Part shown: piece after piece, positions 1 through 64,000 of the stretch | Numbering within the stretch: the stretch's first letter is position 1 | Layout: every line of letters starts with the position of its first letter | DNA from: Burkholderiales bacterium | Lineage (GTDB): Bacteria; Pseudomonadota; Gammaproteobacteria; Burkholderiales; JACQAP01 | Direction of reading: 5' to 3' | Assembly: GCA_035549715.1 (NCBI GenBank) | Contig: DASZQJ010000160.1 | Coordinates: 22,688 to 86,687 of the forward strand | DNA: 64,000 nt | Position numbers and translations under genes: made by a program | The notes under the pieces: model-generated | Told to the model about the DNA's origin: nothing | The model's database searches: none | What the model saw: the letters and a program-made list of their open reading frames with translations, nothing else

Positions 1-741
1 CAGTGCGGAGGTCACGACAGTGCGCGTGACCGCCCTCGAGACGCCTTCCGCGGTGGGCGGCGCGTCATAGCCTTCGAACAGGGCGATCGAAGTGACCGCC
101 GCGCCGAAGACCACGCTCTTGATCACCCCGTTCATGATGTCATCGCGCAGGTCCACGTTCGCCTGCATCTGCGACCAGAAGGCCCCCGAATCCACGCCAA
201 TGACCACCACCGTGATCAGGTAGCCGCCGAAGATGCCCATCACGCTGAAGATGGCTGCCAGCAGCGGCATGGAGATGAATCCGCCCCAGAACATGGGGCC
301 CAGCACCCGGGCGAACGGATCGACCGCCATCATCTCCATCGCCGACAGCTGCTCGGTGGATTTCATGATGCCGATCTCGGCCGTCATGGCCGAGCCGGCG
401 CGGCTCGCGAACAACAGGGCGGCGACCACCGGCCCCAGCTCGCGCACCAGCGCCAGCGCCACGAGCGTGCCGACGGCTTCCGCCGATCCGTAGCGTTTCA
501 GGGTCTCGAAACCCTGCAAGCCCAGCACCAGCCCGACGAACAGGCCGGACACGATGATGATGATGAGCGACAGCACGCCGGCGAAGTGCACCTCGTCGAG
601 CGTCAGTTGCGGGCGCCGGAAGGCGGTTGCGGAGCGCGCCAGCACCATGCCCATGAAGCGCGTGGCGGCCCCCAGCCGCCAGACCGCGTTGATCGTGCGA
701 TGGCCGATGAGGCGGATGCCTTGCAGCAGCGCGCCGACCAT
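1..741 (-). CDS. mlaE: MlaE-type ABC permease (lipid asymmetry / phospholipid transport); N-terminal ~247 aa, C-terminal end lies beyond the window edge
   Basis: Own translation of minus strand from ATG (complement of 739-741): MVGALLQGIRLIGHRTINAVWRLGAATRFMGMVLARSATAFRRPQLTLDEVHFAGVLSLIIIIVSGLFVGLVLGLQGFETLKRYGSAEAVG... The frame has no stop before the window edge, so it is missing from the ORF track. ATGA start/stop overlap with mlaF. Confidence 0.85.
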   Translation of the reverse strand, partial: MVGALLQGIRLIGHRTINAVWRLGAATRFMGMVLARSATAFRRPQLTLDEVHFAGVLSLIIIIVSGLFVGLVLGLQGFETLKRYGSAEAVGTLVALALVRELGPVVAALLFASRAGSAMTAEIGIMKSTEQLSAMEMMAVDPFARVLGPMFWGGFISMPLLAAIFSVMGIFGGYLITVVVIGVDSGAFWSQMQANVDLRDDIMNGVIKSVVFGAAVTSIALFEGYDAPPTAEGVSRAVTRTVVTSAL

Positions 742-1544
742 CACCGCCCCATCCCGAGGTCTTCGCCGAACGGCGGCGCCCGGTAGTGGAAGCGCACCGG
801 CCCGTCACTTTCGCCGTGGACGAACTGGTGCACGAAGGGCTCGCGCGAATCACGCACCTCCGCCGGCGTGCCTTGCGCGACCACCCGGCCGCCGGCGAGG
901 AAGTAGACGTAGTCGACGATCTTCAGGGATTGCTCCACGTCGTGCGTCACGACGATGGAGGTCGCCCCCAGGGCATCGTTGAGCCTGCGGATCAGGTTGC
1001 CGATGACGCCCACCGAGATCGGATCGAGCCCGGTGAAGGGCTCGTCGTACATGATGAGCGAGGGGTCGAGCGCGATCGCGCGCGCCAGCGCCACGCGCCG
1101 GGCCATCCCGCCCGAGAGCTCGGCGGGCTTGAGGTCGCGCGCGCCGCGCAGGCCCACCGCATCGAGCTTCATCAGCACCAGGTCGCGGATCATCGCCTCA
1201 GGCAGGTCCGTGTGCTCCCGCAACGGGAACGCCACGTTCTCGAACGTCGACAGGTCGGTGAACAGCGCGCCGAACTGGAACAGCATGCCCATGCGCCGGC
1301 GCATCGCGTAGAGGCCCGCGTGGGAGATGCCTTCGAGGCTTTGGCCATCCACCCGGACCTCGCCGCGCGTGGCCTTCAACTGGCCGCCGATCAACCGCAG
1401 CAGCGTGGTCTTTCCCGTGCCGCTGCCGCCCATGATCGCCACGACCTTGCCGCGCGCAAAACGCATGTCCACCCCCTGCAGGATGGGGCGGCCGTCGTAG
1501 GAGAATTCGACTTGCGAGAATTCGACGAGGTTTTCGGAAGGCAC
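741..1544 (-). CDS. mlaF: MlaF-type ABC transporter ATP-binding protein
   Basis: Tail of ORF 741..1823(-): Walker A GGSGTGKTTLL, signature LSGGMARRVALARA, Walker B LIMYDEPFTGLD. The N-terminal 93 codons of the ORF are R-rich junk. Likely GTG start at 1544 (VPSENLVEFSQVEFSY). Confidence 0.85.
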   Translation of the reverse strand: MPSENLVEFSQVEFSYDGRPILQGVDMRFARGKVVAIMGGSGTGKTTLLRLIGGQLKATRGEVRVDGQSLEGISHAGLYAMRRRMGMLFQFGALFTDLSTFENVAFPLREHTDLPEAMIRDLVLMKLDAVGLRGARDLKPAELSGGMARRVALARAIALDPSLIMYDEPFTGLDPISVGVIGNLIRRLNDALGATSIVVTHDVEQSLKIVDYVYFLAGGRVVAQGTPAEVRDSREPFVHQFVHGESDGPVRFHYRAPPFGEDLGMGR

Positions 1545-1678
1545 GGGTCTGGAATTGGTCCGGCGGGCCGGGACTCGGAGATTCGGGGCATTGTAACGGA
1601 CTGCCCCGCACCTCGCAGAGGCTTGCAAGTCCCCGCATTTGCGTGCACTTTTGCGCATCTTGACCAACGGATGACCCC

Positions 1679-2404
1679 TTGCCTGCCGCCGATTCCGCCG
1701 CGATCGCGTTCCGCGGCCTGAAGAAGTCCTACGGGGGAACGCCCGTCCTGCGCGGGCTCGACCTCGAGGTCGCGGCCGGCGGCACGTTCGGCCTGGTCGG
1801 CATGAACGGCGCCGGCAAGACAACGCTCATCAAGTGCCTGCTGGATTTCTGCGACGTGGACGCGGGCGAAGTGCGCATCTTCGGAACGCCCGGCCGGGAG
1901 ACCCGTTCGCGCGGCCGGCTCGCCTTCCTGCCCGAGCGCTTCGTGCCCCCCTACTACCTGACCGGCCGCGATTTCCTGCGCTACATGGCCACGCTCTACG
2001 CGAGCGGGTATGCCGAGGCGCAAGTCGCCGCCATGCTCGGCCACCTCGACCTCGACGCCGCCGCCCTGACCCGGCCCGTGCACGCCTTCTCCAAGGGGAT
2101 GACGCAGAAGCTGGGCCTGGCCGCCTGCCTGCTCTCCGGCCGCGACCTCCTGGTGCTGGACGAGCCCACCAGCGGCCTCGACCCCAAAGCCCGGGCCCTG
2201 CTCAAGCGCCAGTTGCACGCGGCCCGGGCGGCCGGGCGAACCATCTTCCTCACCTCCCACGCGCTGGCCGACGTCGAGGAGCTGTGCGACCAGATGGCGG
2301 TCCTCCACGGCGGGGAACTGCGCTTTCTCGGGGCGCCGGCCGCGCTCAGGGAGAAGTTCGGCGCCGCCACGCTGGAAGCGGCCTACCTGGCCTGCATCGA
2401 ATAG
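1679..2404 (+). CDS. ABC transporter ATP-binding protein (ABC-2 exporter type), no permease adjacent
   Basis: ORF 1679..2404: Walker A GMNGAGKTTLIK, signature FSKGMTQKLGLA, Walker B LLVLDEPTSGLD. TTG start as given by the track. Confidence 0.85.
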   Translation: MPAADSAAIAFRGLKKSYGGTPVLRGLDLEVAAGGTFGLVGMNGAGKTTLIKCLLDFCDVDAGEVRIFGTPGRETRSRGRLAFLPERFVPPYYLTGRDFLRYMATLYASGYAEAQVAAMLGHLDLDAAALTRPVHAFSKGMTQKLGLAACLLSGRDLLVLDEPTSGLDPKARALLKRQLHAARAAGRTIFLTSHALADVEELCDQMAVLHGGELRFLGAPAALREKFGAATLEAAYLACIE

Positions 2405-2419
2405 GGCACGCCGGATGCG
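2404..2419 (+). promoter_or_regulatory. Candidate sigma-54 (-24/-12) promoter upstream of the response regulator gene
   Basis: GGGCACG-CCGG-ATGCG versus consensus TGGCACG-N4-TTGCW. GG and GC are correctly spaced, with two mismatches. It lies 70 nt upstream of ATG 2490. Confidence 0.3.
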
Positions 2420-2489
2420 CCACGGCACATGGGAGCCCCGCCCCCCCTCTGGCACAATGCGCCAACCCTCCGGAATCCCGAACCCAGGC

Positions 2490-3926
<1,437 letters not shown>

Positions 3927-5348
3927 ATGTATTACGCATTCTTCGGACTGAACCAGCCTCCCTTCAAGATCACGCCCGACACCGAAGCCTTCTTCGAGGG
4001 CGGCAACCGCGGGGCAATCCTCGAGGCGCTGATCTACGCCATCACCCACGGCGAGGGCATCATCAAGGTGACCGGCGAGGTGGGCAGCGGCAAGACCATG
4101 CTGTGCCGGGTCCTGCAAACGCGGCTGCCGCAAAACGTCGAGAACGTCTACCTCGCCAATCCCAGCGTCTCGCCCGAGGAAATCCTCCACGCCATCGCCT
4201 TCGAGCTGCAGATCACCCTGCCCCGGGATGCCAGCCGACTGGAGGTCATGCATGCCCTGAATGCCTACCTGCTCGAGCGCCACGCGCAGAAAAAGCAGGT
4301 CGTGGTCTTCGTCGAGGAATCGCAGGGCATGCCGCTCGCTACCCTGGAGGAAATCCGGCTGCTCTCGAACCTCGAGACGCAGCAGCACAAGCTCCTCCAG
4401 ATCGTCCTGTTCGGCCAGCCCGAACTGGACGAAAACCTGCGCCAGCCGCAAATCCGGCAACTGCGCGAGCGCATCACCCACAGCTTCAACCTGGCGCCCC
4501 TGGATGAGCAGGATGTGAGGGCCTACTTAGCGTTCCGGCTCCGTGCGGCGGGGTATCACGGTCCAGACTTGTTCGGGCCGCGGGTGATTTCCTACATGAC
4601 GCGCGCCAGCGGTGGCTTGTCGCGGCGCATCAATCTGATTGCCGACAAGGCACTGCTGGCGGCCTTCGCCGAGGGCACCCACAACGTCAGCCTGGCGCAC
4701 GTGAAAGCCGCCGTGAGAGACAGCGAGTTCAGCGACGTGCCCATGCAAAAATCCCGTTCACCAATGGCTTACGCCCTGGTCGGACTGGCGATCGGGGGTG
4801 CCCTGGGCATTGCGGCCTTCGCCGCCTATCTCGGCTTTTCCGGGAATCGGCAGGCCGCCCCATCGGCGTCCGAAAGCGCTGCCCCGGCACAGGCCCCCCT
4901 GCCGGCGGCCTCCACGCCCGTCCGGCCGGCCGTGGCATCCGGGCCTCCGGTGGTCCAGGCCGCCGCACCGGCACCCGCGGGTCCGGCCGTTGCCGCCCTG
5001 GAGCTGCCGCCGGACCTGCTGGAACAGCGTTTGCTCGCGACCACGCAGTGGCTCGACCAGCAAAATGCCGGCGCGTACAGCATCCAGCTGCTCGGCTCGC
5101 CCGACGCAGAACTCCTAAGGGAGTATTTCAAAACCATCGCCAAATATCTTGAAATAGAAAAGGTTTATGTGTACCGTACGGTTGCAAATCAGCGTCCTTC
5201 GTTTACGGTTTTATACGGGACTTACGCTGATCGGTACGAGGTGACCCGCGTCCTGGAGAGCCTCCCGCCCGAAATGCGGGTCAACCGGCCTTACACTCGG
5301 ACGATTCAGGGGATACGCGCCGAGATCGCTTATCAGAACCGGTCGTGA
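3927..5348 (+). CDS. ExeA/GspA/MshM-like AAA ATPase with TM segment, Ala/Pro-rich linker and C-terminal SPOR-like domain
   Basis: MYYAFFGLNQPPFKITPD N-terminus and Walker A GEVGSGKT are typical of ExeA/MshM. TM segment AYALVGLAIGGALGIAAFAAYLGF. C-terminus YSIQLLGS...VYVYRTV...FTVLYGTYADRYEV resembles a SPOR/peptidoglycan-binding fold. Confidence 0.8.
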   Translation: MYYAFFGLNQPPFKITPDTEAFFEGGNRGAILEALIYAITHGEGIIKVTGEVGSGKTMLCRVLQTRLPQNVENVYLANPSVSPEEILHAIAFELQITLPRDASRLEVMHALNAYLLERHAQKKQVVVFVEESQGMPLATLEEIRLLSNLETQQHKLLQIVLFGQPELDENLRQPQIRQLRERITHSFNLAPLDEQDVRAYLAFRLRAAGYHGPDLFGPRVISYMTRASGGLSRRINLIADKALLAAFAEGTHNVSLAHVKAAVRDSEFSDVPMQKSRSPMAYALVGLAIGGALGIAAFAAYLGFSGNRQAAPSASESAAPAQAPLPAASTPVRPAVASGPPVVQAAAPAPAGPAVAALELPPDLLEQRLLATTQWLDQQNAGAYSIQLLGSPDAELLREYFKTIAKYLEIEKVYVYRTVANQRPSFTVLYGTYADRYEVTRVLESLPPEMRVNRPYTRTIQGIRAEIAYQNRS

Positions 5349-5505
5349 AGAGCGCCCCGCCGGCCTTGCGTGCCGGCAGCGGCAGGCTGGCAGCAACGAA
5401 CGAACTTCAGGCAGAGTGAGCATGGAAATTCGGGGGGGACAGGGGTCCGGGGTCGGGCTTGCCTTGCGGTCGGCCGGTCGCGACATTGACGCGTGCCGTC
5501 ACTTG

Positions 5506-7275
5506 ATGCCGGGCCGCGTCCCGTTCGCATCCTTCGCCCTGGCCGCCGTGCTCGCATTCGGCGGCTGCGCCTACAAGCCCACGGTGCCACCCTCGCAGGG
5601 CCACATCAACGCCGAGCAGATCCCGCCGAAGGCCCAGGAAAAGATCCTCCCGCCCGTCACCCGCAGCGACTTCGTCCCCCCGCCGCGGCCCCAGGTCAAG
5701 GTCCCGACCTACAGCGTGGTGGTCAATGACGTCCCGGTCCGGGAACTGCTGTTCGCCCTGTCGCGCGACACCAGGCAGAACATCGACGTCCATCCGAACA
5801 TCCAGGGCCTGGTGAGCCTGAACGCGATCGACGAGACCCTGCCCGCGATCCTGGAGCGCATCGCCCAGCAGGTGAACCTGCGCTACCGCACCGAGGGCAA
5901 GACCATCCTCGTCGTGCCCGACACCCCCTACTTCAAGACCTACCGCGTCAACTACGTGAACATGGCGCGCGACACGACCTCCAGCATCGGCGTGAGCGGT
6001 GACATCAGCGGCAGTTCGACCGCAACCGGCCAGAGCGGCGCCCAGAGCCAGAGCAGCAGCACCTCCAGCACCAAGGTCGACACCCGGTCGGTGAACAACT
6101 TCTGGGATGTGCTGCGCCAGAATGTCGAGGCCATCCTGTCGGCCAGCAAAGCCATGTACCAGAGCGCCGACCAGCGCGCGGCGCAGGCCGAAGCGGCCCG
6201 CGCGGCGCGCGAGGAACGCATCGCCCAGGCCGAAGCCGTGTCCCGCGCCGGCGCCAACGCCGAGAAGCTCTTCAGCGCGGCCTTCGCCCCCGGGACGGCG
6301 CCGACGGACGTCAAGAACGACATCGTCGTCAACCCCGTCACCGGGACCATCACGGTGCTCGGAACGGAAAAACAGCAGGCGCTGGTCCAGCAGTACCTGG
6401 AAAGCGTGGGCTCGGCCTCGCAGCGCCAGGTGCTGATCGAGGCCACGATCGCGGAAGTGCAGCTGTCGAATGCCTACCAGGCGGGCGTGGACTGGAGCCG
6501 GATCGCCAGCGGCACGGGTTTCACGTTCAACCAGCAGCTTCTCGGCACCAACCTCGGCACCGCGCCCCGCATGGTGGTCGGGTACACGAATCCGACCTCC
6601 GACGTGGGCAACATCTCCGCGTCGATCCGGCTCCTCGAGCAGTTCGGCAACACCCGCGTCCTGTCGAGCCCGAAGCTGATGGCGGTGAACAACCAGTCCG
6701 CGCTGCTCAAGGTCGTCGACAACATCGTCTACTTCAACATCGAAGCCAACACCAACTCGAACCAGACGACCACGACCACGACTTTCACGACCACGGCCAA
6801 GACGGTGCCGGTGGGCCTGATGATGAGCGTGCTGCCGCAGATCACCGAGTCCGGCATGGTCAACCTGACGATCCGCCCGACCATCTCCAGCGTGATCCGG
6901 TTCGTGCGCGATCCGAATCCCTCGCTGCAGTTCACCCCGGACGGCACGCCGCTGCCCACCCCGATCGCGAGCCTGGTGCCCGAGATCCAGGTGCGCGAAA
7001 TGGAATCCGTGCTGCAGGCCGGCAGCGGCCAGACCATCGTGCTGGGCGGATTGATGCAGGACAACGTCAAGCGCAACCGGGACCAGGTGCCCGGCCTGGG
7101 GAACATTCCCCGCGTCGGCGAGGCCTTCCAGTTCCGCGACGAGGATGTCACCAAGACGGAAATCGTGATCTTCCTCAAGCCCACGATCATCAGCAACCCT
7201 TCGCTGGATAGCGACGAGCTCAGGATGTTCCAGCGCTTCCTGCCGGTCGTCGACAAGACCGGAAAGTCGCCATGA
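5506..7275 (+). CDS. Secretin, MshL-like lipoprotein (type IV pilus/T2SS outer-membrane channel)
   Basis: ORF 5416..7275. Internal ATG 5506 gives MPGRVPFASFALAAVLAFGGC with a lipobox. Secretin C-domain motifs VLSSPKLMAVNNQSALLKV, GGLMQD, VPGLGNIPRVG, IVIFLKPTII. The start could instead be 5416. Confidence 0.85.
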   Translation: MPGRVPFASFALAAVLAFGGCAYKPTVPPSQGHINAEQIPPKAQEKILPPVTRSDFVPPPRPQVKVPTYSVVVNDVPVRELLFALSRDTRQNIDVHPNIQGLVSLNAIDETLPAILERIAQQVNLRYRTEGKTILVVPDTPYFKTYRVNYVNMARDTTSSIGVSGDISGSSTATGQSGAQSQSSSTSSTKVDTRSVNNFWDVLRQNVEAILSASKAMYQSADQRAAQAEAARAAREERIAQAEAVSRAGANAEKLFSAAFAPGTAPTDVKNDIVVNPVTGTITVLGTEKQQALVQQYLESVGSASQRQVLIEATIAEVQLSNAYQAGVDWSRIASGTGFTFNQQLLGTNLGTAPRMVVGYTNPTSDVGNISASIRLLEQFGNTRVLSSPKLMAVNNQSALLKVVDNIVYFNIEANTNSNQTTTTTTFTTTAKTVPVGLMMSVLPQITESGMVNLTIRPTISSVIRFVRDPNPSLQFTPDGTPLPTPIASLVPEIQVREMESVLQAGSGQTIVLGGLMQDNVKRNRDQVPGLGNIPRVGEAFQFRDEDVTKTEIVIFLKPTIISNPSLDSDELRMFQRFLPVVDKTGKSP

Positions 7276-8672
7276 GCCTGCTGCTCCAGGCCCTGCAGAA
7301 GGCGTCCAAGAATCGCGAGGACGGCGCGGAGCCGGGCCCCGGCCCCGACCCGCTGGATTCCGAAGAGTTGTCGCTGGAGCCGCTCGGCGCCGCCGCGCAG
7401 GGCGAGGCGCCCCGGGAAGCTTCGGTGGCCGCCGCGCCTTCAGCCACACCGGCGCAGGCCGCCGCCATGATGCAGGTGAGCCGCGCTCCCGCCTTCGACC
7501 CGATCGAGTATGCGCGCGAGCATTACATGCTCATGTTCATCGCGATCGCGTTCCTGTTCGCCGCCGGCTACGGCGGCTACGTGTACGTCCAGGTCTCGAA
7601 TCCGTCCTGGCTGCGCAGGTCCGCGCCGCCGCCACCACCGCCGCTTGCGTCGGCGCCAGCGCCCGCGCCGGCAGCGAGCGAACCCGCAAGCGCCAAGATC
7701 AGCGGCATCCCCTCGAGCATGCAGACGCCGCCGGCCCAGGCAGCAGCCCCCGTACAAACGCCGCCGGCGGCCCAGGCCGTCGCGCAGGCGCAGCCCGCGG
7801 CGCCGGAGCAACACGCTTCGCCCGCCCAGCCTGCCCCGCAAGCCGCCGCGCCGGCCGAGGCGCCGAAGCCGGCACCCGCCGTTTCCGCGCCGGCCGAAGC
7901 GAGACCCCTGGTCAAGCAACCGGTGATCGCCGCCGTACCGTCGGCGGCGCCGCGCGCGGCTGCGTCGAAGCCTCGCCGCGCCGCGGAAGACACCGTCGTG
8001 CGCCAGGTGGACGAGGACGGCATCGAGACCGTCGTGCTGAAACCGGCCGCGCCCGCTCGCAACGCCTCCGCCGCGGAAAAGCCGGTGGTCGCCGAATCGC
8101 CCTCGGACCTCATGCGCGCCTACGAGGCGCTGCAGGCCGGCGACAGCGCGCAGGCGAGGACCCTTTACGAGCAGGTGCTCAAATCCGACCCGCGCAACAT
8201 CGACGCCCTGCTCGGCCTCGGCGCCATCGCCTGGAAGGACGGCCGCATCGACGAAGCCATGCAGCACTACCAGCGGGTGCTGGAGCTCGAGCCGCGCAAC
8301 ACCTACGCCCAGGCGGGGCTGATCGCCATGGTCGGCAGCGCCGACCCGGCCGCGAGCGAGACGCGGCTGCGCCAGCTGATCGCGCGCGATCCCTCCGGTT
8401 TCCTGTATTTCACGCTGGGCAACCTGTATGCGGACCAGGGCCTGTGGCCCGCCGCGCAGCAGGCATACTTCCAGGCCTACCAGTCGCAGCCGGAGAACCC
8501 GGATTACGCGTTCAACCTTGCGGTGGGCCTGGAGCACATCGGCCAGGCCAGGCCGGCGCTGGAGTACTACCGCAAGGCGCTCGACCTTTCGTTCCGCAAG
8601 GGACGCGCCAACTTCGACCAGAGCCTCGTCATCCAGCGCGTCGGCCAGCTATCATCCCGCGTCGAGCAATAG
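7272..8672 (+). CDS. GspB/ExeB/MshN-like protein: conserved N-terminal peptide, TM, long Ala/Pro-rich spacer, C-terminal TPR repeats
   Basis: N-terminus MSLLLQALQKASKNRE resembles the GspB/ExeB MSYILDALRK motif. TM segment MLMFIAIAFLFAAGYGGYVYV. TPR-like repeats ARTLYEQVLKSDPRNIDALLGLG, AMQHYQRVLELEPRN, ALEYYRKALDL. 4-nt overlap with the secretin gene. Confidence 0.7.
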   Translation: MSLLLQALQKASKNREDGAEPGPGPDPLDSEELSLEPLGAAAQGEAPREASVAAAPSATPAQAAAMMQVSRAPAFDPIEYAREHYMLMFIAIAFLFAAGYGGYVYVQVSNPSWLRRSAPPPPPPLASAPAPAPAASEPASAKISGIPSSMQTPPAQAAAPVQTPPAAQAVAQAQPAAPEQHASPAQPAPQAAAPAEAPKPAPAVSAPAEARPLVKQPVIAAVPSAAPRAAASKPRRAAEDTVVRQVDEDGIETVVLKPAAPARNASAAEKPVVAESPSDLMRAYEALQAGDSAQARTLYEQVLKSDPRNIDALLGLGAIAWKDGRIDEAMQHYQRVLELEPRNTYAQAGLIAMVGSADPAASETRLRQLIARDPSGFLYFTLGNLYADQGLWPAAQQAYFQAYQSQPENPDYAFNLAVGLEHIGQARPALEYYRKALDLSFRKGRANFDQSLVIQRVGQLSSRVEQ

Positions 8673-8687
8673 TCCGGTAATTTCCTC

Positions 8688-10394
8688 ATGGCCGAGCAAC
8701 GCAAGAAGCTTCGCCTCGGCGAACTGCTGGTCCAGCAGGGGCTGATCACCCACGATCAGCTGCGCATCGCGCTGACCGAGCAGAAATCACAGAACATCCC
8801 GATCGGGCGCCTGCTGGTGCGCCTGGGCTTCGTCACCGAGGCCGTGATCCGCGACATCATGGCGCGGACCATCGGCCAGGAATCCATCGACCTCTCGCAG
8901 GTGCTGGTGGATGCCGAGGCGCTCAAGCTCGTGCCGCAGGAGTTCGCGCGCCGCCACCGCCTCCTGCCGATCGCCTACGACGCCGAGCAGAACATGCTCG
9001 TGGTGGCCATCACGGAAGTCTTCAACGTCGTCGCCCTGGACCAGTTGCGCGCCACCCTCGGCCACAACATCCAGATGAAGACGGTGCTCGCGGGCCAGGC
9101 GCAGCTCGACGAGTACATCGACCAGTTCTACGGCTTCGAGCTTTCCGTCGACGGCATCCTGCGCGAGATCGAAACCGGCGAGATCGACTACCAGAGCATC
9201 CAGCAGGGCGGGGTCGACGAGTACACCCAGCCGATCGTGCGCCTGGTCGGCGCGCTGCTGGTCGACGCGGTCAAGCGCGGCGCCTCTGACATCCACTTCG
9301 AGCCCGAATTCGCCTTCCTGCGCATCCGCTACCGCATCGACGGCGTGCTCGAGCAGATCCGCAGCCTGCACAAGACCTACTGGCCGGGCATCGCCGTGCG
9401 CCTGAAGGTCATCAGCGGCATGAACATCGCCGAGACGCGCGCGCCGCAGGACGGCCGCCTGTCGCTCAACCTGAACGGCCGCCCGGTCGATTTCCGCGTC
9501 GCCTCGCAGCCGACCATCTGGGGCGAGAACATCGTGCTGCGCGTGCTCGACCGCGAGAAGTCCATCATCAGCCTGGAGCAGATGAAGCTGCCCAAGCAGA
9601 CGATGGCCAAGCTCAACCTGATGCTCGCCCGGCCGGAGGGCATCCTCGTGCTGACCGGCCCGACCGGCAGCGGCAAGACGACCACCCTCTACTCGCTGCT
9701 CGCCAAGCTCAACGTCGAGTCGGTCAACATCATGACCCTCGAGGACCCGGTGGAATATCCCGTGGCGATGATGCGCCAGACCTCGGTGAGCGAAGCCGCC
9801 AAGATGGACTTCGCCAACGGCATCCGCTCCATCATGCGCCAGGACCCGGACATCATCCTGGTGGGCGAAGTGCGCGACAAGGACACCGCCGAGATGGCCT
9901 TCCGCGCCGCCATGACCGGCCACCAGGTGTTCACGACCCTGCACACCAACTCCGCGCTCGGCACCTTCCCGCGGCTGCTGGACATCGGCATCGCCCCGGA
10001 CATCATGGCGGGGAACATCATCGGCATCATCGCCCAGCGCCTGGTGCGCATGCTCTGCACGCAGTGCAAGGAGGCCTATTCGCCATCGCTCGAGGAGCGA
10101 CAGCTGCTCGGGCGCGAGGTGGAAGGCGAGCTCAAGATCTTCCGCCCGGTGGGCTGCAACCGCTGCAACCATCGCGGCTACAAGGGCCGCACCGCCGTCA
10201 TGGAGATCCTGCACATGGACGCGGACATGGACGAGCTCGTCGCCCGCCGCGCGAGCCCCAGGGAGCTCAAGGAGCTCGCCATCTCCAGGAATTTCCGCAC
10301 GCTCGCCGACGAAGGCGTGCAGCGCGTCCTCGACGGCTCGACCAGCCTCGCCGAGGTGGCGCGCGCCATCGACCTGACGGGCCGGGCCAGGTAG
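8688..10394 (+). CDS. GspE/PilB/MshE-family secretion ATPase with N-terminal MshEN (T2SSE_N) domain
   Basis: Walker A GPTGSGKTTT, Asp/His boxes, tetracysteine CTQC...CNRC. N-terminus RLGELLVQQGLITHDQLRIALTEQ. Confidence 0.9.
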   Translation: MAEQRKKLRLGELLVQQGLITHDQLRIALTEQKSQNIPIGRLLVRLGFVTEAVIRDIMARTIGQESIDLSQVLVDAEALKLVPQEFARRHRLLPIAYDAEQNMLVVAITEVFNVVALDQLRATLGHNIQMKTVLAGQAQLDEYIDQFYGFELSVDGILREIETGEIDYQSIQQGGVDEYTQPIVRLVGALLVDAVKRGASDIHFEPEFAFLRIRYRIDGVLEQIRSLHKTYWPGIAVRLKVISGMNIAETRAPQDGRLSLNLNGRPVDFRVASQPTIWGENIVLRVLDREKSIISLEQMKLPKQTMAKLNLMLARPEGILVLTGPTGSGKTTTLYSLLAKLNVESVNIMTLEDPVEYPVAMMRQTSVSEAAKMDFANGIRSIMRQDPDIILVGEVRDKDTAEMAFRAAMTGHQVFTTLHTNSALGTFPRLLDIGIAPDIMAGNIIGIIAQRLVRMLCTQCKEAYSPSLEERQLLGREVEGELKIFRPVGCNRCNHRGYKGRTAVMEILHMDADMDELVARRASPRELKELAISRNFRTLADEGVQRVLDGSTSLAEVARAIDLTGRAR

Positions 10395-10406
10395 GGGCGC
10401 GCAGCC

Positions 10407-11612
10407 ATGGCCGCATTCCAGTACAAGGCGATCGACCGCACCGGGCGCCCGGCCCGGGGCAAGCTGGATGCCGCCAACGAGGTGGACCTCGAGCTGCGCC
10501 TGAAGAAGATGGGGCTCGACCTCATCACCTCGCGAGCCCTGCGCAGCCACGCGCCCTCGCTTGCCTCGGGCCAGATCACCCGCACGGACCTGATCACCTT
10601 CTGCTTCGACCTCGAGCAGATCACCCGCGCCGGCATCCCGCTGCTGGAAGGCCTGCGCGACCTGCGCGACGGCATGGACAACCCGCGCTTCCGGGAAATC
10701 CTCACCTCCGTGATCGAGGACATCGAGGGCGGCAAGTCGCTGTCCCAGGCGCTCGCGTCCTTTCCCAAGGTGTTCGCGCCGGTGTTCATCAGCCTGATCC
10801 GCGCCGGCGAACTCTCCGGGACGCTGACCGAGGTCTTCGAGAACCTCGGCCAGACGCTGAAGTGGCAGGACGAGCTTGCCGCCCAGACCAAGAAGCTGCT
10901 CGCCTACCCGACGCTGGTGCTGTTCGTCGTGCTCGGCGTCATGATCTTCCTGCTGCTCTACCTCGTGCCCCAGGTCACCTCGCTGCTCAAGACCATGGGC
11001 CTCACCCTGCCGATCCAGACCCGGATCCTGATCGGCCTGTCCAATTTCGTGGCCGACTGGTGGTTCCTGCTGGTCTTCTTCCCGGTGGCAGCCTCCATCA
11101 CCGTGGGGTTCATGGCCCGGGCCAACCCGCGCACGCGCTACATGCTGGACTACGCGATGCTGCGCCTGCCCGTGATCGGCGACATCCTGCAGAAGATCAT
11201 CCTGGCCCGGTTCGCCAATTTCTTCGCGCTCATGTACCGCTCCGGCATCACGGTGCTCGACGCCATCCGCACCAGCGAGGACATCGTCGGCAACCGCGTC
11301 ATCGCCGACAGCCTGCAGCGCGCAGGACAGCAGATCAACGCCGGCGAGAACATGTCGGAGGCCTTCCAGAACCTCGGGGTCTTCCCGCCGCTGGTCATCC
11401 GCATGCTGCGCACCGGCGAGAGCACCGGCGCGCTGGACGTCGCCCTGCTCAACATCACCTACTTCTACAATCGTGACGTGAGGGAGTCGGTGGACAAGGC
11501 GCTCAAGCTGCTGGAGCCCATGCTCACGCTGGTGCTCGGCGGCATGCTCGCCATGGTGCTGTTCTCCGTGCTCACGCCGATCTACGACATCATCGGCAAG
11601 ATGAAATTCTGA
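10407..11612 (+). CDS. GspF/PilC/MshG-family inner-membrane platform protein
   Basis: 401 aa, duplicated T2SSF domain architecture. MAAFQYKAIDRTGRPARGKLDA N-terminus is typical of GspF/PilC. Three TM regions. Confidence 0.9.
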   Translation: MAAFQYKAIDRTGRPARGKLDAANEVDLELRLKKMGLDLITSRALRSHAPSLASGQITRTDLITFCFDLEQITRAGIPLLEGLRDLRDGMDNPRFREILTSVIEDIEGGKSLSQALASFPKVFAPVFISLIRAGELSGTLTEVFENLGQTLKWQDELAAQTKKLLAYPTLVLFVVLGVMIFLLLYLVPQVTSLLKTMGLTLPIQTRILIGLSNFVADWWFLLVFFPVAASITVGFMARANPRTRYMLDYAMLRLPVIGDILQKIILARFANFFALMYRSGITVLDAIRTSEDIVGNRVIADSLQRAGQQINAGENMSEAFQNLGVFPPLVIRMLRTGESTGALDVALLNITYFYNRDVRESVDKALKLLEPMLTLVLGGMLAMVLFSVLTPIYDIIGKMKF

Positions 11613-11625
11613 CCGCCGGACCGAC

Positions 11626-13155
11626 ATGGCCAACAAGATCCTCATCTGCGTCTCCGCCGACCAGGCCACCATGGGCCTGTGGAAGGGCCGCCGGCTGACG
11701 GGCTGCAGGACCTTCGCCAACGACGAGGCCGGCTGGAACGCGTTCAACGCCCACCTCGCCGCGGCGCACGGCACCGTGGCCTACGTCATGGCCGACACGG
11801 TGGACGAGGATTACCGCTTCGAGACCCTGCCCCATGCCAAGGGCGGCGACCGCGCCGAGATGGTGGCGCGCAAGCTCAAGCAGCTCTACCGCGGCACGAC
11901 CTACTTCTCCTATTCCCTGCAGAACCGCGAGGCCGGCAAGCGCAAGGACGACCGCTACCTCTTCGCCGCCCTGACCAGCCCGGAGCTGCTCTCGCCCTGG
12001 CTCAAGGCCATCAATTCCCAGGCGCTGCCGGTGGCCGGGGTGTACTCGCTGCCGATGGTGAGCGCCTCCCTCATCGGCCACCTCAAGACCAGGCACGCCG
12101 ACCTGCTGGTCGTGAGCAAGGGCGCCGCCGGCGTGCGCCAGACCTACTTCAAGGACCTCAAGTTCCGCATCAGCCGCCTGACCCCGCTGCGGGAGATGGA
12201 CGAGGCCGCCGACCAGTATTACGCGGACGAGGTCAGCAACACCCGGATGTACCTCGACGCGCTGACCATCACGCACGTCGACGACACGCTGCATGTGGTC
12301 GTCCTCGACCAGGACGACAGCCTGGGGGGCCTGCCCGCGGCGATCTCGCGCGGCCGGCCCAACATGCAGTGCACGCTGCTGAAGAAGGCGGACATCGTCT
12401 CCCAGTTCTCCATCGCGGCGCGGGAGCTGGAAGCCTCGGACGACGCGCTGCACCTGCACCTGCTCGGGGAAGGCACGCCGGGCCACAACTTCGCCCCGCC
12501 CCAGGTCACCCAGGGCTTCCAGCGCCACGTCGGCCGCCGCATGGTCTATGCCGCCTCCGGCGCGGTGCTCCTGCTGGCGCTGCTGTGGAGCGGGAAGAAC
12601 GTCTACGACACCAGCAACGCGCGGGCCGAGACCACCCGGCTGCGCCAGAACGCGCAATCGTTCCAGGCCCGCTACCAGCAGGAGGCCGCCCAGTTCCCGA
12701 GCGCGCCGACCACCAGCGAGAACCTGCGCAACACCGTCGAGGTGGCCGACCAGCTCAAGAAGTACGTGCGCATGCCCGACGCGATGATGTCCACCATCAG
12801 CCGGGCCCTGGACGCCGCCCCGCAGATCCAGCTCGCCGCGCTGGAATGGAAATACGAGCCGGTCACGGAAGCGACCGCGGGGCCGAACCCCGTGGCCCCC
12901 GTCGGCACCTTCCTGCAATCGGCGACGCTGCGTGGCGAGGTGGGCGGGTTCATCGGCGACTACAAGGGCGCCATGACCCAGATCAACGCCTTCGCGAACC
13001 AGCTCGCCGGCGACCCCCGTGTGGCCCGCGTGCAGGCCCTGCGCCTGCCCTTCAACGCCAGCTCCGAGAGCGGCATGCAGGGCACCACTGACGCCCCGGC
13101 CGGGGCGATGACGGCGCAGTTCGAGTTCGCCATCACCTTCAAGGCGGCCCCATGA
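11626..13155 (+). CDS. PilM-PilN fusion / MshI- or GspL-like assembly protein (cytoplasmic actin-like domain, one TM, periplasmic domain)
   Basis: 509 aa. Position directly after the gspF-like gene. Central TM MVYAASGAVLLLALLWSG followed by a coiled-coil-like segment. Assignment is by architecture and context only. Confidence 0.55.
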   Translation: MANKILICVSADQATMGLWKGRRLTGCRTFANDEAGWNAFNAHLAAAHGTVAYVMADTVDEDYRFETLPHAKGGDRAEMVARKLKQLYRGTTYFSYSLQNREAGKRKDDRYLFAALTSPELLSPWLKAINSQALPVAGVYSLPMVSASLIGHLKTRHADLLVVSKGAAGVRQTYFKDLKFRISRLTPLREMDEAADQYYADEVSNTRMYLDALTITHVDDTLHVVVLDQDDSLGGLPAAISRGRPNMQCTLLKKADIVSQFSIAARELEASDDALHLHLLGEGTPGHNFAPPQVTQGFQRHVGRRMVYAASGAVLLLALLWSGKNVYDTSNARAETTRLRQNAQSFQARYQQEAAQFPSAPTTSENLRNTVEVADQLKKYVRMPDAMMSTISRALDAAPQIQLAALEWKYEPVTEATAGPNPVAPVGTFLQSATLRGEVGGFIGDYKGAMTQINAFANQLAGDPRVARVQALRLPFNASSESGMQGTTDAPAGAMTAQFEFAITFKAAP

Positions 13156-13772
13156 GCATGAACCTCGGCCTGCGCGACTTCCTCTCCATGCGCCTGCCGA
13201 TGGCGGTGCTCCTGGCCGTCATCGTCGCCTCGGTGGCCATGGTCCGCTACACGTCGATGCAGAACGCCGCGGCGGAGCAGGAGCGCCGCGCCCAGGCCAA
13301 TGCCACGCGCGAGGCGCAGGTGCGGGTCGAGAAATCCGGCCAGGAGAAGGCCGTCATCCTCGAGTTCCTCCCCGCCTACCAGAAGCTGCAGGCCGAGGGC
13401 CTGGTCGGCGACGAGCAGCGCCTGGAATGGATCGAGGCCCTGCGCAAGGCCAACAGGCAGGCAGGCCTGTTCGGCGTGAGCTACCAGCTCGAGCCGCGCA
13501 AGGCCTTCCCGGTGCAGGCCATCGTCAACCCCATGGCGCAGCACATCCAGACCTCCGACATGAAGCTCGCCTTCGGCCTGATGCACGAGGGCGACCTGAT
13601 GAAATTCCTCGACGCGCTCGCCGCCCAGAAGAGCGGCCTGTTCCTGGTGCGGCGCTGCGCCGTGGACCGGCCGGTGCGCACTGACACGCCGCCCGCGCCG
13701 CGCCAGGCGAACCTCACCGCCAAGTGCGAGCTGTCGTGGCTGACCATCGCCCCCGGAAAGGCCGGATCATGA
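13152..13772 (+). CDS. PilO/GspM/MshJ-like bitopic assembly protein
   Basis: 206 aa. N-terminal TM MRLPMAVLLAVIVASVAMV followed by coiled-coil AAAEQERRAQANATREAQV. 4-nt overlap with the upstream gene. Context-based call. Confidence 0.5.
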   Translation: MSMNLGLRDFLSMRLPMAVLLAVIVASVAMVRYTSMQNAAAEQERRAQANATREAQVRVEKSGQEKAVILEFLPAYQKLQAEGLVGDEQRLEWIEALRKANRQAGLFGVSYQLEPRKAFPVQAIVNPMAQHIQTSDMKLAFGLMHEGDLMKFLDALAAQKSGLFLVRRCAVDRPVRTDTPPAPRQANLTAKCELSWLTIAPGKAGS

Positions 13773-14266
13773 AGCACATCGCGCCGATGCTCGCGCTCGC
13801 CGCCCTCTGCGGCGCCGCCCACGCCGCCGAGCCCCTCGGCCGCCTGTTCTTCACCCCCGCGCAGCGCGCCACCCTCGACGCCGGCAAGCAGCTTGACCTG
13901 CCCAAAAAGGCCGGTCCCACCGTGCGTGGCCCCAGCGCCGTGACTCTCAACGGCATCGTCACCCGCAGCGACGGCGAATCCACCGTGTGGGTCAACGGCT
14001 CGCCCGCCAATGTGCCGCGCGGCGCAGGCAACGCGACGATCTACGCCAAGCCCTCCGGCGGCAGCAGCGCCCGCGTGACGGTCATGGAATCGGGAACCAA
14101 GCTGCGCGTGGGGCAGACGCTGGACCGGCGGACGGGGAAGGTGATGGAAACCTACGAGCACAAGCCGGCACCAATCCAATCAGACACAACCTCAAAAGAA
14201 GCGGGTACCACGCAAGGCGCTCCCAACCCCAGCAGGCCACCGCAGGAAGGCACGACGGAGAACTAA
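13769..14266 (+). CDS. Small secreted/periplasmic protein (MshK-like position)
   Basis: Internal ATG of ORF 13724..14266 gives MKHIAPMLALAALCGAAHA signal peptide. ATGA overlap with the upstream gene. No recognisable catalytic motif. Confidence 0.5.
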   Translation: MKHIAPMLALAALCGAAHAAEPLGRLFFTPAQRATLDAGKQLDLPKKAGPTVRGPSAVTLNGIVTRSDGESTVWVNGSPANVPRGAGNATIYAKPSGGSSARVTVMESGTKLRVGQTLDRRTGKVMETYEHKPAPIQSDTTSKEAGTTQGAPNPSRPPQEGTTEN

Positions 14267-14276
14267 TTCCGTCGGA

Positions 14277-15896
14277 TTGGTACAGGCCCGCATGAATTTC
14301 GTGCCTCACAAATGTGTTTGTCATGGCCGTAACCGGCAGCTCGGCGCAGCTCTGCTGCTTTCTTTGACCCTCATGGGCTTGCTGGTCGCCATTTTTGTCG
14401 TCATCCTGACCAATGATCTTGTTAGAGAGAACTACCGACGGCAGCTGACGACGATTGCATTAGCGAAGGCTAAAGAGGCTCTTATAGGTTTCGCCGCAAG
14501 TGTGAATCTTTCCGGAGCTTGCGGTAGTCCAACGAACAATTGCGTTCGTCCTGGGGATCTTCCCTGCCCGGATCTTAACGACAATGGCGAAGCTGATGAC
14601 GGGGCTTGCAGTGACGCTAGTAGTGGAAATCAGGAAAAGCGGATAGGCCGTCTACCGTGGAAGACACTAGGATTGCCGGATTTGCGCGACGGTAATGGTG
14701 AGCGTTTGTGGTATGCGGTGTCCAACAATTTCCAGAATAGCGTTCGCACTATCTGCTTGACCCCTGGTGACGCTGGATGTTTGAACAGCGAAACACCAGG
14801 AACCATTACGGTCTCCGACCGCAATGGCGTTGTAATACATGATGGACAGGACCCCAACCCGCCCTCCGGCTTGGTCGCGATCATCATTGCGCCCGGCCCT
14901 GCCTTGGTGCGCGATGACACAGGCTCCACGCAGGATCGCAGTTGCTCCGGCGGATCATGTGATGCACAGGGCGTATGCACAAGCAGCCCTGCATCGCTAA
15001 CGGCCAAGTGCAATCCAGTGAACTACCTCGACGTTGTGAGCGGCGGAGAAGACAACGCCAACTTTACCGATGGCAGTAGCTATGACGGTTTTATCAATGG
15101 ACCAATACTTGCCGCAGGAAACAATAGTGTGCTCGTTAACGATACTCTGCTACCCATAAAGTACGAAGATGTGATGCCTTTGCTCGAACGCCGCGTGGCA
15201 AAGGAAGCGTTGAATTGCATCTCTAACTACGGCGCTGTGAACAAGCGCTTCCCTTGGGCAGCCGGTATAACGGAATCGGCCAGTTCTTCGACATATCAAT
15301 CCAAAGCAGGCGAGCGATTCGGCAGAATTCCTGATTCATTTGGAATCACTCTTCTTGATACAGTTTCGCTGACAGATCCGTTTCTTGCCAGTCTATTGAG
15401 TCCGATTTGCAGTGCACCACTTACGGCGGGGTTATGCGCCACACCGACATGGGCTACGGTTCCGGCATGCAACATTCCGAATGGTGGCTGGTGGCGAAAC
15501 TGGAAGGATCAGGTCTTTTACGCCACGTCCGCAGCCAATAAACCGCTGGTTTCGGTAGATCTATTTCCGACGTTGCAAATTGGCTTTTCTATCGAAGCAA
15601 GTTGCGCCCCAACGGGGAACTGCATGACCGTGAACCCGACGGCCGGTGCGGACAAACGTGCGGTAGTGATCGTTGCCGGACGGCCGCTCGCAAGCACTAC
15701 ACCTCCGCAACCTCAAAAAACCTATGTTGATCCGCCAGCCCCACCGACCGCAAGCGTTCGGAATAGAGCCAATGCCCAGCACTATCTCGAAGGCATAAAC
15801 GCCGGTCCGGCATCGACGCCCGCTGCGCCCAGTAACTTCACATTTCAACAGTCTCCCTGGTCTACGACTTTCAACGATACAGTCTTGTACCAATGA
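14277..15896 (+). CDS. Large Cys-rich pilin-like protein with GspK/PilX/MshP-type hydrophobic N-terminus (candidate tip/adhesin minor pilin)
   Basis: 539 aa. N-terminus RQLGAALLLSLTLMGLLVAIFVVIL lacks a canonical G-FTLxE site. It shares KEALxGFA...LPCP...NG..D...C...KRxGxxPW..LGxPxL motifs with the next gene. Many Cys. Low GC. The start may be 14292. Confidence 0.6.
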   Translation: MVQARMNFVPHKCVCHGRNRQLGAALLLSLTLMGLLVAIFVVILTNDLVRENYRRQLTTIALAKAKEALIGFAASVNLSGACGSPTNNCVRPGDLPCPDLNDNGEADDGACSDASSGNQEKRIGRLPWKTLGLPDLRDGNGERLWYAVSNNFQNSVRTICLTPGDAGCLNSETPGTITVSDRNGVVIHDGQDPNPPSGLVAIIIAPGPALVRDDTGSTQDRSCSGGSCDAQGVCTSSPASLTAKCNPVNYLDVVSGGEDNANFTDGSSYDGFINGPILAAGNNSVLVNDTLLPIKYEDVMPLLERRVAKEALNCISNYGAVNKRFPWAAGITESASSSTYQSKAGERFGRIPDSFGITLLDTVSLTDPFLASLLSPICSAPLTAGLCATPTWATVPACNIPNGGWWRNWKDQVFYATSAANKPLVSVDLFPTLQIGFSIEASCAPTGNCMTVNPTAGADKRAVVIVAGRPLASTTPPQPQKTYVDPPAPPTASVRNRANAQHYLEGINAGPASTPAAPSNFTFQQSPWSTTFNDTVLYQ

Positions 15897-16633
15897 CTTC
15901 ACTGAACCGGAGCTTTGTTTCCGTAGCCAACTCGCCTAAAGGATTCACGCTAGTCGAGCTGGCAATTGGTATGCTCGTGATTGCGTTATTATTAGGAAGT
16001 ATCCTCGTTCCGCTGTCGGCACAGGTGGAACAACGCAAAGTCGCGGAAACCCAAAAAGTACTCGAGGAAACGAGAGAAGCACTGCTCGGGTTTGCAGTGA
16101 CTCAAGGCTATCTGCCTTGTCCAGCGGTATCAGCAGCAAATGGAGATGAAGACCGCTCCGCTGGGACTTGCACGGGGGGAAAGCGCCAAGGATTCGTGCC
16201 ATGGGCACTCCTCGGAACGCCCAAACTAGACGCTTGGGGACATATATTTCGATATAGCGTGTCCCCCACGTTTAGTACATCAGTAGCACCATTCAGCCTC
16301 GCATCCACGCGCGACATTACTATCCGAACCCGGGATAGCAGTGGCGCCCTTACGAACCTCTCGAATCTAAACGCGATCCCAGCGGTAGTTCTCTCCGTTG
16401 GAAAGAACGGCTATTGGGGAACAATTGACAACGGCACCAATGTCGGCGACAAGCTAGGCACTCCGGACAATGTGGACGAAGATACGAATGGCAATGGAAG
16501 CGGCCAGGTGTTCGTCTCCCGCACAATCACGGATAATGCAAATGCTACGGGAGGAGAGTGGGACGACATAGTGATTTGGCTGTCCCCCAACGTTCTTTTC
16601 AATCGAATGGTCGCTGCTGGCAAACTGCCTTGA
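15893..16633 (+). CDS. Prepilin-type N-terminal cleavage/methylation domain protein (minor pilin/pseudopilin)
   Basis: Class III signal: ...SPKG/FTLVELAIGMLVIALLLG with Glu5. 4-nt overlap with the upstream gene. Low GC. Confidence 0.8.
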   Translation: MTSLNRSFVSVANSPKGFTLVELAIGMLVIALLLGSILVPLSAQVEQRKVAETQKVLEETREALLGFAVTQGYLPCPAVSAANGDEDRSAGTCTGGKRQGFVPWALLGTPKLDAWGHIFRYSVSPTFSTSVAPFSLASTRDITIRTRDSSGALTNLSNLNAIPAVVLSVGKNGYWGTIDNGTNVGDKLGTPDNVDEDTNGNGSGQVFVSRTITDNANATGGEWDDIVIWLSPNVLFNRMVAAGKLP

Positions 16634-16655
16634 CCATTGCAGAGCAGCGCGGCAA

Positions 16656-18395
16656 TTAACGAGTAACTGAACGACTCTCCCCCGGCCTCAACGCAAAGCA
16701 AACATTCCCCGCCCGGTTGTCCTGCAGCTCCATCCGGTAGCCCTGCTCCTTCGCGAACTTCCCCGACTGGTACAGCCCCACGCCCAGGCCGCTGTTCGAC
16801 TGCACCGGTGAGCTGAAAAGCTGCGTCGCGAGCCCCTCGGGCACGGGCTGGCCGTCGTCGGTGACCTTGAGCGTGAAGCCGTTGCTCCACTGCAGGGCGG
16901 CGACGATGCGCAGCCTGCCCACCGCCTTGCGCTTGTCGAGCGCGTTCTGCAGGAGGTTCGTCAGCGCGCTCTCGAACACGTCCGCCGGCAGGGTCGCCCC
17001 CGCCGGGAAGTCCGCGCCCTCGAACTCCACGGCCTCGTGGGCGTAGCGCTGCTTCACCGCCGTCCACCATTGCAGGGCGGACGTGGCGTCGGTGCCCACG
17101 GGCGGCTTGGTGTTGAGCTTGTCCAGGGTGATCTGCAGGCGCTGGGTGATCTGCGGCAGCTGGCGCTGCATGAGCAGGCGCAGGGCGTCGGCATCGTCGG
17201 CGCCGCTGGTCTCGGCCGCGTTGCACAGCGAGCGCAGGGTCTGCAGCAGGTTCTTCACGTCGTGCGTCAGGCGCGAGCCGGTCTCGTAGATGGCCTGCAC
17301 GTAGGCGTTGCGGCGCTGCTCCTGCTCGCGCACCTTGGCGTCGTAGTAGTCGCCCAGCAGGCGCGCCAGCAGGCGGATGTGCAGCACCAGCGCCGGGCTC
17401 GGCGACCAGCGCGTGTACAGGGTCAGCGTCAGGCCGCCGAAGGTGAAGGCGGTGGCGTATTTGGTGGTGTCGCCGGCCACGCCGCTCGAGCCGCGGCCCT
17501 GCCACTGCACGCCGGAGAGCCAGGGCAGGCCCGACATCTCGTGCGCGGCGACGATGACGAACTTGTCCGGGTCGCGCTCGCGGTCGGCCAGGGCGGCCAG
17601 GCTGTGCATCCAGCGCTCGAAGGGCACGCCCATGCTCATGAAGTAGCGGGTCATGAGGTTGCCGATGCCGGCAAAGCCCGCGCGCGGGTCCCACAGCAGC
17701 GACAGGGCGACCAGCAGGCCCGCGATCACGATGAGCGTCTGCGCCAGCGAGACCACGTAGTTGCCGTGGCTCACCTCCTTGATCACGAAGGAGCCGAGCA
17801 CCAGCACCACGAGCATCAGGAACAGCAGCAGGCTGTAAAAGAGGTCCACCGAGTAGGCCGAGGCGCGCCTGGACTTCTCCGTCTTCACGAAAAAGATCGC
17901 GAGCACGGGCAGGACGAGGACGTAGCGGACCACCGTGGTCAGCAGGCCGGGGAAGGCCTGCTCGGGGAACAGGTGCGGCACCACCCAGGTGAGCAGCACC
18001 GAGAGCAGGTACACGGCGGCGAGCAGGGAGACGATGCGCTGGCCGAAGTTCTTGATGCCGGGGACGTTGCCGCCGATCAGCGAGAACAGCACCGAGATCC
18101 ACAGCGCCATCAGCCACCAGCTGCCGACGGCGATCAGCAGCACCGCCGCGCCGATGATCAGGACCGCCTGGCCGGGGATGACCTTCTGCCCGCCCTGCAT
18201 CAGCGGCTGCCACAGCAGGAAGAAGCCGAAGTGCGACAGCAGCAGCGCCTTGGCGAGCGGGTCGCCCAGCTCCAGCAGCAGGGCCCCGTGCAGCGCGAGC
18301 AGCATCAGCGAGAGCCAGTGCTCCTGGCGAATGCCGGCCACCAGGCGGCGGGCGAATCCGGATTCCGTTTTGATTTCCGCTTCCATCCTTGACAA
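16656..18395 (-). CDS. Polytopic membrane sensor histidine kinase, PrsK-like
   Basis: 579 aa. About 8 or more N-terminal TM helices. H-box SRLTHDVKNLLQTL. HATPase N/G boxes LLQNALDK, DDGQPVP, GLGVGLYQ. Confidence 0.75.
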   Translation of the reverse strand: MSRMEAEIKTESGFARRLVAGIRQEHWLSLMLLALHGALLLELGDPLAKALLLSHFGFFLLWQPLMQGGQKVIPGQAVLIIGAAVLLIAVGSWWLMALWISVLFSLIGGNVPGIKNFGQRIVSLLAAVYLLSVLLTWVVPHLFPEQAFPGLLTTVVRYVLVLPVLAIFFVKTEKSRRASAYSVDLFYSLLLFLMLVVLVLGSFVIKEVSHGNYVVSLAQTLIVIAGLLVALSLLWDPRAGFAGIGNLMTRYFMSMGVPFERWMHSLAALADRERDPDKFVIVAAHEMSGLPWLSGVQWQGRGSSGVAGDTTKYATAFTFGGLTLTLYTRWSPSPALVLHIRLLARLLGDYYDAKVREQEQRRNAYVQAIYETGSRLTHDVKNLLQTLRSLCNAAETSGADDADALRLLMQRQLPQITQRLQITLDKLNTKPPVGTDATSALQWWTAVKQRYAHEAVEFEGADFPAGATLPADVFESALTNLLQNALDKRKAVGRLRIVAALQWSNGFTLKVTDDGQPVPEGLATQLFSSPVQSNSGLGVGLYQSGKFAKEQGYRMELQDNRAGNVCFALRPGESRSVTR

Positions 18396-18450
18396 CCCCG
18401 ATGCATGTCGCGCAACTTACGTTCGCACCGCCATCCCCGCACCGACCCTG

Positions 18451-19218
18451 ATGAAGCCGAACCGGGTGGGCGCCATCGCCCGCTACACCGTCCTCGAAGC
18501 CTGGCGCAACCGGCTGGGCATCATCGTCGCCGTCGCCGTCGCGCTGCTGTTCCTGCTGAGCGTGTTCGTGCGCGAACTCGCCGTCACGGAAAGCGGCCGC
18601 CTGCAGACCGCCCTGCTCGCCGCGGCGCTGCGGCTCGCCAGCGTGTTCCTGGTGGGCCTGTACGTCCTCAACGGCCTCACCCGCGAGTTCAACGACAAGG
18701 TGGTCGAGCTGGTGCTCTCGCTCGACCTGCCCCGCCCGGCCTACGTGCTGGGCAAGTTCCTCGGCTACGCCGTGGTGGCCGCCGTCGTCGCGCTCATCGC
18801 CACCATCCCCGTGGCATTCCTCGCGCCCGCCGGCGCGGCGGCCTGGGGTTTCTCGCTCGCCCTGGAGCTGCTGCTGGTCGCGGCCATCGCGGTGTTCTGC
18901 GTGACCACCTTCACGCAGCTCCTGAGCGCGGCGGCCTTCGTCGCGGCATTCTACCTGCTTGCCCGTTCGATCACCGCCATCCAGTTGATGAGCACCGCCG
19001 GCCTGGTGGCCGACGCGGGCCCGGCCCAGAAGCTGGGCGAATGGCTCGCCAACGCGATGGCCTTCGTGCTGCCGCGGCTGGACACCTTCACGCAGACGGC
19101 ATGGCTGATGCCCGAGGGTTCGCCCGGCGGGCTGGGCGCCATCGTCCTGCAGTCGGCCATCTACGTGGCCCTGCTGCTGGGGGCGGCCATGTTCGACCTC
19201 TACCGCCGGAATTTCTGA
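18451..19218 (+). CDS. ABC-2 family transporter permease (six-TM membrane protein)
   Basis: Tail of ORF 17935..19218 from ATG 18451: MKPNRVGAIARYTVLEAWRNRLGIIVAVAVALLFLL..., multiple hydrophobic helices, ends DLYRRNF. No ATPase gene adjacent. Confidence 0.65.
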   Translation: MKPNRVGAIARYTVLEAWRNRLGIIVAVAVALLFLLSVFVRELAVTESGRLQTALLAAALRLASVFLVGLYVLNGLTREFNDKVVELVLSLDLPRPAYVLGKFLGYAVVAAVVALIATIPVAFLAPAGAAAWGFSLALELLLVAAIAVFCVTTFTQLLSAAAFVAAFYLLARSITAIQLMSTAGLVADAGPAQKLGEWLANAMAFVLPRLDTFTQTAWLMPEGSPGGLGAIVLQSAIYVALLLGAAMFDLYRRNF

Positions 19219-19225
19219 GGCGCCC

Positions 19226-19972
19226 TTGCGCGAGCGCGCCCTCTCGGCCGTCCCGGCCCCGGTGATCTGGCTGCTGGCCGGGGCCTTTTGCGCCCAGCTC
19301 GCGCTCAAGGGCCTCGAGCCGCGACCTCAGGCCCGCGCGGCGGACCTGCCGCCGGCGCCGCCCGCCTCCACCCTGCGCCTGCTCGGCCTGGGCGAGCCCC
19401 TGGGCATCGCCCAGCTCCTGTCGCTCTACCTGCAGGCCTTCGACACCCAGCCCGGGATCAGCATCGCGTTCCGGGAGCTCGACTACGAAGCCGTGGCGGG
19501 CTGGCTGGACCGGGTGGTGGACCTCGACCCCGCCGGCCAGTACCCGCTGCTCATGGCCTCCCAGGTCTATACGCAGGTGCCGGACGAGGCCCGCCAGCGG
19601 CGCATGCTCGCCTGGGTCGAGCGCCGCTTCCGGGAGGATCCGGACCGGCGCTGGCGCTGGCTCGCGCACGCCGCCATCCTCGCCAAGCACAGGCTGCACG
19701 ACCTGCCGCTCGCCCTGCAGTACGCGCAGGAGGTCCACCGCCTGGCCACCGGGCCTTCCGTGCCGGACTGGGCCAAGCAGATGCACATCTTCCTGCTCGA
19801 GGACATGGGCGAGCGCGAAACCGCGAAAATCCTGCTCGGCGGGCTGCTCGCGAGCGGCACCATCACCGACGAGCACGAGATGCTTTTTCTCACCGAACGC
19901 CTGAAATCGATGGGCGGCCCTGTTGAGAAATCGTCAGGATCGTCGGAATCACGACTCAACCGGGAGCGCTGA
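19226..19972 (+). CDS. Hypothetical membrane-anchored protein
   Basis: ORF 19226..19972 (TTG start per track). N-terminal helix VIWLLAGAFCAQLAL. Helical repeat-like body (RRMLAWVERRFREDPDRRWRWLAHAAILAKH). No family recognised. Confidence 0.45.
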   Translation: MRERALSAVPAPVIWLLAGAFCAQLALKGLEPRPQARAADLPPAPPASTLRLLGLGEPLGIAQLLSLYLQAFDTQPGISIAFRELDYEAVAGWLDRVVDLDPAGQYPLLMASQVYTQVPDEARQRRMLAWVERRFREDPDRRWRWLAHAAILAKHRLHDLPLALQYAQEVHRLATGPSVPDWAKQMHIFLLEDMGERETAKILLGGLLASGTITDEHEMLFLTERLKSMGGPVEKSSGSSESRLNRER

Positions 19973-20066
19973 GCGGCGTGACGGCGCCCCGGCGGCCCCT
20001 CGCGCGGGGATCATTAAAATTCAATGAATCAATGTGTTATGGGGAATCACGGGCGTGCCCAAGCCA

Positions 20067-20094
20067 TGCGCACGTCATTGCGCCCGTTTGCGCC
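20067..20094. promoter_or_regulatory. Three phased TGCGC repeats, candidate enhancer (UAS) for the pilin promoter
   Basis: TGCGCAcgtcatTGCGCCcgttTGCGCC, about 50-75 nt upstream of the -24 element. Confidence 0.3.
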
Positions 20095-20098
20095 ATGA

Positions 20099-20111
20099 AA
20101 TCAACCCATTG
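20099..20111 (+). promoter_or_regulatory. IHF-binding site consensus match
   Basis: AATCAACCCATTG matches WATCAANNNNTTR at every defined position. It lies between the TGCGC repeats and the -24/-12 promoter, in an AT-rich patch. Confidence 0.5.
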
Positions 20112-20143
20112 ATTTAAAACGAATGTAGTTCGCCAGGTCACGA

Positions 20144-20159
20144 TGGCACGGAACTCGCA
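20144..20159 (+). promoter_or_regulatory. Sigma-54 (-24/-12) promoter of the major pilin genes
   Basis: TGGCACG-GAAC-TCGCA versus TGGCACG-N4-TTGCW (one mismatch). 40 nt upstream of ATG 20199, RBS GGAGGGAAG. Confidence 0.7.
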
Positions 20160-20198
20160 CGGGGAAACCGGACAGAACCGCTTCCAGGAGGGAAGATC

Positions 20199-20921
20199 AT
20201 GAAACGCCAACAACAGGGCTTTACCCTGATCGAAATCGCCATCGTGCTGGTCATCATCGGCCTGCTGCTCGGTGGCGTGCTCAAGGGCCAGGAGCTGATC
20301 ACCAGCGCCCGTGTCCGCAACCTGATCTCGCAGCAGGACGGCGTCAAGGCCGCCTTCTTCGGCTTCCAGGACCGCTTCCGCGCCCTGCCGGGCGACTACG
20401 CGACCGCCTCGACCAACCTCAAGTGCGGCTCCGGCAACTGCCTGAACGGCAACGGCAACGGCCAGATCCAGTCCAACGCGACGCCGGTGAGCGGCAGCGA
20501 AGTGCACGAGGAAATCCTGGCCTGGAGCCACCTGACCGCGGCCAATTTCCTCAACGGCAGCTACAACATGACGGCCGGCGACACCGCGCAGACGGACGCC
20601 AACAGCCCGAAGAACCCGTACAGCATCTACATGCAGCTCGTGTACGACTCGAACTACGCGGACAGCACGGCGGCCACCAACAAGCACAACCTCAAGACCG
20701 GCAGCCAGGTCCCGGTGGAAATCCTGGCCGAGGTGGACCGCAAGATCGACGACGGCAACCCGCTGCAGGGCGGCTTCCGGTTCTCGCCCTTCGTCCCCAA
20801 CGGCGGCACGGCCCTGCCGGCGCCGGCGGCGACCTACTCCGCGGGGGTCTGCGCCAGCACGGCCGGCACCTGGTTCTCCACCAACAGCGAGACCAACTGC
20901 GGCGGCGCGAGTCTGTTCTAA
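20199..20921 (+). CDS. Type IV major pilin-like protein, paralog 1
   Basis: MKRQQQG/FTLIEIAIVLVIIGLLLGG class III signal with Glu5. C-terminal Cys pair (C-x16-C) ending NCGGASLF. Confidence 0.85.
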   Translation: MKRQQQGFTLIEIAIVLVIIGLLLGGVLKGQELITSARVRNLISQQDGVKAAFFGFQDRFRALPGDYATASTNLKCGSGNCLNGNGNGQIQSNATPVSGSEVHEEILAWSHLTAANFLNGSYNMTAGDTAQTDANSPKNPYSIYMQLVYDSNYADSTAATNKHNLKTGSQVPVEILAEVDRKIDDGNPLQGGFRFSPFVPNGGTALPAPAATYSAGVCASTAGTWFSTNSETNCGGASLF

Positions 20922-20946
20922 GCCGGGCGCCGGAGCAGACCAGCAG

Positions 20947-20972
20947 AAAAGCCCGCGCAAGCGGGCTTTTTT
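20947..20972 (+). terminator. Rho-independent terminator after pilin paralog 1
   Basis: AAAAGCCCGCgcaaGCGGGCTTTTTT: 6-bp GC stem, 4-nt loop, T6 run. Confidence 0.8.
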
Positions 20973-21084
20973 GTTGCCCCTCCCCCGAACACACAGGAAA
21001 AAGGCCCAAGGCGGGATTGAAGCAATTACGGCGGGAAATGGGCTATGCTCCCGCCAGTTTTCGATCTTGCCAATGCCTGTGGCC

Positions 21085-21792
21085 ATGCGCCTGAGAACAA
21101 GAACAACAAGCGGCTTCACGCTGGTCGAAATCGCCGTGGTGCTGGTGGTGATCGGCCTGCTGCTCGGCGGGCTGCTGCGGGCCACGCAGCTCACCGTCGG
21201 CGCCCGGGTGCACGACCTCGCCGCCCAGCAGGATGCCGTGCGCACCGCCTACTACGGCTTCTACGAGCGCTACCGCGCCATCCCCGGCGACTACTCCCAG
21301 GCGGTCGCCAACATCAGGGGCGCCACCCGCAACGGCAACGGCAACGGCCGCATCGAAGCCGGCGCCACCCCCAATGAAACCATCCTCGAGTGGGAGCACC
21401 TTGCCCGCGCCGGCTACGTCAACGGCAGCTACACCTACGCGGACACCGAATCCGACGCCACCAGCCTGAAGAGCAAGTACGGCGCGTACGTGAAAATCGC
21501 CTTCGACGGCATCTACGGCGCCGGCACGGACACCAACCCCAGCACCCTGCGGCACAACATCAAGACCGGCCCGAACGTGCCGGTGGAGGTGCTGGCGGAG
21601 CTGGACCGCAAGATCGACGACGGCCGCCCCAATACCGGCAGCTTCCAGTTCTCCCGCTACGAGAGCAACGGCAGCGGCGCCCCCACCGACGGCAGCCCCA
21701 CCGCGCCGTCCTGCACCAGCGCACTGGACGCCGACGCGGTCTGGAACGCCAACAACGGCAGCAGCAACTGCGGCGGCGCAAGCCTGCTGTAG
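21085..21792 (+). CDS. Type IV major pilin-like protein, paralog 2
   Basis: MRLRTRTTSG/FTLVEIAVVLVVIGLLLGG. Roughly half the positions are identical to paralog 1 by eye. C-terminal C-x19-C ending NCGGASLL. The start may be 21073. Confidence 0.85.
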   Translation: MRLRTRTTSGFTLVEIAVVLVVIGLLLGGLLRATQLTVGARVHDLAAQQDAVRTAYYGFYERYRAIPGDYSQAVANIRGATRNGNGNGRIEAGATPNETILEWEHLARAGYVNGSYTYADTESDATSLKSKYGAYVKIAFDGIYGAGTDTNPSTLRHNIKTGPNVPVEVLAELDRKIDDGRPNTGSFQFSRYESNGSGAPTDGSPTAPSCTSALDADAVWNANNGSSNCGGASLL

Positions 21793-21795
21793 CCC

Positions 21796-23769
21796 CTATC
21801 CCTGCAGGAGGAACACCTCGGCGTCCGCCAGGTCCGCCTGCTTGCCCCGCAGCACCAGGACGTCGCCCTCGGCAAGCTCGGTCTTCGGGTCGGGGGTCGA
21901 GTTGCGGATGTTGCGCCGGCGCAGCGCCGTCACCTCGACATGCAGCCGGGCGAGGTCGAGCTGCTGCAGCGTGCGCCCCGCCGCCGCCGCCCCCGGCGGC
22001 AGCACCAGCGAATGCATGCGCGGCTGGTCGCGGTCGTTGCCGTCCTCCACCTCGTCCGTCACGCCGCGGAAAAAGCCCTTGAACAGGCCGTAGCGCTGCT
22101 CGCGCGTTTCGCGGATGCGCCGCAGCACGCGGTTGAGCGGCACGCCCAGCAGCATCAGCGCGTGGGTCGCCAGCATCAGGCTGCCTTCGAGGATCTCGGC
22201 CACCACCTCCGCGGCGCCCGCCTCCTTGAGCCGGTCGATGTCGCTGTCGTCGAGGGTGCGCACGATGACCGGCATGCCGGGCCGCAGCTCCTGCACCTGC
22301 GCGAGGATCGCCAGCGCCGACTTCGTGTCCGCGTAGGAGACCACCAGCGCGTTGGCGCGCAGCAGGCCGGCCGCGATCAGCACCTCGCGGCGCGCCGCGT
22401 CGCCGAACACCACGCTTTCGCCCGCCGCGGCCGCCTCCCGCACCCGCTGCGGGTCGATGTCCAGCGCGATGAACTCGATCTTCTCCTGCTCGAGGAAGCG
22501 CGCCAGGTTCTGGCCGCTGCGGCCGAAGCCGCAGATGATCACGTGGCGGTCCGCCGCCATGGTCTGGATGGCGATGTTGTGCAGGGTCATCGCGTGGTTC
22601 ATCCATTCGGCCGCGCTGAAGCGCCGCACGATGCGCTCGCTGTGCTCGATCAGGAAGGGCGCGGCGAGCATCGACAGCACCAGCGCCGCGAGCGCCACCT
22701 GGGTGAGGCCCGCGGGCAGCAGCTCGAGGTGGGAGGCCTCGCTGACCAGCACCAGGCCGAACTCCCCGGCGCCCGCCAGGGCAAGGCCGGCGCGCAGGGC
22801 GACGGACGCCTGCGCGCCGAACAGGCGGCTCAGGCCGAAGATCAGGGCGATCTTGCCCGCGAGCAGGGCCACGAGCAGCAGCCCCACCCATTGCCAGTCG
22901 TGGATCACGACGCTGACGTCCAGGTAGGTGCCGACGGTGATGAAGAACAGGCCCAGCAGCACGTCGCGAAACGGCTTGATGTCCTCCTCCACCTGGTAGC
23001 GGAACTGGGTCTCGGAGATGAGCATGCCGGCGAGGAAGGCGCCCAGCGCGTAGGACAGGCCGGCGATGCCCGTGAGCCAGGCAAGCCCCAGCGTGATCAT
23101 CAGCACGTTGATGACGAACAGCTCGGAGGACTTCTGGCGCGCCACCAGCGTGAACCAGCGCCGCATCACCTTCTGCCCCACCGTCAGGATGAGCAGCAGC
23201 AGCACGCCCGCGCGCAGCAGGGCAAGGAGCAGCTCCTGCGCCACCGAGTCGTCGGCCTGCGCGAAGGCGGGGTAGAGGATCAGGAAGGGCACCACCGCGA
23301 GGTCCTGGAACAGCAGGATGCCGATGATCTGGCGCCCGTGGGCGGAATTGATCTCCAGGCGCTCGGCCAGCATCTTGGCGAGGATCGCGGTGGAGGACAT
23401 GGCCAGGATGCCGCCCAGCACGACCCCGGTGCGCCAGCCGTGGCCGAAGGCCGACGCCGCGGCGATGCAGACCAGCACCGTCGCCAGCACTTGCGCCGCC
23501 CCCAGGCCGAACACCACGCGCCGCATGGTGATCAGCTTGGGCAGGCTGAACTCGAGCCCGATGGTGAACATCAGGAACACGACGCCGAACTCGGCAAGGC
23601 GGCGGATGTCCTCGTTCGCGGGCACCAGTCCGATCGCGTGCGGCCCGATGGCGATGCCGAGCAGCAGGTAGCCCAGCAGCGCGGGCAGCTTGAGCGAGCG
23701 GAACACGACCACCACCAGGACAGCGGCGGCGAGCAGCAGCAGGATGAATTCGAGGATTCCGAAGCTCAT
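21796..23769 (-). CDS. CPA2 monovalent cation:proton antiporter (KefB/KefC/YbaL-like) with TrkA-N and TrkA-C domains
   Basis: ORF 21796..23805(-). MSFGILEFILLLLAAAVLVVVVFRSLKLPALLGYLLLGIAIGPH. Rossmann IICGFGRSGQ. C-terminal RCK-C-like region. ATG 23769 preferred over GTG 23805. Confidence 0.85.
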   Translation of the reverse strand: MSFGILEFILLLLAAAVLVVVVFRSLKLPALLGYLLLGIAIGPHAIGLVPANEDIRRLAEFGVVFLMFTIGLEFSLPKLITMRRVVFGLGAAQVLATVLVCIAAASAFGHGWRTGVVLGGILAMSSTAILAKMLAERLEINSAHGRQIIGILLFQDLAVVPFLILYPAFAQADDSVAQELLLALLRAGVLLLLILTVGQKVMRRWFTLVARQKSSELFVINVLMITLGLAWLTGIAGLSYALGAFLAGMLISETQFRYQVEEDIKPFRDVLLGLFFITVGTYLDVSVVIHDWQWVGLLLVALLAGKIALIFGLSRLFGAQASVALRAGLALAGAGEFGLVLVSEASHLELLPAGLTQVALAALVLSMLAAPFLIEHSERIVRRFSAAEWMNHAMTLHNIAIQTMAADRHVIICGFGRSGQNLARFLEQEKIEFIALDIDPQRVREAAAAGESVVFGDAARREVLIAAGLLRANALVVSYADTKSALAILAQVQELRPGMPVIVRTLDDSDIDRLKEAGAAEVVAEILEGSLMLATHALMLLGVPLNRVLRRIRETREQRYGLFKGFFRGVTDEVEDGNDRDQPRMHSLVLPPGAAAAGRTLQQLDLARLHVEVTALRRRNIRNSTPDPKTELAEGDVLVLRGKQADLADAEVFLLQG

Positions 23770-23832
23770 GGGGCCGGGAACAATCGGGGGCAGGGCCGAG
23801 TCCACTGTAGCACGCCGCCCGGCAGGGGCCGG

Positions 23833-23950
23833 GGACGGAGGACGGAGGACGAAAGACGGCGTGCTGCGTACTGAGTGCTGCGTGCTGCGTGGGCGCAGGT
23901 GCGTCGGGGCCTGGGGTCCTTACTCAGCACTCAGCACGCAGCACGCAGTA
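23833..23950. repeat. Inverted arrays of degenerate heptamer tandem repeats (long hairpin potential), locus A
   Basis: GGACGGA GGACGGA GGACGAA AGACGGC then GTGCTGC GTACTGA GTGCTGC GTGCTGC GTG (23833-23891). Partner tactcagcactcagcacgcagcacgcagta (23921-23950). 23869-23891 pairs with 23928-23950 at 21 of 23 positions. 36-nt loop. Confidence 0.85.
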
Positions 23951-24043
23951 CCCAGCATGCTTTCCCCGGCACGCCTTTCCCGGTTCCCGGTACGCCGCAC
24001 GGCGTCCTGAACCCCTGCCCTTGTGGCGGTATACTCGTCCGAC

Positions 24044-25051
24044 ATGACCGCGACGAACAGGAACGCCGCCCCGCAGGCCCTCGAGCCCGCGCAGCTCATC
24101 GAGTCCGCCCGGCGCGTGCTCGACATCGAGGCCAGCGCCGTGGCGCAGTTGCGCGAGCGCATCGACGGCAACTTCGTGCGCGCCGTGCAGATCATCCTCG
24201 CCTGCGAGGGGCGCGTGGTCGTGAGCGGCATGGGAAAATCCGGCCACGTCGCGCGCAAGATCGCCGCGACCATGGCAAGCACGGGCACGCCGGCGTTCTT
24301 CGTGCACCCTGGGGAAGCGAGCCACGGCGACCTGGGCATGATCGCCGCCGGCGACGTGGTGATCGCGCTGTCCAATTCGGGCGAAAGCGAGGAACTGCTC
24401 GTCATCGTGCCGCTCATCAAGCGCCAGGGCGCGCGCCTGATCGCCATCACCGGCAATCCCCGGTCGCGCCTCGCGAGCCTCGCCGACGCGCACCTCGATG
24501 CCGCCGTCGCCCAGGAGGCCTGCTCGCTGGGGCTGGCCCCGACCGCCAGCACCACCGCGGCCCTCGCCCTGGGCGACGCGCTCGCGGTGACGCTGCTGGA
24601 GGCGCGCGGCTTCGGGCCCGAGGACTTCGCGCGCTCGCACCCGGGCGGCAGCCTGGGCCGGCGCCTGCTCACCCACGTCGAGGACGTGATGCGCACCGGC
24701 GAGGCCGTGCCGCGGGTGCCGGAGGGCGCCACCTTCGCCGAGGCCCTGCTGGAGATCTCGCGCAAGGGCATGGGCATGACGGCCGTGCTCGACGCCGGCG
24801 GCCGCGTGGCGGGCATCTTCACCGATGGCGACCTGCGCCGCCTGCTGGAGAAGCAGGCAGACCTGCGCCAGCTCGCGATCCGCGACGTCATGCACCGCAA
24901 TCCGCGCTCCGTGGCCCCGAAGCAGCTCGCCGCCGAGGCCGCCAGCCTCATGGAGCAGCACCGCATCAGCCAGCTCCTGGTGGTGGACGGCGACGGACGC
25001 CTGGTGGGCGCCCTCAACACCCACGACCTCATGCAGGCGAAGGTCATCTGA
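24044..25051 (+). CDS. kdsD: Arabinose-5-phosphate isomerase (SIS + tandem CBS), KdsD/KpsF family
   Basis: ORF 24023..25051. SIS motif VVVSGMGKSGHVARKIAATMASTGTPAFFVHPGEASHGDLG, CBS pair at the C-terminus. Followed by kdsC-lptCAB. Confidence 0.9.
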   Translation: MTATNRNAAPQALEPAQLIESARRVLDIEASAVAQLRERIDGNFVRAVQIILACEGRVVVSGMGKSGHVARKIAATMASTGTPAFFVHPGEASHGDLGMIAAGDVVIALSNSGESEELLVIVPLIKRQGARLIAITGNPRSRLASLADAHLDAAVAQEACSLGLAPTASTTAALALGDALAVTLLEARGFGPEDFARSHPGGSLGRRLLTHVEDVMRTGEAVPRVPEGATFAEALLEISRKGMGMTAVLDAGGRVAGIFTDGDLRRLLEKQADLRQLAIRDVMHRNPRSVAPKQLAAEAASLMEQHRISQLLVVDGDGRLVGALNTHDLMQAKVI

Positions 25052-25590
25052 TGGCCGCGCGCCGGGGCGGGCGCCTGGCCGAACGTGCGCGCCGCGTGCG
25101 CCTCGCGGTCTTCGACGTGGACGGCGTGCTCACCGACGGCACGGTGTACCTGTCCGCCACGGGCGAGGAAACCAAGGCCTTCAACATCCAGGACGGCCTG
25201 GGCCTGAAGATGCTCGCTGCCAGCGGCGTGCACACCGCCATCATCTCGGGCCGCAAGTCGCCCATCGTGCGCCTGCGCGCGCGCGAGACCGGCATCGCCC
25301 ACGTCTACCAGGGCATCGGCGACAAGCTCGACGCCTGGCGCAAGCTGCTCGGCAAGCTCGGGCTGACCGCGGCCGAATCCTCGTTCATGGGTGATGACCT
25401 GCCCGACCTGCCCGTGCTCACCCGCTGCGGCGTCGCCTTCAGCGTCCCCGGCGCGCCGGACATCGTGCGCGGGCACGCCCACTACGTGACGCGCGCCGCG
25501 GGCGGCCGCGGCGCCGTGCGCGAAGCCTGCGAGCTGCTCATGCGGGCCCAGGGCAGCCTCGACCGGCAACTGAAGGGCTTCCTGCGGTGA
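25051..25590 (+). CDS. kdsC: 3-deoxy-D-manno-octulosonate 8-phosphate phosphatase
   Basis: Tail of ORF 23875..25590 from ATG 25051. HAD motif VFDVDGVLTDG, GDDLPDLPV. Canonical position between kdsD and lptC. Confidence 0.9.
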   Translation: MAARRGGRLAERARRVRLAVFDVDGVLTDGTVYLSATGEETKAFNIQDGLGLKMLAASGVHTAIISGRKSPIVRLRARETGIAHVYQGIGDKLDAWRKLLGKLGLTAAESSFMGDDLPDLPVLTRCGVAFSVPGAPDIVRGHAHYVTRAAGGRGAVREACELLMRAQGSLDRQLKGFLR

Positions 25591-26198
25591 CCGAACGGCT
25601 GATCCGCTGGTCCCCGTTCATCCTGCTGGCGCTGCTCGCGGTGCTGACCTTCTGGCTCGATCGCAAGGTGCAGTTCCCGGCGCGCGGCGCGGATGGCAGC
25701 AGCCGCCACGACCCCGACTTCATCATCGAGGGCTTCTCCGCGGTGCAGATGAACCCCGACGGCACGCGCCGCTACGCGCTTTCGGCCAGCCGCATGGTGC
25801 ACTACCCCGACGACGACAGCACCGACCTCGAATCCCCGAACCTGATCTACTACGATTACGTGCGCGCGCCGGTCACCGTGAAGTCGGAGACGGCCAAGGC
25901 CACGCAGGGCGGGGACGACGTCTACTTCCACGGCAACGTCCAGGTGGTGCGCTCGGCCTACGAGAACAATCCCGAGCTGGGGCTGTTCACGACCTACCTG
26001 CACGTGGTGCCGGACAAGGATTTCGCCCAGACGGACAAGCCGGTGCGCATCGTGGAGGGAAAATCCACGGCCACGTCCGTTGGCTTAGAATTCGACAACC
26101 GGACGCGGCAGATCCGGCTGCTCTCCGAGGTCAAGGCCAACTATGCGTTCCCTCCGAAACGGGTTCCCCAAAAACCGTCCCGCCCGGCGCGTCCCTGA
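25587..26198 (+). CDS. lptC: LPS export system protein LptC
   Basis: 203 aa. N-terminal TM WSPFILLALLAVLTFWL. Position kdsC-lptC-lptA-lptB. GTG start overlapping the kdsC stop. Confidence 0.8.
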   Translation: MTERLIRWSPFILLALLAVLTFWLDRKVQFPARGADGSSRHDPDFIIEGFSAVQMNPDGTRRYALSASRMVHYPDDDSTDLESPNLIYYDYVRAPVTVKSETAKATQGGDDVYFHGNVQVVRSAYENNPELGLFTTYLHVVPDKDFAQTDKPVRIVEGKSTATSVGLEFDNRTRQIRLLSEVKANYAFPPKRVPQKPSRPARP

Positions 26199-26775
26199 GC
26201 TCGCGGCGGCCCTGCTCGCCGCCTGCCTGTGCGCGGCCCCGCCGGCCTTCGCCGAGAAGGCCGACCGGGAAAAGCCCGTCAACCTGGAGGCCGACCGCGT
26301 CGACCTCGACGACGCCAAGAAGGAAGCGACCTTCGAGGGCAACGTCACGTTGACCCAGGGCACCCTCATGATCAAGGCCGACAAGGTGATCGTGAAGCAG
26401 GACGCCGAGGGCTTCCAGTACGGCATCGCCTTCGGCAAGCCGGCCTACTTCCGCCAGAAGCGCGAGGGCTTCGAGGAGTACATCGAAGGCTGGTCGGAGC
26501 GCCTGGAGTACGACGGCAAGGCCGACAAGATGCAGATGTTCACCAACGCGCGCATCCAGCGCGGCGGCGACGAGGTGCGCGGCGATTACATTTCGTACAA
26601 CGCGGTGACCGAATTCTTCCAGGTGATCGGCGGCGGCAGGACGGTCGCGACGCCGGGCAACCCGCAGGGCCGGGTGCGCGCGGTGATCCAGCCCAAGCCC
26701 AAGGCCGGCGCCGAGGGCACGGGCAAGCCGCCCCTGGAGCTGCAATCCTCCCCGAGCACCACGCCCGCCAACTGA
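26143..26775 (+). CDS. lptA: LPS transport periplasmic protein LptA
   Basis: Signal peptide ending [20 protein letters not shown]. OstA-like N-terminal motif ([23 protein letters not shown]). Confidence 0.85.
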
Positions 26776-26809
26776 TGCGGTCCTCCCCCCGGCCACCGGC
26801 GTCCCGCGC

Positions 26810-27532
26810 ATGAGCCAGTTGCGGGCCGAGAACCTCAAGAAGCGGTACCGGGCGCGCACCGTCGTCAAGGACGTCTCGCTCGAGGTGTCGAGCGGCGAGG
26901 TGGTGGGCCTGCTGGGGCCGAACGGGGCCGGCAAGACGACCTGCTTCTACATGATGGTCGGGCTGGTCGGCCTCGACGGGGGCGAGCTCTACCTGGACGA
27001 CCAGTCCCTCACCCACACCCCGATCCACCGGCGCGCCCGCATGGGGCTTTCCTACCTGCCCCAGGAGGCCTCGATCTTCCGCAAGCTCACGGTCGCGGAG
27101 AACATCCGGGCGGTGCTGGAGCTGCGGGTGCTGTCCGAAGCCGAGAGGCGCAGCCAGCTCGACACCCTGCTGCAGGACCTGCACATCGCCCACCTGCGCA
27201 ACAGTCCGGCCATCAGCCTGTCGGGGGGGGAGCGGCGGCGGGTCGAGATCGCCCGGGCGCTGGCCACCCATCCCCGGTTCATCCTGCTGGACGAGCCCTT
27301 CGCCGGTGTGGACCCGATCGCGGTCCTGGACATCCAGAAGATCATCCGTTTCCTCAAGGACCGCGACATCGGCGTGCTCATCACGGACCACAACGTGCGC
27401 GAGACGCTGGGCATCTGCGACCGCGCCTACATCATCAACGACGGCTCCGTGCTGGCCTGCGGCAAACCGGAGGAAATCGTTTATAATGAAAGCGTAAGAA
27501 GAGTCTACCTGGGCGAGCACTTCAAGTTGTAA
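26810..27532 (+). CDS. lptB: LPS export ABC transporter ATP-binding protein LptB
   Basis: Walker [27 protein letters not shown], Walker [13 protein letters not shown]. Confidence 0.95.
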
Positions 27533-27693
27533 GTCCCGGCAGCCGCCGATCCCCAAACACGCCCGAAGCCGGGCACCCGGAATGCCAAACGCCGTCATGA
27601 CGCCAGCCTTGCCGCCCTGCCTCCGCGCCCGCCGCGGACCGCCCCGCGCATGGCGCATCGCAACATCGACCGCGCGCCGCTGACCGACCGCCC

Positions 27694-29145
27694 ATGAAGC
27701 ATTCGCTGCAGCTCAAGCTTTCCCAGCACCTCACGCTGACGCCCCAGTTGCAGCAGTCCATCCGGCTGCTGCAGCTCTCGACGCTGGAGCTGAACCAGGA
27801 AATCGAGACCTTCCTGCAGGAAAACCCGCTGCTCGAGCGCGACGAGGAAGAGGAAGCGGCCTCGGCCCCCCCGCCCGACGTCATCCCCACGACGACGGTC
27901 ACGACCAGCACTTCGGCCGAAACCCCCGCCGCCGCCAACGAGACCGGCGACAGCGGCGACGAGCGCGGCCCGGCGGAAGCGGACTGGACGCTGGACGACG
28001 GCTACGGCTCCTACAGCGGGCAGGAGGGCGAGGACGATTCCGACGCGCCGCTGGCCGCCGAGCAGACCAAGCTGCGCGACCACCTGCTCGGGCAGATCAG
28101 CCTCATGCAGATGCCCGATCGCGACAAGGCGATCGTGGCCTTCCTGATCGACAACCTCGACGATGACGGCTTCATGACCCAGGACCTGGCCGAGCTCGCC
28201 GCACTGCTGCCCGCGGAGCTGGAAATCGAGCCCGACGAGCTGTCGATCGCCCTCAAGTACGTGCAAAGCCTCGACCCGCCCGGGGTGGGCGCGCGCAACC
28301 TGGGCGAATGCCTGGCGCTGCAGCTCGAGGTCCTGCCCGAGGACACGCCCTTTCGCAAGGAGGCGCTGCAGGTCGTCACCCAGCACCTGGACGCCTTCGC
28401 CTCGCGCGACTACTTCAAGCTCAAGAAGCTCCTGCGCTGCGACGACGACATGCTCAGGGGCCTGCAAAGCCTGATCACCCACCTGAACCCGCGCCCGGTG
28501 GCCAACTATTCCGGCGCGGAGACGCGCTACATCGTCCCGGACGTGGTGGTGCGCAAGGTCAAGGGCATGTGGGTGGCCTCGCTCAACCCGGAAGCGATGC
28601 CCAAGCTGCGCATCAACCGCCTGTACGCCGACATCCTGCACCGCAACCGCGACTCGAGCTTCCAGCAGCTCGCCGGGCAGCTGCAGGAGGCGAAGTGGCT
28701 GATCAAGAACGTGCAGCAGCGCTTCGACACCATCCTGCGCGTGTCGCAGGCGATCGTGGACCGCCAGCGCCACTTCTTCGAGCACGGCGAGGTGGCGATG
28801 CGCCCGCTGGTACTGCGCGAGATCGCGGACACGCTCGGGCTCCATGAGTCGACCGTCTCGCGGGTGACCACGCAGAAATTCATGCTTACCGCGCGCGGCA
28901 TTTTCGAGCTGAAGTACTTCTTCGGCAGCCACGTGACGACCGAAACCGGCGGCGCCTGCTCGGCCACCGCCATCCGCGCCCTGATCAAGCAGCTGGTGGG
29001 CGAGGAAGACCGCAAGAAACCCCTCTCCGACAGCCAGATCTCGGAAATTCTCGGCAGGCAGGGCATCATGGTGGCGCGCCGCACCATCGCGAAGTACCGG
29101 GAATCGCTGCAGATCCTGCCTGTCAATCTCCGCAAGTCGATTTGA
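27694..29145 (+). CDS. rpoN: RNA polymerase sigma-54 factor
   Basis: MKHSLQLKLSQHLTLTPQLQQSIRLLQLSTLEL region I, acidic region II, RpoN box ARRTIAKYRE near the C-terminus. Confidence 0.97.
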   Translation: MKHSLQLKLSQHLTLTPQLQQSIRLLQLSTLELNQEIETFLQENPLLERDEEEEAASAPPPDVIPTTTVTTSTSAETPAAANETGDSGDERGPAEADWTLDDGYGSYSGQEGEDDSDAPLAAEQTKLRDHLLGQISLMQMPDRDKAIVAFLIDNLDDDGFMTQDLAELAALLPAELEIEPDELSIALKYVQSLDPPGVGARNLGECLALQLEVLPEDTPFRKEALQVVTQHLDAFASRDYFKLKKLLRCDDDMLRGLQSLITHLNPRPVANYSGAETRYIVPDVVVRKVKGMWVASLNPEAMPKLRINRLYADILHRNRDSSFQQLAGQLQEAKWLIKNVQQRFDTILRVSQAIVDRQRHFFEHGEVAMRPLVLREIADTLGLHESTVSRVTTQKFMLTARGIFELKYFFGSHVTTETGGACSATAIRALIKQLVGEEDRKKPLSDSQISEILGRQGIMVARRTIAKYRESLQILPVNLRKSI

Positions 29146-29167
29146 TCCAGCCGAAGGAGGCATCGCG

Positions 29168-29491
29168 ATGAACCTGCAAGTTTCCGGACACCACCTCGAG
29201 ATCACCCCGGCCCTGCATGCCTACATCACCGAGAAGCTGTCCCGGGTCACCCGGCACTTCGACCACGTCATCGACGTGGGCGTGATCCTGTCCGTGAACA
29301 AGCTCGACCAGAAGGTGGAGGCGAAGCTGCACGTGCGCGGCAAGGACATCTATGCCGAGTGCATCGACGAGAACATGTATGCGGCGATCGACGCCCTGGC
29401 CGACAAGCTCGACCGGGCGGTGATCAAGCACAAGGAAAAGACCGTCGACCACCACCCCTCCGAAGCGGCCCGCAACCGTCCGCTTTCCTGA
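29168..29491 (+). CDS. hpf: Ribosome hibernation promoting factor (short HPF/YhbH)
   Basis: MNLQVSGHHLEITPALHAYITEKLSRVTRHFD. 107 aa. Position after rpoN. Confidence 0.9.
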   Translation: MNLQVSGHHLEITPALHAYITEKLSRVTRHFDHVIDVGVILSVNKLDQKVEAKLHVRGKDIYAECIDENMYAAIDALADKLDRAVIKHKEKTVDHHPSEAARNRPLS

Positions 29492-29513
29492 AACCCGCGC
29501 TACACTGTTCGCC

Positions 29514-29999
29514 ATGAGTCTGCTTGCGCGGCTCCTGCCGGTTTCCAACGTCATCCTCGACCTGGACGTCTCCAGCAAGAAGCGCGTCTTCGAGCACGTG
29601 GGCCTGCTGTTCGAGAACGCCCTGAAGGTCGGCCGGGGCACGGTGTTCGACGCCCTGTTCGCGCGCGAGCGCCTGGGCTCCACCGGCCTGGGCCACGGCA
29701 TCGCCATCCCGCACGGCCGCATCAAGGGCCTGCGGGAGGCGGCCGGCGCCTTCGTCCGTACCCGGACGCCCATCCCCTTCGAGGCGCCGGACGGCAATCC
29801 GGTACAACTGATCTTCGTGTTGCTCGTCCCGGAAAAGGCCACCGACCTGCACCTGCAGATCCTCTCCGAGCTCGCCCAGCTGTTCAGCGACCGCGAGATG
29901 CGCGCCCGCCTGGCGACCCTGGCGGACGCGGCCGAAGTCCAGAAGCTCATCACCGAGTGGGAGCCCCATGCCCCAGACCAGCGTCGCGCAGCTGTTTGA
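29514..29999 (+). CDS. ptsN: PTS-Ntr EIIA protein PtsN
   Basis: RERLGSTGLGHGIAIPHGR with the phosphorylatable His. Position rpoN-hpf-ptsN. Confidence 0.9.
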   Translation: MSLLARLLPVSNVILDLDVSSKKRVFEHVGLLFENALKVGRGTVFDALFARERLGSTGLGHGIAIPHGRIKGLREAAGAFVRTRTPIPFEAPDGNPVQLIFVLLVPEKATDLHLQILSELAQLFSDREMRARLATLADAAEVQKLITEWEPHAPDQRRAAV

Positions 30000-30909
30000 C
30001 GACAACGCCGATGCCCTGAAGCTCACCTGGCTCTCCGGGCCGCGCGACCCCTCCCCCCGCCTCGACAGCACCGAAATCAACCAGGCCTCGCAGGGCCTGA
30101 TCGGGCACCTGAACCTGCTCCATCCCAACTGGATCCAGATCTTCAGCCGCACCGAGGCCGCCTACTTCGCCTCCCTGGGCGAGGGCGCGCAGCGCGAGGC
30201 GCTGTCCCGGCTCGCCGACAGCGGGCTCGTCTGCATCATCCTGTCCGACGGGGAAACCGCCCCGCCCACGCTCGCCGAATTCGCCGCCTCCCGCAACGTG
30301 CCGATGCTCGCCTCCGACCTGCACAGCCTGCAGATCATCTGGGTGGTGCGCACCTATCTTGGCCGCACCCTGGCCGAGTTCGTGACCCGCCACGGCGTGT
30401 TCCTCGACGTGCTGGGGATGGGCGTGCTGATCACCGGCGAGAGCGGGGTGGGCAAGAGCGAACTCGCGCTGGAGCTGATCTCGCGCGGCAGCGGCCTGGT
30501 GGCCGACGACGTCGTGGAGCTCTACCACATCGCCCCGGAAACCCTCGAGGGCCGCAGCCCGGAACTGCTGAAGGACTTCCTGGAGGTGCGCGGCCTGGGC
30601 ATGCTCAACATCCGCACCATCTTCGGCGAGACGGCGGTACGGACCAAGAAGAACCTCAAGCTCATCGTGCAGCTGGAGAAGCCGGTGGGCGGCGTGGTGC
30701 CGGGCCTGGAGCGCCTGCCGCTCAACGCGAGCTCCGAGGAGATCATGGGCATCAGCATCCGCAAGGTGGTGCTGCCGGTGGCCGCCGGGCGCAACCTCGC
30801 GGTGCTCGCGGAGGCCGCCGTGCGCAATTACGTGCTGCAGTTGCGCGGCATCGACAGCACCCAGGAATTCATCCAGCGCCAGGAAAGGCAGTTGAGCCGG
30901 CGCGGCTGA
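29968..30909 (+). CDS. hprK: HPr kinase/phosphorylase
   Basis: [24 protein letters not shown]-loop and [11 protein letters not shown] signature. Confidence 0.9.
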
Positions 30910-30914
30910 TCCCC

Positions 30915-31757
30915 ATGCAGCTCATCGTCATCAGCGGACTGTCCGGCTCAGGCAAGAGCATCGCGCTCAACGTGCTCGAGGACAGCGGCTACTACTGCGT
31001 CGACAACCTGCCCGCCCACCTGCTGGCGAGCCTCACGCAGTCGCTGGCGAAGGAAGGCTACGAGCGCGTGGCCGTGAGCATCGACGTGCGCAGCGGCGGC
31101 TCGCTCTCCGAGCTGCCCGGCATCCTCGCGCAGTTGCGCAAGGACGGGGTCGAGGTGCACATCGGCTTCCTGGACGCCAAGACCGACACCCTGGTCAAGC
31201 GCTATTCGGAAACCCGCCGCCGCCACCCGCTGGCGGACGAGCGCCGCACGCTCACCGAATCCATCGAGCACGAGCGCGAGTTGCTCGCTGACCTCGCCGC
31301 CCTCGGCCACCATGTGGACACCAGCGACCTCAGCCCGAACACGCTGCGCCAGTGGGTGAAGGACCTGCTGGAGCTCGGCGGCGCGGGGCTCACGCTGCTG
31401 TTCCAGTCCTTCGGTTTCAAGCACGGCATCCCGCTGGATGCCGACATGGTGTTCGACGTGCGCTGCCTGCCCAACCCCCACTACGACCCGGTGCTGCGCC
31501 CGATGACCGGCCGCGACGCGCCGGTGGTCGATTTCCTGCGCGCCGACGCCAATGTGCAGGGAATGCTCGGCGACATCCGCGAGTACGTGGACAAGTGGCT
31601 GCCCTGCTTCGTGCGCGACAACCGCAGCTACCTCACCGTGGCCATCGGCTGCACGGGGGGACGGCACCGCTCCGTGTATTTCGTCGAGCAGCTCGCCGCG
31701 CATTTCCGTGGCGGCGGCAACCGCGTGCTGGTCCGCCACCGGGAGCTCTCGGCGTGA
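30915..31757 (+). CDS. rapZ: RNase adapter protein RapZ (YhbJ)
   Basis: [33 protein letters not shown] and C-terminal [10 protein letters not shown]. Confidence 0.95.
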
Positions 31758-32272
31758 GGATCGTCCTGCTGCTCGCCGTCCTGCTCGCCGCGCCGGCGCT
31801 GGCCGACGAGGACTGGGCCGAAGTCGTGACGACGCCCGAAGGCGACACCCACTTCTACGACCATGAGCGCCTGTTCCTCGACGGCGACGCCGTGACCTAC
31901 TGGCGCAAGGTGGAGTTCCGCAGGCCCCTGCCGGTGCGCTCGGCGCTGGCGAGCATGGGCCTGTACCGCGAGCAGATCGACTGCGGCGCGCGCGAGCTGC
32001 GCACACTCGGCTATCTTTACTACTCGGCGGACGGGGCGCGGATCGAGGACGTGTACTCGCCCGATGCGCCGCCCGTCCCGATCGCGGAGGGCTCGCCGGC
32101 ACGCCACCTCGAGACCCTGCTGTGCCCGCTGGTGGCGCCAGCGCCCGGCCAGGCGCTGGACGAGGGCGACGAGCTGCAGCGCCTGCGCCGCGAAGTCGAG
32201 GCGCTGCAGTCCAACATCCGCAAGCTGCGCGAAGGCCTCGGCTCGCCGACGGCAGCCGAAGCCGCCCGATGA
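31754..32272 (+). CDS. Secreted hypothetical protein, adhesin-E-like N-domain plus C-terminal coiled coil
   Basis: Tail of ORF 31352..32272 from GTG 31754: [25 protein letters not shown]...[24 protein letters not shown]...[21 protein letters not shown]-terminus [22 protein letters not shown]. Confidence 0.5.
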
Positions 32273-32889
32273 GCCCTCGCCGCGTCACCCTGGCCTTCAC
32301 CGGCGCATCCGGCATGCCCTACGGCGTGCGACTGCTCGAATGCCTGCTGCACGCCGACGTGCACGTGTACCTGCTGTATTCGCAGGCCGCTCAGATCGTC
32401 GCCCGCCAGGAGATGGACCTCGCCCTGCCCTCGCGCCCGGCGGAGGCAGCGGCGTACTTTTCGGAGCGTTTCCAGGCACGGGCGGGCCAGTTGCAGGCCT
32501 TCGGCCGCGAGGAATGGTTCGCGCCCGTGGCCTCCGGCTCGAACCCGGCCGATGCGATGGCGGTCTGCCCCTGCACCATGGGCACGCTGGCGGCCATCGC
32601 CGCCGGACTCTCGGACAATCTCATCCACCGCGCCGCCGACGTGATGCTCAAGGAGTCGCGAAAACTCGTGCTGGTGGCGCGCGAGACGCCGCTCTCGGCA
32701 ATCCACCTCGAGAACATGCTGAAGCTGTCGCGCGCGGGCGCCGTGATCCTGCCCGCCAACCCCGGCTTCTACCACCACCCGAAGAGCACCGGCGACCTGG
32801 TCGACTTCGTCGTCGCCCGCGTGCTCGACCACCTGGGCGTCGAACACACGTTGATGCCGCGCTGGGGCGCGCAAGGCGAAGCGGAATAG
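32269..32889 (+). CDS. ubiX: Flavin prenyltransferase UbiX
   Basis: Tail of ORF 32122..32889 from ATG 32269: RVTLAFTGASGMPYGVRLLE..., PCTMGTLAAIAAGLSDNLIHRAADVMLKE. Confidence 0.9.
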   Translation: MSPRRVTLAFTGASGMPYGVRLLECLLHADVHVYLLYSQAAQIVARQEMDLALPSRPAEAAAYFSERFQARAGQLQAFGREEWFAPVASGSNPADAMAVCPCTMGTLAAIAAGLSDNLIHRAADVMLKESRKLVLVARETPLSAIHLENMLKLSRAGAVILPANPGFYHHPKSTGDLVDFVVARVLDHLGVEHTLMPRWGAQGEAE

Positions 32890-32894
32890 CCGCC

Positions 32895-33473
32895 TTGGCG
32901 CTCGAACTGCCGATTTTCCCGCTCAACACCGTGCTCTACCCGGGCGGCCTGCTGCCGCTCAAGATTTTCGAGCAGCGCTACCTCGCGATGACCAAGGCCT
33001 GCCTGCGCGACAACAGCGCGTTTGGCGTCTGCCGCATCCGCGAGGGCATGGAGGTGGGCAGCCCCGCCGTGCCCGACCTCGTGGGCTGCACGGCGACCAT
33101 CGCGGAATGGGACATGCCCCACCTCGGCCTGTTCCACCTGCGCGCCCGCGGCGGCCAGGCCTTCCGCATCATCGACAGCAGCGCCCAGTCCGACGGCCTC
33201 ATCCGCGCTCGCGTCGAGCTCCTCGACGACGTGCCCGGCACCGTGGCCGCGGACGCCATGTCCCTCTGCCGGCAGGTGCTGGAGCAGATCATCCCGAAGC
33301 TGGGGGCGGACAACTTTTTCGCGCCGCTGGCGTACGACAACCCGCGTTGGGTCAGCTACCGGCTCGCCGAGGTCCTGCCGCTGGCGATGGAAGACAAGCA
33401 GGCGCTGCTGGAGGCGCGGGACGACGGGGAACGGGTGGGGCGATTGCGGGCTTTCTTGAGGAAGGTCGGCTAG
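32895..33473 (+). CDS. LON peptidase N-terminal (substrate-binding) domain protein
   Basis: Tail of ORF 32064..33473. LPIFPLNTVLYPGGLLPLKIFEQRYLAM is the LON-N signature. No in-frame ATG, so in-frame TTG at 32895 is proposed. Confidence 0.7.
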   Translation: MALELPIFPLNTVLYPGGLLPLKIFEQRYLAMTKACLRDNSAFGVCRIREGMEVGSPAVPDLVGCTATIAEWDMPHLGLFHLRARGGQAFRIIDSSAQSDGLIRARVELLDDVPGTVAADAMSLCRQVLEQIIPKLGADNFFAPLAYDNPRWVSYRLAEVLPLAMEDKQALLEARDDGERVGRLRAFLRKVG

Positions 33474-33486
33474 GCAACGCCGATAT

Positions 33487-33632
33487 CACCACAGAGGCAC
33501 AGAGGACACAGGGAAAGCAGGAAAAACTCGGCTTGACGATTGCAGGCGTTGGCCCGGAACGTAACGGCATGCCCCTCGTATCCCTACACTCCTGATCCGC
33601 CTTTCCTCTGTGTCCTCTGTGCCTCTGTGGTG
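33487..33632. repeat. Inverted repeat built from CACAGAGG-type short tandem units, locus B
   Basis: caccacagaggcacagaggacacag (33487-33511) is the perfect reverse complement of ctgtgtcctctgtgcctctgtggtg (33608-33632), 25/25. It extends by GGAAAG/CTTTCC with a 1-nt bulge. About 85-96 nt central region. Confidence 0.9.
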
Positions 33633-34705
33633 CGTATTGTCGTAGATACGCTGGCGTCCGGCGCGAGGCCGCGCAGGATGCCCCGCACCGGCGCCGGCAG
33701 CGCGGCGTCGAGCGTTTCTTCCAGGTTCAGCCACATGGCGCCGGGCGCCTGGGCCCGGGGCTCCACGCGCTGGACGCGAAGCACGGCGGGCCGGATGGTG
33801 AGGCCGAAGTGCGTGAAGCCGTGGCGCACGTCGGGCAGCATCGCCTCGATTGTTGCCTCGACGCCGAAGCGTTCCCGGGCAATGGCTTGCGCCTGCGTCG
33901 CATCCGCCACTTCAGGAAAGCTCCACAGGCCGCCCCAGATGCCGGGCGAAGGCCGCTTTTCCAGCAGTACTTCCCCGCCCCGGCGCAGGATCAGCATCAC
34001 GGTGGATTTCTCCGGCAACGCTTTTCGCGGCCGCGGCGAGGGCAGTTCCTCCGTTCGTCCCTGCGCGTAGGCGACGCAATCGCCCCGCAACGGGCAGGCC
34101 TCGCAGCGCGGGCGCCCGCGCGTGCAGACGGTGGCGCCGAGGTCCATCAAGCCCTGCGTGTAGGCCTCGACGTCCTCCGCCGGCAGCAGGGCCTCGGCGC
34201 GCAGCCAGAGCTGCTTCTCGACGGACGGCGTGCCCGGGAAGCCTTCGATGCCGAAATAGCGCGCGAGCACGCGCTTGACGTTGCCATCGAGGATGGCGTG
34301 GCGCGCGCCGAAGGCGAACACCGCGATGGCGCCCGCCGTCGAACGGCCGATGCCCGGCAGGTCGACGATCGCGTCGAAGTCCTCGGGGAAGCGGCCGCCG
34401 TGCTCGGCGGCCATGCGTTGCGCGGCCGCGTGCAGGTTGCGCGCCCGCGCGTAATAGCCGAGCCCGCTCCAGAGAGAGAGCACGTCGTCCTCGGCCGCGC
34501 GGGCGAGGCTGGCGATGTCGGGAAAGCGCCCGGTGAAGCGCAGGTAGTAGGGAATCACAGCGGAGACCTGCGTCTGCTGCAGCATGATCTCGGAGAGCCA
34601 GACGCGATAGGGATCGCGCACCTGCCAGGGCAGGTCGTGGCGGCCGGCCTGGCGCTGCCACGCGACCACGCGCGCGGCGAACGTGCTGTCCGGCGCGCCG
34701 TCCAT
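33584..34705 (-). CDS. mutY: A/G-specific adenine DNA glycosylase MutY
   Basis: HhH-GPD (LPGIGRSTAGAI), 4Fe-4S cluster Cys (CTRGRPRCEACPLRGDC), NUDIX-like C-domain. The last ~16 codons are encoded by repeat locus B. Confidence 0.9.
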   Translation of the reverse strand: MDGAPDSTFAARVVAWQRQAGRHDLPWQVRDPYRVWLSEIMLQQTQVSAVIPYYLRFTGRFPDIASLARAAEDDVLSLWSGLGYYARARNLHAAAQRMAAEHGGRFPEDFDAIVDLPGIGRSTAGAIAVFAFGARHAILDGNVKRVLARYFGIEGFPGTPSVEKQLWLRAEALLPAEDVEAYTQGLMDLGATVCTRGRPRCEACPLRGDCVAYAQGRTEELPSPRPRKALPEKSTVMLILRRGGEVLLEKRPSPGIWGGLWSFPEVADATQAQAIARERFGVEATIEAMLPDVRHGFTHFGLTIRPAVLRVQRVEPRAQAPGAMWLNLEETLDAALPAPVRGILRGLAPDASVSTTIRTTEAQRTQRKGGSGV

Positions 34706-37260
34706 CAGAACAGCTTCTTGAGCTTTTCCTTGAGCTTGTCTTCGGGCTTCTGCGCCGGCTTGGCGCCGTCGGCCGGCGCCCCCTTGTCCTTCTCGTCGCG
34801 GAGCAGCTCGGAGCGCAGCTTGTCCTCGACCTTGCCCTTGAGCGATTCCTTCTGCTGCTCGAGCTTCTGCTTCATGGAGTCCGACAGGGCGGAGCCGAAC
34901 TCGATCTTGTACTTGAGCGCGGTGAACGGCCCGCTGGCCCGCACCGGCAGCGTCAGCCCGGCAAGGTCGGTAATGTCCTTGCCGCCCTGGCCACCGCTGC
35001 TTGCCACCACCGAGGCCTTCGCGAGGTAGTTGAGGCTGCTGTCGGGAATGTTGATGTCGCCTTCGCCCGCCAGCCGCAGGAACGGCGACTTCATCGACAG
35101 GTCGCCGTTGTGGGCGATGCCGTTCCTGATGTCGAAGCTCGCGGTCAGCTCGGAGAAGTCCGTCTTCTCCCCGGCGCTGGCGCCCTGCTCGGACTCCTTC
35201 TTGCCCGCGCCGAACATCGACTTCACGTTGCGCAGCGACTGCGCCAGGTTGATCCCCTTGATCGCGCCATCCTTGAGCGCCAGGCTGGCCTTGCCGTTGA
35301 GGGTCTTTTTCATCGCGGAGACCAGGTTGCCGGTGGTCGTCACGTCGAGCGCGATATTGCCGCGGCCTTCGAGCATGTCCACCCCGGCCGCGTCCTTGAG
35401 CAGCGGCCCGACCTGCACCCCGGCGAGGTCCTGCTTCACCGCGATCTGGTTGGTGTTGGCGTTGACGCTGGCCGACCCCTTGACCGTGCCCTGGTAGAGA
35501 TTGGCGGACAGCGGGTTCACGTCGAGCCGGCCGTCGCGCAGCTTCAGGTCCACGCGCACGTTCTGCGCCTTGACGTTGGAGGCGACGAGGTCGCCGATGC
35601 GCACGCTGCCCGCGACGTCGGGTCCCTTCAGCGGCGAGAAGTCGATGGGCTGCTCCGGCCCCGGCCTGGCCTCCGGCTTCGCCGCCTCATCCTTTTTCTT
35701 CGGCGGCAGGTACTTGTCGACGTTGAGCTTGTCGATGGCCACGTCGAAGGTGGAGCGCAGCGGCGCGAAGCTGGCCGCGGCGAACTTCGCCTTGATGTTG
35801 CTCTCGTCGAGCTTCATGGCGAGGTCGGCGCTGGCGGACTTTTTCTTCAGGTCCGCCATGGCCGACAGGGTGAGCGGCACCTTGAGCTTTTTCATCGGCA
35901 GCTGCGGCGAGGCGACGTCGAACTCGCCGGCAAGCTTCGGCACCTGGAACACCTGGGTCTCGAGGTTGGCGGCCACCGGCGTGGTCAGCGCACCCTTCAC
36001 CGCGTTCTCGCCCTGCTTCGCATCGACGTTGAGCGCGAGCTGGCCGATGCGCACCGCCTTGCCGCTGCCCTGCACCCCGGAAAGCTTGAGGGTGATGTCG
36101 GCGTTGAGCTGCGGGCCCTGCGCCTTGACGGCGAGGATCACGTCCTGGCCCTCCGCCTTCTGCGGCGTGATGCTGAGCCTGGGCGCGTCGAGCTTCACGT
36201 CGAAGCTGTCGGCCTCGCGCTTGCCCTTCGCCGTCAACGCCACGCCGTCGACCAGTACGTTCTGCTTGTCGAGGTCGATGTTCAGCTGCGGCACCTTCAG
36301 GTTGCCCTCGGAGAGCGCCACCCCGGCGACCACCCCGCCCAGCGTGGCCGTGAAATCCTTCACCGACAGGGCGCTGCCCGCCATTTCGATGGCGGGCGAA
36401 CCGGCCTTGAGCTTGAAGCTGTCCTTGCCCATGTTGCCGCTGGCGTCGAGCTTCAGGCCGGAGACCTTGATGTGCTGCTGCGCCGTGCGCGCCTCGATGT
36501 CCGCCTGCAGTTCCGAGGCAAGCCCGGTCACCGTCGCCGCGTCCCCGCCCAGCTTCACGCTCAGGCCGGCCAGCGTGAAGACCTGCTTTTCCGTATCGGC
36601 GGTCAGCGTGCCGGTTGCCTGCAGCTTTGCGTCCACCCTGGGCTGGTTGGCGCGAATGAGCGCCGACAGGTCGAACTTCGTGGGCACGCCGGGGGCGATG
36701 CGCCCGGTCTTCACGTTGAACTCGGAGATGGCGTACGTCGCGCCGGTGGCCTCGTCGGCGTAGGTGACCGCGGCCCTGGCGATGTTGATGCCGTCCACTT
36801 CCAGCTTGATGGCCGAGGTACCCGGCTTAGGCGCCGCCGGCTTGGCCTCCGGCGCCTTCTGGCCGCCGGCCATCAGGTCGTCCAGGTTGGTTTTGCCGTC
36901 CTTGTGCTTCACGAGGTGGGCCTGCAGGCCCACCAGCGTGATCTTGTCGACCACCACCTGCTTCGACAGCAGCGGGATCAGCTCCAGGGACACCTTCATG
37001 TCCTCCAGGCCCGCGAAATCCTTCTCGCCCTTGAATTCCGACAGCCGGGTCTTGCCCAGGTGCACGCCGATCTTGGGGAACAGCATGAGGCGGATGTCGC
37101 CCTCGATGGTCAGCTTGCGCTGGGTCTTCTCGTACACCAGCTCGGCGACCTGGCTCTTGTACTGGTTCGGGTCGAAGGTGGCGGCGATGAAGGCCAGCGC
37201 GCCTGCGAACAGCAGGATGACGGCACCGACGGCGATGAGGACCCACTTGAGGATTTTCAT
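34705..37260 (-). CDS. asmA: AsmA family outer-membrane biogenesis protein
   Basis: 851 aa. N-terminal anchor MKILKWVLIAVGAVILLFAGALAFIAATFDPNQYK. Long beta-rich repeats. C-terminal basic tail. Confidence 0.8.
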   Translation of the reverse strand: MKILKWVLIAVGAVILLFAGALAFIAATFDPNQYKSQVAELVYEKTQRKLTIEGDIRLMLFPKIGVHLGKTRLSEFKGEKDFAGLEDMKVSLELIPLLSKQVVVDKITLVGLQAHLVKHKDGKTNLDDLMAGGQKAPEAKPAAPKPGTSAIKLEVDGINIARAAVTYADEATGATYAISEFNVKTGRIAPGVPTKFDLSALIRANQPRVDAKLQATGTLTADTEKQVFTLAGLSVKLGGDAATVTGLASELQADIEARTAQQHIKVSGLKLDASGNMGKDSFKLKAGSPAIEMAGSALSVKDFTATLGGVVAGVALSEGNLKVPQLNIDLDKQNVLVDGVALTAKGKREADSFDVKLDAPRLSITPQKAEGQDVILAVKAQGPQLNADITLKLSGVQGSGKAVRIGQLALNVDAKQGENAVKGALTTPVAANLETQVFQVPKLAGEFDVASPQLPMKKLKVPLTLSAMADLKKKSASADLAMKLDESNIKAKFAAASFAPLRSTFDVAIDKLNVDKYLPPKKKDEAAKPEARPGPEQPIDFSPLKGPDVAGSVRIGDLVASNVKAQNVRVDLKLRDGRLDVNPLSANLYQGTVKGSASVNANTNQIAVKQDLAGVQVGPLLKDAAGVDMLEGRGNIALDVTTTGNLVSAMKKTLNGKASLALKDGAIKGINLAQSLRNVKSMFGAGKKESEQGASAGEKTDFSELTASFDIRNGIAHNGDLSMKSPFLRLAGEGDINIPDSSLNYLAKASVVASSGGQGGKDITDLAGLTLPVRASGPFTALKYKIEFGSALSDSMKQKLEQQKESLKGKVEDKLRSELLRDEKDKGAPADGAKPAQKPEDKLKEKLKKLF

Positions 37261-37290
37261 TGGCTTCGGCTCATGGACGACAACGGGAGT

Positions 37291-37365
37291 TGGAGCGGGT
37301 GAAGGGGATCGAACCCTCGTCTAAAGCTTGGGAAGCTTTCGTTCTGCCATTGAACTACACCCGCG
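37291..37365 (-). tRNA. tRNA-Gly (anticodon CCC)
   Basis: Reverse complement GCGGGTGTAGTTCAATGGCAGAACGAAAGCTTCCCAAGCTTTAGACGAGGGTTCGATCCCCTTCACCCGCTCCA. Cloverleaf with T-loop GGTTCGATCC, anticodon loop CTTCCCAAG, encoded CCA. Confidence 0.9.
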
Positions 37366-37448
37366 TGAGCAGGATTCTACACGGTGGACTGCAAGGAGTG
37401 CGGGTGAAGGGGTTGTGCCCGGCTCGCGTTGCATCCGCGATCCGGTCA

Positions 37449-37481
37449 TCCCTCGACGTCACGTCAAGTGACCTCGAGGGA
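37449..37481. repeat. Imperfect palindrome / stem-loop downstream of the GGDEF-EAL gene
   Basis: tccctcgacgtcac-gtcaa-gtgacctcgaggga, 13 of 14 positions complementary, no U-tract on either strand. Confidence 0.5.
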
Positions 37482-37533
37482 CCGCCATGGCGCCTGGGCG
37501 CCTGGTGCCCGGGGCCGCCGGGGCCGGCGGCCC

Positions 37534-40137
37534 TCAGCCCAGGGCCTTGCGCAGGTACTCGGCCATGGCCTCCGCGGGCAGCGGCTGGCTCACCAGGTAG
37601 CCCTGGATCTGGTCGCATCGCAGCAGCCGCAGCAGGTTGGACTGCTCCTCCGTTTCCACGCCTTCGGCCACGATCTGCATTCGCAGGCCATGGCCCAGCG
37701 CGATGATCGTGGAAACGATGCTGGTCTTGTCCGGGTCCTCGGTCATGCCGTTGATGAAGCTGCGGTCGATCTTGAGGATGTTCACCGGCAGCCGGCTGAT
37801 GTAGGCCAGCGAGGAATAGCCGGTGCCAAAGTCGTCGATCGAGATCTGCACACCCATGTCGCGGATGGAACGCAGCTTCTCCACGCCCTCGTCGACGTTC
37901 TCCATCAGCATGCTTTCCGTGATCTCCATGTCGAGGCCGACGCCGGCGCCGTTGCGGGCCAGGATCGCGGCGACCTGGTCGACGAAGCCGGAATGGTGAA
38001 GCTGGACCGCCGAGATGTTGACGGCGATGCGCGGCGGGTTCAGGCCCTGTCCGGCCCAGCGCCGGTACTGGGCCACGGCCTCCTCGATCGCCCAGTTGCC
38101 CGCCTCCAGGATGAGGCCGGTTTCCTCGAGCAGGGGCACAAATGCCGCGGGCGGGATCAGGCCCTTGTCCGGATCCCGCCAGCGAATCAGCGCTTCGAGG
38201 CCGACCGCCCGCCGGGCATGGAGGTCGATCTTGGGCTGGTAGTGGAGCTCGAACTGGTGCCGGCTGGCGGCCTTGCGCAACCGGGCCTCGGTGTCGAGGC
38301 GCTCGGCGATGCGGGCGTTGACCTCGGGGGCGTAGAACAGCAGGGCCTCGGTGGATTTGCGTGCCTGCTCGAGTGCCGATTCGGCATTGTGAAAAAGCGC
38401 ATCGGCGTCCGGTCCGTCGTTCGGGTACAGCGCCACACCCCCCCTGGCGGAGAAGTCCACGGTCCGGCCCTCGAACGTCACGGGCTCCTCCCAGAACCGG
38501 TAGCGGCTGTCGCCGAGCAGCTGGCCCGCTTCGACGACATCGTGGATCCCGGGGATCATCAGGGCGAACTGGTCTCCGCCCAGGCGCGCCACGCGCCCCG
38601 AGTCGGTGCTGAGGTTCACGAGGCGCCGCGCGATCTCGCGCAGCAGGTGGTCGCCGGCCCGCTCGCCATGGGTCTCGTTGATCGCGCGAAGCCGGGTGAT
38701 GTCGAACATGGCCAGCGCGAGCATGTCGCCTTCGCGGCGCGCCGCCGTGATCGCCTGGGCCAGGCGGTCGTTGAACAGCCTGCGGTTCGGCAGGCCGGTG
38801 AGCACGTCGTAGTACGCGAGGTAGTCGATCTGCTCCTGCTGCTTGCCGAGCTCGAGCGCGAACGAGATGTTGTTGGCGAGGTCCTGCAGCAACTGCGCCT
38901 CGTCCGTGTCAAAGACGTCCTGGCCGGAAGCCTCCAGCACCAGCGCGGCCACCACCTCGTCCTTGACGACGAAGGGAAGGCTTGCGCTGGCGCGCGCCCG
39001 GGCGTCCGGTTCCGCGGGGTCCGGACTGGACGACAGGGTGGCGTCCTTGAACGCCGGCCGCCGGGTCCGCACCGATTCGGCGAGGATGCTCTGGCTGCGC
39101 GTCGTGTTGAGGTTGTAGGCAGCCAGGGCGCGGTCGAAAGCCGGGATGTCCCCGCCCAGGGCGGCCGCCAGGGCGCCCGCCTGCCCGGTGGCGTCGAAGG
39201 TGACGAACCGCACCGACTGGAAGCCGCCGATCTCGATGGCGATGCGGCAGACCTCTTCGTACAGCCGGCCCGGCTCGCGCAAGCGCACGATCGCCGAATT
39301 GACGGCGCTCGACAGGTCGCGGATCCGGGTGAGGCGGGCGATGCGCTGGCGCTCCGCGATCCGGTCCGTGATGTCGCGCAGGATGCCGTCCACCCGCTCC
39401 GGGTGCCCGTCGATCCCCGCGATCGAGCGTCCACGGTCGTTGACCCAGCGGATCTCGCCGTCGGGACGCTGCACCCGGTATTCCAGGTCGAACGCCGTGC
39501 CCGAGTCGAACAACGCCTGGTAGGCAGCCGCCACCGCCTCGCGGTCCCCGGCGTGGATCGACGCCCACCACAGTTCCGGGGCGGACAGGAATTCCTCCGG
39601 CACGCGCCCGAAGGTGGCGATGACGGCAGGCCCCAGGTAGTTGAACCTGCGGTCGCCGATCGCGCGCGACCAGACGACGTCGTCCAGCGATTCCAGGATC
39701 TGCCGCATGCGCTGCTGGGCGGCCGCCAGTTCCTGTTCCGCGCTCCGGCGGGCCGCCCGCTCGGCGGTCTCCCTCAGCGCGCGCGACACCGCCGCCGGCA
39801 GGCGGATGAGGTTGGACTTGAGCACGTAGTCGGACGCCCCATGTTGCAGGGCGCGGATGGCGTACTCCTCGCCGAGGGTCCCCGAGACGAAAATGAAGGG
39901 CACCTGCGGACAGGCCTTCTGCGCGAGGGCGAGCGCGGCCATGCCGTCGAACTGCGGCATGGAAAAATCGGAAAGGATGATGTGCGGGACGAACCTCGCG
40001 ACCGCGTCGAGAAAGTCCGGCTCCGTCTCGACGAGCTCGTGGACCACCTTCATGCCGGCGCGGCGCAGCTCGCGAACCTCGAGCTCGGCATCCGTGCGGA
40101 CATCCTCGACGAACAGGATCCTGACTGCCTCGTTCAT
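37534..40137 (-). CDS. Response regulator receiver - PAS - GAF-like - degenerate GGDEF (GGDQF) - EAL protein (probable c-di-GMP phosphodiesterase)
   Basis: REC (ILFVEDV...ILSDFSMPQFDG), PAS (ILESLDDVVWS...), GGDEF region with LGGDQFAL (38566-38580), EAL motifs LEALIRW, DDFGTGYSSL, EGVETEEQ. Confidence 0.9.
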   Translation of the reverse strand: MNEAVRILFVEDVRTDAELEVRELRRAGMKVVHELVETEPDFLDAVARFVPHIILSDFSMPQFDGMAALALAQKACPQVPFIFVSGTLGEEYAIRALQHGASDYVLKSNLIRLPAAVSRALRETAERAARRSAEQELAAAQQRMRQILESLDDVVWSRAIGDRRFNYLGPAVIATFGRVPEEFLSAPELWWASIHAGDREAVAAAYQALFDSGTAFDLEYRVQRPDGEIRWVNDRGRSIAGIDGHPERVDGILRDITDRIAERQRIARLTRIRDLSSAVNSAIVRLREPGRLYEEVCRIAIEIGGFQSVRFVTFDATGQAGALAAALGGDIPAFDRALAAYNLNTTRSQSILAESVRTRRPAFKDATLSSSPDPAEPDARARASASLPFVVKDEVVAALVLEASGQDVFDTDEAQLLQDLANNISFALELGKQQEQIDYLAYYDVLTGLPNRRLFNDRLAQAITAARREGDMLALAMFDITRLRAINETHGERAGDHLLREIARRLVNLSTDSGRVARLGGDQFALMIPGIHDVVEAGQLLGDSRYRFWEEPVTFEGRTVDFSARGGVALYPNDGPDADALFHNAESALEQARKSTEALLFYAPEVNARIAERLDTEARLRKAASRHQFELHYQPKIDLHARRAVGLEALIRWRDPDKGLIPPAAFVPLLEETGLILEAGNWAIEEAVAQYRRWAGQGLNPPRIAVNISAVQLHHSGFVDQVAAILARNGAGVGLDMEITESMLMENVDEGVEKLRSIRDMGVQISIDDFGTGYSSLAYISRLPVNILKIDRSFINGMTEDPDKTSIVSTIIALGHGLRMQIVAEGVETEEQSNLLRLLRCDQIQGYLVSQPLPAEAMAEYLRKALG

Positions 40138-40144
40138 TCGCCTC

Positions 40145-40588
40145 TCAATTCGGGGCCCGGTTGGTCAGGATCCAGTACAGCCCCACCTTGGCGACGGTGT
40201 CGATGAAATCCTGGAACTGGACGGGTTTGACGATGTAGCTGTTCACGCCCAGGTCGTACGCCTCGACGATATCACGCTCCTCCGCCGAGGATGTCATGAT
40301 GACCACCGGGATCGCCCTCAGCGCGTCGCTGGCCTTGATGCGCCGGAGCACCTCGATGCCGTCGACCTTGGGCATCTTGAGGTCGAGCAGGATCAGCTTC
40401 GGGACGCTCGCCACGTCCCTGCCGGCATGCCGGCCCTGCCCGAGGAGGAACTCCAGGGCCTCCTCGCCGTCCCGCACCCATTGCAGGCGGTCGGTGAAGT
40501 GGATCTTGCGCAGCGCCCGCATCGTCATCTCGGCATCGCGCGGATTGTCCTCGGCGAGCAGGATCTGCACTTCGCCGCCCTCATGCAT
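40145..40588 (-). CDS. Single-domain CheY-like response regulator
   Basis: [18 protein letters not shown]...[17 protein letters not shown]...NSYIVKP. 147 aa. Confidence 0.9.
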
Positions 40589-42488
40589 CGCCGCCGCCCG
40601 CCGGAAGGCTGAAGTGGAATGTCGCCCCCTCGCCCGGACGGCCGTCGGCCCGGACGCCGCCGCCGTGCCGGGTGACGATCCGCTGCACGATCGCCAGCCC
40701 GACGCCGGTGCCCTCGAATTCCTCGGACCGGTGCAACCGCTGGAACACCCCGAACAGCTTGGGCGCGTACTTCATGTCGAAACCGACACCATTGTCCGCC
40801 ACGCGGTAGTGCGCGATGCCATCGTTGCTCTCCCCCGTCACCAGGATCTCCGACAGCGACTTCGTGCCGCTGTACTTGATCGCGTTGCTGAGCAGGTTCA
40901 CCCACACCTGGCGCAGCAGCGCGCGGTCCCCCCGGGCCCTGGGCAAGGGCCAGACGTCGAGCTTCACGCGGGTCGGGTCGCGCTCCCGGAGCAGGTCCGC
41001 CGCCACCTCCCTGGCCAGGTCCGTCATGTCCACCTCGGCGCCCGCATCCACGGCCTGGCGGCTGATGCGCGAGAACGACAGCAGGTCATCGATGAGGCGG
41101 CCCATCCTGCCGGCCTCGTCCCGGACGACCGTGAGCAGCCGCCGGCCCTCCTCGTCGAGCCGCGACCCGAAATCCTCCTCCAGCATCTGGGAATAGCCCA
41201 CGATCGCCCGCAACGGGGAGCGCAGGTCGTGCGACACCGAGTAGGAAAAGCCCTCCAGCTCCCGGTTCGTGGCCTCCAGCTCGCGTGTCCTTTCCGCGAC
41301 CCGGCGCTCCAGGGTTTCATTGAGCTTGCGGATCTCCGCTTCCGCCCTGTGCCTGTCGTCCACGTCCGCGATGGTGCCGATCCATTCGAGGATGCCCTGC
41401 TCGCCGTCCAGGACGGGCGCCGCCCGCAGCACGACGTAGTGATGGGCCGCCGAGGCGGCATGCCACAGGCGCAGCGTGCACTCGAAGGCGCCGTCGCCGG
41501 ATCGGGCGAGGCTCCATTGCCTCTCCAGCACGTCGATGTCGCCGGGGTGGAATGCGTTTCGCCAGCCCTCGCCGGCGCAGCCCTCCGGGGATTGGCCCGT
41601 GTACGCCTGCCAGGCCGGCTGTGCGGCGACAAAGCGCAGGTCCCGGTCCGCCGTCCACACCACCGAGCTGGCGGCTTCGACCAGGGTGCGGTTGCGGCGC
41701 TCGCTGACGCGCAGGGCCCGCTCCGAGGCCGAGCGCTCGGCGATCTCCACCTGCAGCGCCGCCGAGAAGCGCTCGAGGTCTTCCGTGCGGCGCCCGATTT
41801 CCGAAAGCATGTCGTTGAAGGCCTCGACGAGGTACCCGACCTCGTCCTCGGTGGTCTTGCGGGCGCGCAGGCTGTAGTCGCGGCGTTCGACGACCTGCCT
41901 CGCGACGGCGGCCATGTCGACGATCGGCTGGGTGATGGTCTTCTGCAGCCACAGGGATAGCAGCCAGGACACGCCCAGCGACAGGAACCCCACCGTGGCG
42001 ACGATGGCAAGGTAGCCCAGCAGCCGGCTGTAGAACTCGTAGTCGGCCCTCAGGTAGACGGTGCCCAGGATCTCGCCGTCGGCGACGATGCGCCGGGTGT
42101 AGGAAATCGTCCGCCCGGAGACCTGGTAGCCGTCGATGTCCGGGAGGGCGGGCAGCGAGGCTTTCGCCTCCCCTTCGTGCAGGTAGCTCGCGAACAATGC
42201 CCCCTTCGCGTTGTAGATGGCGCCGGCCCGGATCGACGGGCGCACGCTCAGCAGCGCCAGGCTGTCGGAGGCGAACTTGGGGTCGTCGAACTGCAGCGCC
42301 GCCGCGGTGGATCGGCCGAGGATCTCGGCCTGCGTGGCGAGGTCGCCGACCTGGCGCTCGTGGAAGCTGCGCAGGTCGTAGGCGAGCAGCGCCAGTCCCG
42401 TCACGAGCAGCGCCGCCAGGCTGGTCATCAGCACCCCGACCATCAGCTTGCGGCTGAGCGAACGGAATCGGAGCCGCGGCAGCATCAT
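40581..42488 (-). CDS. Sensor histidine kinase: CHASE8-like periplasmic domain - HAMP - PAS - HisKA - HATPase
   Basis: Two TMs flank [50 protein letters not shown] (CHASE8-like). [19 protein letters not shown]-box [16 protein letters not shown]-box [13 protein letters not shown]. Confidence 0.85.
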
Positions 42489-43036
42489 TGCACCTTCATC
42501 GCGACGGCGAGTAGCGGCGCGGCGATCCTGAGCGTGTTGCGCCGCGCCGCGTCCAGGGAAACCTCGAACCGCACCCGGTTGCCCGTCGTCACGAAGTTGA
42601 TGATGCTGCCCTGCTTCAGGGCGTTTGCCGCGTCCGTCACGATGAGGATCGGCTGCGGGTGTGCGGCCAGGCCGCCGATGCGCGACAGCTGCGAACGGCC
42701 GACGAACAGGATGTGCGGGCTGCCGATGTCCTCGTCCGGGCGGATCTCGCGGATTTCCACGCCGCGGCCGTTCACGGTGCGGTTTCCGACGATCCTTTCA
42801 ACTTCCTGCGCCATGGCGGAATCGCCCGCGATGCCGATGACGATGGGGCTGTCGGGCTCCTTGAACGCCTCCCCCGGCCACTCGACGTAGCCGCCGAACT
42901 TGTAGAGATAGGCGGCCTTGACCTGCTGCTCCTGCGCACCGCCTTCCTGCGGCTGCGCGGCGACGGTCCCGAGCAGCAGGACCATCCCCATGGCGAGCAT
43001 CACGATGCGCGCTGCGCGGCCCCGACAGGCGCTCAT
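42485..43036 (-). CDS. YfiR-like / DUF4154 periplasmic protein
   Basis: From ATG 43036 of ORF 42485..43300(-): signal peptide, then VKAAYLYKFGGYVEWP, PIVIGIAGDS, ILFVGRS, LIVTD, INFV...RVRFEVSLDAARR. Confidence 0.8.
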   Translation of the reverse strand: MSACRGRAARIVMLAMGMVLLLGTVAAQPQEGGAQEQQVKAAYLYKFGGYVEWPGEAFKEPDSPIVIGIAGDSAMAQEVERIVGNRTVNGRGVEIREIRPDEDIGSPHILFVGRSQLSRIGGLAAHPQPILIVTDAANALKQGSIINFVTTGNRVRFEVSLDAARRNTLRIAAPLLAVAMKVQ

Positions 43037-43038
43037 GC

Positions 43039-44967
43039 CTACATCCGCCAGGTCAGGCCCGCGTAGACCGAACGCGGGATCTCGCTTCGCCCCGGCGCCG
43101 CGCCGAACTCGGGATGCGAGGGATCGAACAGGTTGTACCCGGCGACGAAGAGCTCGAGCGCCTGGCTGGCGCGCCAGCCAAGCCGCGCGTCCACGGTCGT
43201 GTAGGCCGGCACGAGCGGCTGCGGCAAACGGCTTGCGCCGCGCACGACCACGTCGAACTCGACGCGGGGCGCCGGGTTCATGCTCGAGCGCAGCATCCAC
43301 TGGTGCTCGGGATCGTTGCCGAGCGCGGGCGGCCCGTCCGGATCGGTGCTGCCGGGCTTGAGGCGCAGCTCCTTGCGCAACTCCACGATCCCCCCGCCCA
43401 GGCGCCAGTTGTCCGTGACCTGGAAGGCCGCCCAGGCTTCCACGCCGCTCACCTCGCCTTCCATCATGTTCTGGATGTACGCCGGGATCAGCTGGAAGAC
43501 CTGCGGGGCCTGCCCGCTGCGAAGCCTGTCGAAGTCGTGGTAGAAGGCGGTCACCGACCAGGTAAGGCGGGCGGACGGTTGTGCCCGGTAGCCCAGTTCG
43601 TAGACTTCGGCCACCTCGGACACGAAATCCGGTCCGCCGCCGATGAGGGGGATGTTGTCGAACGGGGCGGGGAAGGCGCCAATGAGATTCCAGCGGAAAT
43701 CCCGGTCCAGCCGCGCCGGCGCCCGGATCGCCCGCGAGGCCGCCCCCCAGAACAGTTGCGTGTCGGTCGGGTTCCAGGCGAGGCGTGCGCTGGGCAGCTT
43801 CTCCCAGCCGGTGTAGTCGTTGCTCTCCAGCTTGATGCCGAGCGTCAGCCGCAGGGTCTCGGTCAGGCTGAACTCATCCTGCGCAAAGACGTTTTCCCAG
43901 GACAGCGTCCGCGATTGCGGATCGAAGGAGAACACCGAGGGCGGCAGGGTGGCCGCGATGCGGTCCCGGGCCTCCCGGTAACCGCCGCCCCACAGGATCT
44001 TGTGCCGCCCGAGCGGGATTCCGTTCTGGAATTCCAGGTCCCAGGTATCGGCGTCGCCCTGGAAGCCGACCGGGTCCTCGCGCTGGCTGCGGTCGAAGTA
44101 CGCCTGCACCTGCAGGTCGGCGCCGGAGCCGAATTGCTCGTTCCAGCGCGCGAGCAGGTTCGCGCCATTGGCCCGCACGGGGCCGCCGACGTCGCGGTCG
44201 TGGCCGCGGCCCTCGTACATGTCGCCCTGGAGCGTGAAGCCGCGCGTCGCGTGGCCCCAGTCGGCGCGGAAGCCCGCCTGCGACATCGTCCAGCCGTCGG
44301 CCAGCGCGGCGCCGTCCGCGCGCTCGGTATTGTCGAGGTCGCTCGCCTTCGCGTAGAGCCGGATCGCTCCGGTCTCGCCCAGCTGCGCGCCGTAGCGGAA
44401 GGCGCCGCCGTACTCGGCGTCGCCGCCGCCCAGGGTCGCGTAGCCGCCCTGCGTCTGCTTCGCGGACCGGGTGATGACGTTGATCACCCCGTTGACGGCA
44501 TTGGCACCCCAGAGCGTGCCGCCGGGCCCACTGATCACCTCGATGCGGTCCACGTCCTCGAGCAGGACATCCTGCTGGTCCCAGAACACGCCGGAGTAGA
44601 TGGGGCTGTACACCGTGCGCCCGTCGATCAGCACCAGCAGCTTGTTGCCGAGGTTGTTGGAATTGTTGAAGCCGCGTGCCGTGATCGCATACTGCGAGGC
44701 GTTCACCTGCGCGACCTGCAGGTTCGGCGCCAGCCGCAGCGCCTGCGCCAGGCTCGTGGCGCCGGAACGGCGGATCTCGTCGTGGCTGATGACGTAGATG
44801 GAGGCCGGCGCATCGAGGATCCGTTCGCGCCGCTTGGAGACCGAGGTCACCTCGACCTGGCCCAGCTCTTCCAGGCTGAGGTCGGCGAGGCTGGGCCCGG
44901 CTTCGGCGGCCAGCAGCGACCGGGAGACCAGGAAGGCGACGGCGAATGCCGGCAGGCGCTGGCGCAT
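43039..44967 (-). CDS. TonB-dependent outer-membrane receptor
   Basis: From M58 of ORF 43039..45138(-). Signal peptide MRQRLPAFAVAFLVSRSLLAAEA. Plug (VEVTSVSKRRERILDAPASIYVISHDEIRRSGATSLAQALRLAPNLQV). C-terminal AGLTWRM aromatic-type terminus. Confidence 0.85.
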   Translation of the reverse strand: MRQRLPAFAVAFLVSRSLLAAEAGPSLADLSLEELGQVEVTSVSKRRERILDAPASIYVISHDEIRRSGATSLAQALRLAPNLQVAQVNASQYAITARGFNNSNNLGNKLLVLIDGRTVYSPIYSGVFWDQQDVLLEDVDRIEVISGPGGTLWGANAVNGVINVITRSAKQTQGGYATLGGGDAEYGGAFRYGAQLGETGAIRLYAKASDLDNTERADGAALADGWTMSQAGFRADWGHATRGFTLQGDMYEGRGHDRDVGGPVRANGANLLARWNEQFGSGADLQVQAYFDRSQREDPVGFQGDADTWDLEFQNGIPLGRHKILWGGGYREARDRIAATLPPSVFSFDPQSRTLSWENVFAQDEFSLTETLRLTLGIKLESNDYTGWEKLPSARLAWNPTDTQLFWGAASRAIRAPARLDRDFRWNLIGAFPAPFDNIPLIGGGPDFVSEVAEVYELGYRAQPSARLTWSVTAFYHDFDRLRSGQAPQVFQLIPAYIQNMMEGEVSGVEAWAAFQVTDNWRLGGGIVELRKELRLKPGSTDPDGPPALGNDPEHQWMLRSSMNPAPRVEFDVVVRGASRLPQPLVPAYTTVDARLGWRASQALELFVAGYNLFDPSHPEFGAAPGRSEIPRSVYAGLTWRM

Positions 44968-45213
44968 CCCCGGCCCGGGCCGGGCCCGTGGCGGGCCCGG
45001 CGGCGACGCAGCACCGGTGCAAGGGCCCCGGACCCCTGGGGATGCCGGGTCATCAGCGATGTCGCCCATGCGTGGCGCCCGCCCGTCGCGAACGCTCGAA
45101 AACAGGCCCGCCTGTGCAGGCAATCGCTGAGGATGCACGATGGCACCTTGTCATTCCGCAATCGCCCGGTTGTTCTGATGGCGTCCCGAGGCAGGCGAAT
45201 GCAGGTTTTCCCC

Positions 45214-45237
45214 GACGGCGCGCCGCGGCGCGCCGTC
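45214..45237. repeat. 24-nt perfect GC palindrome in a 510-nt gene-free divergent region
   Basis: GACGGCGCGCCGCGGCGCGCCGTC is its own reverse complement. No flanking U-tract. Confidence 0.8.
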
Positions 45238-45477
45238 CCCAGACCGAACTATCCACCGGCCCGATTTGGGCGTCTATCCGCGTTTGTCCTACACGTTGGC
45301 CCGGCCGGCGCGCGCTTGCCGCCCCGGTTCCGCCAGGCGTTCCCGGCACGGAAAATGGGACTTCGCCGCCCCCGGGGGCCGTGGAGCCCCGCCGCCGGAA
45401 AGGGGCCGCGGCGGGTCGCCTTGCCGTCCGCCGCCGTCTGCTAACATTCGAGGCATGCGCATGCCTTTGTCCCGCAA

Positions 45478-45681
45478 GTGATCGTCCTCACCATCAACGG
45501 CCAGCCGCGCAGCTTCCCCGGCCCGCTCAGGGTGGGCGCGCTCATCGGCGAGCTGGGCTTCGCGGGCAAGCGCATCGCGCTGGAGCGCAACGGCGAGATC
45601 GTCCCGCGCAGCCAGTTCGAAGCGACGGAACTCGCCGACGGCGACGCCCTCGAAATCGTGGTGGCCGTCGGCGGCGGCTGA
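45478..45681 (+). CDS. thiS: Sulfur carrier protein ThiS
   Basis: 67 aa ending VVAVGGG. GTG start. Followed by thiG. Confidence 0.9.
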   Translation: MIVLTINGQPRSFPGPLRVGALIGELGFAGKRIALERNGEIVPRSQFEATELADGDALEIVVAVGGG

Positions 45682-45686
45682 GCCGC

Positions 45687-45719
45687 CACCCGCCACTCGT
45701 CACCCGCCACTCGTCACTA
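45687..45719. repeat. Tandem 14-nt (2 x heptamer) repeat in the thiS-thiG spacer, locus D
   Basis: CACCCGCCACTCGT CACCCGCCACTCGT CACTA. Heptamer phase CACCCGC/CACTCGT. No inverted partner found nearby. Confidence 0.85.
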
Positions 45720-45726
45720 GACTCTT

Positions 45727-46524
45727 ATGGATTCCCTCGTCATCGCAGGCAAGACCTACGCCTCCCGGCTGCTCGTCGGCACCGGCAAGTACCGCGACTT
45801 CGCGCAAACCCGCGAGGCGATCGAGGCGAGTGGGGCGCAGATCGTCACGGTGGCGATCCGCCGCACCAACATCGGCCAGAACGCGAACGAGCCCAACCTG
45901 CTCGACGCCGTCCCGCCCAGCCGCTACACCATCCTGCCCAATACGGCCGGCTGCTACACCGCCCAGGACGCCGTGCGCACCCTGCGCCTCGCGCGCGAAC
46001 TGCTCGACGGCCATGACCTGGTGAAGCTGGAGGTGCTCGGCGACCCGAAGACGCTCTACCCCAACATCGTCGAGACCCTGGCCGCGGCCCGGACCCTGGT
46101 GAAGGAAGGCTTCAAGGTCATGGTCTACACCTCGGATGACCCGATCGTCGCGCGCGAGCTCGAGGACATCGGCTGCGTCGCGGTCATGCCGCTCGCGTCG
46201 CTGATCGGCTCGGGCATGGGCATCCTCAACCCCTGGAACCTGCAGATCATCATCGAGCAGGCGCGGGTGCCGGTGGTCGTGGACGCCGGCGTGGGCACGG
46301 CTTCGGATGCGGCGATCGCCATGGAGCTGGGTTGCGACGCCGTGCTCATGAATACCGCCATCGCCGCCGCCCGCGACCCCGTCCTGATGGCCTCGGCCAT
46401 GAACAAGGCGGTGCAGGCCGGCCGCGAAGCCTTCCTCGCCGGCCGCATGCCGAAGAAGCTGTACAGCGCCACCCCTTCCTCTCCCGAAGGCGGGACCATC
46501 GCCCCCTCCGACAAGGCGGCTTGA
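45727..46524 (+). CDS. thiG: Thiazole synthase ThiG
   Basis: LLVGTGKY..., [30 protein letters not shown]. Confidence 0.95.
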
Positions 46525-46606
46525 CCCCCCCGGCCCGGGCCGCGCCGCGCCCGGCGCGCAAATACCGGTTTTCGCGCAGCGACGCGGGCGCTATGATTCG
46601 CGCCCG

Positions 46607-47284
46607 GTGAATACCCCCCCCGACCGCCATATCCGCAGCTTCGTGCTGCGCCAGGGCCGCGTGTCCGCGGCGCAGCAGCGCGCCGTCGACGGGCTCCTGC
46701 CCGTCTTCGGCATCCCGTATGCGCCCGCGCCCTGCGATTTCGACGCCGCCTTCGGCCGCCAGGCGCCGCGCATCCTCGAGATCGGCTTCGGCATGGGCGA
46801 GACCACGGCGGCCATCGCCGCCGCCCATCCGCAAAACGACTACCTCGGCATCGAGGTCCACACGCCGGGCGTGGGCGGCCTGCTGCGGCTCATCGAGGCG
46901 CAGGGCCTGAAGAACATCCGCATCGTCCAGCACGACGCAATGGACGTCGTCGCGCACATGATCGCGCCGGGCAGCCTCGCGGGCATCCACATCTTCTTCC
47001 CCGATCCGTGGCCCAAGAAGCGCCACCACAAGCGGCGCCTGGTGCAGCCGCCCTTCGTCGCGCTGCTCGCATCGCGCCTGCGGCCCGGCGGCTACATGCA
47101 CCTGGCGACGGACTGGGAGGAATACGCGGACCAGATGCTCGCCGTGCTGTCGGCGGAACCGCTGCTGGAAAACACGGCGGAAGGATTCGCGCCGCGGCCG
47201 GCGCACCGGCCACTGACGAAATTCGAGAATCGGGGGCTACGGCTCGGGCATGCGGTCAGGGACGTGGTGTTCCGCCGCCGCTAG
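46607..47284 (+). CDS. trmB: tRNA (guanine-N7)-methyltransferase
   Basis: [41 protein letters not shown]. Confidence 0.9.
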
Positions 47285-48504
47285 CCTTCCAGGAAAATCT
47301 GCAGCAGGTCGTTGAGGAACCGTTGCCCCTTGAGCGTGGGGCGCAGGCGCCTGTGGTCACGCTCCACCAGCCCGCGAGACTCCGCCTCGGCCAGTTCGTT
47401 CTTCACCGCGTGCAGCGGCAGGCTGGTGCGGGCTTCGAACAGGTCGAGGTCGACCCCGCCGGTGAGGCGCAGCGCGTTCATCATGAACTCGAAGGGCAGC
47501 GCGCCCACGTCCACGGCCTGCTCCTGCTGCAGGCTGTTGCCCGACGCCGCTTTCTCCAGGTACTCGCGCGGGTGCTTCCAGCGCATCTGCCGCACGATGC
47601 GGTCCGGGAACGACAGCTTGCCGTGCGCGCCCGCGCCGATGCCCAGGTAATCCCCGAAGGTCCAGTAGTTCAGGTTGTGGCGGCACTCGCGCCCGGGCTG
47701 CGCGAAGGCCGACGTCTCGTAATGCGCGAAGCCGGCGCGCGCGAGTCGGGCCTCGATCGCCTCCTGCATGTCCGCGGAGGTGTCGTCGTCCGGCACGACG
47801 GGCGGATGGCGGTGGAACAAGGTATTGGGCTCGATCGTGAGGTGGTAGGCGGACAGGTGCGTCGGCGCGAATGCCAGCGCCGCCTCGATGTCGGCGAGGG
47901 CTCCTGCCTCGTCCTGGCCCGGCAGCGCGTACATCAGGTCGACGTTGAAGTTGTCGAAGGTCCTGCGCGCGATCTCCAGCGCCTTGCGCGCCTGGGCATC
48001 GTCGTGGATGCGCCCGAGGACCTTGAGGTGGGCGGGCTGGAAGCTTTGCACGCCGATCGAGAGCCGGTTGATGCCGGCGGCGCGGAAGTCCGCGAACTTG
48101 CGCGCTTCGAAGGTGCCGGGATTCGCCTCGAGGGTGATCTCCGCGTCGGCCACCAGCGTGACCCGCGCGCGGATCGCCGAGAGCAGCGCGTCGAGGGCGG
48201 CCGCGGACAGCAGCGAGGGCGTGCCGCCCCCGAAGAACACCGTGCGCACCGGCCGACCCCAGATCCCGGGCAGGGCCTCGTCCAGGTCCCGCACCAGCGC
48301 CGCGACGTAGTCCTTCTCCAGCGCCGGATCGAGCGAGGGGGCATCGCCGTGCGCCGCCACCGCCCCGCCGCGCAACTCGTGCGAGTTGAAGTCGCAATAG
48401 GGGCACTTGCGCACGCACCACGGGATGTGGACGTACAGCGACAGGGGCGGCAGCGCGGCGAACTTCACGGCGCGGACGGGCAGGGCGAGGGGCTGGACGG
48501 ACAT
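47281..48504 (-). CDS. hemW: Radical SAM heme chaperone HemW (oxygen-independent coproporphyrinogen oxidase-like)
   Basis: [21 protein letters not shown] CxxxCxxC. HemN C-domain. Confidence 0.9.
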
Positions 48505-48573
48505 GCGGGGCGGGTTGAGGTCGCTACGGGATCACTATAACCTTTCCGGCGCCCACGTCCGCCCGACCCACCG

Positions 48574-49392
48574 ATGTCCACGCCCCCGAAACCCGATGTC
48601 TCCCAGGCCCCGATCGGCGTGTTCGATTCCGGCGTCGGCGGGCTGACCCTCCTGCGCGAGATCCGCGCCGCCCTGCCCCGCGAAGACCTGGTGTACGTCG
48701 CCGACGCCGGCCACCTGCCCTACGGCGACAAGAGCCTGGACTACGTGCGCAGCCGCGCCTTCGCCGTCGTGGAATTCCTGGCCGGCCTCGGCGCCAAGGC
48801 CATCGTCGTGGCCTGCAACACCGCCACCGCAGCCGCCATCGACCCGCTGCGCGAACGCTTCGCGATCCCCTTCATCGGCGTCGAACCGGCCGTCAAGCCC
48901 GCCGCGGCCGCCAGCCGCAGCGGCATCATCGGCGTGCTGGCGACCGCCGCCACGCTCAGGAGCTCGCGCTACGCGTCGCTGGTCGCCCGCTTCGCCCAGG
49001 GCCGCCAGGTGCTGGAGCAGCCTTGCGCCGGGCTGGCCGACCACATCGAGCAGGGCAGGCTGGACGACGCCGCCACGGAAGACCTCGTCCGCGGCTTCGT
49101 GCAGCCGCTGCTCGACGCCGGCGCCGACACCATCGTGCTGGGCTGCACCCACTACCCCCTGATCGCGCACATCGTGCGCCGCCTTGCCGGGCCGGGGGTG
49201 GAAGTCGTCGAAAACGGCACCGCGGTGGCGCGCGAGCTCTCGCGCCAGCTCGTCGCCAACGCCAGCCTGCGCAGCGAGGGCGCCGGCACCGAGACGTTCT
49301 GGACAAGCGGCGACACGGGGGACTTCGCGGCCGTCATCGGCCGCCTGTGGAAACCGGCGCAAGTCCGGCGATTGCCGCCGGACGGGCGCTAG
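48574..49392 (+). CDS. murI: Glutamate racemase
   Basis: IGVFDSGVGGLTLL, VVACNTA, LGCTHYP. Confidence 0.95.
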   Translation: MSTPPKPDVSQAPIGVFDSGVGGLTLLREIRAALPREDLVYVADAGHLPYGDKSLDYVRSRAFAVVEFLAGLGAKAIVVACNTATAAAIDPLRERFAIPFIGVEPAVKPAAAASRSGIIGVLATAATLRSSRYASLVARFAQGRQVLEQPCAGLADHIEQGRLDDAATEDLVRGFVQPLLDAGADTIVLGCTHYPLIAHIVRRLAGPGVEVVENGTAVARELSRQLVANASLRSEGAGTETFWTSGDTGDFAAVIGRLWKPAQVRRLPPDGR

Positions 49393-49682
49393 CGCAACGC
49401 GCGGGCGATGCGCACCAGCCGCAGCGCGATGGGCAGCAGCAGGCCGCTGCGATAGACCAAGCGAAGCAGCCGGCGCGGACCGACGACCATGAGCGCGGCC
49501 GCCGCGACGCCGGCCGCCAGGGGCCGGGAGCGCAGGGCGTTGCCGCCGCGCCGGAGCAGGTCCACCCAGTCGAGGCTGCGGCGCAGCGAGACCGCCTGCG
49601 CGGCCAGATCGCCGCGCTGCTCCGCCGCCAGGGCAACCAGCTGCCGGCGGCGAAGGGCGATCTCCCGCAGCCGGTCGTTCAT
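49389..49682 (-). CDS. YqjK-like protein
   Basis: From ATG 49682 of ORF 49389..49919(-): MNDRLREIALRRRQLVALAAEQRGDLAAQ... Last gene of an elaB/yqjE/yqjK-like trio, with 4-nt overlaps. Confidence 0.6.
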   Translation of the reverse strand: MNDRLREIALRRRQLVALAAEQRGDLAAQAVSLRRSLDWVDLLRRGGNALRSRPLAAGVAAAALMVVGPRRLLRLVYRSGLLLPIALRLVRIARALR

Positions 49683-50074
49683 TCGCCTCCCAGCTTTTGC
49701 CGGTCCCTGGCCAGCTCTTCCAGGGTGGCCTGGAACAGGCGCGGCCGCTGCTTGAGCTGGTTCACGACGTGGAGGATCGAACCGCCGGCCAGCAGCGCCA
49801 TGCCGCCCGCGAGGCCGAAGGCGGCCAGCACGCGGTGCTCGTCCCAGAACAGGACGATGATCGCCACCGCGGCCAGCACCACGGCCGTGAAGACCAGGAA
49901 AAGCGCGACGATGCTCCACACCAGCAGGATCGCCAGGCGCGCCACCTGTTCCTCGAGCTCGGTGCCCAGCAGCTCGAGGCGGGTGTGCGCCAGCGCGGTG
50001 ATCGTCGCGAGCAGGTCCTTCAGGGAATCGAACAGGCCGCGTGAACGCGCGCCGTCCGCCTCTTGCCCGCTCAT
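49679..50074 (-). CDS. YqjE-like (phage holin family / DUF1469) membrane protein
   Basis: 131 aa. LELLGTELEEQ followed by two TM helices. Confidence 0.65.
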   Translation of the reverse strand: MSGQEADGARSRGLFDSLKDLLATITALAHTRLELLGTELEEQVARLAILLVWSIVALFLVFTAVVLAAVAIIVLFWDEHRVLAAFGLAGGMALLAGGSILHVVNQLKQRPRLFQATLEELARDRQKLGGE

Positions 50075-50075
50075 G

Positions 50076-50387
50076 TCACTTGCGGGCGAGCAGCACGCCC
50101 ACGACGAGGCCCACGCCCGCCGCGATGCCGATGGCGGTCCAGGGATTGTCGTGCACGTAATCGTCGGCGGACTTCACGGCTTCGCGGGAGCGCTCCATCG
50201 CCTCCTCGCCCAGGTCGCCGAGGGCCTCCCTGGCCATGCGGATGGAATCCTCCGCGCGGGCGCGCGCCTGCGCCACCTTCTCCCCGGCCTGGCCCGCGGT
50301 CGCCTTGAGCAGCTCCTCGGCGTCCAGCATCACCATGCGCAGGTCCTTCATGAGCTTCTCGGTCGATGCCTGCCTTGCCATTGTCAT
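50076..50387 (-). CDS. ElaB/YqjD/DUF883 family membrane-anchored ribosome-associated protein
   Basis: 103 aa. C-terminus DDYVHDNPWTAIGIAAGVGLVVGVLLARK is the family hallmark. Confidence 0.8.
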   Translation of the reverse strand: MTMARQASTEKLMKDLRMVMLDAEELLKATAGQAGEKVAQARARAEDSIRMAREALGDLGEEAMERSREAVKSADDYVHDNPWTAIGIAAGVGLVVGVLLARK

Positions 50388-50494
50388 CCTCCTTGGTGGT
50401 ATCGGGCGGGTTGCCCATGCCGGGACTGCCGGCGTGCCGACCCGCCTCCTTCAGAGCGCGCCGGGACCTTTTAGTTTCCCGATCCGGCGCCCCG

Positions 50495-51088
50495 TCATGC
50501 CTGCCGCCCGAGCTGCCGCGCCAGTTCCGCCAGCGCGCGGCCGCGATGGCTGATGCGGTTCTTGTGCTCCGGGTCCAGCTCCGCCCCGGTTCTGCCCAGC
50601 GCCGGGTCGAGGAACAGCGGGTCGTAGCCGAAACCGCCCGCCCCGCGCGGCGCCCGCAGGATCTCCCCATGCCATTCGGCCTGCGCGATCATCGGCTGGG
50701 GGTCCGCGGCGTGGCGCATCAGGACCATGACGCAGTAATAGTGTGCGCGCCGATCGGCCTGCGGCGCCAGCAGTTCGAGCAGCCGGTCGTTGTTGCGCTG
50801 GTCGGACCTGGGCTCGCCCGCGAAGCGGGCCGAATGCACCCCGGGGGCGCCGCCCAGGGCCGCGACGCAGATCCCCGAGTCGTCCGCCAGCGCCGGCAGG
50901 CCGGTGTGCCGCGCCGCATGGCGCGCCTTCGCGAGCGCGTTCTCGACGAAGGTCTCGAACGGTTCCTCCGCCTCCGGCACCTGGAACCGCGACTGCGGCA
51001 CCACCTCGATGCGCAGCGGCGCCAGGATCTGCCCGATCTCGCGCAGCTTGCCGGCGTTGTTGCTTGCTATGACGAGTTTCTCGATCAT
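50495..51088 (-). CDS. rdgB: dITP/XTP pyrophosphatase (RdgB/HAM1)
   Basis: From ATG 51088 of ORF 50495..51178(-): LVIASNNAGKLREI, ADDSGICV, GFGYDPLF, KNRISHRG. Confidence 0.9.
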   Translation of the reverse strand: MIEKLVIASNNAGKLREIGQILAPLRIEVVPQSRFQVPEAEEPFETFVENALAKARHAARHTGLPALADDSGICVAALGGAPGVHSARFAGEPRSDQRNNDRLLELLAPQADRRAHYYCVMVLMRHAADPQPMIAQAEWHGEILRAPRGAGGFGYDPLFLDPALGRTGAELDPEHKNRISHRGRALAELARQLGRQA

Positions 51089-51096
51089 CTGCATCC

Positions 51097-51256
51097 AACC
51101 GCAAAGGCGCAAGGAAATGCACGAAGGATCGTCGCGCCCGGAGGCAGTGGACGTCCGCTGGCCGACGACTTGCCGCAACCACCACGGTGCAAAGCGCCGT
51201 ATTGCCCGGCCTCGTTTTCCTTTGCGTTACCTTCGCGTCTTTGCGCCTTTGCGGTT
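51097..51256. repeat. Inverted arrays of CTTTGCG(N) short tandem units between rph and rdgB, locus E
   Basis: aaccgcaaaggcgcaagg (51097-51114) versus reverse complement of ctttgcgcctttgcggtt (51239-51256): 17 of 18 identical. The right side carries further copies (cctttgcgttaccttcgcgtctttgcgcctttgcgg). 124-nt centre. Confidence 0.8.
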
Positions 51257-51261
51257 CATGT

Positions 51262-51978
51262 TCAGCCCGCCAGCGCAGCGTTCTGCGCCGCGACGAGCTG
51301 CCGGATGCCGTCCCCGGCCAGGTCGATCAGCGCGTCGAGTTCCCCGCGCGAGAACGGCTCGCCTTCGGCCGTGCCCTGCACTTCCACGATGCCGCCGCCG
51401 CCCGTCATGACGACGTTCATGTCGGTGTCGCAGGCCGAATCCTCGGCATAGTCGAGGTCCAGCACCGGGACCCCGCGGTAGATGCCCACGGACACGGCGG
51501 CGACCGCATCGCGCAGCGGCGAGGCCTGCAGCAACCCCGCCCCGAGCAGACGGGTCACCGCGTCGTGCACCGCGACGTAGGCGCCGGTGATGCTGGCGGT
51601 GCGCGTGCCGCCGTCGGCCTGGATCACGTCGCAGTCGATCTGGATCGTGCGTTCGCCGAGCTTGTCGAGCGCGGTGACGGCGCGCAGGCTGCGCCCGATG
51701 AGGCGCTGGATCTCCTGGGTGCGGCCCGATTGCTTGCCGCGCGCGGCCTCGCGGTCGCTGCGCGTGTTGGTGGCGCGCGGCAGCATGCCGTACTCGGCGG
51801 TGAGCCAGCCCTGGCCCCTGCCCTTCAGGAAGGGCGGCACCTTCTCCTCGATGCTCGCGGTGCAGATCACGCGCGTGTCGCCGAACTCGACGAGCACGGA
51901 GCCCTCGGCGTGGCGCGTGTAGCCGCGCGTGATCGTGACTTTCCTCAGCTGGCCGGGCTCACGTCCGCTCGGGCGCAT
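51262..51978 (-). CDS. rph: Ribonuclease PH
   Basis: [42 protein letters not shown]... Confidence 0.97.
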
Positions 51979-52121
51979 GTCGCGGTTTCCTCATGACGGG
52001 GGGATGATCCTGCACGCCGGTCGGCGCCGCCTTCGCGGCAATCGGCGCGGGTTTATGTGCTATCTTCCGGGGACGCCAATTTTGGTGAACTCCCCCTGCC
52101 TTGTAAAGCGTCCCCGCCCCG

Positions 52122-52988
52122 ATGATCTACAGCATGACCGGCTACGCCGTCGCCGCGGCCGAGCTGCCCTTCGGATCGCTCAACCTCGAGCTGCGCTCGG
52201 TCAACCACCGCTACCTGGACATCCAGTTCCGCATCCCCGACGAGCTGCGCGCGCTCGAGTCCGGCATGCGGGAGATGGCCACGGCGCGCATCAGCCGCGG
52301 CAAGGTGGAGGTGCGCATGGCGGTCGCCAAGGCGCCGGCCTCGCCTTCCAGCCTGCAGCTCGACGGCACCCTGCTCGTGCAGCTGCGCAAGCTCGACGAG
52401 GGCGTGCGCGCGGCCATGCCGCAGAGCGCGCCGCTGTCGGTGGCGGACGTGCTGCGCTGGCCGGGCATGCTCGGCAACGACGACCTCGAGGCCGGCAAGC
52501 TGCAGGAGGCGTGCAACGGCCTGTTCACGCGGGCGCTCGACGACCTGACCGCCATGCGCGCCCGCGAAGGCGCCAAGTTGAAGCAGATCCTGCTCGAGCG
52601 CATCGATTCCATGGAGGCGCTGGTCAGGCGCGTCGCCCCGCGCATGCCGCAGCTGGTGGCCTCGTACAAGGAAAAGCTCTCCACGCGGCTCAAGGATGCG
52701 ATGGTCAACATGGACGACGACCGGCTCAAGCAGGAGCTGGTGCTGTTCGCCTCCAAGATCGACGTCGACGAGGAGCTGTCGCGCCTCACCACCCACTTCG
52801 GCGAGATCCGCCGCATCCTCGACAAGGGCGGCGCGGTGGGCAAGCGCCTCGACTTCCTGATGCAGGAGCTCAACCGGGAGGCCAACACGCTGGGCTCGAA
52901 ATCGGTGGACGTGGAAGTCACGCAGACCTCGATGGACCTCAAGGTGCTCATCGAGCAGATGCGCGAGCAGATCCAGAATATCGAATAG
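52122..52988 (+). CDS. yicC: YicC family stress-induced protein (endoribonuclease YicC-like)
   Basis: MIYSMTGYA...LELRSVNHRYLD...C-terminus EVTQTSMDLKVLIEQMREQIQNIE. Confidence 0.9.
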   Translation: MIYSMTGYAVAAAELPFGSLNLELRSVNHRYLDIQFRIPDELRALESGMREMATARISRGKVEVRMAVAKAPASPSSLQLDGTLLVQLRKLDEGVRAAMPQSAPLSVADVLRWPGMLGNDDLEAGKLQEACNGLFTRALDDLTAMRAREGAKLKQILLERIDSMEALVRRVAPRMPQLVASYKEKLSTRLKDAMVNMDDDRLKQELVLFASKIDVDEELSRLTTHFGEIRRILDKGGAVGKRLDFLMQELNREANTLGSKSVDVEVTQTSMDLKVLIEQMREQIQNIE

Positions 52989-53110
52989 CCGTGAGGCGAC
53001 AGGCGTGAGGCGAGAGGCGTGACGAGCAATATCCCCGCAGGCGCGCCGCGCCTGGCGCCAGGCCGGGTTGCATTTCTTCGCCTCACGCCTCACGCCTCAC
53101 GCCTCACGCC
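52989..53110. repeat. Inverted arrays of GCGTGAG/CGCCTCA heptamer tandem repeats between yicC and gmk, locus C
   Basis: Left ccgtgag gcgacag gcgtgag gcgagag gcgtgac (52989-53024). Right cgcctca x4 + cgcc (53079-53110). About 26-27 of 30-31 aligned positions are complementary. 54-nt GC-rich centre. Confidence 0.85.
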
Positions 53111-53119
53111 TGGATTGCC

Positions 53120-53728
53120 ATGACCGGCAACCTGTTCATCATTTGCGCCCCCTCGGGGGCGGGCAAGACCTCCCTGGTGCGCGCCCTGCTGGAGCGCGAG
53201 CCCGGCGTGCGGCTGTCGATCTCCCACACCACCCGCGCCAGGCGCCCGGGGGAGGAGGACGGCCGGCATTACCACTTCATCACCCGCCCGCAGTTCGAGC
53301 AGATGATCGAGCGCGGCGAGTTCCTGGAGTGCGCGCAGGTGCACGGCAACATGTACGGCACCTCCCAGGGCTGGATCCGCGAGCAGCGGGGCCGGGGCTC
53401 GGACATCGTGCTGGAGATCGACTGGCAGGGGGCCCAGCAGGTGCGGCGCCTGATCCCGGACGCGGTCGGGATCTTCATCCTGCCGCCCTCGCCCGCCACC
53501 CTGCGCCAGCGCCTCACGGACCGGCGCCAGGACAGCCCCGAGGTCATCGAGCGCCGCCTGCAGGCGGCGCGGGGGGAGATCGCCCATGTCGATGAATTCG
53601 ACTATGTTATTATCAACGGGGAGTTTTCCGATGCGGTGGAGGACCTGGTCGCAATCGTGCGCAGCGCGCGATTGCGGCTCGACCGGCAGGTCGAGCGCCA
53701 CCGCGAATTGATCAACAGCCTGAAGTAG
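53120..53728 (+). CDS. gmk: Guanylate kinase
   Basis: LFIICAPSGAGKTSLVRALL, ISHTTRARRPGEEDGRHYHF. Confidence 0.97.
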   Translation: MTGNLFIICAPSGAGKTSLVRALLEREPGVRLSISHTTRARRPGEEDGRHYHFITRPQFEQMIERGEFLECAQVHGNMYGTSQGWIREQRGRGSDIVLEIDWQGAQQVRRLIPDAVGIFILPPSPATLRQRLTDRRQDSPEVIERRLQAARGEIAHVDEFDYVIINGEFSDAVEDLVAIVRSARLRLDRQVERHRELINSLK

Positions 53729-53749
53729 ACGAGCCGACGTAAAACGATC

Positions 53750-53953
53750 ATGGCGCGCATCACCGTTGACGACTGCCTGAAGCACATCCCGAACCGTTTC
53801 GAGCTGACGCTCGCCGCGACCTACCGCGCGCGCCAGCTCGCCACCGGCGGCTCGCCGCTGGTGGACACGAACAAGGACAAGCCCACCGTCATCGCCCTGC
53901 GGGAGATCGCCTTGCAGAAGGTCGGCGTCGAGATCCTCAAGACCCGCACCTAG
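53750..53953 (+). CDS. rpoZ: RNA polymerase omega subunit
   Basis: [30 protein letters not shown]. Confidence 0.97.
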
Positions 53954-54031
53954 GTCGCGGGATCGGGGCGCCGCGCGCGCCCGCCGCTTCAGGAGCCGCC
54001 CACGCACCGGCCGCCCTCGCGAGGGGCCGCC

Positions 54032-56173
54032 ATGGATACCTCCCCGCCGACAATGTCCGAGGCCGAGCTTCTGTTCAAGGATGCAGCCGGCTACCTCAAG
54101 CCGGAGGACGTCGTACAGCTCCAGTCGGCCTACCAGTTCAGCGAGACCGCCCACCACGGGCAATTCCGCAAGTCCGGCGACCCGTACATCTCCCACCCGA
54201 TCGCGGTCGCCAAGATCCTCACCCAGTGGCACCTCGACAGCCAGGCGCTGACGGCGGCGCTGCTGCACGACGTGATGGAGGACACGGCGGTCACCAAGGC
54301 CGAGATCAGCGACCGGTTCGGCAAGCCCGTCGCCGACCTGGTCGACGGCCTGTCCAAGCTCGACCGCATCGAGTTCCAGACCCAGGAGCAGGCCCAGGCG
54401 GAGAACTTCCGCAAGATGCTGCTGGCGATGGCCCGCGACGTGCGCGTCATCCTGATCAAGCTCGCCGACCGCCTGCACAACATGCGCACCCTGCAGGTGA
54501 TGCACCCGAAGAAGCGCGCCCGCATCGCCCGCGAGACCCTGGAGATCTACGCGCCCATCGCGCACCGCCTGGGGCTCAACCAGCTCTACACCGAGCTGCA
54601 GGAGCTGTCGTTCCGGCACCTGTACCCGAACCGCTACCACGTGCTGTCCAAGGCGCTCATGCGCGCCCGCGGCAATCGGCGCGAGGTGGTGGACAAGATC
54701 CTGGAGTCGATCAAGGAGAAGCTCGCCGACAGCCACATCGAGGCGACGGTGCACGGGCGCGAGAAGAACCTCTACAGCATCTACAAGAAGATGCTGGAGA
54801 AGAACCTGTCGTTCGCCGAGGTGTTCGACATCTACGGCTTCCGGGTGGTGGTGCGCGACACGCCCGCCTGCTACCTCGCCCTGGGGGCGCTGCACCAGCT
54901 CTACAAGCCGATCCCGGGCAAGTTCAAGGACTACATCGCCATCCCCAAGGCCAACGGCTACCAGTCCCTGCACACCACGCTGTTCGGCCCCTTCGGCACC
55001 CCGATCGAGGTGCAGATCCGCACCATGGAAATGCACAAGATCGCGGAGGCCGGCGTGGCCTCGCACTGGCTGTACAAGGAGAACGACGCCCAGATCAACG
55101 ACCTGCACCGCAAGACCCACCAGTGGCTGCAGAGCCTGCTGGAGATGCAGTCGGAGTCGGGCGACTCGATCGAGTTCCTCGAGCACCTCAAGGTGGACCT
55201 GTTCCCCGACGAGGTCTACGTGTTCACGCCCAAGGGCAGGATCATGGCGCTGCCGCACGGGGCGACCTGCGTGGACTTCGCGTACGCGGTGCACACCGAC
55301 ATCGGCAACCGCTGCGTGGCGGCCAAGATCAACCACGAGCTCGTGCCCCTGCGCTCGGAGCTCAAGAACGGCGACCGGGTCGAGATCATCACCGCGGTGC
55401 ATGCCAAGCCCAACCCGGCCTGGCTCAACTACGTGACCACCGGCAAGGCCCGCTCGCACATCCGCCATTTCCTCAAGACCATGCAGTACGAGGAATCGGC
55501 GCAGCTGGGCAAGAACCTGCTCAACCAGGCGCTGGTGGCGCTCAAGTCCCCCGGCGCCGACAAGCTCACCGACGTGCAGTGGGAGCGCCTGCTCAAGGAA
55601 AACAGCGCCAAGTCGCGCCAGGAGGTGCTCGCCGACATCGGCCTGGGCAAGCAGCTCGCCATCGTCATCGCGCGCCAGCTGCTCTCCATCGCCGAGCCCA
55701 AGGGTGCGAGGCCGGAAAAGATTCCCGGCAGCCTCATCATCCGCGGCTCCGAAGGCATGGCGCTGCAGTTCGCCAAGTGCTGCCACCCGATCCCCGGCGA
55801 CCCCATCATCGGCTTCCTGAAGAAGGGGCACGGCCTGGTCATCCACACCCACGATTGCCCGGTCGCGCGCAAGACGCGCGGCGATCCCGAAAAGTGGCTC
55901 GACGTGGAATGGGCGCCGGACACCAAGAAGCTGTTCACGGTGAACATCAAGATCGTGGCTTCGAACCAGCGCGGCGTGCTGGCCAAGATCGCCGCGTCGA
56001 TCGCGGAGACCGACTCCAACATCGACAACGTGAGCCAGGAGCCCGGCGACTCCAGCGCCTACGTCGAGATCCACTTCACGCTGCAGGTCACCAACCGGCT
56101 GCACCTCGCGCAGATCATGCGCGGCCTGCGGCGCGTGCCCGAGGTGCTCCGGATCTGGCGCATGAAAGGTTGA
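54032..56173 (+). CDS. spoT: Bifunctional (p)ppGpp synthetase/hydrolase (SpoT/RelA homolog)
   Basis: HD domain HHGQFRKSGDPYISHP, synthetase YQSLHTTLFGPFGTPIEVQIRT, TGS and ACT regions. Position gmk-rpoZ-spoT. Confidence 0.95.
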   Translation: MDTSPPTMSEAELLFKDAAGYLKPEDVVQLQSAYQFSETAHHGQFRKSGDPYISHPIAVAKILTQWHLDSQALTAALLHDVMEDTAVTKAEISDRFGKPVADLVDGLSKLDRIEFQTQEQAQAENFRKMLLAMARDVRVILIKLADRLHNMRTLQVMHPKKRARIARETLEIYAPIAHRLGLNQLYTELQELSFRHLYPNRYHVLSKALMRARGNRREVVDKILESIKEKLADSHIEATVHGREKNLYSIYKKMLEKNLSFAEVFDIYGFRVVVRDTPACYLALGALHQLYKPIPGKFKDYIAIPKANGYQSLHTTLFGPFGTPIEVQIRTMEMHKIAEAGVASHWLYKENDAQINDLHRKTHQWLQSLLEMQSESGDSIEFLEHLKVDLFPDEVYVFTPKGRIMALPHGATCVDFAYAVHTDIGNRCVAAKINHELVPLRSELKNGDRVEIITAVHAKPNPAWLNYVTTGKARSHIRHFLKTMQYEESAQLGKNLLNQALVALKSPGADKLTDVQWERLLKENSAKSRQEVLADIGLGKQLAIVIARQLLSIAEPKGARPEKIPGSLIIRGSEGMALQFAKCCHPIPGDPIIGFLKKGHGLVIHTHDCPVARKTRGDPEKWLDVEWAPDTKKLFTVNIKIVASNQRGVLAKIAASIAETDSNIDNVSQEPGDSSAYVEIHFTLQVTNRLHLAQIMRGLRRVPEVLRIWRMKG

Positions 56174-56204
56174 CGCGCCGGGCCGCTTCGCCTAAGCTCT
56201 TGTT

Positions 56205-56320
56205 TCCCAAAAGGGGAGTAGCTTTACAGCGGTGGCCGTCAAGACGGGTGAGCAACCCCGGTGCCGCTGGCAGCGCAAGCTGTCGCGAGACCTTTACCGG
56301 CCGGTAAAGGTTTTTTTTCG
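56205..56320 (+). ncRNA. yybP-ykoY (manganese) riboswitch with intrinsic terminator expression platform
   Basis: Conserved AAAGGGGAGTAGC (56209-56221) and GAGACCTTT (56287-56295). Terminator CCTTTACCGG/CCGGTAAAGG + T8 (56291-56318) shares its 5' arm with the 3' strand of P1. Upstream of a TerC-family gene. Confidence 0.8.
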
Positions 56321-56365
56321 CCCCGACTTTACGCCGGTCTCCATCCAGGGGGCGCAGGCGATTCC

Positions 56366-57082
56366 ATGGAACTGTTTTCTCCGCAATTCTTCTCGTCGCT
56401 GCTCGCGATCGTCGTCATCGACCTCGTCCTCGCAGGCGACAACGCCATCGTGATCGCGCTCGCCGCGCGCAGCCTGCCGCCGGACCTGCGCAGGAAGGCC
56501 GTGCTGTGGGGCACGGTCGGCGCCCTCGCCGTGCGCTCGGCGATGACGCTCATCGTCGTCTGGCTGCTGATGATCCCGGGACTGCGCTTCCTGGGGGGCC
56601 TCGCGCTGGTGTGGATCGCGTGGAAGCTGCTCGCCCCGAAGGACGGGGACGACGGCGTGCACGCCAGGCCGGCGGACAACTTCTGGGCGGCCATGAAGAC
56701 CATCGTGATCGCCGATGCGCTCATGGGCCTGGACAACGTGCTCGCGGTCGCGGGCGCCGCGCAGGGCAGCTTCGTGCTGGTGGTGCTGGGCCTGCTCATC
56801 AGCGTGCCCATCGTGGTGTGGGGCAGCACGCTGATCCTCAAGTGGGTGGACCGCTTCCCGGCGATCGTCTACATCGGCGCCGGGGTGCTGGCGTGGACCG
56901 CCGCGCAGATGATGCTGCACGAGCCCCTGCTCGAGACCTGGGCGCCCTGGGCACTCACCCTCGAAGCGAAGGCGGCGGTGTACTTCGTCGTGATCGTCGG
57001 CGTGCTGGCGTCGGGCTACCTCGCGGAGCGGCGCCGCAAGTCCGCGGCCGTCGCGGGCGGGACGCGACCGGGCGGCCTATAA
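56366..57082 (+). CDS. TerC/YjbE family integral membrane protein (putative Mn/metal exporter)
   Basis: From ATG 56366 of ORF 56261..57082: MELFSPQFFSSLLAIVVIDLVLAGDNAIVIALAA...DALMGLDNVLAVAG (two DN motifs). Confidence 0.85.
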   Translation: MELFSPQFFSSLLAIVVIDLVLAGDNAIVIALAARSLPPDLRRKAVLWGTVGALAVRSAMTLIVVWLLMIPGLRFLGGLALVWIAWKLLAPKDGDDGVHARPADNFWAAMKTIVIADALMGLDNVLAVAGAAQGSFVLVVLGLLISVPIVVWGSTLILKWVDRFPAIVYIGAGVLAWTAAQMMLHEPLLETWAPWALTLEAKAAVYFVVIVGVLASGYLAERRRKSAAVAGGTRPGGL

Positions 57083-57107
57083 TCAACGCATGGTCTCCGC
57101 CTGCGCA

Positions 57108-57404
57108 ATGAAGCGCCTTGCCACCGCCAGCCTGCTCGCGCTGGCGGGCGCCCTGGGGGTGCCCGCCGCGACGGCGGCGGAGCAAAGCGAAGCGCCCCAG
57201 GTGTCGCGCACCGACTCCCTCGAACTGCCGGGACTCACCGCCGGCTGCCACGTCTGCGAATGGCGGCCCAAGCCCAACCGGATGCCCGCCGCCGAGCAAT
57301 GCGGCACCGACGCGGCCGGCGCGGCCCGGGTTGCCCTGTTCGAATGCGGCTTCTCCCAGGACTGCCAGCGGGAGTGCCACTTCGTGAGTTGCGAGCCGGA
57401 GTAA
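57108..57404 (+). CDS. Small secreted Cys-rich hypothetical protein
   Basis: ORF 57090..57404. MKRLATASLLALAGALGVPAATAAE signal peptide. Mature ~74 aa with 7 Cys (CHVC, QCG, ECG, DCQRECHFVSC). No family recognised. Confidence 0.5.
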   Translation: MKRLATASLLALAGALGVPAATAAEQSEAPQVSRTDSLELPGLTAGCHVCEWRPKPNRMPAAEQCGTDAAGAARVALFECGFSQDCQRECHFVSCEPE

Positions 57405-57443
57405 GGCCGCATTCCCGGGCCTTGCGGCCCTCTTCCCGCCCCG

Positions 57444-57459
57444 GTCGCCGGGCAGCGAC
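57444..57459. promoter_or_regulatory. GTCGC-N6-GCGAC dyad, candidate enhancer site (copy 1)
   Basis: GTCGCCGGGCAGCGAC, about 100 nt upstream of the sigma-54 promoter at 57545. Confidence 0.3.
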
Positions 57460-57470
57460 GTTTTCCCCCG

Positions 57471-57506
57471 CCAAACCGGGCCCTTTGCGGCCCGGTTTGG
57501 CTTTCC
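57471..57506 (+). terminator. Stem-loop terminator candidate after the Cys-rich gene
   Basis: ccaaaccgggc (57471-57481) pairs with gcccggtttgg (57490-57500), followed by cTTTcc. The U-tract is weak. Confidence 0.45.
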
Positions 57507-57544
57507 CGGCCCCAACTCCCTGATCGGCATCGCTTTTGAGCCCA

Positions 57545-57560
57545 TGGCACGGGGGTTGCC
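57545..57560 (+). promoter_or_regulatory. Sigma-54 (-24/-12) promoter
   Basis: TGGCACG-GGGG-TTGCC. All defined positions match except the final W. 68 nt upstream of ATG 57628 (RBS AAGGAGAG). Confidence 0.7.
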
Positions 57561-57627
57561 ATAGGGGTAGGTGCATGCCGCGCAGGCGCGCAAGCCGCGC
57601 CGGCGAAAATTCCAAGGAGAGTGACCG

Positions 57628-57996
57628 ATGCTGCTCGACCCGATGTCCGACCTGAGCGCCCGCCCGGGCCGTAACTTCCTGCAGTTGCTCCAGGAAGGCG
57701 TCCAGACCCTTTTCCACCTGCTGCTGTTCTCCCTGCTCGCGCTGGGCATCGGCGGGCTCATCTACAAGGCCGTGCGGCCCGAGGGCTGGATCGGCAGTAC
57801 GGTGGCCCAGCTCTGGTCCCAGCACCCCGTGGCGACCCTCGTGGCCTGCGCCGCGGCCCTGGGCGCCGGCGCCTTCGGCACCCGCCTGTTCGAGCGCCTG
57901 CCGCTGTTTGGCAAGCGCGGCGACATGCTGGTCTATTGCTGCCTCGCCCTGGGCCTGTTCTTCGCCTTCAAGCTGATCGTCACCGGCGGCCTGTAA
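57628..57996 (+). CDS. Small hypothetical membrane protein (3-4 predicted TM helices)
   Basis: 122 aa. Hydrophobic segments LFHLLLFSLLALGIGGLIY, VATLVACAAALGAGAFG, LVYCCLALGLFFAFKLIV. Good RBS. Sigma-54 promoter upstream. Confidence 0.6.
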   Translation: MLLDPMSDLSARPGRNFLQLLQEGVQTLFHLLLFSLLALGIGGLIYKAVRPEGWIGSTVAQLWSQHPVATLVACAAALGAGAFGTRLFERLPLFGKRGDMLVYCCLALGLFFAFKLIVTGGL

Positions 57997-58149
57997 GCCG
58001 GCCGGATTCCGGCAACGGGTTCCACCCTCATCGCCACCCGCCTGCGGACCCTCCCCCGCAGGCGGGACCGGCGGTGACCCTCCTGTCGTCCCCCGGCTAC
58101 ATCGATTCCTCCCGCGGATCATCGGGTTAGCCCCCGGCGCCCAGGCCGC

Positions 58150-58165
58150 GTCGCCGCACGGCGAC
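58150..58165. promoter_or_regulatory. GTCGC-N6-GCGAC dyad, candidate enhancer site (copy 2)
   Basis: GTCGCCGCACGGCGAC, about 65 nt upstream of the sigma-54 promoter at 58216. Confidence 0.3.
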
Positions 58166-58215
58166 TGGGACGGGTAAACATGCCGGCAAGCGGTTGTTCT
58201 GCCTCGCGCATCCGC

Positions 58216-58231
58216 CTGGCACGGGTGTTGC
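58216..58231 (+). promoter_or_regulatory. Sigma-54 (-24/-12) promoter
   Basis: TGGCACG-GGTG-TTGCC. 72 nt upstream of ATG 58303 (RBS AGGAGGA). Confidence 0.7.
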
Positions 58232-58302
58232 CCTACCGGGCGTGCAACGCGAGCCCGTCCCACGCGGGCACCTTCCACCGATCCACGAGAAGGAGGACTC
58301 GA

Positions 58303-58524
58303 ATGACCATGCGTTCGTTGCTGCTGCTCTGCGCCGCCGTCCTCGCCGCCTCACCCGCCATTGCCGCCGATGCCCCGAAGCGGATCGCGGAGCGCGTGCC
58401 CGCGGCCGATCCCGCCGCCGCGCCGATGCCCGCGGCGAGCCCCCGCGAAGCCCTCGCGGCGCCGCCTGCGCGCAAAGGCAAGCGGGTGCGCCATTCCTTC
58501 CCCGCCCCCAGGCGGGTGATGTAG
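58303..58524 (+). CDS. Small secreted Ala/Pro-rich hypothetical protein
   Basis: From ATG 58303 of ORF 58180..58524: MTMRSLLLLCAAVLAASPAIAADAPKR... 73 aa. Strong RBS. Followed by a terminator. Confidence 0.55.
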   Translation: MTMRSLLLLCAAVLAASPAIAADAPKRIAERVPAADPAAAPMPAASPREALAAPPARKGKRVRHSFPAPRRVM

Positions 58525-58528
58525 GCCG

Positions 58529-58558
58529 AAAAAAAAGCCGCGCAATGCGCGGCTTTTT
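58529..58558. terminator. Bidirectional rho-independent terminator between convergent genes
   Basis: A8-GCCGCGC-aat-GCGCGGC-T5. Confidence 0.85.
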
Positions 58559-58580
58559 CCAGGCGGCCCGGTGCGGGCCG

Positions 58581-59825
58581 TCAGGGCCGTTCCATCTTGC
58601 AGGTGGTGGGCGTGACCGTGTCCTTGGCCTCGATGCGGCCCTCGGTCTTGAAGCCCATGCCGGTGCGCTCCACGTCGTACTTCACGCCCTTGCCGCCGGC
58701 CTTGACAAAGCTGGAGATGAACAGCGGCTGCACCAGCTGGTGGTTGTCGGCGCGCATCTCCATCTCGCCGGTGACGCCGGTGTACTTCATGCCTTCCAGC
58801 GCCCTGGCGACCTTGGCGGGGTCGGTGGACTTGGCCTGGTTCATCGCCCTGGCCAGCATTTCCATGCCGCTCTTGAGCGAAAGGAAGAAGAAGTCGTCCT
58901 TCGCGTCCGGGAAGCGCTTGCGATAGGCCTCGGTGAGCGCGTTGGAAGCGGCGTCGCCCACGTTGGTGTGCCACATGCTGACCTGGCGCACGTCCTCGCC
59001 GGCCTGGCCGATGGCGGTGGGCCCGCCGACGATGCCCGAATAGTAGGTGAAGAAATCGGCCTTCAGGCCCGATTCCTTGGCCGCCTTCACGAGCAGCGAC
59101 AGGTCGTTGCCCCAGTTGCCGGTGATCACGCTGTCCGCGCCGGAGGCCTTGATCTTCGAGATGTAGGGCGCGAAGTCCTTGATCTTGCCCAGCGGGTGCA
59201 GGTCGTCACCGACGATCTCGACGTCGGGGCGCTTTTCCTTGAGCATCGCGCGGGCGGCCCTGGAAACGCCCTGTCCGAACGCATAGTCCTGGTTGATCAG
59301 GTAGACCTTCTTGATGCCCTTTTCCCTGACCATGTAGCTGGTCAGGGCCTGCATCTTCATGTCGGTGTCCGCGTCGAAGCGGAAGTGCCAGAAGCTGCAG
59401 CGGTCGTTGGTCAGGCTCGGATCCACCGCGCCGTAGTTCAGGAACAGGATGCTCTGCTCGGGATTGCGCGCGTTGTGCTTGGTCACGGCCTCGGACAGCG
59501 CGATGGCGACGTTCGAGCCGTTGCCCTGGAAGAAGATGCGGATGCCCTGGTCGGTCATCTGCTTGAGTGCGATCAGCGCCTCCTGCGGGCTGCTCTTGGA
59601 GTCGAAGGTGACGAGCTCCAGCTTCCTGCCCATCACGCCGCCCGCGGCGTTGACGCCCTCGATGACCAGCAGGGCTTCGCGCGCGCCGTGCTCGCCGACG
59701 TTCGCGAACGGGCCCGACAGCGGGTCCATGTAGCCGATCTTGATGTTCTCCGCCAGCGCGGGGGCGCAGGCCGCTGCCGCCAGCAGCAGGGCCGCGAGGC
59801 CACGTGCGATGAAATTCGAATGCAT
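58581..59825 (-). CDS. Branched-chain amino acid-type ABC transporter substrate-binding protein (LivK/Peripla_BP_6-like)
   Basis: From ATG 59825 of ORF 58581..59894(-). Signal peptide MHSNFIARGLAALLLAAAACAPALA, then ENIKIGYMDPLSGPFANVGEH. Confidence 0.85.
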   Translation of the reverse strand: MHSNFIARGLAALLLAAAACAPALAENIKIGYMDPLSGPFANVGEHGAREALLVIEGVNAAGGVMGRKLELVTFDSKSSPQEALIALKQMTDQGIRIFFQGNGSNVAIALSEAVTKHNARNPEQSILFLNYGAVDPSLTNDRCSFWHFRFDADTDMKMQALTSYMVREKGIKKVYLINQDYAFGQGVSRAARAMLKEKRPDVEIVGDDLHPLGKIKDFAPYISKIKASGADSVITGNWGNDLSLLVKAAKESGLKADFFTYYSGIVGGPTAIGQAGEDVRQVSMWHTNVGDAASNALTEAYRKRFPDAKDDFFFLSLKSGMEMLARAMNQAKSTDPAKVARALEGMKYTGVTGEMEMRADNHQLVQPLFISSFVKAGGKGVKYDVERTGMGFKTEGRIEAKDTVTPTTCKMERP

Positions 59826-59951
59826 GGGAAGCGCTCCTCCAGTCATGTTGGGATGCGCCGGTTCGAGTGTGCTGCCCGCCGGCGTGCGGACCATTCTAAC
59901 CCAGCCCGACAGGGCCTTAACGCCCCGCCGCGCCGTGGGTTTACGACGGAT

Positions 59952-60800
59952 TCAGCGGTGCCCGGGCCCGCGCACCGGGTTGGCCAGGCGTCCGAGCCCC
60001 TCGATCTGGCATTCGGCGGTGTCGCCGTCCCGGATCACCACCGCTCCCGGCGTGCCCGTGCTGATGATGTCGCCGGGGTACAGGGTCGCGACGTGGGAAT
60101 GGAATGCCACCAGTTGGAACGGCGGGAACGCCATGTTGGCCACGACGTTCTCGCGGTGCAGCTTGCCGTTGTTCCAGGTGCCGACCTTGACCTTGAGCAC
60201 GTCGGGCACTTCATCGGGCGTGATGAGCTCGGGGCCGAAGGAGAAGAACGTGTCGAAGTTCTTCGAGCGCGTCAGGAAGCGCGGGTTCTTCTGCAGGATG
60301 TCCTCGGCCGTCATGTCGAGGATCAGGCAGTAGCCGGCGATGCAGCCGGGCGCGGCGGCTTCGTCGATGAAGCGGCACTCGCGGCCGATGATGACGCCGA
60401 TCTCGGCCTCCGCCGTGACCCGCTCCGATTGCGCCGGCAGCACGATGGGGTCGCCAGGGCCGATGATGGTGTTGTCGCACTTCATGAACGACGCCGGCTC
60501 GGTCGGAAAAGGCGCGTTGAGGTCGGCGGCGTGGTCGCGGTAGTTGAGCCCGATGCCGAGGATCTTGCGGGGGCGCCGGTAAAGGGGCCCGTAGGCGACC
60601 GCGCCGGGGTCGAGCTTGACGGGTGTGTGCTGCGCGTCCGCGAGCAGGTTGCGGCTGGTGCCGCGCTCGATGATCGAAAGCAGCGCCGTGGGCCAGGCGC
60701 GGCCCAGGTGCGCGTTGATGGCGGCGACCGGGACGATGCCGGCCGCGGTCACGACCGCCGCCTGCTCGATGCCGTCGAGCCGGATGGTGCAAAGCCTCAT
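59952..60800 (-). CDS. Fumarylacetoacetate hydrolase (FAH) family protein
   Basis: KILGIGLNYRDHA, EAEIGVIIGR, GDIISTGTPGAV. Confidence 0.85.
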   Translation of the reverse strand: MRLCTIRLDGIEQAAVVTAAGIVPVAAINAHLGRAWPTALLSIIERGTSRNLLADAQHTPVKLDPGAVAYGPLYRRPRKILGIGLNYRDHAADLNAPFPTEPASFMKCDNTIIGPGDPIVLPAQSERVTAEAEIGVIIGRECRFIDEAAAPGCIAGYCLILDMTAEDILQKNPRFLTRSKNFDTFFSFGPELITPDEVPDVLKVKVGTWNNGKLHRENVVANMAFPPFQLVAFHSHVATLYPGDIISTGTPGAVVIRDGDTAECQIEGLGRLANPVRGPGHR

Positions 60801-60825
60801 GGCGCCTCCACGGGAAAGGCGCCGA

Positions 60826-61689
60826 TTATAAGGCGGCGGGGCCGGCCGGCTTCACGGCCGTGAAGCGCGCGCCGCCCAGGGCGCGCGCCTCAACGAGTTC
60901 CACCAGGCGCACGTACGCGCGGTAGAACGCCTCGTCGCCGGAGGGTGTGCCGGCGCGCAGCGTCTCCTCGCGCAGCTGCCGGTACATCTGCAGGCGCTGC
61001 GCCAGGATGCCGCCCCAGTCGGCGGTGAGGTCCTCGACGCGGATGTCGCGAAAGCCCGCCGCTTCGAGGAGGCGGCGATAGCCATCGACGCCCTGCAGGG
61101 TTTGCGCCGCGATGCCGCGCCACATGGCTTCGCGGTCCGCCGCGTCGAGCGGCCGCAGCTCGGCCCAGTCGGTGAAGGACAGGCGCCCGCCCGGGGCGAG
61201 TATCCGGCAAGCCTCGCGCAGCGCGGCGCCCTTGTCGGGGACGTGCAGCATCGCCTCCTGGCTGATCACCGCGTCCTGGCTGCCGTCGGCGAGCGGCACG
61301 CGCATCACGTCCGCCCGCACGACGCGCACCCGTTCAGACAGGCCCACGCGCCGCGTCAGGTCGGCCGCGCCCGGCGCGCGGTCGGGGTTGAGCTCGATGC
61401 AGGTGACGAGGGCGCCGTAACGGTGGGCGAGGTAGCGCGCCGGGCCGGCGAGGCCCGCGCAGAAATCCGCGACCCGCCGGCCGGGGCCGATGCCGGCCCG
61501 CTGCGCGAGCGCGTCCACCACGGCGAGCCCGCCATAATGGTCCTGGTCGTGGGCGAAGAGGTCTTCGGGCACGAGGCCGTCGACGTGGCCGCGCTGCGCG
61601 GTGAGGCGCGCCAGGATCTGGTCGCGCGAGATCGGATGGCGGCTGTAGAACGCAAGGACGTGCTGCTCGGCGGAGGACGCGGTCGTCAT
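60826..61689 (-). CDS. Class I SAM-dependent methyltransferase
   Basis: From ATG 61689 of ORF 60826..61857(-). RVADFCAGLAGPARYLA (motif I-like), DAVISQEAMLHV, LAPGGRLSFTDW. Confidence 0.75.
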   Translation of the reverse strand: MTTASSAEQHVLAFYSRHPISRDQILARLTAQRGHVDGLVPEDLFAHDQDHYGGLAVVDALAQRAGIGPGRRVADFCAGLAGPARYLAHRYGALVTCIELNPDRAPGAADLTRRVGLSERVRVVRADVMRVPLADGSQDAVISQEAMLHVPDKGAALREACRILAPGGRLSFTDWAELRPLDAADREAMWRGIAAQTLQGVDGYRRLLEAAGFRDIRVEDLTADWGGILAQRLQMYRQLREETLRAGTPSGDEAFYRAYVRLVELVEARALGGARFTAVKPAGPAAL

Positions 61690-61802
61690 CGGGGAGGCGG
61701 GTGGTCGCGAGGGCTGGAAATCCCGTACCCTATAGGCGCGCGGGCGCGCGGTCCAGCACGGGACCGCGGTCCGATTCCATGGGAACGAGCAAGGAGAAAA
61801 GT

Positions 61803-62369
61803 ATGAAACGCGCCTGGCTGGCCTGCCTGGTGGCCATGCTGCCCGCCGCGGCCGCATTGCCGCCGGCGGCCCACGCGGCGAAGTCCGATTCCTGTGCCCA
61901 CTGCCACGGCACCGACGGCAACTCGTCGTCGAGCGCCTATCCCAGCCTTGCCGGCCAGACCCGGGCCTACCTGTTCAAGCAGATCAAGGCGTTCAAGGAT
62001 GGCGAGCGCAGGAATTCCATGATGTCGCCCGCCGCGGTGGTGCTCTCCGAGCAGGAGATGATGGACCTGGCCGACTACTTCAACTCGCAGACCCTGGTGA
62101 GGAGTTCCGCGAAGACGGATCCCGCGATCGTCGCCGAGGGCAAGAAGCTCGCCGAGCAAAGGCAGTGCGCCTCCTGCCACCAGCCCGGCATGCGCGGCCT
62201 CGACGCCTTCCCGCGGCTCTCGCGCCAGAAGTACCCGTACCTGGTGAAGCAGATCAAGGATTTCCGCGACGGCACCCGCACCAACGATGGCGGGGTGATG
62301 CTGCCCAACGTGAAGGACCTGACCGACCAGCAGGTCGAGGCGCTGGCGCAGTACCTCACCAGCCTCTAG
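61803..62369 (+). CDS. Dihaem c-type cytochrome (cytochrome c4/c553-like)
   Basis: From ATG 61803 of ORF 61701..62369. Signal peptide. Two CxxCH motifs (CAHCH, CASCH), each followed by a YPxLxGQ/RQ-type motif and an axial Met region. Confidence 0.85.
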   Translation: MKRAWLACLVAMLPAAAALPPAAHAAKSDSCAHCHGTDGNSSSSAYPSLAGQTRAYLFKQIKAFKDGERRNSMMSPAAVVLSEQEMMDLADYFNSQTLVRSSAKTDPAIVAEGKKLAEQRQCASCHQPGMRGLDAFPRLSRQKYPYLVKQIKDFRDGTRTNDGGVMLPNVKDLTDQQVEALAQYLTSL

Positions 62370-62381
62370 GAAGGGGGCGGC

Positions 62382-63329
62382 TCAGCCGCCGGTGTCGCAG
62401 ACGACGGTCCAGACGCCGCTCACGTTGCGCACCGGGCTGAGCGGGCGGGCGCCGAAACGCACCAGTTCGTCGAGCTTTCCGGCGACGGCGGCCTCGCTGG
62501 GGCCGGTGATGATGCGCTGGGAGCCGATCGACTGCACCTTGCAACCGCTCATGGCGACCTTCGGATGCTCGCAGGTCGCCATCCACTTGTTGCCCATCTG
62601 CTCGATCGGCGAAATCAGGCGCGCGCCGGTCTGCGCCAGTTCGTCCAGCTTTTTCTGCACGCCCTCGCGCGACGGCCCGGAAATGATCAGGTTGGCACCG
62701 GCATCGAGCACCCTGGCAGGCGACTCGTCCGCGGGCGGCGCCATGGCCGGGGCATCGGGCGCGACGGCAGATTCGGGGGCATCCACCGCGGCGCCGGGCC
62801 GCTCCGCGCCCGAAGCGGCGCCGACCGAATACACCTCGTGCGCCCGCACGTGCTTGTCGGTACGCGAGCCCTCGTGGGTGAACAGGCTGGCGTAATCGCT
62901 GGACAGGCAGGAGACGACTTCGTAGTAGGACCGCGAGACGAGCAGCTGGCCCGGTTCGGAGAAGCTCATCACGCGCTGGGCGACGTTGATGACGTCGCCG
63001 ATGACGTTGACCTGGCCGTTGAGGTCCTTCACCAGGCGCGCGGGACCGAGGTTGATGCCCATGCGGATGGGGAGGCTGCCGGCGTTGTCGCGGATGGCAA
63101 GCGCCACGAACAGGCCATCCTCGGGGGCACCCAGGAAGGCGATGGCGGCGCCGTCGCCGGTGTCGAGGATCACGCGGTCACGCGCGGCGACCGTCTCCAG
63201 GGATTCGGCCAGCAGCGCGTTGAAGCGCTCCTTCAGGCCGGCCTGGTCGGCGACCGTCTGCTTCGAGTACCCGACGATGTCGAGGAACAGAACGCTGCAA
63301 ACGACGGTGCGACCGGAGGTTTCTACCAT
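62382..63329 (-). CDS. Class III adenylate/guanylate cyclase domain protein with duplicated C-terminal module of unknown function
   Basis: From ATG 63329 of ORF 62382..63365(-). VVCSVLFLDIVGYSK...GDGAAIAF...IRMGINLGP...GDVINVAQRV. C-terminal tandem ~45-aa repeats. Confidence 0.8.
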   Translation of the reverse strand: MVETSGRTVVCSVLFLDIVGYSKQTVADQAGLKERFNALLAESLETVAARDRVILDTGDGAAIAFLGAPEDGLFVALAIRDNAGSLPIRMGINLGPARLVKDLNGQVNVIGDVINVAQRVMSFSEPGQLLVSRSYYEVVSCLSSDYASLFTHEGSRTDKHVRAHEVYSVGAASGAERPGAAVDAPESAVAPDAPAMAPPADESPARVLDAGANLIISGPSREGVQKKLDELAQTGARLISPIEQMGNKWMATCEHPKVAMSGCKVQSIGSQRIITGPSEAAVAGKLDELVRFGARPLSPVRNVSGVWTVVCDTGG

Positions 63330-63497
63330 GGGGCTCCGCGTGATGCCTGGGTCCGCCGGCGGCATTCGTTCCCGCGGGCCCGCGAGGCGGGCCGCAGGCG
63401 CTGCCGGCGCGGGGTAGACGCGTTCCCGCCGGGACGGGCGGGGAACTGCGGGGGGCCTGCGACTACCGGGTTCCTGCTGCTGCGGTACGACTGAAAT

Positions 63498-63573
63498 TGG
63501 TGGGCCGTGAAGGATTCGAACCTTCGACCGTTGGATTAAGAGTCCACTGCTCTACCAGCTGAGCTAACAGCCC
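63498..63573 (-). tRNA. tRNA-Lys (anticodon CTT)
   Basis: Reverse complement GGGCTGTTAGCTCAGCTGGTAGAGCAGTGGACTCTTAATCCAACGGTCGAAGGTTCGAATCCTTCACGGCCCACCA. D-loop AGCTCAGCTGGTAGAGC, T-loop GGTTCGAATCC, encoded CCA. Confidence 0.9.
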
Positions 63574-63935
63574 TTTTTTCGAGCCGCGAATTCTAGCAAA
63601 AAATGCCGGCGTGGGCGCGGGGAATCGCGGCCGCAACGAATCGCGGCCGAACGCGCCGCGGGCCGTCAGCCCCCCGCCCCCTGGCGACGGGGCCGAATGC
63701 CCCACGTTCCGCGGGACGGACGGGATGGCGTTGCCGGGCGCCAAAAAACCCCCATGGAACAAGGCCCCGGGGGATCCCCCGCGGCGGGCCGGGCCCACGG
63801 GAACACTTCCTGCTGAATCTCCCGGTGCGACCGTGGCAGAGGCTCGCCGCCGCCCGGCACGCGCCCCGGCGCGGCACTCGCCAACCAATTGCGGCAAGTG
63901 TCGCCGGGCTGCAACCGATTCGAGGAGATGCGCAC

Positions 63936-64000
63936 GTGAAAACCGACTACAAGGCCGCCTCGGTGCTGGAGCGCCTCGGCAAGTCGCTGTCCGACGCCGA
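63936..64000 (+). CDS. Start of an unidentified CDS running off the window
   Basis: GAGGAG RBS 8-9 nt upstream of GTG 63936. Reads VKTDYKAASVLERLGKSLSDA with GC3-rich codons. Too short to identify. Confidence 0.3.
   Translation, partial: MKTDYKAASVLERLGKSLSDA

Follow-up and report, generated by a model that had tools for sequence, protein, structure and literature searches.

The segment from about 19920 to 20198 is best explained as the control region of a pilin gene, the first and probably the major one in the MSHA-type type IV pilus cluster of a Burkholderiales bacterium. The core claim, that this gene is transcribed from an enhancer-dependent sigma-54 promoter activated by an NtrC-family regulator, is given a probability of about 0.7 from the sequence analysis. 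It would represent a previously undescribed example of the known PilR/Npa-type pilin promoters, which depend on sigma-54, an activator, and IHF; the core of the preliminary reading of this DNA is supported, its assignment of the enhancer is not. All positions refer to the complete stretch of 64,000 nucleotides that was analysed, hereafter the window.

In the proposed mechanism, sigma-54 RNA polymerase would bind at 20144-20159 and wait there as a closed complex, and initiation near 20170 would depend on an enhancer-binding protein that remodels this complex at the expense of ATP; the most likely one is the NtrC-family response regulator whose gene lies at 2415-3926. This regulator would probably be phosphorylated by the polytopic histidine kinase encoded at 16656-18395, following a PilS/PilR-like or Nps/Npa-like logic. 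A DNA bend at one or both of two IHF-like sites (20099-20114 and 20027-20039) would bring the upstream-bound activator to the polymerase, with the activator most likely sitting on a pair of dyads (19922-19955) that overlaps the end of the upstream open reading frame (ORF), and not on the TGCGC repeats of the spacer. The transcript would stop at a terminator at 20947-20972, yielding a monocistronic pilin mRNA. The analysis shows the sequence elements, their conservation, and their enrichment; from these we infer which protein binds each site and that the promoter depends on rpoN, on the activator, and on IHF.

The -24/-12 element TGGCACGGAACTCGCA lies on the forward strand at 20144-20159, exactly where a preliminary description of this DNA had placed it, and is recognizable from the letters themselves, by pattern scanning, and by its conservation in relatives. 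Its GG (20145-46) and GC (20157-58) are exactly 10 nt apart, and it matches 11 of the 12 bases of the consensus TGGCACG-N4-TTGCW. The single mismatch falls in the -12 part (TCGC instead of TTGC), at a position that is variable (T, G, C, or A) among family members too. The pattern occurs five times in the window with at most one mismatch (1.9 expected), and no other strong sigma-54 site was found in the 20-kb cluster. The only other match in the assembly cluster, TGGAACAGCGTTTGCT at 5020, inside the MshM-like ORF, was set aside as probable coding conservation, because locus L172 also has it, in an unchanged reading frame. The 3' end of the -24/-12 element is 39 nt from the pilin ATG, on the same strand, and the predicted start at about 20170 leaves a 5' untranslated region of about 29 nt. 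The ribosome-binding site and the ATG at 20199 were also described correctly: a Shine-Dalgarno GGAGG (20187-20191, forward strand) stands 7 nt 5' of the start codon and is kept in the closest relative, L081. The 226-nt spacer (19973-20198) is comparatively AT-rich, with a GC content of 0.52-0.55 versus 0.68 in the window, and an Rfam scan of 19800-21200 left it empty, giving only sub-threshold matches on the terminator hairpin.

The element recurs across the pilin family. Among 138 leading family pilin genes, drawn from about 170 loci, 78 carry a sigma-54 site before the ATG (defined as at least 9 of the 12 consensus bases, ending 25-60 nt 5' of the ATG), versus 0-4 of 160 in dinucleotide shuffles, and such a site precedes only one of 22 tandem second pilins. 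The preliminary description had proposed aligning the region across orthologous loci. In these spacer alignments (mean identity 45%), GGCAC...CT.GC stands out as the main conserved block 5' of the ribosome-binding site and start codon; the rest of the spacers have diverged, leaving the -24/-12 element as the only strongly conserved block. That a functional sigma-54 promoter precedes the first pilin gene is predicted with high confidence.

The gene that this promoter would serve (20199-20921, forward strand) encodes pilin 1, a protein of 240 aa with the leader MKRQQQ followed by GFTLIE. It belongs to a very large family (at least 8000 proteins) that is structurally uncharacterized; its globular domain remained unmatched, and a PDB sequence search with the pilin gave no match. 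The closest pilin relatives add little upstream DNA, with none for P0002 (92%) and little or none on the contigs of P0003 and P0004. Upstream, on the same strand, lie the genes of an ABC-2-type membrane protein (18451-19218) and of a protein of 248 aa (19226-19972), whose A-rich 3' tail carries the dyad pair. Downstream, an intrinsic terminator, AAAAGCCCGCgcaaGCGGGCTTTTTT (20947-20972, forward strand), was missed by a consensus terminator scan and revealed by folding (-27.2 kcal/mol, z -6.1, with none of 200 shuffles as stable). It is followed by pilin 2 (21085-21792, forward strand, alternative ATG at 21073), a paralog that is 47% identical to pilin 1 and has no sigma-54 element before it. 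The pilin genes, in the plural, had been proposed as the target; the strong terminator separating the two genes, together with the rarity of the site before tandem second pilins, limits the support for this to pilin 1.

IHF-like sites were scanned with the core consensus WATCAANNNNTTR. Three exact matches occur in the 64 kb, versus 0.12 expected, and all of them fall in the pilin spacer, at 20027-20039 (+), 20099-20111 (+), and 20102-20114 (-). The distal site (20013-20039, forward strand) consists of an A/T tract, atcattaaaattca, 5' of the exactly matching core AATCAATGTGTTA (20027-20039), and is centred at about -137 from the predicted start. The proximal site (20099-20114) is a perfect palindrome, AATCAAcccaTTGATT, that matches the consensus on each strand, is centred at about -63, and precedes the promoter by about 45 nt; here, the A/T tract 5' of the core is present in the minus-strand reading only (cgttttaa). 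The full consensus match announced at 20099-20111 is therefore real, its letters AATCAACCCATTG forming half of the palindrome. The palindrome around 20099, the second exact match at 20027-20039, and the conserved dyad pair further upstream had all been overlooked. Across 78 orthologous promoters, IHF-like sites occur on the forward strand of the distal zone in 30 (6.9 +/- 2.6 in zone-local shuffles) and in the proximal zone in 16 (3.7 +/- 1.7). The counterpart of the proximal site reads AGTCAAtctaTTGAAT in L081, and another sublineage has TATTAACTTATTG where the proximal site stands. Both sites would lie between enhancer and promoter if the enhancer is the dyad pair, and only the proximal one if it is the segment 20062-20093. 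Overall, the involvement of IHF at the pilin promoter is slightly favoured.

Two alternatives bear on these proximal elements. The -24/-12 match might be unused, pilin 1 being expressed by read-through from the operon of the ABC-2-type and 248-aa proteins or from an unrecognized sigma-70 promoter. No terminator was found between the upstream ORF and pilin 1 (z -0.4), the other 60 of the 138 leading family pilins have no site of at least 9/12 (among them that of L002, which nevertheless has a regulator ortholog on the same contig), and pathogenic Neisseria use RpoD at pilE (PMC6528607). This reading is nonetheless very improbable, given that the element is conserved in position and sequence within diverged spacers, that no sigma-70-like promoter was found in 19700-22000, and that an intact rpoN gene is at hand. 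The latter, correctly reported downstream of the pilins, is full length (27694-29145, forward strand) and scores 725.8 bits against NF004598, for a cut-off of 621. Alternatively, the palindrome AATCAAcccaTTGATT could be the operator of a dimeric transcription factor, either a repressor or a co-activator, and no IHF site. Its perfect 6-bp arms with a 4-bp spacer, the TCAA-N4/5-TTGA retained in L081, and the asymmetry usual for IHF sites speak for such an operator, which nevertheless appears unlikely: either strand of the palindrome is an exact match to the IHF consensus, with a 5' A/T tract in the minus-strand reading, and non-palindromic IHF-like sites occupy the same position in other sublineages. 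Furthermore, its half-sites are everted relative to FNR/CRP-type boxes (consensus TTGAT-N4-ATCAA), and an FNR/CRP-type reading was rejected because of this half-site orientation.

The position of the enhancer is less clear-cut. The preliminary description assigned the activator to three TGCGC repeats at 20067-20094. Three copies are present, starting at 20067, 20079, and 20089 (spacings of 12 and 10), although the last one ends at 20093. No comparable cluster of TGCGC occurs elsewhere in the window (0.4 expected), but some 5-mer occurs three times within 27 nt in 95 clusters of the window, or about 0.3 expected per spacer; as the choice of 5-mer must be allowed for, the triplet is not beyond chance. 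The 78 orthologous promoters show no excess of TGCGC at this position (9 observed versus 9.2 +/- 2.8), and the window alone among them has three copies. L081 reads TGCTC, TCGCC, and TGAGC at the repeat positions, while retaining the flanking CACGTCAT. A Gibbs motif search between -115 and -8 in the 78 promoters returned only a generic A/T-rich motif (information content of 7.15 versus at most 5.56 on shuffled input) and no GC-rich repeat. What is shared with L081 is the block GCCATGCnCACGTCAT..CGCC (20062-20088, forward strand; pairwise footprint, at least 12/15 identical), which holds the first two TGCGC copies, the third being at 20089-20093. It occupies a classical enhancer position, just 5' of the proximal IHF-like site, and is possibly a lineage-specific regulator site.

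Further upstream, position-weight-matrix scanning revealed two copies of a 14-bp dyad on the forward strand, GTTGAGAAATCGTC (19922-19935, 7.8 bits) and GTCGGAATCACGAC (19942-19955, 15.9 bits), exactly 20 nt apart inside the 3' end of ORF 19226-19972, each a candidate enhancer half; the family consensus is GTCGAAAAATCGAC. The upstream dyad block is conserved with L081, L149, L090, and L001. In 37 of 49 loci, there is a partner copy exactly +/-20 nt away, no other offset being seen, and in a scan of 1.77 Mb, 53 of 58 dyad pairs have a sigma-54 site 60-340 nt downstream. The pair is the only one in the window, and over the 300 nt that precede these sigma-54 pilin promoters the strict motif shows an enrichment of about 75-fold. 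Matches at 1500-1527 were discarded because they form a coding repeat (VEFSQVEFSY) on the opposite strand, in an mlaF-like gene. In the window itself, the two dyad copies are degenerate (one and two mismatches) and lie 190-250 nt from the promoter, with unconvincing helical phasing relative to it (Rayleigh p of 0.37 at 10.5 bp, and of 0.006 at 10.0 bp, but among related sequences). A conserved binding site is predicted because the DNA-binding helix of the candidate activator is invariant across orthologs that are 71-87% identical. Tandem dyads on one helix face, upstream and conserved, are found here, albeit confounded by the coding tail. The pair is thus a better family-wide enhancer candidate than the TGCGC repeats, and the chance that it acts as the enhancer of the pilin promoter can be put at nearly even. 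A stronger version, in which the last codons and stop of the upstream gene double as protein tail and as the site of an unnamed, highly conserved PilR-like activator controlling the pilin family, is put forward tentatively.

These observations can be set against two other layouts. In the layout first described, the activator occupies the TGCGC copies at 20067-20093, 20099-20111 is the only place where IHF binds, and the architecture is complete within 140 nt (20060-20200). Its order and spacing are classical, with repeats at -103 to -77, an IHF-like centre at -63, and then the promoter; an inverted repeat, GCGCA-N6-TGCGC, is present at 20068-20083, the surrounding block is shared with L081, and the window holds no second TGCGC triplet. 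Such a layout is nevertheless improbable as a whole, and so is a role of the repeats as the enhancer, considering the chance-level occurrence of the triplet, its loss in L081 beside a preserved flank, and the outcome of the Gibbs search. In the alignments, the repeats are not conserved, although a regulator whose helix-turn-helix does not vary would be expected to have a site that does not vary either. The distal IHF-like site and the dyad pair, both conserved across the family, moreover fall outside the 140 nt. The other layout considers the dyad block as merely the coding sequence of a conserved C-terminal peptide, the activator binding a fast-evolving, lineage-specific spacer site, for example the block at 20062-20088, which L081 conserves. 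The tail AEKSS-xx-S-x-K is conserved as protein, the motif stands nearly always at a fixed distance from the stop codon, the pair always accompanies the 3' end of that gene, and counting over the entire window shows no enrichment of the motif (14 versus 10.7). As the tail peptide is itself conserved, coding and DNA-level constraint are not fully separable. This coding explanation is nevertheless rather doubtful, since both copies fit a single dyad consensus while being read in different frames, and most pairs precede a sigma-54 site. Codon usage points the same way: GC3 is 0.54 in the tail versus 0.76 in the body (64 of 68 loci), with AAA and GAA preferred, and A-ending rare codons accumulate in the tail of a gene whose GC3 is 0.95. 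Finally, in L027, L032, and L048, the upstream protein ends earlier and the dyad falls in the spacer past the stop codon, as a perfect palindrome, GTCGATATCTCGAC, in L032 and as a one-base variant in the two others. The TGA of ...TGAC serves as the stop codon in most relatives; the window has CGA, making its protein five residues longer.

The candidate activator (2415-3926, forward strand) is an NtrC-family response regulator with REC, AAA+, and HTH_8 domains (PF00072, PF00158, PF02954), a GAFTGA motif, and a Sigma54_activat score of 218.7 bits. Six-frame translation confirmed that it is the only GAFTGA/Walker-A protein in the window, and it is, as first suggested, the most plausible activator. 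Its description as PrsR-like holds as a resemblance and not as membership: it scores 343.3 bits against PrsR (TIGR02915), for a cut-off of 502.6, and 366 against NtrC, for a cut-off of 559. The family matches listed for the regulator include no PilR-specific one, and a PDB search returned generic NtrC-family entries only. Its gene lies 16 kb from the pilin promoter and is linked to MshM-like, secretin, TPR, MshE, and MshG genes in three genomes, including the window. The pairing of regulator and promoter is made by cluster membership only, because none of 63 long loci has an enhancer-binding protein within 10 kb of the pilin. That this regulator activates the pilin promoter is, on balance, probable.

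The candidate cognate sensor kinase (16656-18395, reverse strand) has the H-box SRLTHDVKN, a HATPase_c domain, and at least five transmembrane segments (hydrophobic, residues 72-232). Its gene is divergent from the operon ending at the pilin promoter, and it also lies beside the module of ABC-2, unknown, and pilin genes in L081, L084, and L086-L088. The ATPase gene adjoins that of the regulator, and the ABC-2 permease gene that of the kinase; regulator and kinase may be coupled to a split ABC transporter. The pilus itself is typified by an MshE ATPase with a c-di-GMP-binding MshEN domain (NF053729, 64.4 bits versus a cut-off of 38), whose orthologs contain PF05157; a secretin resembling MshL scores slightly below the cut-off (TIGR02519, 236.7 bits versus 250.2).

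If correct, this analysis would model for the first time the regulation of an MSHA-like pilus that is widespread among soil and freshwater Burkholderiales but unstudied, offering a concrete promoter, a candidate activator/kinase pair, and two candidate enhancers. It would add one more lineage with sigma-54, a PilR-like activator, and IHF at pilin genes; if the dyad reading holds, the activator would govern a very large pilin family in environmental Burkholderiales. The general understanding of enhancer-dependent transcription is unchanged; this would be an ordinary example of a common pilin switch.

As in the Vibrio MSHA cluster, an MshE-type ATPase with an MshEN domain, an MshL-like secretin, and an MshM-like ATPase are found together with a TPR protein, a GspF/MshG-like platform protein, and pseudopilins. 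Unlike in Vibrio, a sigma-54 activator gene stands at the head of the assembly operon, and the pilin module is found together with a kinase and an ABC-2 protein. Vibrio mshA is not known to be enhancer-dependent. The regulator shares its domain architecture with PrsR of the PrsK/PrsR system of the PEP-CTERM box (TIGR02916/TIGR02915), and PEP-CTERM families are weakly matched by the kinase (44.5 bits), the ATPase (TIGR03015, 217 bits), and the TPR protein, all below curated cut-offs; the neighbours here are, in contrast, pilus assembly genes, and not exosortase or PEP-CTERM genes.

In Pseudomonas aeruginosa and relatives, PilS-PilR controls pilA with sigma-54 (PMC6058289). The present system resembles it by its polytopic sensor kinase, its response regulator with REC, AAA+, and HTH_8 domains, and its sigma-54 promoter directly before the major pilin, with a predicted monocistronic transcript. 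Nevertheless, pilS and pilR are adjacent in Pseudomonas and the two genes are separate here, GTCGAAAAATCGAC resembles neither the TGT-N11-AGA nor the GTCT elements that are the hallmarks of PilR sites (PMC6058289), and no orthology to PilR emerged, the best family scores being those of generic NtrC and PrsR, both below cut-off. Commensal Neisseria pilE relies on RpoN, IHF, and Npa/Nps, with IHF between enhancer and promoter (PMC6528607). The likeness extends to a betaproteobacterial pilin gene with a GG-N10-GC promoter, an NtrC-type response regulator with a cognate kinase (candidates here), and an IHF site between enhancer and promoter (predicted here). Unlike in commensal Neisseria, a distance of 13 kb separates the genes of regulator and kinase, which lie on opposite strands, the 240-aa pilin has an unmatched globular domain, and the pilus is of the MSHA type, with its c-di-GMP-binding MshE, MshL-like secretin, and MshM-like ATPase; two IHF-like sites are present, and the candidate enhancer shares its DNA with the end of the upstream ORF.

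The spacer in front of the first pilin gene (pilin 1, 20199-20921) extends over 226 nt, from the stop codon of the upstream ORF (19226-19972) to the ATG at 20199, with a GC content of 0.52-0.55 against 0.68 for the window. All four elements named in the preliminary description are present in it: TGCGC repeats starting at 20067, 20079 and 20089, an IHF-like site AATCAACCCATTG (20099-20111), a -24/-12 element TGGCACGGAACTCGCA (20144-20159), and GGAGG at 20187-20191, 7 nt 5' of the ATG. Pilin 1 is a 240-aa prepilin, with the N-terminus MKRQQQ followed by GFTLIE. Near the pilin no sigma-70-like promoter was found, and known RNA families gave no match near its promoter. A terminator is absent 5' of pilin 1 (z -0.4), and a strong one (20947-20972; -27.2 kcal/mol, z -6.1) lies directly 3' of it.

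Sequence comparison points to a genuine and conserved sigma-54 element. The survey drew on about 170 fetched loci encoding pilin relatives, and sites were counted over 138 leading family pilin genes, each preceded by 250 nt or more of sequence. A site was defined as GG-N10-GC matching 9 or more of the 12 positions of the consensus and ending 25-60 nt 5' of the ATG. Such a site precedes 78 of the 138 genes, compared with 0-4 of 160 dinucleotide shuffles, which bears out the proposed -24/-12 promoter; among second pilins of tandems it occurs once in 22. Site-to-ATG distances peak sharply at 30-49 nt (39 nt in the window), and GGC...CT.GC is the sole invariant block, apart from the start codon region, in an alignment of seven spacers (mean identity 45%). 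Transcription is predicted to start near 20170.

The pilin family is very large (at least 7995 matches, 60-70% identical), with mainly metagenomic homologs and a conserved C-terminal ...NCGGASLF. Neither pilin 1 nor its paralog pilin 2 has a Pfam domain beyond the N-terminal methylation motif, and the globular part has no sequence match in the PDB. One family pilin (L002, 9560-10010), about 47 kb from a regulator ortholog (L171) on the common contig JADLAC010000047.1, lacks both the sigma-54 element and the dyad pair described below; not every copy of the family is, therefore, under such control.

Across the window, the sigma-54 pattern occurs five times with at most one mismatch (1.9 expected). 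Two further sigma-54-like elements have near-identical cores, TGGCACGGGGGTTGCC (57545-57560) and TGGCACGGGTGTTGCC (58217-58232), each with a small ORF about 70 nt downstream: 57628-57996, encoding a 122-aa hydrophobic protein without family match, and about 58303-58524, whose 73-aa product has an N-terminus resembling a signal peptide, with a hairpin and T-run downstream of the ORF. The pilus cluster holds no further strong site. A weak sigma-54-like sequence, TGGAACAGCGTTTGCT (5020-5035), lies within the MshM-like ORF, about 400 nt 5' of the secretin gene; it probably reflects coding conservation, since L172 (12557-12572) keeps it in the identical reading frame.

The IHF-like site ahead of the promoter also stands. 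It is an exact match and makes up one half of the perfect palindrome AATCAAcccaTTGATT (20099-20114), which gives a consensus match on both strands. Exact matches to WATCAANNNNTTR number three in the 64 kb (0.12 expected), all within the pilin 1 spacer, and a second IHF-like site, AATCAATGTGTTA (20027-20039), has an A/T tract 5' of it. With the -24 element as anchor for the 78 orthologous promoters, matches allowing a single mismatch fell into two zones: a distal one, mainly on the + strand (30/78 loci; zone-local shuffles give 6.9 +/- 2.6), and a proximal one (16/78 against 3.7 +/- 1.7). The proximal element is kept in the nearest relative, L081; another sublineage carries TATTAACTTATTG at its position.

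The TGCGC repeats, proposed as the activator binding site, did not hold up. Their triplet at 20067-20093 is the only one in the window (0.4 expected), but 95 triplets of some 5-mer inside 27 nt occur there. Among the 78 promoters, only that of the window has three copies, and TGCGC is not enriched at the equivalent position (9 against 9.2 +/- 2.8). L081, with 79% pilin identity, reads TGCTC, TCGCC and TGAGC instead. The block 20062-20088 (GCCATGCnCACGTCAT..CGCC) is nevertheless conserved between the two (at least 12/15 identical); in this sublineage some feature of it, other than the repeat, may thus be under constraint.

A better family-wide enhancer candidate is a pair of 14-bp dyads (consensus GTCGAAAAATCGAC), found by Gibbs sampling and pattern scans, which carries the conserved part about 140 nt farther upstream than the 20060-20200 interval to which the architecture had been confined. 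The copies lie at 19922-19935 (7.8 bits) and 19942-19955 (15.9 bits), the single such pair in the window. Half of the strict dyad matches in 1.73 Mb fall within 300 nt upstream of pilin promoters (about 75-fold enrichment). A second copy stands at exactly +/-20 nt in 37/49 loci, and at no other offset from 8 to 40. Of 58 pairs in 1.77 Mb, 53 have a sigma-54 site 60-340 nt downstream. Promoter aside, the pair is the upstream block best kept in the closest relatives. Helical phasing relative to the promoter could not be demonstrated.

The pair overlaps the final codons of the upstream ORF, plus its stop codon in most relatives. The tail peptide AEKSS..S.K is conserved in its own right, so that coding constraint confounds the comparison. 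Four observations argue for constraint at the DNA level: the two copies occupy different reading frames; GC3 in the ORF tail is 0.54 (body 0.76; 64/68 loci), with a preference for AAA and GAA codons; in three loci (L027, L032, L048) the upstream protein is shorter and the dyad lies 3' of its stop codon, L032 having the perfect palindrome GTCGATATCTCGAC and L027 and L048 a variant that differs by one base; and the helix-turn-helix of the candidate activator described below is invariant among 71-87%-identical orthologs, which leads one to expect a conserved binding site. A comparison with L149, L090, L001 and many other loci showed that the TGA of the downstream dyad (...ATGAC) is the upstream gene's stop in most relatives; the window (19950-19972) has CGA, and its ORF is five codons longer (RLNRER). 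A 10-nt inverted repeat, CCCTGTTGAG (19918-19927) and CTCAACCGGG (19955-19964), 90% complementary, flanks the pair; none was seen in L081.

The candidate activator is encoded within the same pilus island (1679-21792). This opens with an ABC ATPase gene (1679-2404), directly 5' of that of an NtrC-family response regulator (2415-3926; REC, AAA+, HTH_8). Assembly genes follow, encoding, in order, an ExeA/MshM-like ATPase, an MshL-like secretin, a TPR protein, an MshE-type ATPase with a c-di-GMP-binding N-domain and a GspF/MshG-like platform protein, then four uncharacterised ORFs and one pseudopilin, a polytopic histidine kinase (16656-18395, minus strand), an ABC-2-type membrane protein (18451-19218), the uncharacterised 248-aa protein (19226-19972), pilin 1 and pilin 2 (21085-21792); rpoN lies at 27694-29145. 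The ATPase and ABC-2 permease genes, 16 kb apart and adjoining the regulator and kinase genes, respectively, resemble a split ABC transporter; an ATPase gene precedes that of the regulator in L171 as well, but not in L172. A low-GC patch at 14000-16650 (GC 0.51-0.59 against about 0.70, GC3 about 0.5 against 0.95), spanning an uncharacterised 539-aa ORF and the 246-aa pseudopilin, has the look of a cassette that was replaced or imported; the corresponding place in L081 contains similarly sized genes.

As proposed, the regulator is the only enhancer-binding protein of the window (sole GAFTGA protein). A Burkholderiales metagenome-assembled genome encodes a protein of identical sequence (100%), and in two further genomes the regulator gene occurs together with the MshM-like, secretin, TPR, MshE and MshG genes, beside the mla operon. 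Its membership of the PrsR or PilR families was not established; it scores 366 for NtrC (cut-off 559) and 343 for PrsR (cut-off 503), and a PDB search returned generic NtrC-family matches only. The kinase, ABC-2 protein, uncharacterised protein and pilin form a module kept together even apart from the assembly genes; in L086-L088 (also L083 and L084) it is intact, with the kinase on the minus strand and a ~240-aa uncharacterised protein, and flanked by unrelated housekeeping genes. None of 63 long loci encodes an enhancer-binding protein closer than 10 kb to the pilin; the pairing of regulator, kinase and promoter is therefore inferred from cluster membership, with the regulator as a plausible activator of pilin 1.

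Of the enhancer-dependent promoter originally suggested, the sigma-54 promoter, the IHF-like site and a plausible in-cluster activator are retained, and the activator binding site is not. Dependence of pilin promoters on sigma-54 and a PilR-type activator is well known (PilS-PilR, PMC6058289), and pilE of commensal Neisseria depends on RpoN, on the Npa/Nps pair and on IHF, which is placed between enhancer and promoter (PMC6528607). By analogy, the pilin 1 promoter would work like both.

Follow-up and report, generated by a model that had tools for sequence, protein, structure and literature searches.

A lineage-specific compound heptanucleotide repeat, probably a slippage-driven microsatellite in palindromic arrangement, between the kefB-like and kdsD genes of an uncultured Burkholderiales bacterium

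The spacer between the divergent kefB-like and kdsD genes of an uncultured Burkholderiales bacterium (soil or water; NCBI TPA MAG) contains arrays of heptamers that face their own inverted copy. What kind of repeat is this, how old is it, and does it serve the genes on either side? We address these questions by analysing the locus, called A, the window that contains it, by which we mean the whole 64-kb stretch of DNA under study (G+C content of about 68%), and a survey set of 172 sequences (2.34 Mb) which consists of the window and of genome and metagenome loci around kdsD and gmk. A first-pass annotation, made from the letters alone, had described the design of the locus without recognising it, and had proposed the cyanobacterial STRR heptamers as the closest analogy.

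Read directly, the arrays at 23833-23957 are exactly as that annotation had written them, and TRF agrees (Table 1): locus A contains tandem 7-nt units (3.9, 4.7 and 4.7 copies), and arrays of the same heptamer stand on opposite strands. The complementarity that had been reported between 23869-23891 and 23928-23950 (21 of the 23 positions) is also correct. Inverted-repeat scans give the best register of the arms as 23862-23891 and 23928-23957, 36 nt apart and complementary at 27 of 30 positions. The spacer of 36 nt that had been proposed is therefore right as the distance between the best-pairing arms, but the inverted array already starts at 23921, and the spacer that is free of repeats is 29 nt long. 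This loop contains a small GCGCA/TGCGT hairpin, seen in the folds, and decayed heptamers (GGGGCCT and GGGGTCC) which are similar to the GTCCTGG units of a sister species (L164, below). The outer GGACGGA array has no complementary partner; the degenerate pyrimidine-rich tract on the other side pairs weakly with it, the resulting 63-nt arms being 71% complementary.

Table 1. Features of locus A and its surroundings, of the other repeat loci of the window, and of the yicC-gmk spacer in related genomes.
Feature	Position or length	Strand	Basis and remarks
kefB-like gene (Na_H_Exchanger + TrkA_N/C)	start codon 23769	-	domain matches
Putative extended -10 box of the kefB-like gene, TGcTACAGT	23805..23813	-	alignment with relatives; left of A
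Outer purine-rich array, GGACGGA-type	23833..23860		TRF: x3.9 at 23833-23859
Left (5') arm, GCGTGCT / GTGCTGC array with GTACTGA variant	23859..23891		TRF: x4.7
Loop, 29 nt, non-repeat spacer	23892..23920		sequence, folds
Right (3') arm, TACTCAG CACTCAG CACGCAG CACGCAG TACCCAG, inverted	23921..23957		TRF: CAGCACG x4.7 at 23925-23957
Pyrimidine-rich degenerate tract, 7-nt phase	23958..23999		TRF: TTCCCGG x2.1 at 23977-23991
Putative -10 box of kdsD, TATACT	24031..24036	+	alignment; right of A; kept in all relatives aligned
kdsD (SIS + CBS)	start codon 24044	+	domain matches
Locus B, K-family pair, 3 x CACAGAGG(A) units per side	33487..33632		inverted-repeat scan
Locus C, CCGCCAC/TCGTCAC, direct 14-mer x2.2, between thiS and thiG	45683..45717		TRF
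Locus D, Q-family pair, termini AACCGCAAAGG...CCTTTGCGGTT	51097..51256		fills the rph-rdgB spacer, minus strand
Locus E, CGTGAGG-type x5 facing CGCCTCA x4.7	52989..53111		fills the yicC-gmk spacer, plus strand
yicC-gmk spacer, L169 (Gmk 82%)	19 nt, empty		CCGCGCGGCACGAGGCGTC
yicC-gmk spacer, L170 (Gmk 86%)	73 nt		5-6 [TC]GCGAGG-type units, 13-nt loop, single CCTCGCG
yicC-gmk spacer, window	131 nt		5 purine units + 4.7 perfect CGCCTCA units
yicC-gmk spacer, sister species (90%)	145 nt		known by spacer length alone

The structure is not random: three inverted repeats of the window have 25 or more matched bases, and in 30 dinucleotide-preserving shuffles of the window none was as large, the maximum being 23. 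Neither the arms nor the loop of A recur elsewhere in the window or across 2.3 Mb of related loci. Both strands of A were folded, as the first-pass annotation had recommended, and both give stable stems: as RNA, the plus strand folds at -68.8 kcal/mol (z -5.4) and the minus strand at -57.7 kcal/mol (z -4.4), a difference of 11 kcal/mol in favor of the plus strand; as DNA, the whole element folds at -50.2 kcal/mol (z -4.5). Three other loci of the window, B, D and E, are built on the same inverted design; the predicted folds of B (-79.4 kcal/mol, z -9.4) and E (-81.2 kcal/mol, z -7.2) are also very stable, and according to these models all four loci can form long stems on either strand, of about 30 bp in the case of A.

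The genes that flank A are housekeeping genes, and their start codons are separated by a spacer of 274 nt. Alignment with relatives suggests one -10 box on each side of the repeat. That of the kefB-like gene is kept in L001, L003, L007, L166, L491 and L164, most of which do not have the element. Both boxes are putative, since a consensus scan of 23700-24100 calls no promoter-like and no terminator-like site. It had been stated that the element fills much of the divergent promoter region: this holds for its length, but A sits between the conserved -10 boxes and not on them. The repeat tract, being located between these two boxes, is probably upstream of both transcription starts. That A could be an intrinsic terminator was considered and rejected, there being no terminator-like site in 23700-24100 and no T run after the right arm.

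The age of the element, and the way it changes, can be read from its relatives. A contig from JGI sample 3300049571 (L081) encodes a KdsD that is identical to that of the window, and represents the same species. It differs from the window by a single SNP in about 340 aligned nucleotides, and by one additional GGACGGA unit (+7 nt) and two additional GTGCTGC units (+14 nt), all in the left arm, the right arm being unchanged. A third sample has a kefB-kdsD spacer of 295 nt, the same as L081. The unit-number variation between strains that had been anticipated, and which is typical of long simple sequence repeats (SSRs), is thus present between close strains.

In the sister species L164, whose KdsD is 91% identical, an element occupies the same site, with units of the family GTGCTG[C/A/G]. 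It has about ten units on the left and five on the right, arms that are complementary at 32 of 35 positions and a loop that differs from that of the window; neither the GGACGGA array nor the TTCCCGG / pyrimidine tract is present. On the contrary, L491 (87%) and L166 and L167 (both 82%) have a 101-nt spacer which keeps both -10 boxes and does not contain the element, and the kefB-kdsD spacers of more distant relatives (about 60-170 nt) do not contain it either. The element at A is therefore confined to the species of the window and its closest sister; the next relatives do not have it. Since the site is empty at 87% identity and filled in the sister species, A arose after the 87% lineage had split off. 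The comparison shows changes since then that appear to consist mainly of gains and losses of whole units. In our reading, A lies in dispensable DNA between the core promoters of the kefB-like gene and kdsD.

We consider it probable that A is a lineage-specific, fast-evolving compound heptanucleotide microsatellite, shaped as an imperfect palindrome, driven by slippage and located between core promoters; this reading places A in the class of long SSRs with 7-9-nt units, in the configuration of a convergent pair. Changes by whole units are conventionally explained by slippage, and the gains and losses at A, which occur in steps of 7 nt and in one arm at a time, have the pattern expected of replication slippage, which would thus be the engine of change. 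Tandem arms made of complementary units could pair in any register after a unit has been gained or lost, so that the hairpin would survive the instability of its own arms. The inverted arm may have been born, and at times re-matched, by intrastrand template switching, which is an established mechanism of quasipalindrome correction. A would have no sequence-specific function, and its effects would be structural: it would shift the distance between the two promoters in steps of 7 nt, and form a strong hairpin in any read-through transcript. It most likely has no dedicated role, and is presumably not transcribed. One observation is in tension with this reading, since the same unit variants are found in both arms across speciation, which could indicate selection for pairing, hence a function. 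As to why the period should be 7, a polymerase footprint has been suggested by Mrazek, as reported in PMC4679880.

The first-pass annotation had counted five loci of the same design in the window, with unrelated unit sequences. Four of them stand (A, 33487, 51097 and 52990); locus C, at 45687, is a direct repeat only, without an inverted partner within 600 nt at a threshold of 14/18. The units are unrelated in part only, because those of B and D come from dispersed families that are related: the unit sequences of the two loci (CACAGAGG and CGCAAAGG) resemble each other, and so do their termini (CACCACAGAGG and AACCGCAAAGG).

Locus B has perfectly complementary arms (33487-33511 and 33608-33632, 25/25), and lies between convergent genes for a LON-domain protein and for MutY, whose ends are 0-25 nt apart in relatives. 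Its right arm encodes the last 15 residues or so of MutY, a C-terminal tail that reads TTEAQRTQRKGGSGV. The 469-aa protein adjoining B is not on record. The arms of D (51097-51115 and 51238-51256) are complementary at 18 of 19 positions, and the rph-rdgB spacer that it fills is 167 nt long, compared to 13 nt in L169, where it is empty. In D and E, 1-5 nt separate the upstream stop codon from the base of the stem, and 2-11 nt lie between the stem base and the start codon that follows.

The arms of E (52990-53019 and 53079-53108) are complementary at 27 of 30 positions. The spacer occupied by E exists in several sizes in related genomes (Table 1), and the graded series, from 19 to 73 to 131-145 nt, supports growth in place, in which the purine array came first. 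The right flank of the 73-nt version, CCTGGATTGCC, is identical to that of the window. The empty spacer of L169 contains the exact unit GAGGCGT, in what appears to be the Shine-Dalgarno region of gmk (P about 0.025); it is a suggestive candidate for the local seed from which E may have grown.

Known repeat systems resemble A to various degrees. REP units are imperfect palindromes, 20-40 nt long, that follow a species-wide consensus, exist in hundreds of copies and come with a cognate RAYT transposase. Like REP, BIME and REPIN elements, the loci of the window are extragenic hairpins made of spaced inverted pairs, located between the genes of operons or between convergent genes, but their arms are tandem 7-9-mers and no sequence is common to two of them. 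The first-pass annotation had set aside REP/BIME and CRISPR, and we agree: the arms of A are tandem heptamers without a second copy in the window or in related loci, and its 7-nt units are contiguous, with no spacers.

The STRR heptamers of cyanobacteria are CCCCAGT, TTGGTCA and CAACAGT; A is not an STRR proper, its units being different and its host being a Burkholderiales MAG. The analogy is fair in other respects. The STRR and the TAACTGA repeats of Beggiatoaceae are also intergenic tandem heptamers that often abut gene ends, and their genomes each contain many different heptamers, similar to the mix in the window (PMC4679880). They differ from A in that they are found in other phyla, with other units, in arrays that are mostly direct: MacGregor counted a single inverted case in 170 sets (PMC4679880), and Nostoc has few inverted pairs (Rehm, PMC4692102). 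Burkholderia, Xanthomonas and cyanobacteria are described as rich in long SSRs, with units of 5-11 nt (Mrazek et al. 2007, in the account of PMC4679880). According to that account, long SSRs share with the repeats described here the dominance of heptanucleotides, the intergenic location and slippage as the proposed mechanism, the polymorphism in unit number being directly observed in our case. As presented there, the concept apparently includes neither inverted pairs, nor a polarity rule, nor families with conserved termini.

A closer case than STRR is found in Xanthomonas, so that the design, which had not been recognised, is one that had already been described. Its GGGAATC heptamer SSRs form about 185 arrays per genome, including 70-75 convergent inverted pairs (Rehm et al. 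2015, PMC4692102). As here, they are intergenic tandem heptamers (typically about four units in Xanthomonas), nearby arrays on opposite strands are always convergent, with the G/purine-rich array first, the length of the arrays differs among related genomes, and the pairs can form stem-loops. Three differences are clear. Xanthomonas uses one dominant, G-quadruplex-capable unit genome-wide, whereas the window has four loci in 64 kb with four units, none of which is G-quadruplex-capable; the units of A (GGACGGA and GTGCTGC) do not have the G-quadruplex pattern GGGAATC / GGGNATC. Unlike the Xanthomonas pairs, A is compound: its left side has two types of array, and its right side a degenerate pyrimidine tract. 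Last, its host belongs to the Burkholderiales. By analogy, we regard the convergent GGGAATC pairs as the closest described case for A. The kind of repeat is thus already known from Xanthomonas and cyanobacteria; what sets A apart is that the units are locus-specific and not G-quadruplex-forming, that the make-up is compound, that the host is another one, and that there is direct evidence of age and dynamics.

In the survey set, unrelated Beta- and Gammaproteobacteria also have the paired design, built from other units such as GGAGACG (Hydrocarboniphaga effusa), CACGAAAAG (Deefgea rivuli), GGGCTGA, GGGAACG and AGAGGCT. The 64 kb of the window contain four paired elements, compared to about 24 in 2.34 Mb of other proteobacterial loci. 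When periods divisible by three are left aside, a period of 7 dominates in 163 sequences: 81 arrays, versus 19 for a period of 8, 11 for 10 and 10 for 11.

The inverted pairs also have a polarity. In 2.34 Mb, 17 periodic pairs have the purine-rich array first, none has the pyrimidine-rich array first and 13 are neutral; the corresponding numbers for non-periodic inverted repeats are 10, 6 and 33. The inverted pairs of the CACAGAG family in viral contigs are likewise purine-first, 21 to 0 among the matches listed. The purine-first order of an inverted repeat is the same on both strands, and is therefore independent of the orientation of the genes. A strict polarity of this kind is not predicted by neutral slippage and template switching, and so points to a constraint or to a generating mechanism.

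The B-type (K) and D-type (Q) units extend beyond the window. The termini of the Q family, AACCGCAAAGG[CT]GCRAAG...CCTTTGCGGTT, are also found in Sulfuricella (L010, 18580-18840), at a non-homologous site, and a K element is nested inside this Q element. The termini of the K family, CCACAGAG...CTCTGTGG, enclose three 9-nt units per side, and further members are present in L128 and L119. From these sequences, the (CACAGAGNN)x3 and AACCGCAAAGG-type arrays appear to be dispersed families with conserved termini and a fixed number of units, in several genera. The CACAGAGNNCACAGAGNNCACAG pattern occurs in at least 120 contigs of IMG/VR, some of which have 6-7 copies. Among the matches listed, these arrays almost always have three units, their flank is contig-specific (4-5 nt, often including the upstream stop codon), and an inverted partner is present for about 14%. 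The K-rich IMG/VR contigs are extremely rich in 7-9-nt arrays; a tblastn search of their ParB-like protein against phages gave no assignment of their host.

The units of A and E do not behave in this way. Permuted-unit controls match 28 and 36 IMG/VR contigs. GTGCTGN matches 73 contigs, a mild enrichment of about 2.6-fold over its control (28), and GAGGCGN (37 contigs) and GGACGGA (14) are at control level, so that these controls rule out that the units of A and E are special families. A search for the terminal motifs with two mismatches returned noise, with equal numbers in both orders, and one terminal-motif candidate, in L005, is an ordinary small terminator hairpin. The literature on the K/Q repeat strings yielded primer matches only and no description, and that on bacterial MITEs with tandem sub-repeats nothing relevant; an intrastrand-triplex motif found in the literature is another motif.

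These families bear on the best of the alternatives to a slippage-driven microsatellite, in which A would be a non-autonomous foldback- or MITE-like element with termini made of tandem sub-repeats, inserted in the common ancestor of the two species and modified by slippage thereafter. We find this unlikely. Foldback (FB) transposons are eukaryotic; like them and like MITEs, the paired elements have long inverted termini made of variable numbers of tandem sub-repeats, around a variable non-coding middle, and A indeed has terminal inverted repeats. The empty sites at 87% and 82% identity are clean, and the spacers at these sites share no significant seed with the arrays of A, so that the insertion of a pre-formed element is possible there. 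Relative to spacers of 0-25 nt, B, D and E amount to insertions of 130-170 nt, and the B and D termini (about 20-30 nt) are found at the non-homologous sites cited above, in Sulfuricella, L128, L119 and IMG/VR. Such conservation of termini across genera, together with the nesting of K in Q, suggests mobility or a selected motif rather than local slippage. Unrelated contigs, for example L348, also contain GTGCTG[A/C] arrays that are paired with an inverted partner in the same orientation.

On the other hand, target-site duplications are absent from A, B, D and E when filled and empty sites are compared, no candidate transposase was found, and the window and the related loci contain no further copy of A. 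The loops of family members are unrelated, GTGCTGN in IMG/VR is only mildly above its control and GAGGCGN is at control level, and the graded series at E concerns a single site. The blastn search of locus D against PLSDB plasmids also gave nothing except chance matches in coding DNA.

It is improbable that A works as a functional RNA hairpin in transcripts that cross the spacer, be it as an RNase III site, a stabiliser, an attenuator or a device that juxtaposes stop and start codons. The great stability of the folds and the advantage of the plus-strand RNA at A would be consistent with such a role, as would the proximity of the stems of D and E to stop and start codons inside operons, and most of the Xanthomonas repeats are transcribed (PMC4692102). 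A is, however, upstream of both putative transcription start sites, and has no promoter-like or terminator-like site of its own. No Rfam family matches A at the gathering score, and a relaxed search returns generic miRNA-precursor hairpin models at 21-30 bits, far below their cut-offs of 90-168. The loop sequence and the length of the arms differ even in the sister species, and close relatives do without the element.

Slightly less probable still is a contingency (phase-variable) element, in which the number of units, or the extrusion of a cruciform, would tune the expression of the kefB-like gene, of kdsD-kdsC-lptCAB, or of both. According to the twin-domain model, negative supercoiling builds up between divergent promoters, which is where A is located; the number of units does differ between near-identical strains, and the 5' end of the GGACGGA array is approximately where a -35 element of the kefB-like gene would fall. 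However, that promoter looks like one of the extended -10 type, and extended -10 promoters need no -35 element. No array falls between a -10 box and its presumed -35 region, so that changes in unit number would leave the spacing of the core promoters intact. The -10 boxes persist in relatives (87% and 82% identity) that do not have the element, a loop of 29-36 nt is unfavorable to cruciform extrusion, and the genes are housekeeping genes rather than surface or contingency genes.

We reject a G-quadruplex or i-motif element, as proposed for the G-rich heptamers of Xanthomonas and Nostoc, as very improbable for lack of G runs: the GG runs of the outer GGACGGA array are regular and the closest described analogue has been studied as a G-quadruplex former, but there are no regular runs of three or more G (four scattered G3-4 runs are confined to the flank and the loop), the main GTGCTGC arms are not G-rich, and the units at the other loci have no G runs.

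By itself, A is of little weight: the repeat is dispensable, evolves fast and sits in a promoter spacer of an uncultured bacterium. Of greater interest for further work are the polarity rule and the K/Q families; the purine-first polarity, and the finding of B and D units as dispersed families in other genera, may be new side results. We tentatively suggest, as a possibility which we rate below even chances, that the polarity and the dispersed families mean that these repeats are not neutral microsatellites, and reflect an unrecognised constraint or generating mechanism. If so, one candidate cause is that C-rich arrays are masked from Rho during transcription: when the purine arm comes first, the C-rich arm would find its partner the moment it is synthesised, on transcripts of either strand. 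Another candidate is a bacterial mobile element of the foldback type. Should the polarity rule hold genome-wide, it would be a simple regularity that could expose either a selective constraint that acts on intergenic RNA, such as the avoidance of Rho, or a mutational mechanism.

The other loci have consequences of their own. The yicC-gmk series offers a rare stepwise view of the birth of a long palindromic repeat in a bacterial operon, and very stable hairpins (-79 and -81 kcal/mol) are placed in the spacers of two essential operons. The arrays alter the ends of genes, as illustrated by the repeat-encoded tail of MutY. Last, metagenome assemblies may break at such arrays: contig L162 begins inside array E.

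The repeats of locus B, whose units are of the CACAGAG type, belong to a dispersed family (K) defined by exactly three 9-nt units, (CACAGAGNN)x3, which is found in the window, in a Sulfuricella MAG (L010), in contig L128 and in at least 120 viral contigs from IMG/VR. Up to seven copies are present per viral contig among the matches listed. The three units are preceded by a flank of 4–5 nt that is specific to each contig, and the upstream stop codon often lies inside this flank. A literature search for the (CACAGAGNN)x3 strings gave no paper that contains them.

The arms of paired 7–9-nt arrays show a regular polarity. Among the 172 sources compared (2.34 Mb), the purine-rich arm of inverted pairs of 7–9-nt arrays is always the 5' one (17:0, with 13 neutral pairs); non-periodic inverted repeats from the same sources do not follow this purine-first rule (10:6). 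The same orientation is seen in 21:0 pairs of the CACAGAG family in the viral contigs, among the matches listed.

The termini of locus D (Q family, rph–rdgB spacer), AACCGCAAAGG[CT]GCRAAG...CCTTTGCGGTT, also occur at a non-homologous site in the Sulfuricella MAG, and a CACAGAG-type element is nested within that copy. Termini of this type were found in 11 further contigs, all viral, where 3 of the 12 arrays have an inverted partner. In L128, a K-type element lies upstream of kdsD, and its loop holds another inverted repeat that is unrelated to the element itself (CGTCATTCCGG...CCGGAATGACG), which shows that repeats are nested within repeats.

The yicC–gmk spacer (locus E) is graded in length between relatives. 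The exact heptamer GAGGCGT is present within the shortest spacer, in the apparent Shine–Dalgarno region of gmk; in the window, no clear Shine–Dalgarno sequence remains beside the ATG of gmk.

Coordinates of the repeats and of neighboring features
Feature	Source	Positions	Length
K family	window	33487-33632	
K family	L010	18651-18770	
K family	L128	4271-4423	
K family	IMG/VR, L172-L291		
Locus B right arm	window	33584-33632	
Nested repeat	L128	4300-4395	
Locus D	window	51097-51256	
Locus D-type termini	L010	18580-18840	
Locus D-type termini	viral, L292-L302		
yicC-gmk spacer	L169	2982-3000	19 nt
yicC-gmk spacer	L170	490-562	73 nt
yicC-gmk spacer	window	52989-53119	131 nt
yicC-gmk spacer	sister species		145 nt
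thiS ORF and array	window	45633-45717	
GGCAATA-type run	L010	~9880-9930	
Contig start within CGCCTCA array	L162	1-38	
Low-G+C segment	window	14001-16000	

Some repeats adjoin or enter reading frames. The right arm of repeat B encodes, on the minus strand, the last ~15 codons of a MutY-like ORF (TTEAQRTQRKGGSGV); homologues stop at about the start of the repeat. The ORF annotated as thiS (GGCGGCGGCTGA) ends in Gly-Gly codons and a stop, directly followed by a CCGCCAC array that lacks a partner and whose sense strand is rich in pyrimidines; with this arrangement, a short GGCGGC/GCCGCC hairpin spans the stop codon. In the Sulfuricella MAG, the same spacer as that of locus A holds a short GGCAATA-type run (GGCAACG GGCAATA GGCAATA GGCCATG) without inverted copy, immediately before the start codon of the kefB-like gene.

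A Logan contig (L162) begins 38 nt before gmk, within the CGCCTCA array, and many contigs of this species are just 1–3 kb long; such arrays probably break short-read assemblies. Last, one segment of the window has a G+C content of 0.55, versus ~0.68 in the rest, and may be a recent acquisition.

Follow-up and report, generated by a model that had tools for sequence, protein, structure and literature searches.

Inverted arrays of short tandem units between rph and rdgB: a probable member of a dispersed family of hairpin-forming intergenic repeats in Betaproteobacteria

We report the analysis of a 160-nt block of DNA (51097-51256) in the spacer between rph and rdgB of an uncultured betaproteobacterium, within a 64-kb stretch of 68% GC that we refer to as the window. 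The block consists of two inverted arms of short tandem units around a variable core; it was inserted into the spacer, and elements with arms of the same kind, whose pairing is maintained by covariation, are dispersed over many betaproteobacterial genomes and viral contigs. The explanation that we favour, and which we hold to be probable though far from certain, is that the element, tolerated in an operon spacer, belongs to a family of intergenic hairpin repeats which is dispersed, probably mobile and similar to REPINs and MITEs.

Architecture and predicted fold of the spacer element

The rph gene lies on the minus strand at 51262-51978 and is followed by rdgB, the two being separated by a 167-nt spacer. 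Two complementary arms, built from tandem CGCAAAGG-like octamers of the pattern C-R-C-N-R-A-G-G, bracket its full length (Table 1). Direct reading of the sequence places aaccgcaaaggcgcaagg at 51097-51114; 17 of its 18 positions are complementary to ctttgcgcctttgcggtt at 51239-51256, just as the preliminary description of the locus had it. A repeat search also picked up the pair, as 19 nt at 95%. The four CTTTGCG-like units which it had listed on the right side are likewise present, three of them as CTTTGCG (51220, 51239 and 51247) and one as CTTCGCG (51231), and TRF gives a period of 8 with 3 copies on that side. When up to 3 mismatches are allowed, the 18-mer occurs at just these two sites in the 64 kb, and none of 100 shuffles contained two or more. 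Taken by itself, CTTTGCG is no commoner in the window than expected (10 occurrences against 11.9), so the signal is the local inverted tandem arrangement and not the word itself.

Table 1. Features of the rph-rdgB element and other elements of the same architecture in the window
Feature	Position	Strand	Basis or context
rph-proximal arm, the 5' one of the transcript: AACCGCAAAGG CGCAAAGA CGCGAAGG, three octamer-like units	51230-51256	-	Pairs with 51097-51127 in MFE and centroid structures
Fourth unit, CGCAAAGG on the minus strand, on the inner side of the arm	51219-51226	-	Unpartnered in the opposite arm; predicted to pair within the core
Variable core, with an inner hairpin at about 51129-51169	51128-51218	-	Folding; no significant similarity to cores of other elements
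rdgB-proximal arm, the 3' one of the transcript: CCTTCGTGCATTTCCTTGCGCCTTTGCGGTT	51097-51127	-	Sequence, repeat search, folding
TGA stop codon of rph (RNase PH), separated by 5 nt from the element downstream	51262-51264	-	Sequence, ORF
rdgB start region, in-frame ATGs at 51094 and 51088	51086-51094	-	Sequence, homology
CGTGAGG/CCTCACG inverted heptamer arrays	52987-53111		Reach from the stop of yicC to a point 9 nt ahead of the start of gmk
Element of the CACAGAGG type, in one superfamily with that at rph-rdgB	33487-33632		Between a gene ending at 33473 and convergent mutY
Composite array, GGACGGA x4 and GCGTGCT x5 facing CAGCACG x5	23829-23990		Divergent spacer

The geometry at the two ends is close to that first proposed. 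One arm does abut the rph stop, at a distance of 5 nt and not 6, while the left arm, for which a gap of 9 nt to the rdgB start had been given, ends 2 nt before the ATG at 51094 and 8 nt before the ATG at 51088. The former yields the 199-aa RdgB that is called in public data; the latter (MIEKLV) is the start that matches the homologues, and GGA at 51094-51096 is its likely, weak Shine-Dalgarno sequence. JGI metagenome contigs carry a gene for the identical RdgB, and the source samples of this lineage are JGI 3300049571, 3300049744 and 3300056388. In L081, a strain whose RdgB is identical, the CCTTCG of the window's rdgB-side arm is replaced by CCCTCG at about position 466 (window position 51125); the variant breaks one A-U pair and a compensating change is absent. 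Elsewhere in the window a perfect 14-nt tandem repeat, CACCCGCCACTCGT, is present in 2.2 copies at 45683-45717, just upstream of an ORF starting at 45727 and within a 590-nt gap between gene calls.

The predicted stem comprises about 26 pairs, of which 16 are perfect and are followed by a bulge and about 10 more (51097-51127 with 51230-51256). The long-range stem around the whole spacer that had been suggested is thus predicted with high probability, the outer 16 pairs having pairing probabilities of 0.7-1.0 in a 281-nt context, and it is longer than was supposed. It also withstands the refuting test that had been proposed for it, a comparison with shuffled controls (dinucleotide shuffles, n=200): the spacer with its flanks gives z = -2.2 (4/200 shuffles fold as well), whereas the element alone gives z = -3.8 as sense RNA (1/200), -5.6 as antisense RNA (0/200) and -4.7 as DNA (0/200). 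Across 13 rph-rdgB elements there is no preference for the sense strand, whose energies are better than those of the antisense strand in 5 cases, worse in 4 and equal in 4; nor is there a sense-strand G.U signature, G.U and A.C mismatches on that strand being about equal by eye.

Insertion, family and covariation of the arms

Close relatives of the window were obtained by exact-protein look-ups of RdgB homologues, the matches listed in scans of genome and metagenome contigs being mostly distant ones. Arms of this kind are found in a long spacer in four of them: L083/84 (RdgB 88% identical, 188 nt), L165 (85%, 164 nt), L217 (85%, 204 nt) and L218 (82%, 194 nt). The element is also present in L085 (81%), whose contig begins within the spacer, and in L086 (78%). 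The nearest element-free lineages in the RdgB tree, at 80-84% identity, belong to the window's own clade and have spacers of 13 nt (L167, 84%), 1 nt (L171, 82%) and 58 nt (L172, 80%). Because the spacers of these relatives measure just 1-58 nt, the approximately 160 nt in the window are an insertion.

A scan of the whole window for inverted repeats revealed three further loci with the same architecture and different units (Table 1). The first lies in the yicC-gmk spacer, where L087 (RdgB 75%) likewise has CGTGAGG-type units; this spacer is only 19 nt long in L167 and 25 nt in L171, so that the window's yicC-gmk element is also an insertion. At the second locus the longest mutY ORF runs through one arm of the CACAGAGG element and stops in its core, at 33584. 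The third lies between the starts of a kefB-like gene (23805) and a kdsD-like gene (24023). The CGCAAAGG and CACAGAGG subtypes each have a single copy in the 64-kb window. The stop-to-start geometry, which the preliminary description had also seen at a second locus, arises because a hairpin element was inserted into a spacer of 1-25 nt, and its logic is inapplicable where the same architecture lies between convergent or divergent genes.

Over about 150 lineages the lengths of both the rph-rdgB and the yicC-gmk spacer are bimodal, at 30 nt or less and at roughly 80-400 nt. Long hairpins with arms of tandem 7-9-mers fill the majority of the long rph-rdgB spacers and several long yicC-gmk spacers. 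Similar elements occupy these two spacers in many Betaproteobacteria and in Xanthomonas. By a rough estimate from the sampled loci, about 10% of rph-rdgB and yicC-gmk spacers are occupied as against about 1% of others, a difference which could reflect site-specific retention or function and not random insertion. The rph-rdgB spacers of L021, L048 and L074 (Gallionella, Massilia-like), and the yicC-gmk spacer of L074, hold unrelated near-perfect palindromes with arms of about 30-50 bp; both spacers, then, accept several kinds of hairpin insert.

When the elements are aligned, the units follow the pattern C-R-C-N-R-A-G-(G), each arm contains 2-4 tandem units of 7-9 nt, and the ends are conserved as (T)(T/G)(A/C)ACC(R)C... 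and ...G(Y)GGT(G/T)(A)(A) around a core that changes fast. The subtypes comprise CGCAAAGG, CGCAGAGG, CACAGAGG, CACGGAG, CACGAAGG, CGCCAAGG, CGCGAAGG and CGCTAAGG. Covariation was assessed over the outer 16 nt of both arms in 25 elements, in which 92.5% of the cells are paired and both sides have changed in 12 of the 16 pairs. Double changes account for 95 cells, against 37 +/- 4.8 in shuffles (0/500 reached the observed value), and controls in which the partner was slid along the arm pair at only 31-49%.

Some of this change affects every unit of both arms. The units of the window and L217 are CAAAGG/CGAAGG, while L083 has CAGAGG throughout one arm and CTCTG throughout the other in place of CAAAGG and CTTTG; L083 and L217 share the 5' flank CCCTT followed by AACCGC. 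The swap of units in L083 is a concerted change and does not represent six independent hits. The arms are kept in L083/84, L165, L217, L085, L086 and L218 while the cores cannot be aligned, and as this is what neutral DNA would be expected to show between species so far apart, the arms are the constrained part of the element. The window's core has no significant match among the cores of the other elements, so that shared cores give no sign of a recent transposition of the window copy.

Dispersal, viral copies and local growth

The arms recur far from their orthologous sites. A Sulfuricella MAG (L001) carries a window-type arm of 27 nt upstream of rph, at a non-orthologous locus and with the unit variants in the same order. 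Searches of IMG/VR with exact arm 19-mers returned 17 stretches of the CGCAGAGG type and 24 of the window type, some of the latter being false hits in coding sequence. On the viral contig L195 two 99-nt copies lie 3 kb apart and align over both arms and core, with unrelated flanks. Nested copies occur in L089, whose rph-rdgB spacer has a CACGGAG-type hairpin that encloses one of CGCCAAG type in its loop (3164-3365), and in L088 (816-1031), and L011 and L158 each have a solo arm adjoining a full element. In L108 the rph-rdgB spacer holds a minimal 33-nt hairpin with the terminal sequence of the window element. The orthologous CGCGAAG-type elements of L072 (10716-10781) and L136 (4910-4985) have cores that are reverse complements of each other (AAGATTCTGGTTTTCAC and GTGAAAACCAGAATCTT), which implies either an inversion between the arms or an insertion in the opposite orientation.

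Many of the viral copies are solo arms of about 30 nt, of the form (A/G)TTCACCGCAGAGGCGCAGAGG(A)CGCAGAG (L177, L180, L190, L191 and L192), and no inverted partner of the solo viral modules was found within 600 nt. Their place is directly behind a stop codon and ahead of the following start, with the purine strand mostly in sense, a suggestive bias whose orientations were taken from inspection together with open-frame and GC3 checks, automatic ORF calls being too noisy in high-GC DNA. One viral contig (L180/L190/L191) has at least five modules, and arrays of CACGGAT and CGCAGAGG adjoin each other in the same orientation on the viral contigs L187 (minus strand, about 1976-2070) and L189 (730-810). 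A selfish model alone predicts no bias towards the sense strand after stop codons unless insertion is strand-specific, and a strand-specific mechanism acting on single-stranded DNA would fit the solo viral arms.

Such observations allow a broader reading, which we put forward tentatively: CRCNRAGG may define an undescribed superfamily of modular repeats of Betaproteobacteria and their phages, based on a module of about 30 nt (TTCACC and three octamers) that stands alone after stops, purine strand in sense, or brackets spacers as inverted pairs. Its subfamilies would arise by concerted unit change, and the module would be moved by a strand-specific mechanism of the ssDNA type, or else be retained since its fold keeps genes coupled and free of Rho polarity.

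The hallmarks of conventional transposition were sought at these loci as well. No target-site duplication flanks the window copy, L083, L165, L085, L086, L010, L001 or either L195 copy; no gene flanked by a pair of arms was found among the loci examined; and no transposase, RAYT or autonomous parent was seen, the window's own genome being covered by 64 kb. An autonomous element bounded by distant arms was considered and none was found, L192 carrying only phage structural genes. In 50,697 GenBank phages the module had no match, and a plasmid search gave only short chance matches in coding genes, both searches being subject to the BLAST low-complexity filter, which may have masked the arms.

An origin in place, without mobility, is the strongest of the competing explanations, albeit an unlikely one. 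An ancestral hairpin would have grown by slippage of 7-9-nt units and by templated copying between its arms, and similar units elsewhere would stem from mutational or compositional bias. In keeping with this, the number of units differs between arms, L165 has an 8-nt bulge and L158 lacks a unit, all units of L083 have changed in concert, and the L108 hairpin would represent the minimal form at the same spacer. The inverted core between L072 and L136 counts in the same direction, as do the unit types at rph-rdgB, which are largely clade-specific and so also fit long vertical inheritance with concerted evolution in place. Growth in place would not readily account for the L001 arm, which has the same order of unit variants at an unrelated site of a distant genome, or for the exact 19-mers across many unrelated viral contigs, the whole-element paralogues with unrelated flanks and the nesting of different subtypes in one another. 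Local growth probably contributes, but on top of dispersal.

Known repeat systems, RNA-level readings and significance

REPINs, which RAYT transposases mobilise, are hairpin-forming doublets of REP sequences (Bertels and Rainey 2011, PMC3116915). The present element resembles them in being extragenic, in its two conserved inverted modules of about 30 nt around a less conserved spacer, and in its predicted hairpin in ssDNA or mRNA. Further points of likeness are singlets beside doublets, subfamilies that lie 1-2 bases apart and the lack of target-site duplication. A REP unit is an imperfect palindrome of 20-40 nt whose head reads GT(A/G)G or CGTC (PMC2817692, PMC3733652), whereas the arm AACCGCAAAGGCGCAAAGACGCGAAGG is a tandem direct array with neither self-complementarity nor a head motif. 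RAYT-associated REPs are further expected to number tens to hundreds per genome and to flank a cognate RAYT (Y1 transposase) gene. With MITEs such as Correia the element shares its short, non-coding, intergenic nature and terminal inverted repeats, as well as whole-element paralogues (L195); some MITEs are co-transcribed and folded. It differs in lacking a target-site duplication, in arms that are internally tandem-repetitive and in cores that are mostly unrelated between copies, the L195 pair, which does align across the core, being an exception; no parent insertion sequence with the element's ends was found.

The nearest published description is that of the Xanthomonas GGGAATC heptamer arrays, which are intergenic, have at least two tandem 7-nt units and in 70-75 cases per genome form two convergent arrays on opposite strands that are able to fold into stem-loops (Rehm et al. 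2015, PMC4692102). The rph-rdgB element has this same arrangement, with at least two tandem intergenic units of 7-9 nt in two convergent, opposite-strand arrays, and we found GGGAATC-type arrays in the yicC-gmk spacer of the Xanthomonas loci L077 and L080. The Xanthomonas units are G-rich and were studied as G-quadruplex formers, whereas CGCAAAGG has no run of three or more G; conserved ends, dispersal of identical arms, covariation and phage copies are not mentioned in the sections consulted (PMC4692102). The TAACTGA heptamers of Beggiatoaceae (PMC4679880) and the cyanobacterial heptamers cited in PMC4692102 are also short tandem intergenic units with a patchy phylogeny and no known function, often located just upstream of start codons, and thus resemble the solo viral arms. 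They are nearly always direct arrays of one fixed heptamer, with an unrelated unit and without an inverted pair and core. No paper describing the CRCNRAGG family was found in our incomplete coverage of the literature, and searches by sequence strings retrieved only unrelated primers and aptamers.

Several other candidates were rejected. The element is not an intrinsic terminator, the arm being followed by GGAUGCAG with no U tract, and the only internal candidate, at 51137-51119, is weak. The window end GTTGGAT fits the GTTRRRY of an integron attC site, but relatives end in GGTGAA and, by inspection, the other end is a misfit. A tandem Shine-Dalgarno array or ribosome tether was dismissed since 35 purine arms pair with the 16S anti-Shine-Dalgarno tail no better than shuffles (mean best-site z +0.38), that of the window being weaker (-4.0 vs -6.8 kcal/mol). 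A known RNA family was likewise set aside, as the element has no match in Rfam at the gathering score or at E up to 10.

The preliminary description had suggested that, if rph and rdgB are co-transcribed, the stem could close off the ribosome-binding region of rdgB. In its fuller form this explanation, to which we assign a low probability, holds that the stem acts in cis on the mRNA and masks the rdgB ribosome-binding region until ribosomes finishing rph, or cleavage, open it. As to the masking, the stem is predicted to span nt -9 to -24 upstream of the rdgB start at the high pairing probabilities given above; the likely Shine-Dalgarno GGA (-8 to -6) and the rdgB ATG lie outside the arm. In naked RNA these are predicted to pair with rph coding sequence, GGAUGC (51092-51097), which includes the first rdgB ATG, pairing with GCAUCC in rph (51304-51309) and lengthening the stem; translating rph ribosomes would be expected to disrupt this pairing. 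In relatives a purine-rich stretch of 7-12 nt follows the arm. Regulation in cis is also consistent with a folding energy that beats shuffles, with the covariation that preserves arm pairing and with the rph stop lying 5 nt from the stem base, where a terminating ribosome would reach the stem. An internal promoter, which the preliminary description had named as a refuting condition, was looked for and rejected: no sigma-70-like promoter was detected inside the spacer.

Several observations speak against a dedicated role in rdgB control. Three relatives of the same clade manage without the element, so that rdgB expression does not need it; the same architecture is found at convergent and divergent spacers and in phage contigs; the antisense strand folds as well or better; and the placement of the likely Shine-Dalgarno sequence and start codon outside the arm also counts against it. 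Selection at the RNA level on the sense strand is accordingly unsupported, the energies of the 13 elements being unbiased and the antisense z of the window stronger, and the lack of strand or G.U bias, of anti-Shine-Dalgarno complementarity and of an Rfam match means that nothing points to selection specific to the rph-rdgB RNA.

Least probable of all is a reading in which some factor of host or phage binds the tandem units, at the level of DNA (a nucleoid or regulatory protein) or RNA (an RNA-binding protein or the ribosome), with the inverted pair as a functional module such as an insulator, processing site or stabiliser; arm sequence is conserved beyond pairing while cores are saturated, solo viral arms are mostly sense-oriented between stop and start, and many lineages have occupied the rph-rdgB and yicC-gmk spacers, but at least four different unit sequences coexist in this window and different array types stand side by side, which argues against a single sequence-specific reader, and neither the anti-Shine-Dalgarno comparison nor Rfam supports a reader of RNA.

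Under the favoured reading, that of a tolerated copy of a dispersed repeat family, the element would have landed in a formerly very short rph-rdgB spacer, and the complementarity of its arms would be kept by processes at the level of DNA, namely copying of whole elements, slippage of units and gene conversion from arm to arm or copy to copy. On an rph-rdgB co-transcript the stem of about 26 bp would have its base where rph stops and rdgB starts, and this compact fold is the probable reason that the insert is tolerated. A folded spacer would expose little naked RNA to Rho, a ribosome terminating 5 nt from the stem could open its base and preserve coupling, and the near-perfect duplex is a plausible substrate of RNase III. 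Such effects on the RNA may account for the persistence of only compact hairpins inside operons.

The regulatory account of rdgB thereby loses support, and the stem, which is real, belongs to a repeat family and not to rdgB. Inverted arrays of short units are common in the operon spacers of Betaproteobacteria and Xanthomonas and occur in viral contigs, yet annotation pipelines, Rfam and the searchable literature are nearly silent on them, save for the Xanthomonas description, which is oriented towards G-quadruplexes. Scans of genomes for 'riboregulators' are likely to pick up these elements as false positives. Should they constitute a mobile class akin to REPINs but with arms of a new kind, they would provide an example from nature of two hairpin arms evolving in concert, a means of testing how operons tolerate inserts of about 160 nt, and markers for strain typing.

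Follow-up and report, generated by a model that had tools for sequence, protein, structure and literature searches.

In the 64-kb window (a stretch of 64,000 nucleotides), the spacer between yicC and gmk is occupied almost entirely by two inverted arrays of a 7-nt unit, referred to here as locus C. We consider it probable, at roughly 60%, that locus C represents the ORF-less form of a widespread type of insert that lies between genes and resembles the intervening sequences (IVSs) of 23S rRNA, and that it was set into a yicC/gmk junction whose genes were formerly coupled. In members of this class, a variable centre would be flanked by a pair of inverted arrays whose short tandem unit usually has 7 nt. 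Full-length members would carry between their arms a promoterless gene for a four-helix-bundle protein (FHB; PF05635, the 23S-rRNA intervening-sequence protein, or TIGR02436). The class would then resemble the S23p-carrying IVSs of 23S rRNA, but be placed between the genes of an operon. The strict association of PF05635 genes with inverted arrays and the loss of the downstream Shine-Dalgarno sequence are a more interesting outcome than locus C itself.

Structure of locus C

The features of locus C, its neighbouring genes and two sister loci are listed in Table 1. The left arm begins 1 nt past the yicC TAG and the right arm stops 8-9 nt short of the gmk ATG, and the arrays with their centre account for 123 of the 131 nt that separate the two codons. 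The first-pass annotation had described five left heptamers, a GC-rich centre with small palindromes and a right array of four CGCCTCA units plus CGCC, together filling nearly all of the spacer. Its coordinates and sequence agree with ours, including a right array that ends 9 nt ahead of the gmk ATG (position 53110 against 53120). The centre was located correctly, but it is 55 nt long and not 54. The flanking genes were also named correctly: Pfam recognizes yicC, gmk and rpoZ, and the 713-aa ORF that follows is of the SpoT type. The gene order rph, yicC-(FHB)-gmk-rpoZ-spoT is annotated in a related locus, L213.

Table 1. Coordinates of locus C, the genes around it and the sister loci in the window
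Feature	Position	Strand	Evidence or remark
yicC (YicC-family endoribonuclease gene)	52122..52988	+	ORF list; Pfam PF03755 and PF08340, E about 1e-38 to 1e-43
yicC stop codon TAG	52986-52988	+	directly 5' of left arm
Locus C 5' arm, five heptamers cCGTGAG GCGACAG GCGTGAG GCGAGAG GCGTGAC	52989..53023	+	sequence, TRF, inverted-repeat finder
Locus C centre, 55 nt, GC-rich	53024..53078	+	
Palindrome GGCGCGCC in centre	53040-47		
Palindrome GCCTGGCGCCAGGC in centre	53050-63		
Locus C 3' arm, CGCCTCA x4 + CGCC(T), 4.7 copies, perfect	53079..53111	+	TRF 100% matches, score 66
8-nt linker GGATTGCC, then gmk ATG (53120-53122)	53112..53122	+	
gmk	53120-53728	+	PF00625
rpoZ	53750-53953	+	PF01192
spoT, 713-aa SpoT-type ORF	54032-56173	+	ORF list; synteny matches L213 annotation
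Sister locus A, GCGTGCT x4.7 + CAGCACG x4.7 inverted, 34-nt gap	23859..23957		TRF, pairing script
Extra GGACGGA x3.9 array beside sister locus A	23833-23859		
Sister locus B, CACAGAGGA x2.6 + TCCTCTGTG x3.0 inverted, 93-nt gap	33490..33629		TRF, pairing script

The unit of the 3' arm, CGCCTCA, is the reverse complement of the 5'-arm unit. In the phase TGAGGCG, the consensus unit of the 5' arm includes a TGA and a Shine-Dalgarno-like GAGG core. Neither GCGTGAG nor CGCCTCA has a run of three or more G or C, and so the G-runs of a G-quadruplex are absent. TRF reports the left array (3.9-5 copies) with period 7 at 80% matches and with period 14 at 94%, in keeping with the earlier remark that the mismatches fall in alternate left units. 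The arms are largely complementary, as had also been claimed; the inverted-repeat finder pairs 52987-53019 with 53079-53111 (33 nt, 88% complementary, 59 nt apart), and the best sub-arm has 23 nt at 96% complementarity.

The RNA fold of locus C has a predicted energy of -82.6 kcal/mol (z = -6.1), and none of 200 shuffled sequences folded equally well. The predicted stem contains segments of 9, 12 and 6 bp with small internal loops between them. If the locus is transcribed, the predicted hairpin must form on thermodynamic grounds. A search of Rfam at permissive thresholds found no rRNA or other family at locus C; the miRNA-hairpin matches that it returned score 24-25 bits against gathering scores of 64-105 and are generic-hairpin artefacts.

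The inverted arrays are real and far from chance. Three inverted tandem-array pairs are present in the window compared to a mean of 0.01 in 200 second-order Markov simulations that kept its trinucleotide statistics, and six period-7 arrays of at least 3.5 copies compared to 0.3. Chance in GC-rich DNA, which the first-pass annotation had kept open as an explanation of the repeats, does not produce such numbers. The 14-mer CGCCTCACGCCTCA, with up to two mismatches, occurs seven times in the window against a chance expectation of 1.8, and all seven copies lie within locus C.

The same annotation had treated locus C as a repeat element with sister loci, and the window does contain two more loci of matching architecture. 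Sister locus A is located between divergent kefB-like (-) and SIS/CBS kdsD-like (+) genes, and sister locus B is located between convergent LON-domain (+) and mutY-like (-) genes. The three hairpin loci are built from three unrelated units and have no common sequence, and the locus C unit is found nowhere else in the 64 kb. Since loci A and B are in divergent and convergent regions, no single operon-level role suits every copy, and three unrelated units in one window are awkward for any single recognition factor.

The yicC-gmk junction in other genomes

The host of locus C is an uncultured betaproteobacterium with a high GC content (68%). Its closest Gmk matches among 185,579 species representatives have only 72-74% identity and come from Burkholderiales and Alcaligenaceae MAGs. 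Two relatives, L002 and L003, have TGAGGCG ... CGCCTCA arms in the same spacer, reaching from the yicC stop to 0-5 nt before the gmk ATG. The copy numbers of the two arms are 5/4.7 in the window, 4.4/3.9 in L002 and 3.3/7.4 in L003. No homology was detected between the centre of the window element and those of L002 and L003, the identity of 41-52% being that expected from shuffled sequences (38-53%). As judged from these alignments, the arm unit was kept and the centre was replaced across the three genomes, and the array copy number varies between species.

Other genomes have arms of other kinds at this junction. L010 has a close variant of the TGAGGCG unit, AGGATT-type arms are present in L005, L031, L050 and L213, and TAAACNG-type arms are present in L009 and L015. 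Complementarity is found within each of the three families and not between them. The arms adjoin the stop and start codons at all of the array-bearing yicC-gmk loci. Going by these comparisons, an array element has been inherited or has recurred at yicC-gmk in several Burkholderiales lineages.

Two junctions are empty. In L004, whose Gmk is the most similar to that of the window (74% identity), yicC and gmk overlap at GTGA; in L007 they are separated by a 10-nt spacer that contains a GGAG Shine-Dalgarno sequence. These two junctions indicate that yicC and gmk were ancestrally co-transcribed and coupled and that the element is an insertion. The yicC/gmk boundary into which locus C went would once have been overlapping or at most 10 nt long and translationally coupled, and the arms touch the stop and start codons because the insertion went into a spacer of 10 nt or less.

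Identical Gmk proteins are encoded on only two other contigs. In this small sample of near-identical contigs, one has the same 131-nt spacer and the other begins inside the right arm.

Arrays and FHB genes

In L005, L031 and L213 the arms at yicC-gmk enclose a promoterless ORF of about 120 aa that belongs to PF05635/TIGR02436 (E about 1e-40). A tblastn search found no FHB gene or remnant in the window, and nothing of this kind near 53 kb. Period-7 arrays are present on both sides of the gene in all 14 FHB loci examined. Eight of these 14 loci had been retrieved by protein homology alone, regardless of arrays, and all eight are flanked. The junctions found in this way include thyA-folA in Gallionella-like MAGs, ruvA-ruvB, and accB-accC in Xanthomonas, where the protein is of the crystallised XCC0516 type. 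At these three junctions a purine-rich array starts at the upstream stop codon and a complementary array ends at or just before the next start codon. The arrays that flank XCC0516 between accB and accC have the unit GGGAATC. Full-length FHB-bearing elements have a total size of about 430-530 nt.

Arms of the window type are also found around this gene. L100 has an intact FHB gene between TGAGGCG x7 and CGCCTCA x5, and L147 has a frameshifted copy between TGAGGCG/CGCCTCA arms. Taken together, ORF-less hairpins, decaying copies and full copies form one series. We infer an FHB-bearing origin of locus C from its relatives and from intermediates such as L147, as the window itself holds no remnant of the gene.

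A metagenome scan for three CGCCTCA units gave at least 120 contigs with many gene contexts, and the same unit occurs in the yicC-gmk spacer of L002 and L003, so the earlier proviso that the sequence might be neither conserved nor repeated elsewhere does not apply. Among the matches listed, about a third of the arrays have an inverted partner and about two thirds have no partner of the same unit; the arrays range from 2 to 21 units and typically have 4-5. The gaps between TGAGGCG and CGCCTCA arms in these listed matches cluster at 7-110 nt and at 367-452 nt, and the second class has the size of the FHB cargo. The arm order 5'-TGAGGCG...CGCCTCA-3' was seen 34 times among the matches listed and the opposite order was not seen (p = 1e-10). 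What is real in the arm-order pattern is this absence of the opposite order. A polarity of the arms relative to transcription, which we had also considered, is meaningless because a 5'-G-arm...C-arm-3' pair reads identically on both strands.

Effects on gmk expression

We predict that locus C is transcribed within a yicC-gmk-rpoZ-spoT mRNA, as the overlap of yicC and gmk in L004 would suggest. In the transcript, the arms would pair as an imperfect stem of about 33 bp, with the yicC stop and the gmk start together at the base of one helix. By analogy with the rRNA IVSs, the stem would be a likely substrate of RNase III, and a cut would free a gmk-rpoZ-spoT mRNA with a short pyrimidine-rich leader that lacks a Shine-Dalgarno sequence. 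The likeness of the two arms may come from homogenisation of the arrays by slippage, from recognition of the unit by some factor or from both, and not from pairwise selection on the hairpin.

An alternative is that the host has selected locus C as an RNA device for the expression of gmk-rpoZ-spoT. It could be a terminator or attenuator for yicC, a site of processing or stabilisation, or a bridge from stop to start in which terminating ribosomes, or the GAGG of the 5' arm, would drive the translation of a gmk without a local Shine-Dalgarno sequence. Several observations are consistent with such a device: the predicted fold is very stable, the arms adjoin the stop and start codons at every array-bearing locus, the arm unit is the same in three genomes in which the centre has been replaced, and 5' arms are mostly Shine-Dalgarno-like (GAGG, AGGA) with anti-Shine-Dalgarno-like 3' arms. 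There is precedent for a bridge in the hairpin-bridged 'split' ribosome-binding sites of phage T4 genes 38 and 25.

The ribosome-binding site itself can be compared between genomes by scoring the 18 nt ahead of the gmk start against the anti-Shine-Dalgarno sequence. The median duplex is +1.2 kcal/mol at nine array-bearing loci and -4.3 kcal/mol at 25 array-free loci (Mann-Whitney p = 1e-4). The best duplex in front of the window gmk is -3.1 kcal/mol, and it has no real Shine-Dalgarno sequence. By inspection, folA, accC and ruvB behind arrays likewise have no Shine-Dalgarno motif upstream. As far as these upstream regions tell, gmk has lost its original Shine-Dalgarno sequence at every yicC-gmk junction that has the element, and the gmk-rpoZ-spoT genes of the window are probably expressed through an unusual leader that lacks one. 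That gmk lacks this sequence behind arrays although it is an essential gene also speaks for an RNA device. The lack of a Shine-Dalgarno sequence in front of these essential genes implies one of two modes of translation: coupling across or through the element, or initiation that does not need such a sequence.

The more specific versions of the device fare less well. The first-pass annotation had hinted at a terminator for yicC and at a promoter for gmk. There is no U-tract after the main stem, where GGAUUGCCAUG stands instead. The sole terminator-like match is the small central hairpin at 53050-53068 (GCCTGGCGCCAGGC with the tail TGCATTTCTT), a weak match to a loose consensus that has no counterpart in L002 or L003. 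We therefore rejected locus C as an intrinsic terminator. It was also rejected as a gmk promoter because the sole promoter-like match overlaps the gmk start codon and is not sensibly placed.

Selection on the hairpin as a sense RNA was looked for in two ways. G·U pairs, which would be expected to mark a functional strand, make up 18 of 369 pairs in the sense folds and 44 of 387 in the antisense folds (p = 0.001), the opposite of what a functional sense RNA would give, and the antisense strand folds more stably in 10 of 11 loci. Relative to the complement of the 3' arm, the 5' arm shows a systematic enrichment in A. No compensatory change was detected in the TGAGGCG family: the arms of one locus pair with each other at 0.840 and with those of other loci at 0.834 (permutation p = 0.15). 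Since own arms pair no better than foreign arms, their likeness follows the family unit and not the upkeep of single pairs. Among the loci compared, these data contain no evolutionary signature of host selection on the hairpin.

Three further points weigh against an RNA device. The same architecture is present in the divergent and convergent regions of the window, where such a role is impossible; L004, with the Gmk most similar to that of the window, has no element; and any insert placed in a spacer of at most 10 nt would bring its arms up against the stop and start codons. Overall, we regard a host-selected device as unlikely. Nor does locus C have a specific tie to the stringent-response operon, because similar inserts are present at thyA-folA, accB-accC and ruvA-ruvB in other bacteria and at non-operon sites of the window. 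For the same reason, namely that similar inserts occur at unrelated junctions, a special link to the YicC endoribonuclease is unnecessary. Stop codons in all three frames were also considered as a general rule for 5' arms; this holds for TGAGGCG, and CAGGATT and GGGAATC contain no stop triplet. The tests that were run provide no evidence for dedicated regulation of gmk-rpoZ-spoT by locus C.

Locus C is regarded primarily as a tolerated and possibly once mobile insert that has side-effects on the expression of the operon, and not as a purpose-built regulator of gmk. As to marks of mobility, no transposase, target-site duplication or clear filled/empty pair of close strains was found.

Protein binding or local expansion

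A second alternative is that a protein binds the arrays as a series of tandem sites, recognizing the heptamer in RNA or in single- or double-stranded DNA, and that the hairpin is incidental. One candidate is the pentameric FHB protein, supplied in trans; another is a nucleoid or cold-shock-type protein, such as has been proposed for the repeats of Geobacter and Beggiatoa. Conservation at the level of the unit without covariation of pairs would fit this explanation, as would the strict association of FHB genes with arrays (14/14). In the arms of the Xanthomonas element the 6-nt cores pair and every seventh base is mismatched, which also argues for it. The typical array of 4-5 units can be set beside the pentamers in FHB crystals (2GSC and 2RLD, five chains each); literature citing Lin et al. 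2006 describes the FHB proteins as pentameric. Binding of IHF/HU (PMC2700814) and of heptamer-binding CspB-type proteins (PMC4679880) has been proposed in the literature. However, no FHB gene is present in the window, its three loci have three unrelated units, the length of arrays ranges from 2 to 21 units, and binding by FHB is putative for the IVS-type proteins. We consider binding sites as the whole explanation to be doubtful, somewhat more so than an RNA device.

The third alternative is a purely local repeat, in which slippage expanded a heptamer and a template switch produced its inverted copy, with no mobility, cargo history or function. Among their long simple-sequence repeats, many bacteria have more heptamers than any other class (Mrazek 2007, as cited in PMC4679880 and PMC4692102), and 7 is the commonest repeat period in 778 kb of related loci. 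Copy numbers that differ between species and the many unpaired arrays would also be expected from local expansion. It is more difficult to explain in this way why at least 120 unrelated contigs share the TGAGGCG/CGCCTCA unit in many different gene contexts, why the arm order is biased 34:0 among the matches listed, or why an FHB gene has identical arms elsewhere (L100). Nested array-within-array structures are also present. Furthermore, the Xanthomonas arrays are conserved above other intergenic DNA: the non-coding parts of the element have 93% identity between species, like coding DNA, compared to 68-76% for neighbouring intergenic sequence (p = 4e-7). A purely local origin is therefore improbable in our opinion, and an IVS-like insert remains our preferred reading.

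Relation to known systems

Locus C adds a new member, built on a new unit without G-quadruplex potential, to a type of bacterial repeat that is known but has no explanation so far. The best described example is the GGGAATC heptamer of Xanthomonas (Rehm et al. 2015, PLoS One, PMC4692102), the arrays of which are about 90% intergenic and are transcribed. Each Xanthomonas genome has 70-75 inverted array pairs in convergent orientation, mostly between co-oriented ORFs; the G-rich arm comes behind a stop codon, the C-rich arm stands ahead of the next ORF, and the positions are conserved whereas the lengths vary (PMC4692102). The accB-FHB-accC element is one such GGGAATC pair and has the same architecture as the element at yicC-gmk. 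Locus C shares with these pairs 7-nt arrays of at least three copies, a convergent complementary partner, an intergenic location and placement beside the stop and start codons. It differs from them in its host, an uncultured high-GC betaproteobacterium, and in its unit, GCGTGAG, which has no G-runs. A G-quadruplex role has been proposed for the GGGAATC arrays (PMC4692102); this explanation is not applicable to locus C because G-runs are absent from its unit. The Xanthomonas paper does not mention the FHB cargo.

The second relative is the 23S IVS. In Coxiella burnetii the IVS is 428 nt long and carries an S23p ORF, and RNase III cuts it inside its terminal stem of 28 bp (Warrier et al. 2016, PMC4990558). 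Like the IVSs of Coxiella and Leptospira, the class to which we assign locus C is an insert in a transcribed unit with a terminal stem of about 28-33 bp and, in full-length forms, a promoterless PF05635 ORF. Unlike them, locus C lies between yicC and gmk and not in helix 25 or 45 of 23S rRNA, its arms are tandem heptamers and no ORF lies between the arms. RNase III cleavage has been demonstrated for the IVSs, whereas for locus C it is only predicted. Genes annotated as 23S_rRNA_IVP lie between cas genes (Zhang and Ye 2013, PMC3936711), which fits a gene that rides inside other operons.

In Geobacter metallireducens, 'paired global-regulator sites' of classes 1-3 are opposite-strand pairs of 3-5 tandem 7-9-mers with variable separation, located in intergenic and intra-operon spacers such as proB-proA; their interpretation as sites for IHF/HU was a guess (Aklujkar et al. 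2009, PMC2700814). The units of loci A and B in the window are similar in type to these sites (ACGGAG, CACAGAGG). The Geobacter sites have units other than that of locus C, and no cargo has been described for them. The TAACTGA direct repeats of marine Beggiatoaceae and cyanobacteria are intergenic and most often end about 1 nt before a start codon, and a role in translation is suspected (MacGregor 2015, PMC4679880). They differ in that the arrays are almost always single and direct, with one inverted set among 170 in BOGUAY, and in that one unit dominates each genome.

The cyanobacterial STRR heptamers are kindred intergenic heptamer arrays. REP/REPIN sequences and MITEs also resemble locus C: they are intergenic, their inverted repeats form hairpins of about 100 nt, and the genes on either side are often convergent or co-oriented. 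Locus C has no single palindrome, GTAG-type head, RAYT or target-site duplication, and its arms are internally repetitive. An origin as a REP/REPIN or MITE-type repeat moved by a RAYT or an IS transposase, which would account for a hairpin of about 120 nt built from inverted repeats between genes and for several hairpin loci in one window, is very improbable, since the arms are tandem heptamers and not one conserved palindrome of 20-40 nt, the three window loci share no sequence and the locus C unit occurs only at locus C, the flanks ATCGAATAG and TGGATTGCC show no direct repeat that could be a target-site duplication, and there is no transposase among the cargos examined.

Wider implications

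Heptamer arrays, both paired and single, have been reported since at least 2007-2015 in Xanthomonas, Geobacter, Beggiatoaceae and cyanobacteria and have no accepted explanation. To our knowledge, the PF05635 family has no known function outside of diversity-generating retroelements. The comparisons that started from locus C tie the two together, in that every FHB gene examined (14 of 14) is flanked by arrays, and they place the inserts exactly at coupled gene junctions, where they remove the downstream Shine-Dalgarno sequence. This link between heptamer arrays and the FHB gene may be new; a literature search found no report that connects PF05635 with heptamer arrays, which is weak evidence because most subscription journals lie outside of the searchable set.

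A more far-reaching proposal, which we make tentatively and think unlikely to be right in full, is that heptamer-array hairpins and PF05635 genes belong together as a single kind of element, so far undescribed, which could be called an 'IVS of messenger RNAs'. Such elements would colonise the tiny spacers of coupled and often essential operon genes, such as yicC-gmk, thyA-folA, accB-accC and ruvA-ruvB, and also those of cas genes. The pentameric FHB protein would recognize the heptamers, in RNA or in DNA, with about one unit per subunit, and ORF-less copies such as locus C would be satellites that need an FHB protein in trans. As the insert would replace the downstream Shine-Dalgarno sequence, the expression of gmk-rpoZ-spoT would then hinge on folding or processing of the hairpin or on binding of the FHB protein. 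If this were true, it would explain the long-noted excess of heptanucleotide repeats in bacteria and would give the 23S-IVS protein family a function.

These results lead to the questions of whether RNase III cuts the stem, whether the heptamers are bound by the FHB protein, and how ribosomes start on accC, gmk and folA when no Shine-Dalgarno sequence is present. Such questions become testable in a culturable organism, at accB-XCC0516-accC of Xanthomonas. The family concerned is a very large one: a single search for PF05635 gave 4,526 proteins with E <= 1e-20.

Architecture of the inverted arrays

Four unrelated contigs keep a nested structure, in which the outer arms are TGAGGCG/CGCCTCA and the centre is a second inverted pair of tandem arrays with a unit of about 10 nt (GGCCACGGAAGCACACGGAAG ... 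CTTCCGTGTGCTTCCGTGGCC), which itself encloses a core of about 80 nt. This structure suggests that one array element was inserted into another.

The arms of the Xanthomonas accB-FHB-accC loci, where FHB is the PF05635 four-helix-bundle gene, display another pattern that is conserved as a whole between species. Their 6-nt cores, GGGAAT and ATTCCC, are complementary and each seventh base is mismatched; a variant unit, GGGAGT, in one arm is mirrored as GACTCCC in the other.

Positions and repeat units of the array elements and related repeats
Feature	Position	Repeat or part
Nested element, L143	2798-3006	
Nested element, L170	371-576	
Nested element, L181	1986-2181	
Nested element, L190	3989-4169	
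Xanthomonas arms, L208/L211	2924-3000 and 3330-3372	
ruvA-FHB-ruvB element, L217	2830-2893	3' heptamer arm region
Long arrays, L082	5888-6053 and 7458-7581	AGGATTC-type, 14.7 and 17.7 units
Array pair without an ORF, L082	13172-13242	
Locus A (composite), window	23833-23991	GGACGGA x3.9; GCGTGCT x4.7 / CAGCACG x4.7; TTCCCGG x2
Locus B, window	33490-33629	9-nt unit, CACAGAGGA
Direct-only repeat, window	45683-45717	period 14, CACCCGCCACTCGT x2.2; period 7, CCGCCAC
rpoZ-spoT spacer repeat (loose), window	53990-54031	period 15 nt, about 2.7 copies, 74% matches

Position relative to genes

The genes on either side of locus A diverge, a kefB-like antiporter gene on the minus strand and an SIS/CBS kdsD-like gene on the plus strand, and therefore an intercistronic device is impossible there. 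It is a composite: a GGACGGA array that has no partner adjoins the inverted pair, which is followed by the short TTCCCGG repeat.

The mutY-like ORF, listed at 33584-34705 on the minus strand, contains the right arm of locus B within its 3' end, and so the array seems to provide the final codons and the stop region of this gene. The C-terminal tail of the FHB protein of the ruvA-FHB-ruvB element is encoded by the 3' heptamer arm, which is thus part of the coding region, and the stop codon of FHB shares the sequence ATGA with the start codon of ruvB. The FHB ORF of L005, which has AGGATT-type arms, also stops within the 3' arm; that of L031, with arms of the same type, ends just upstream of it.

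The Gallionella-like MAG L082 has very long arrays. One array pair is inside a called dihydrolipoamide-dehydrogenase-like gene, and another begins exactly where this gene ends.

Short and direct-only repeats

Some 20 nt upstream of gmk, right before its ATG, the MAG labelled Bordetella (L021) has CATTTAC CATTTAC, a short array of the kind present in L009 and L015, which have TAAACNG-type arms at the yicC-gmk junction. Because the tandem-repeat finder missed it, the count of array-bearing yicC-gmk junctions based on that program is a lower bound.

Neither the direct-only repeat nor the rpoZ-spoT spacer repeat of the window has an inverted partner. The direct-only repeat, which resembles about two-thirds of the metagenomic CGCCTCA arrays in this respect, takes up the short spacer that separates a thiS-like ORF (judged by eye; its end is ...GGG) from the ORF that follows, and the rpoZ-spoT spacer repeat ends at the spoT ATG.
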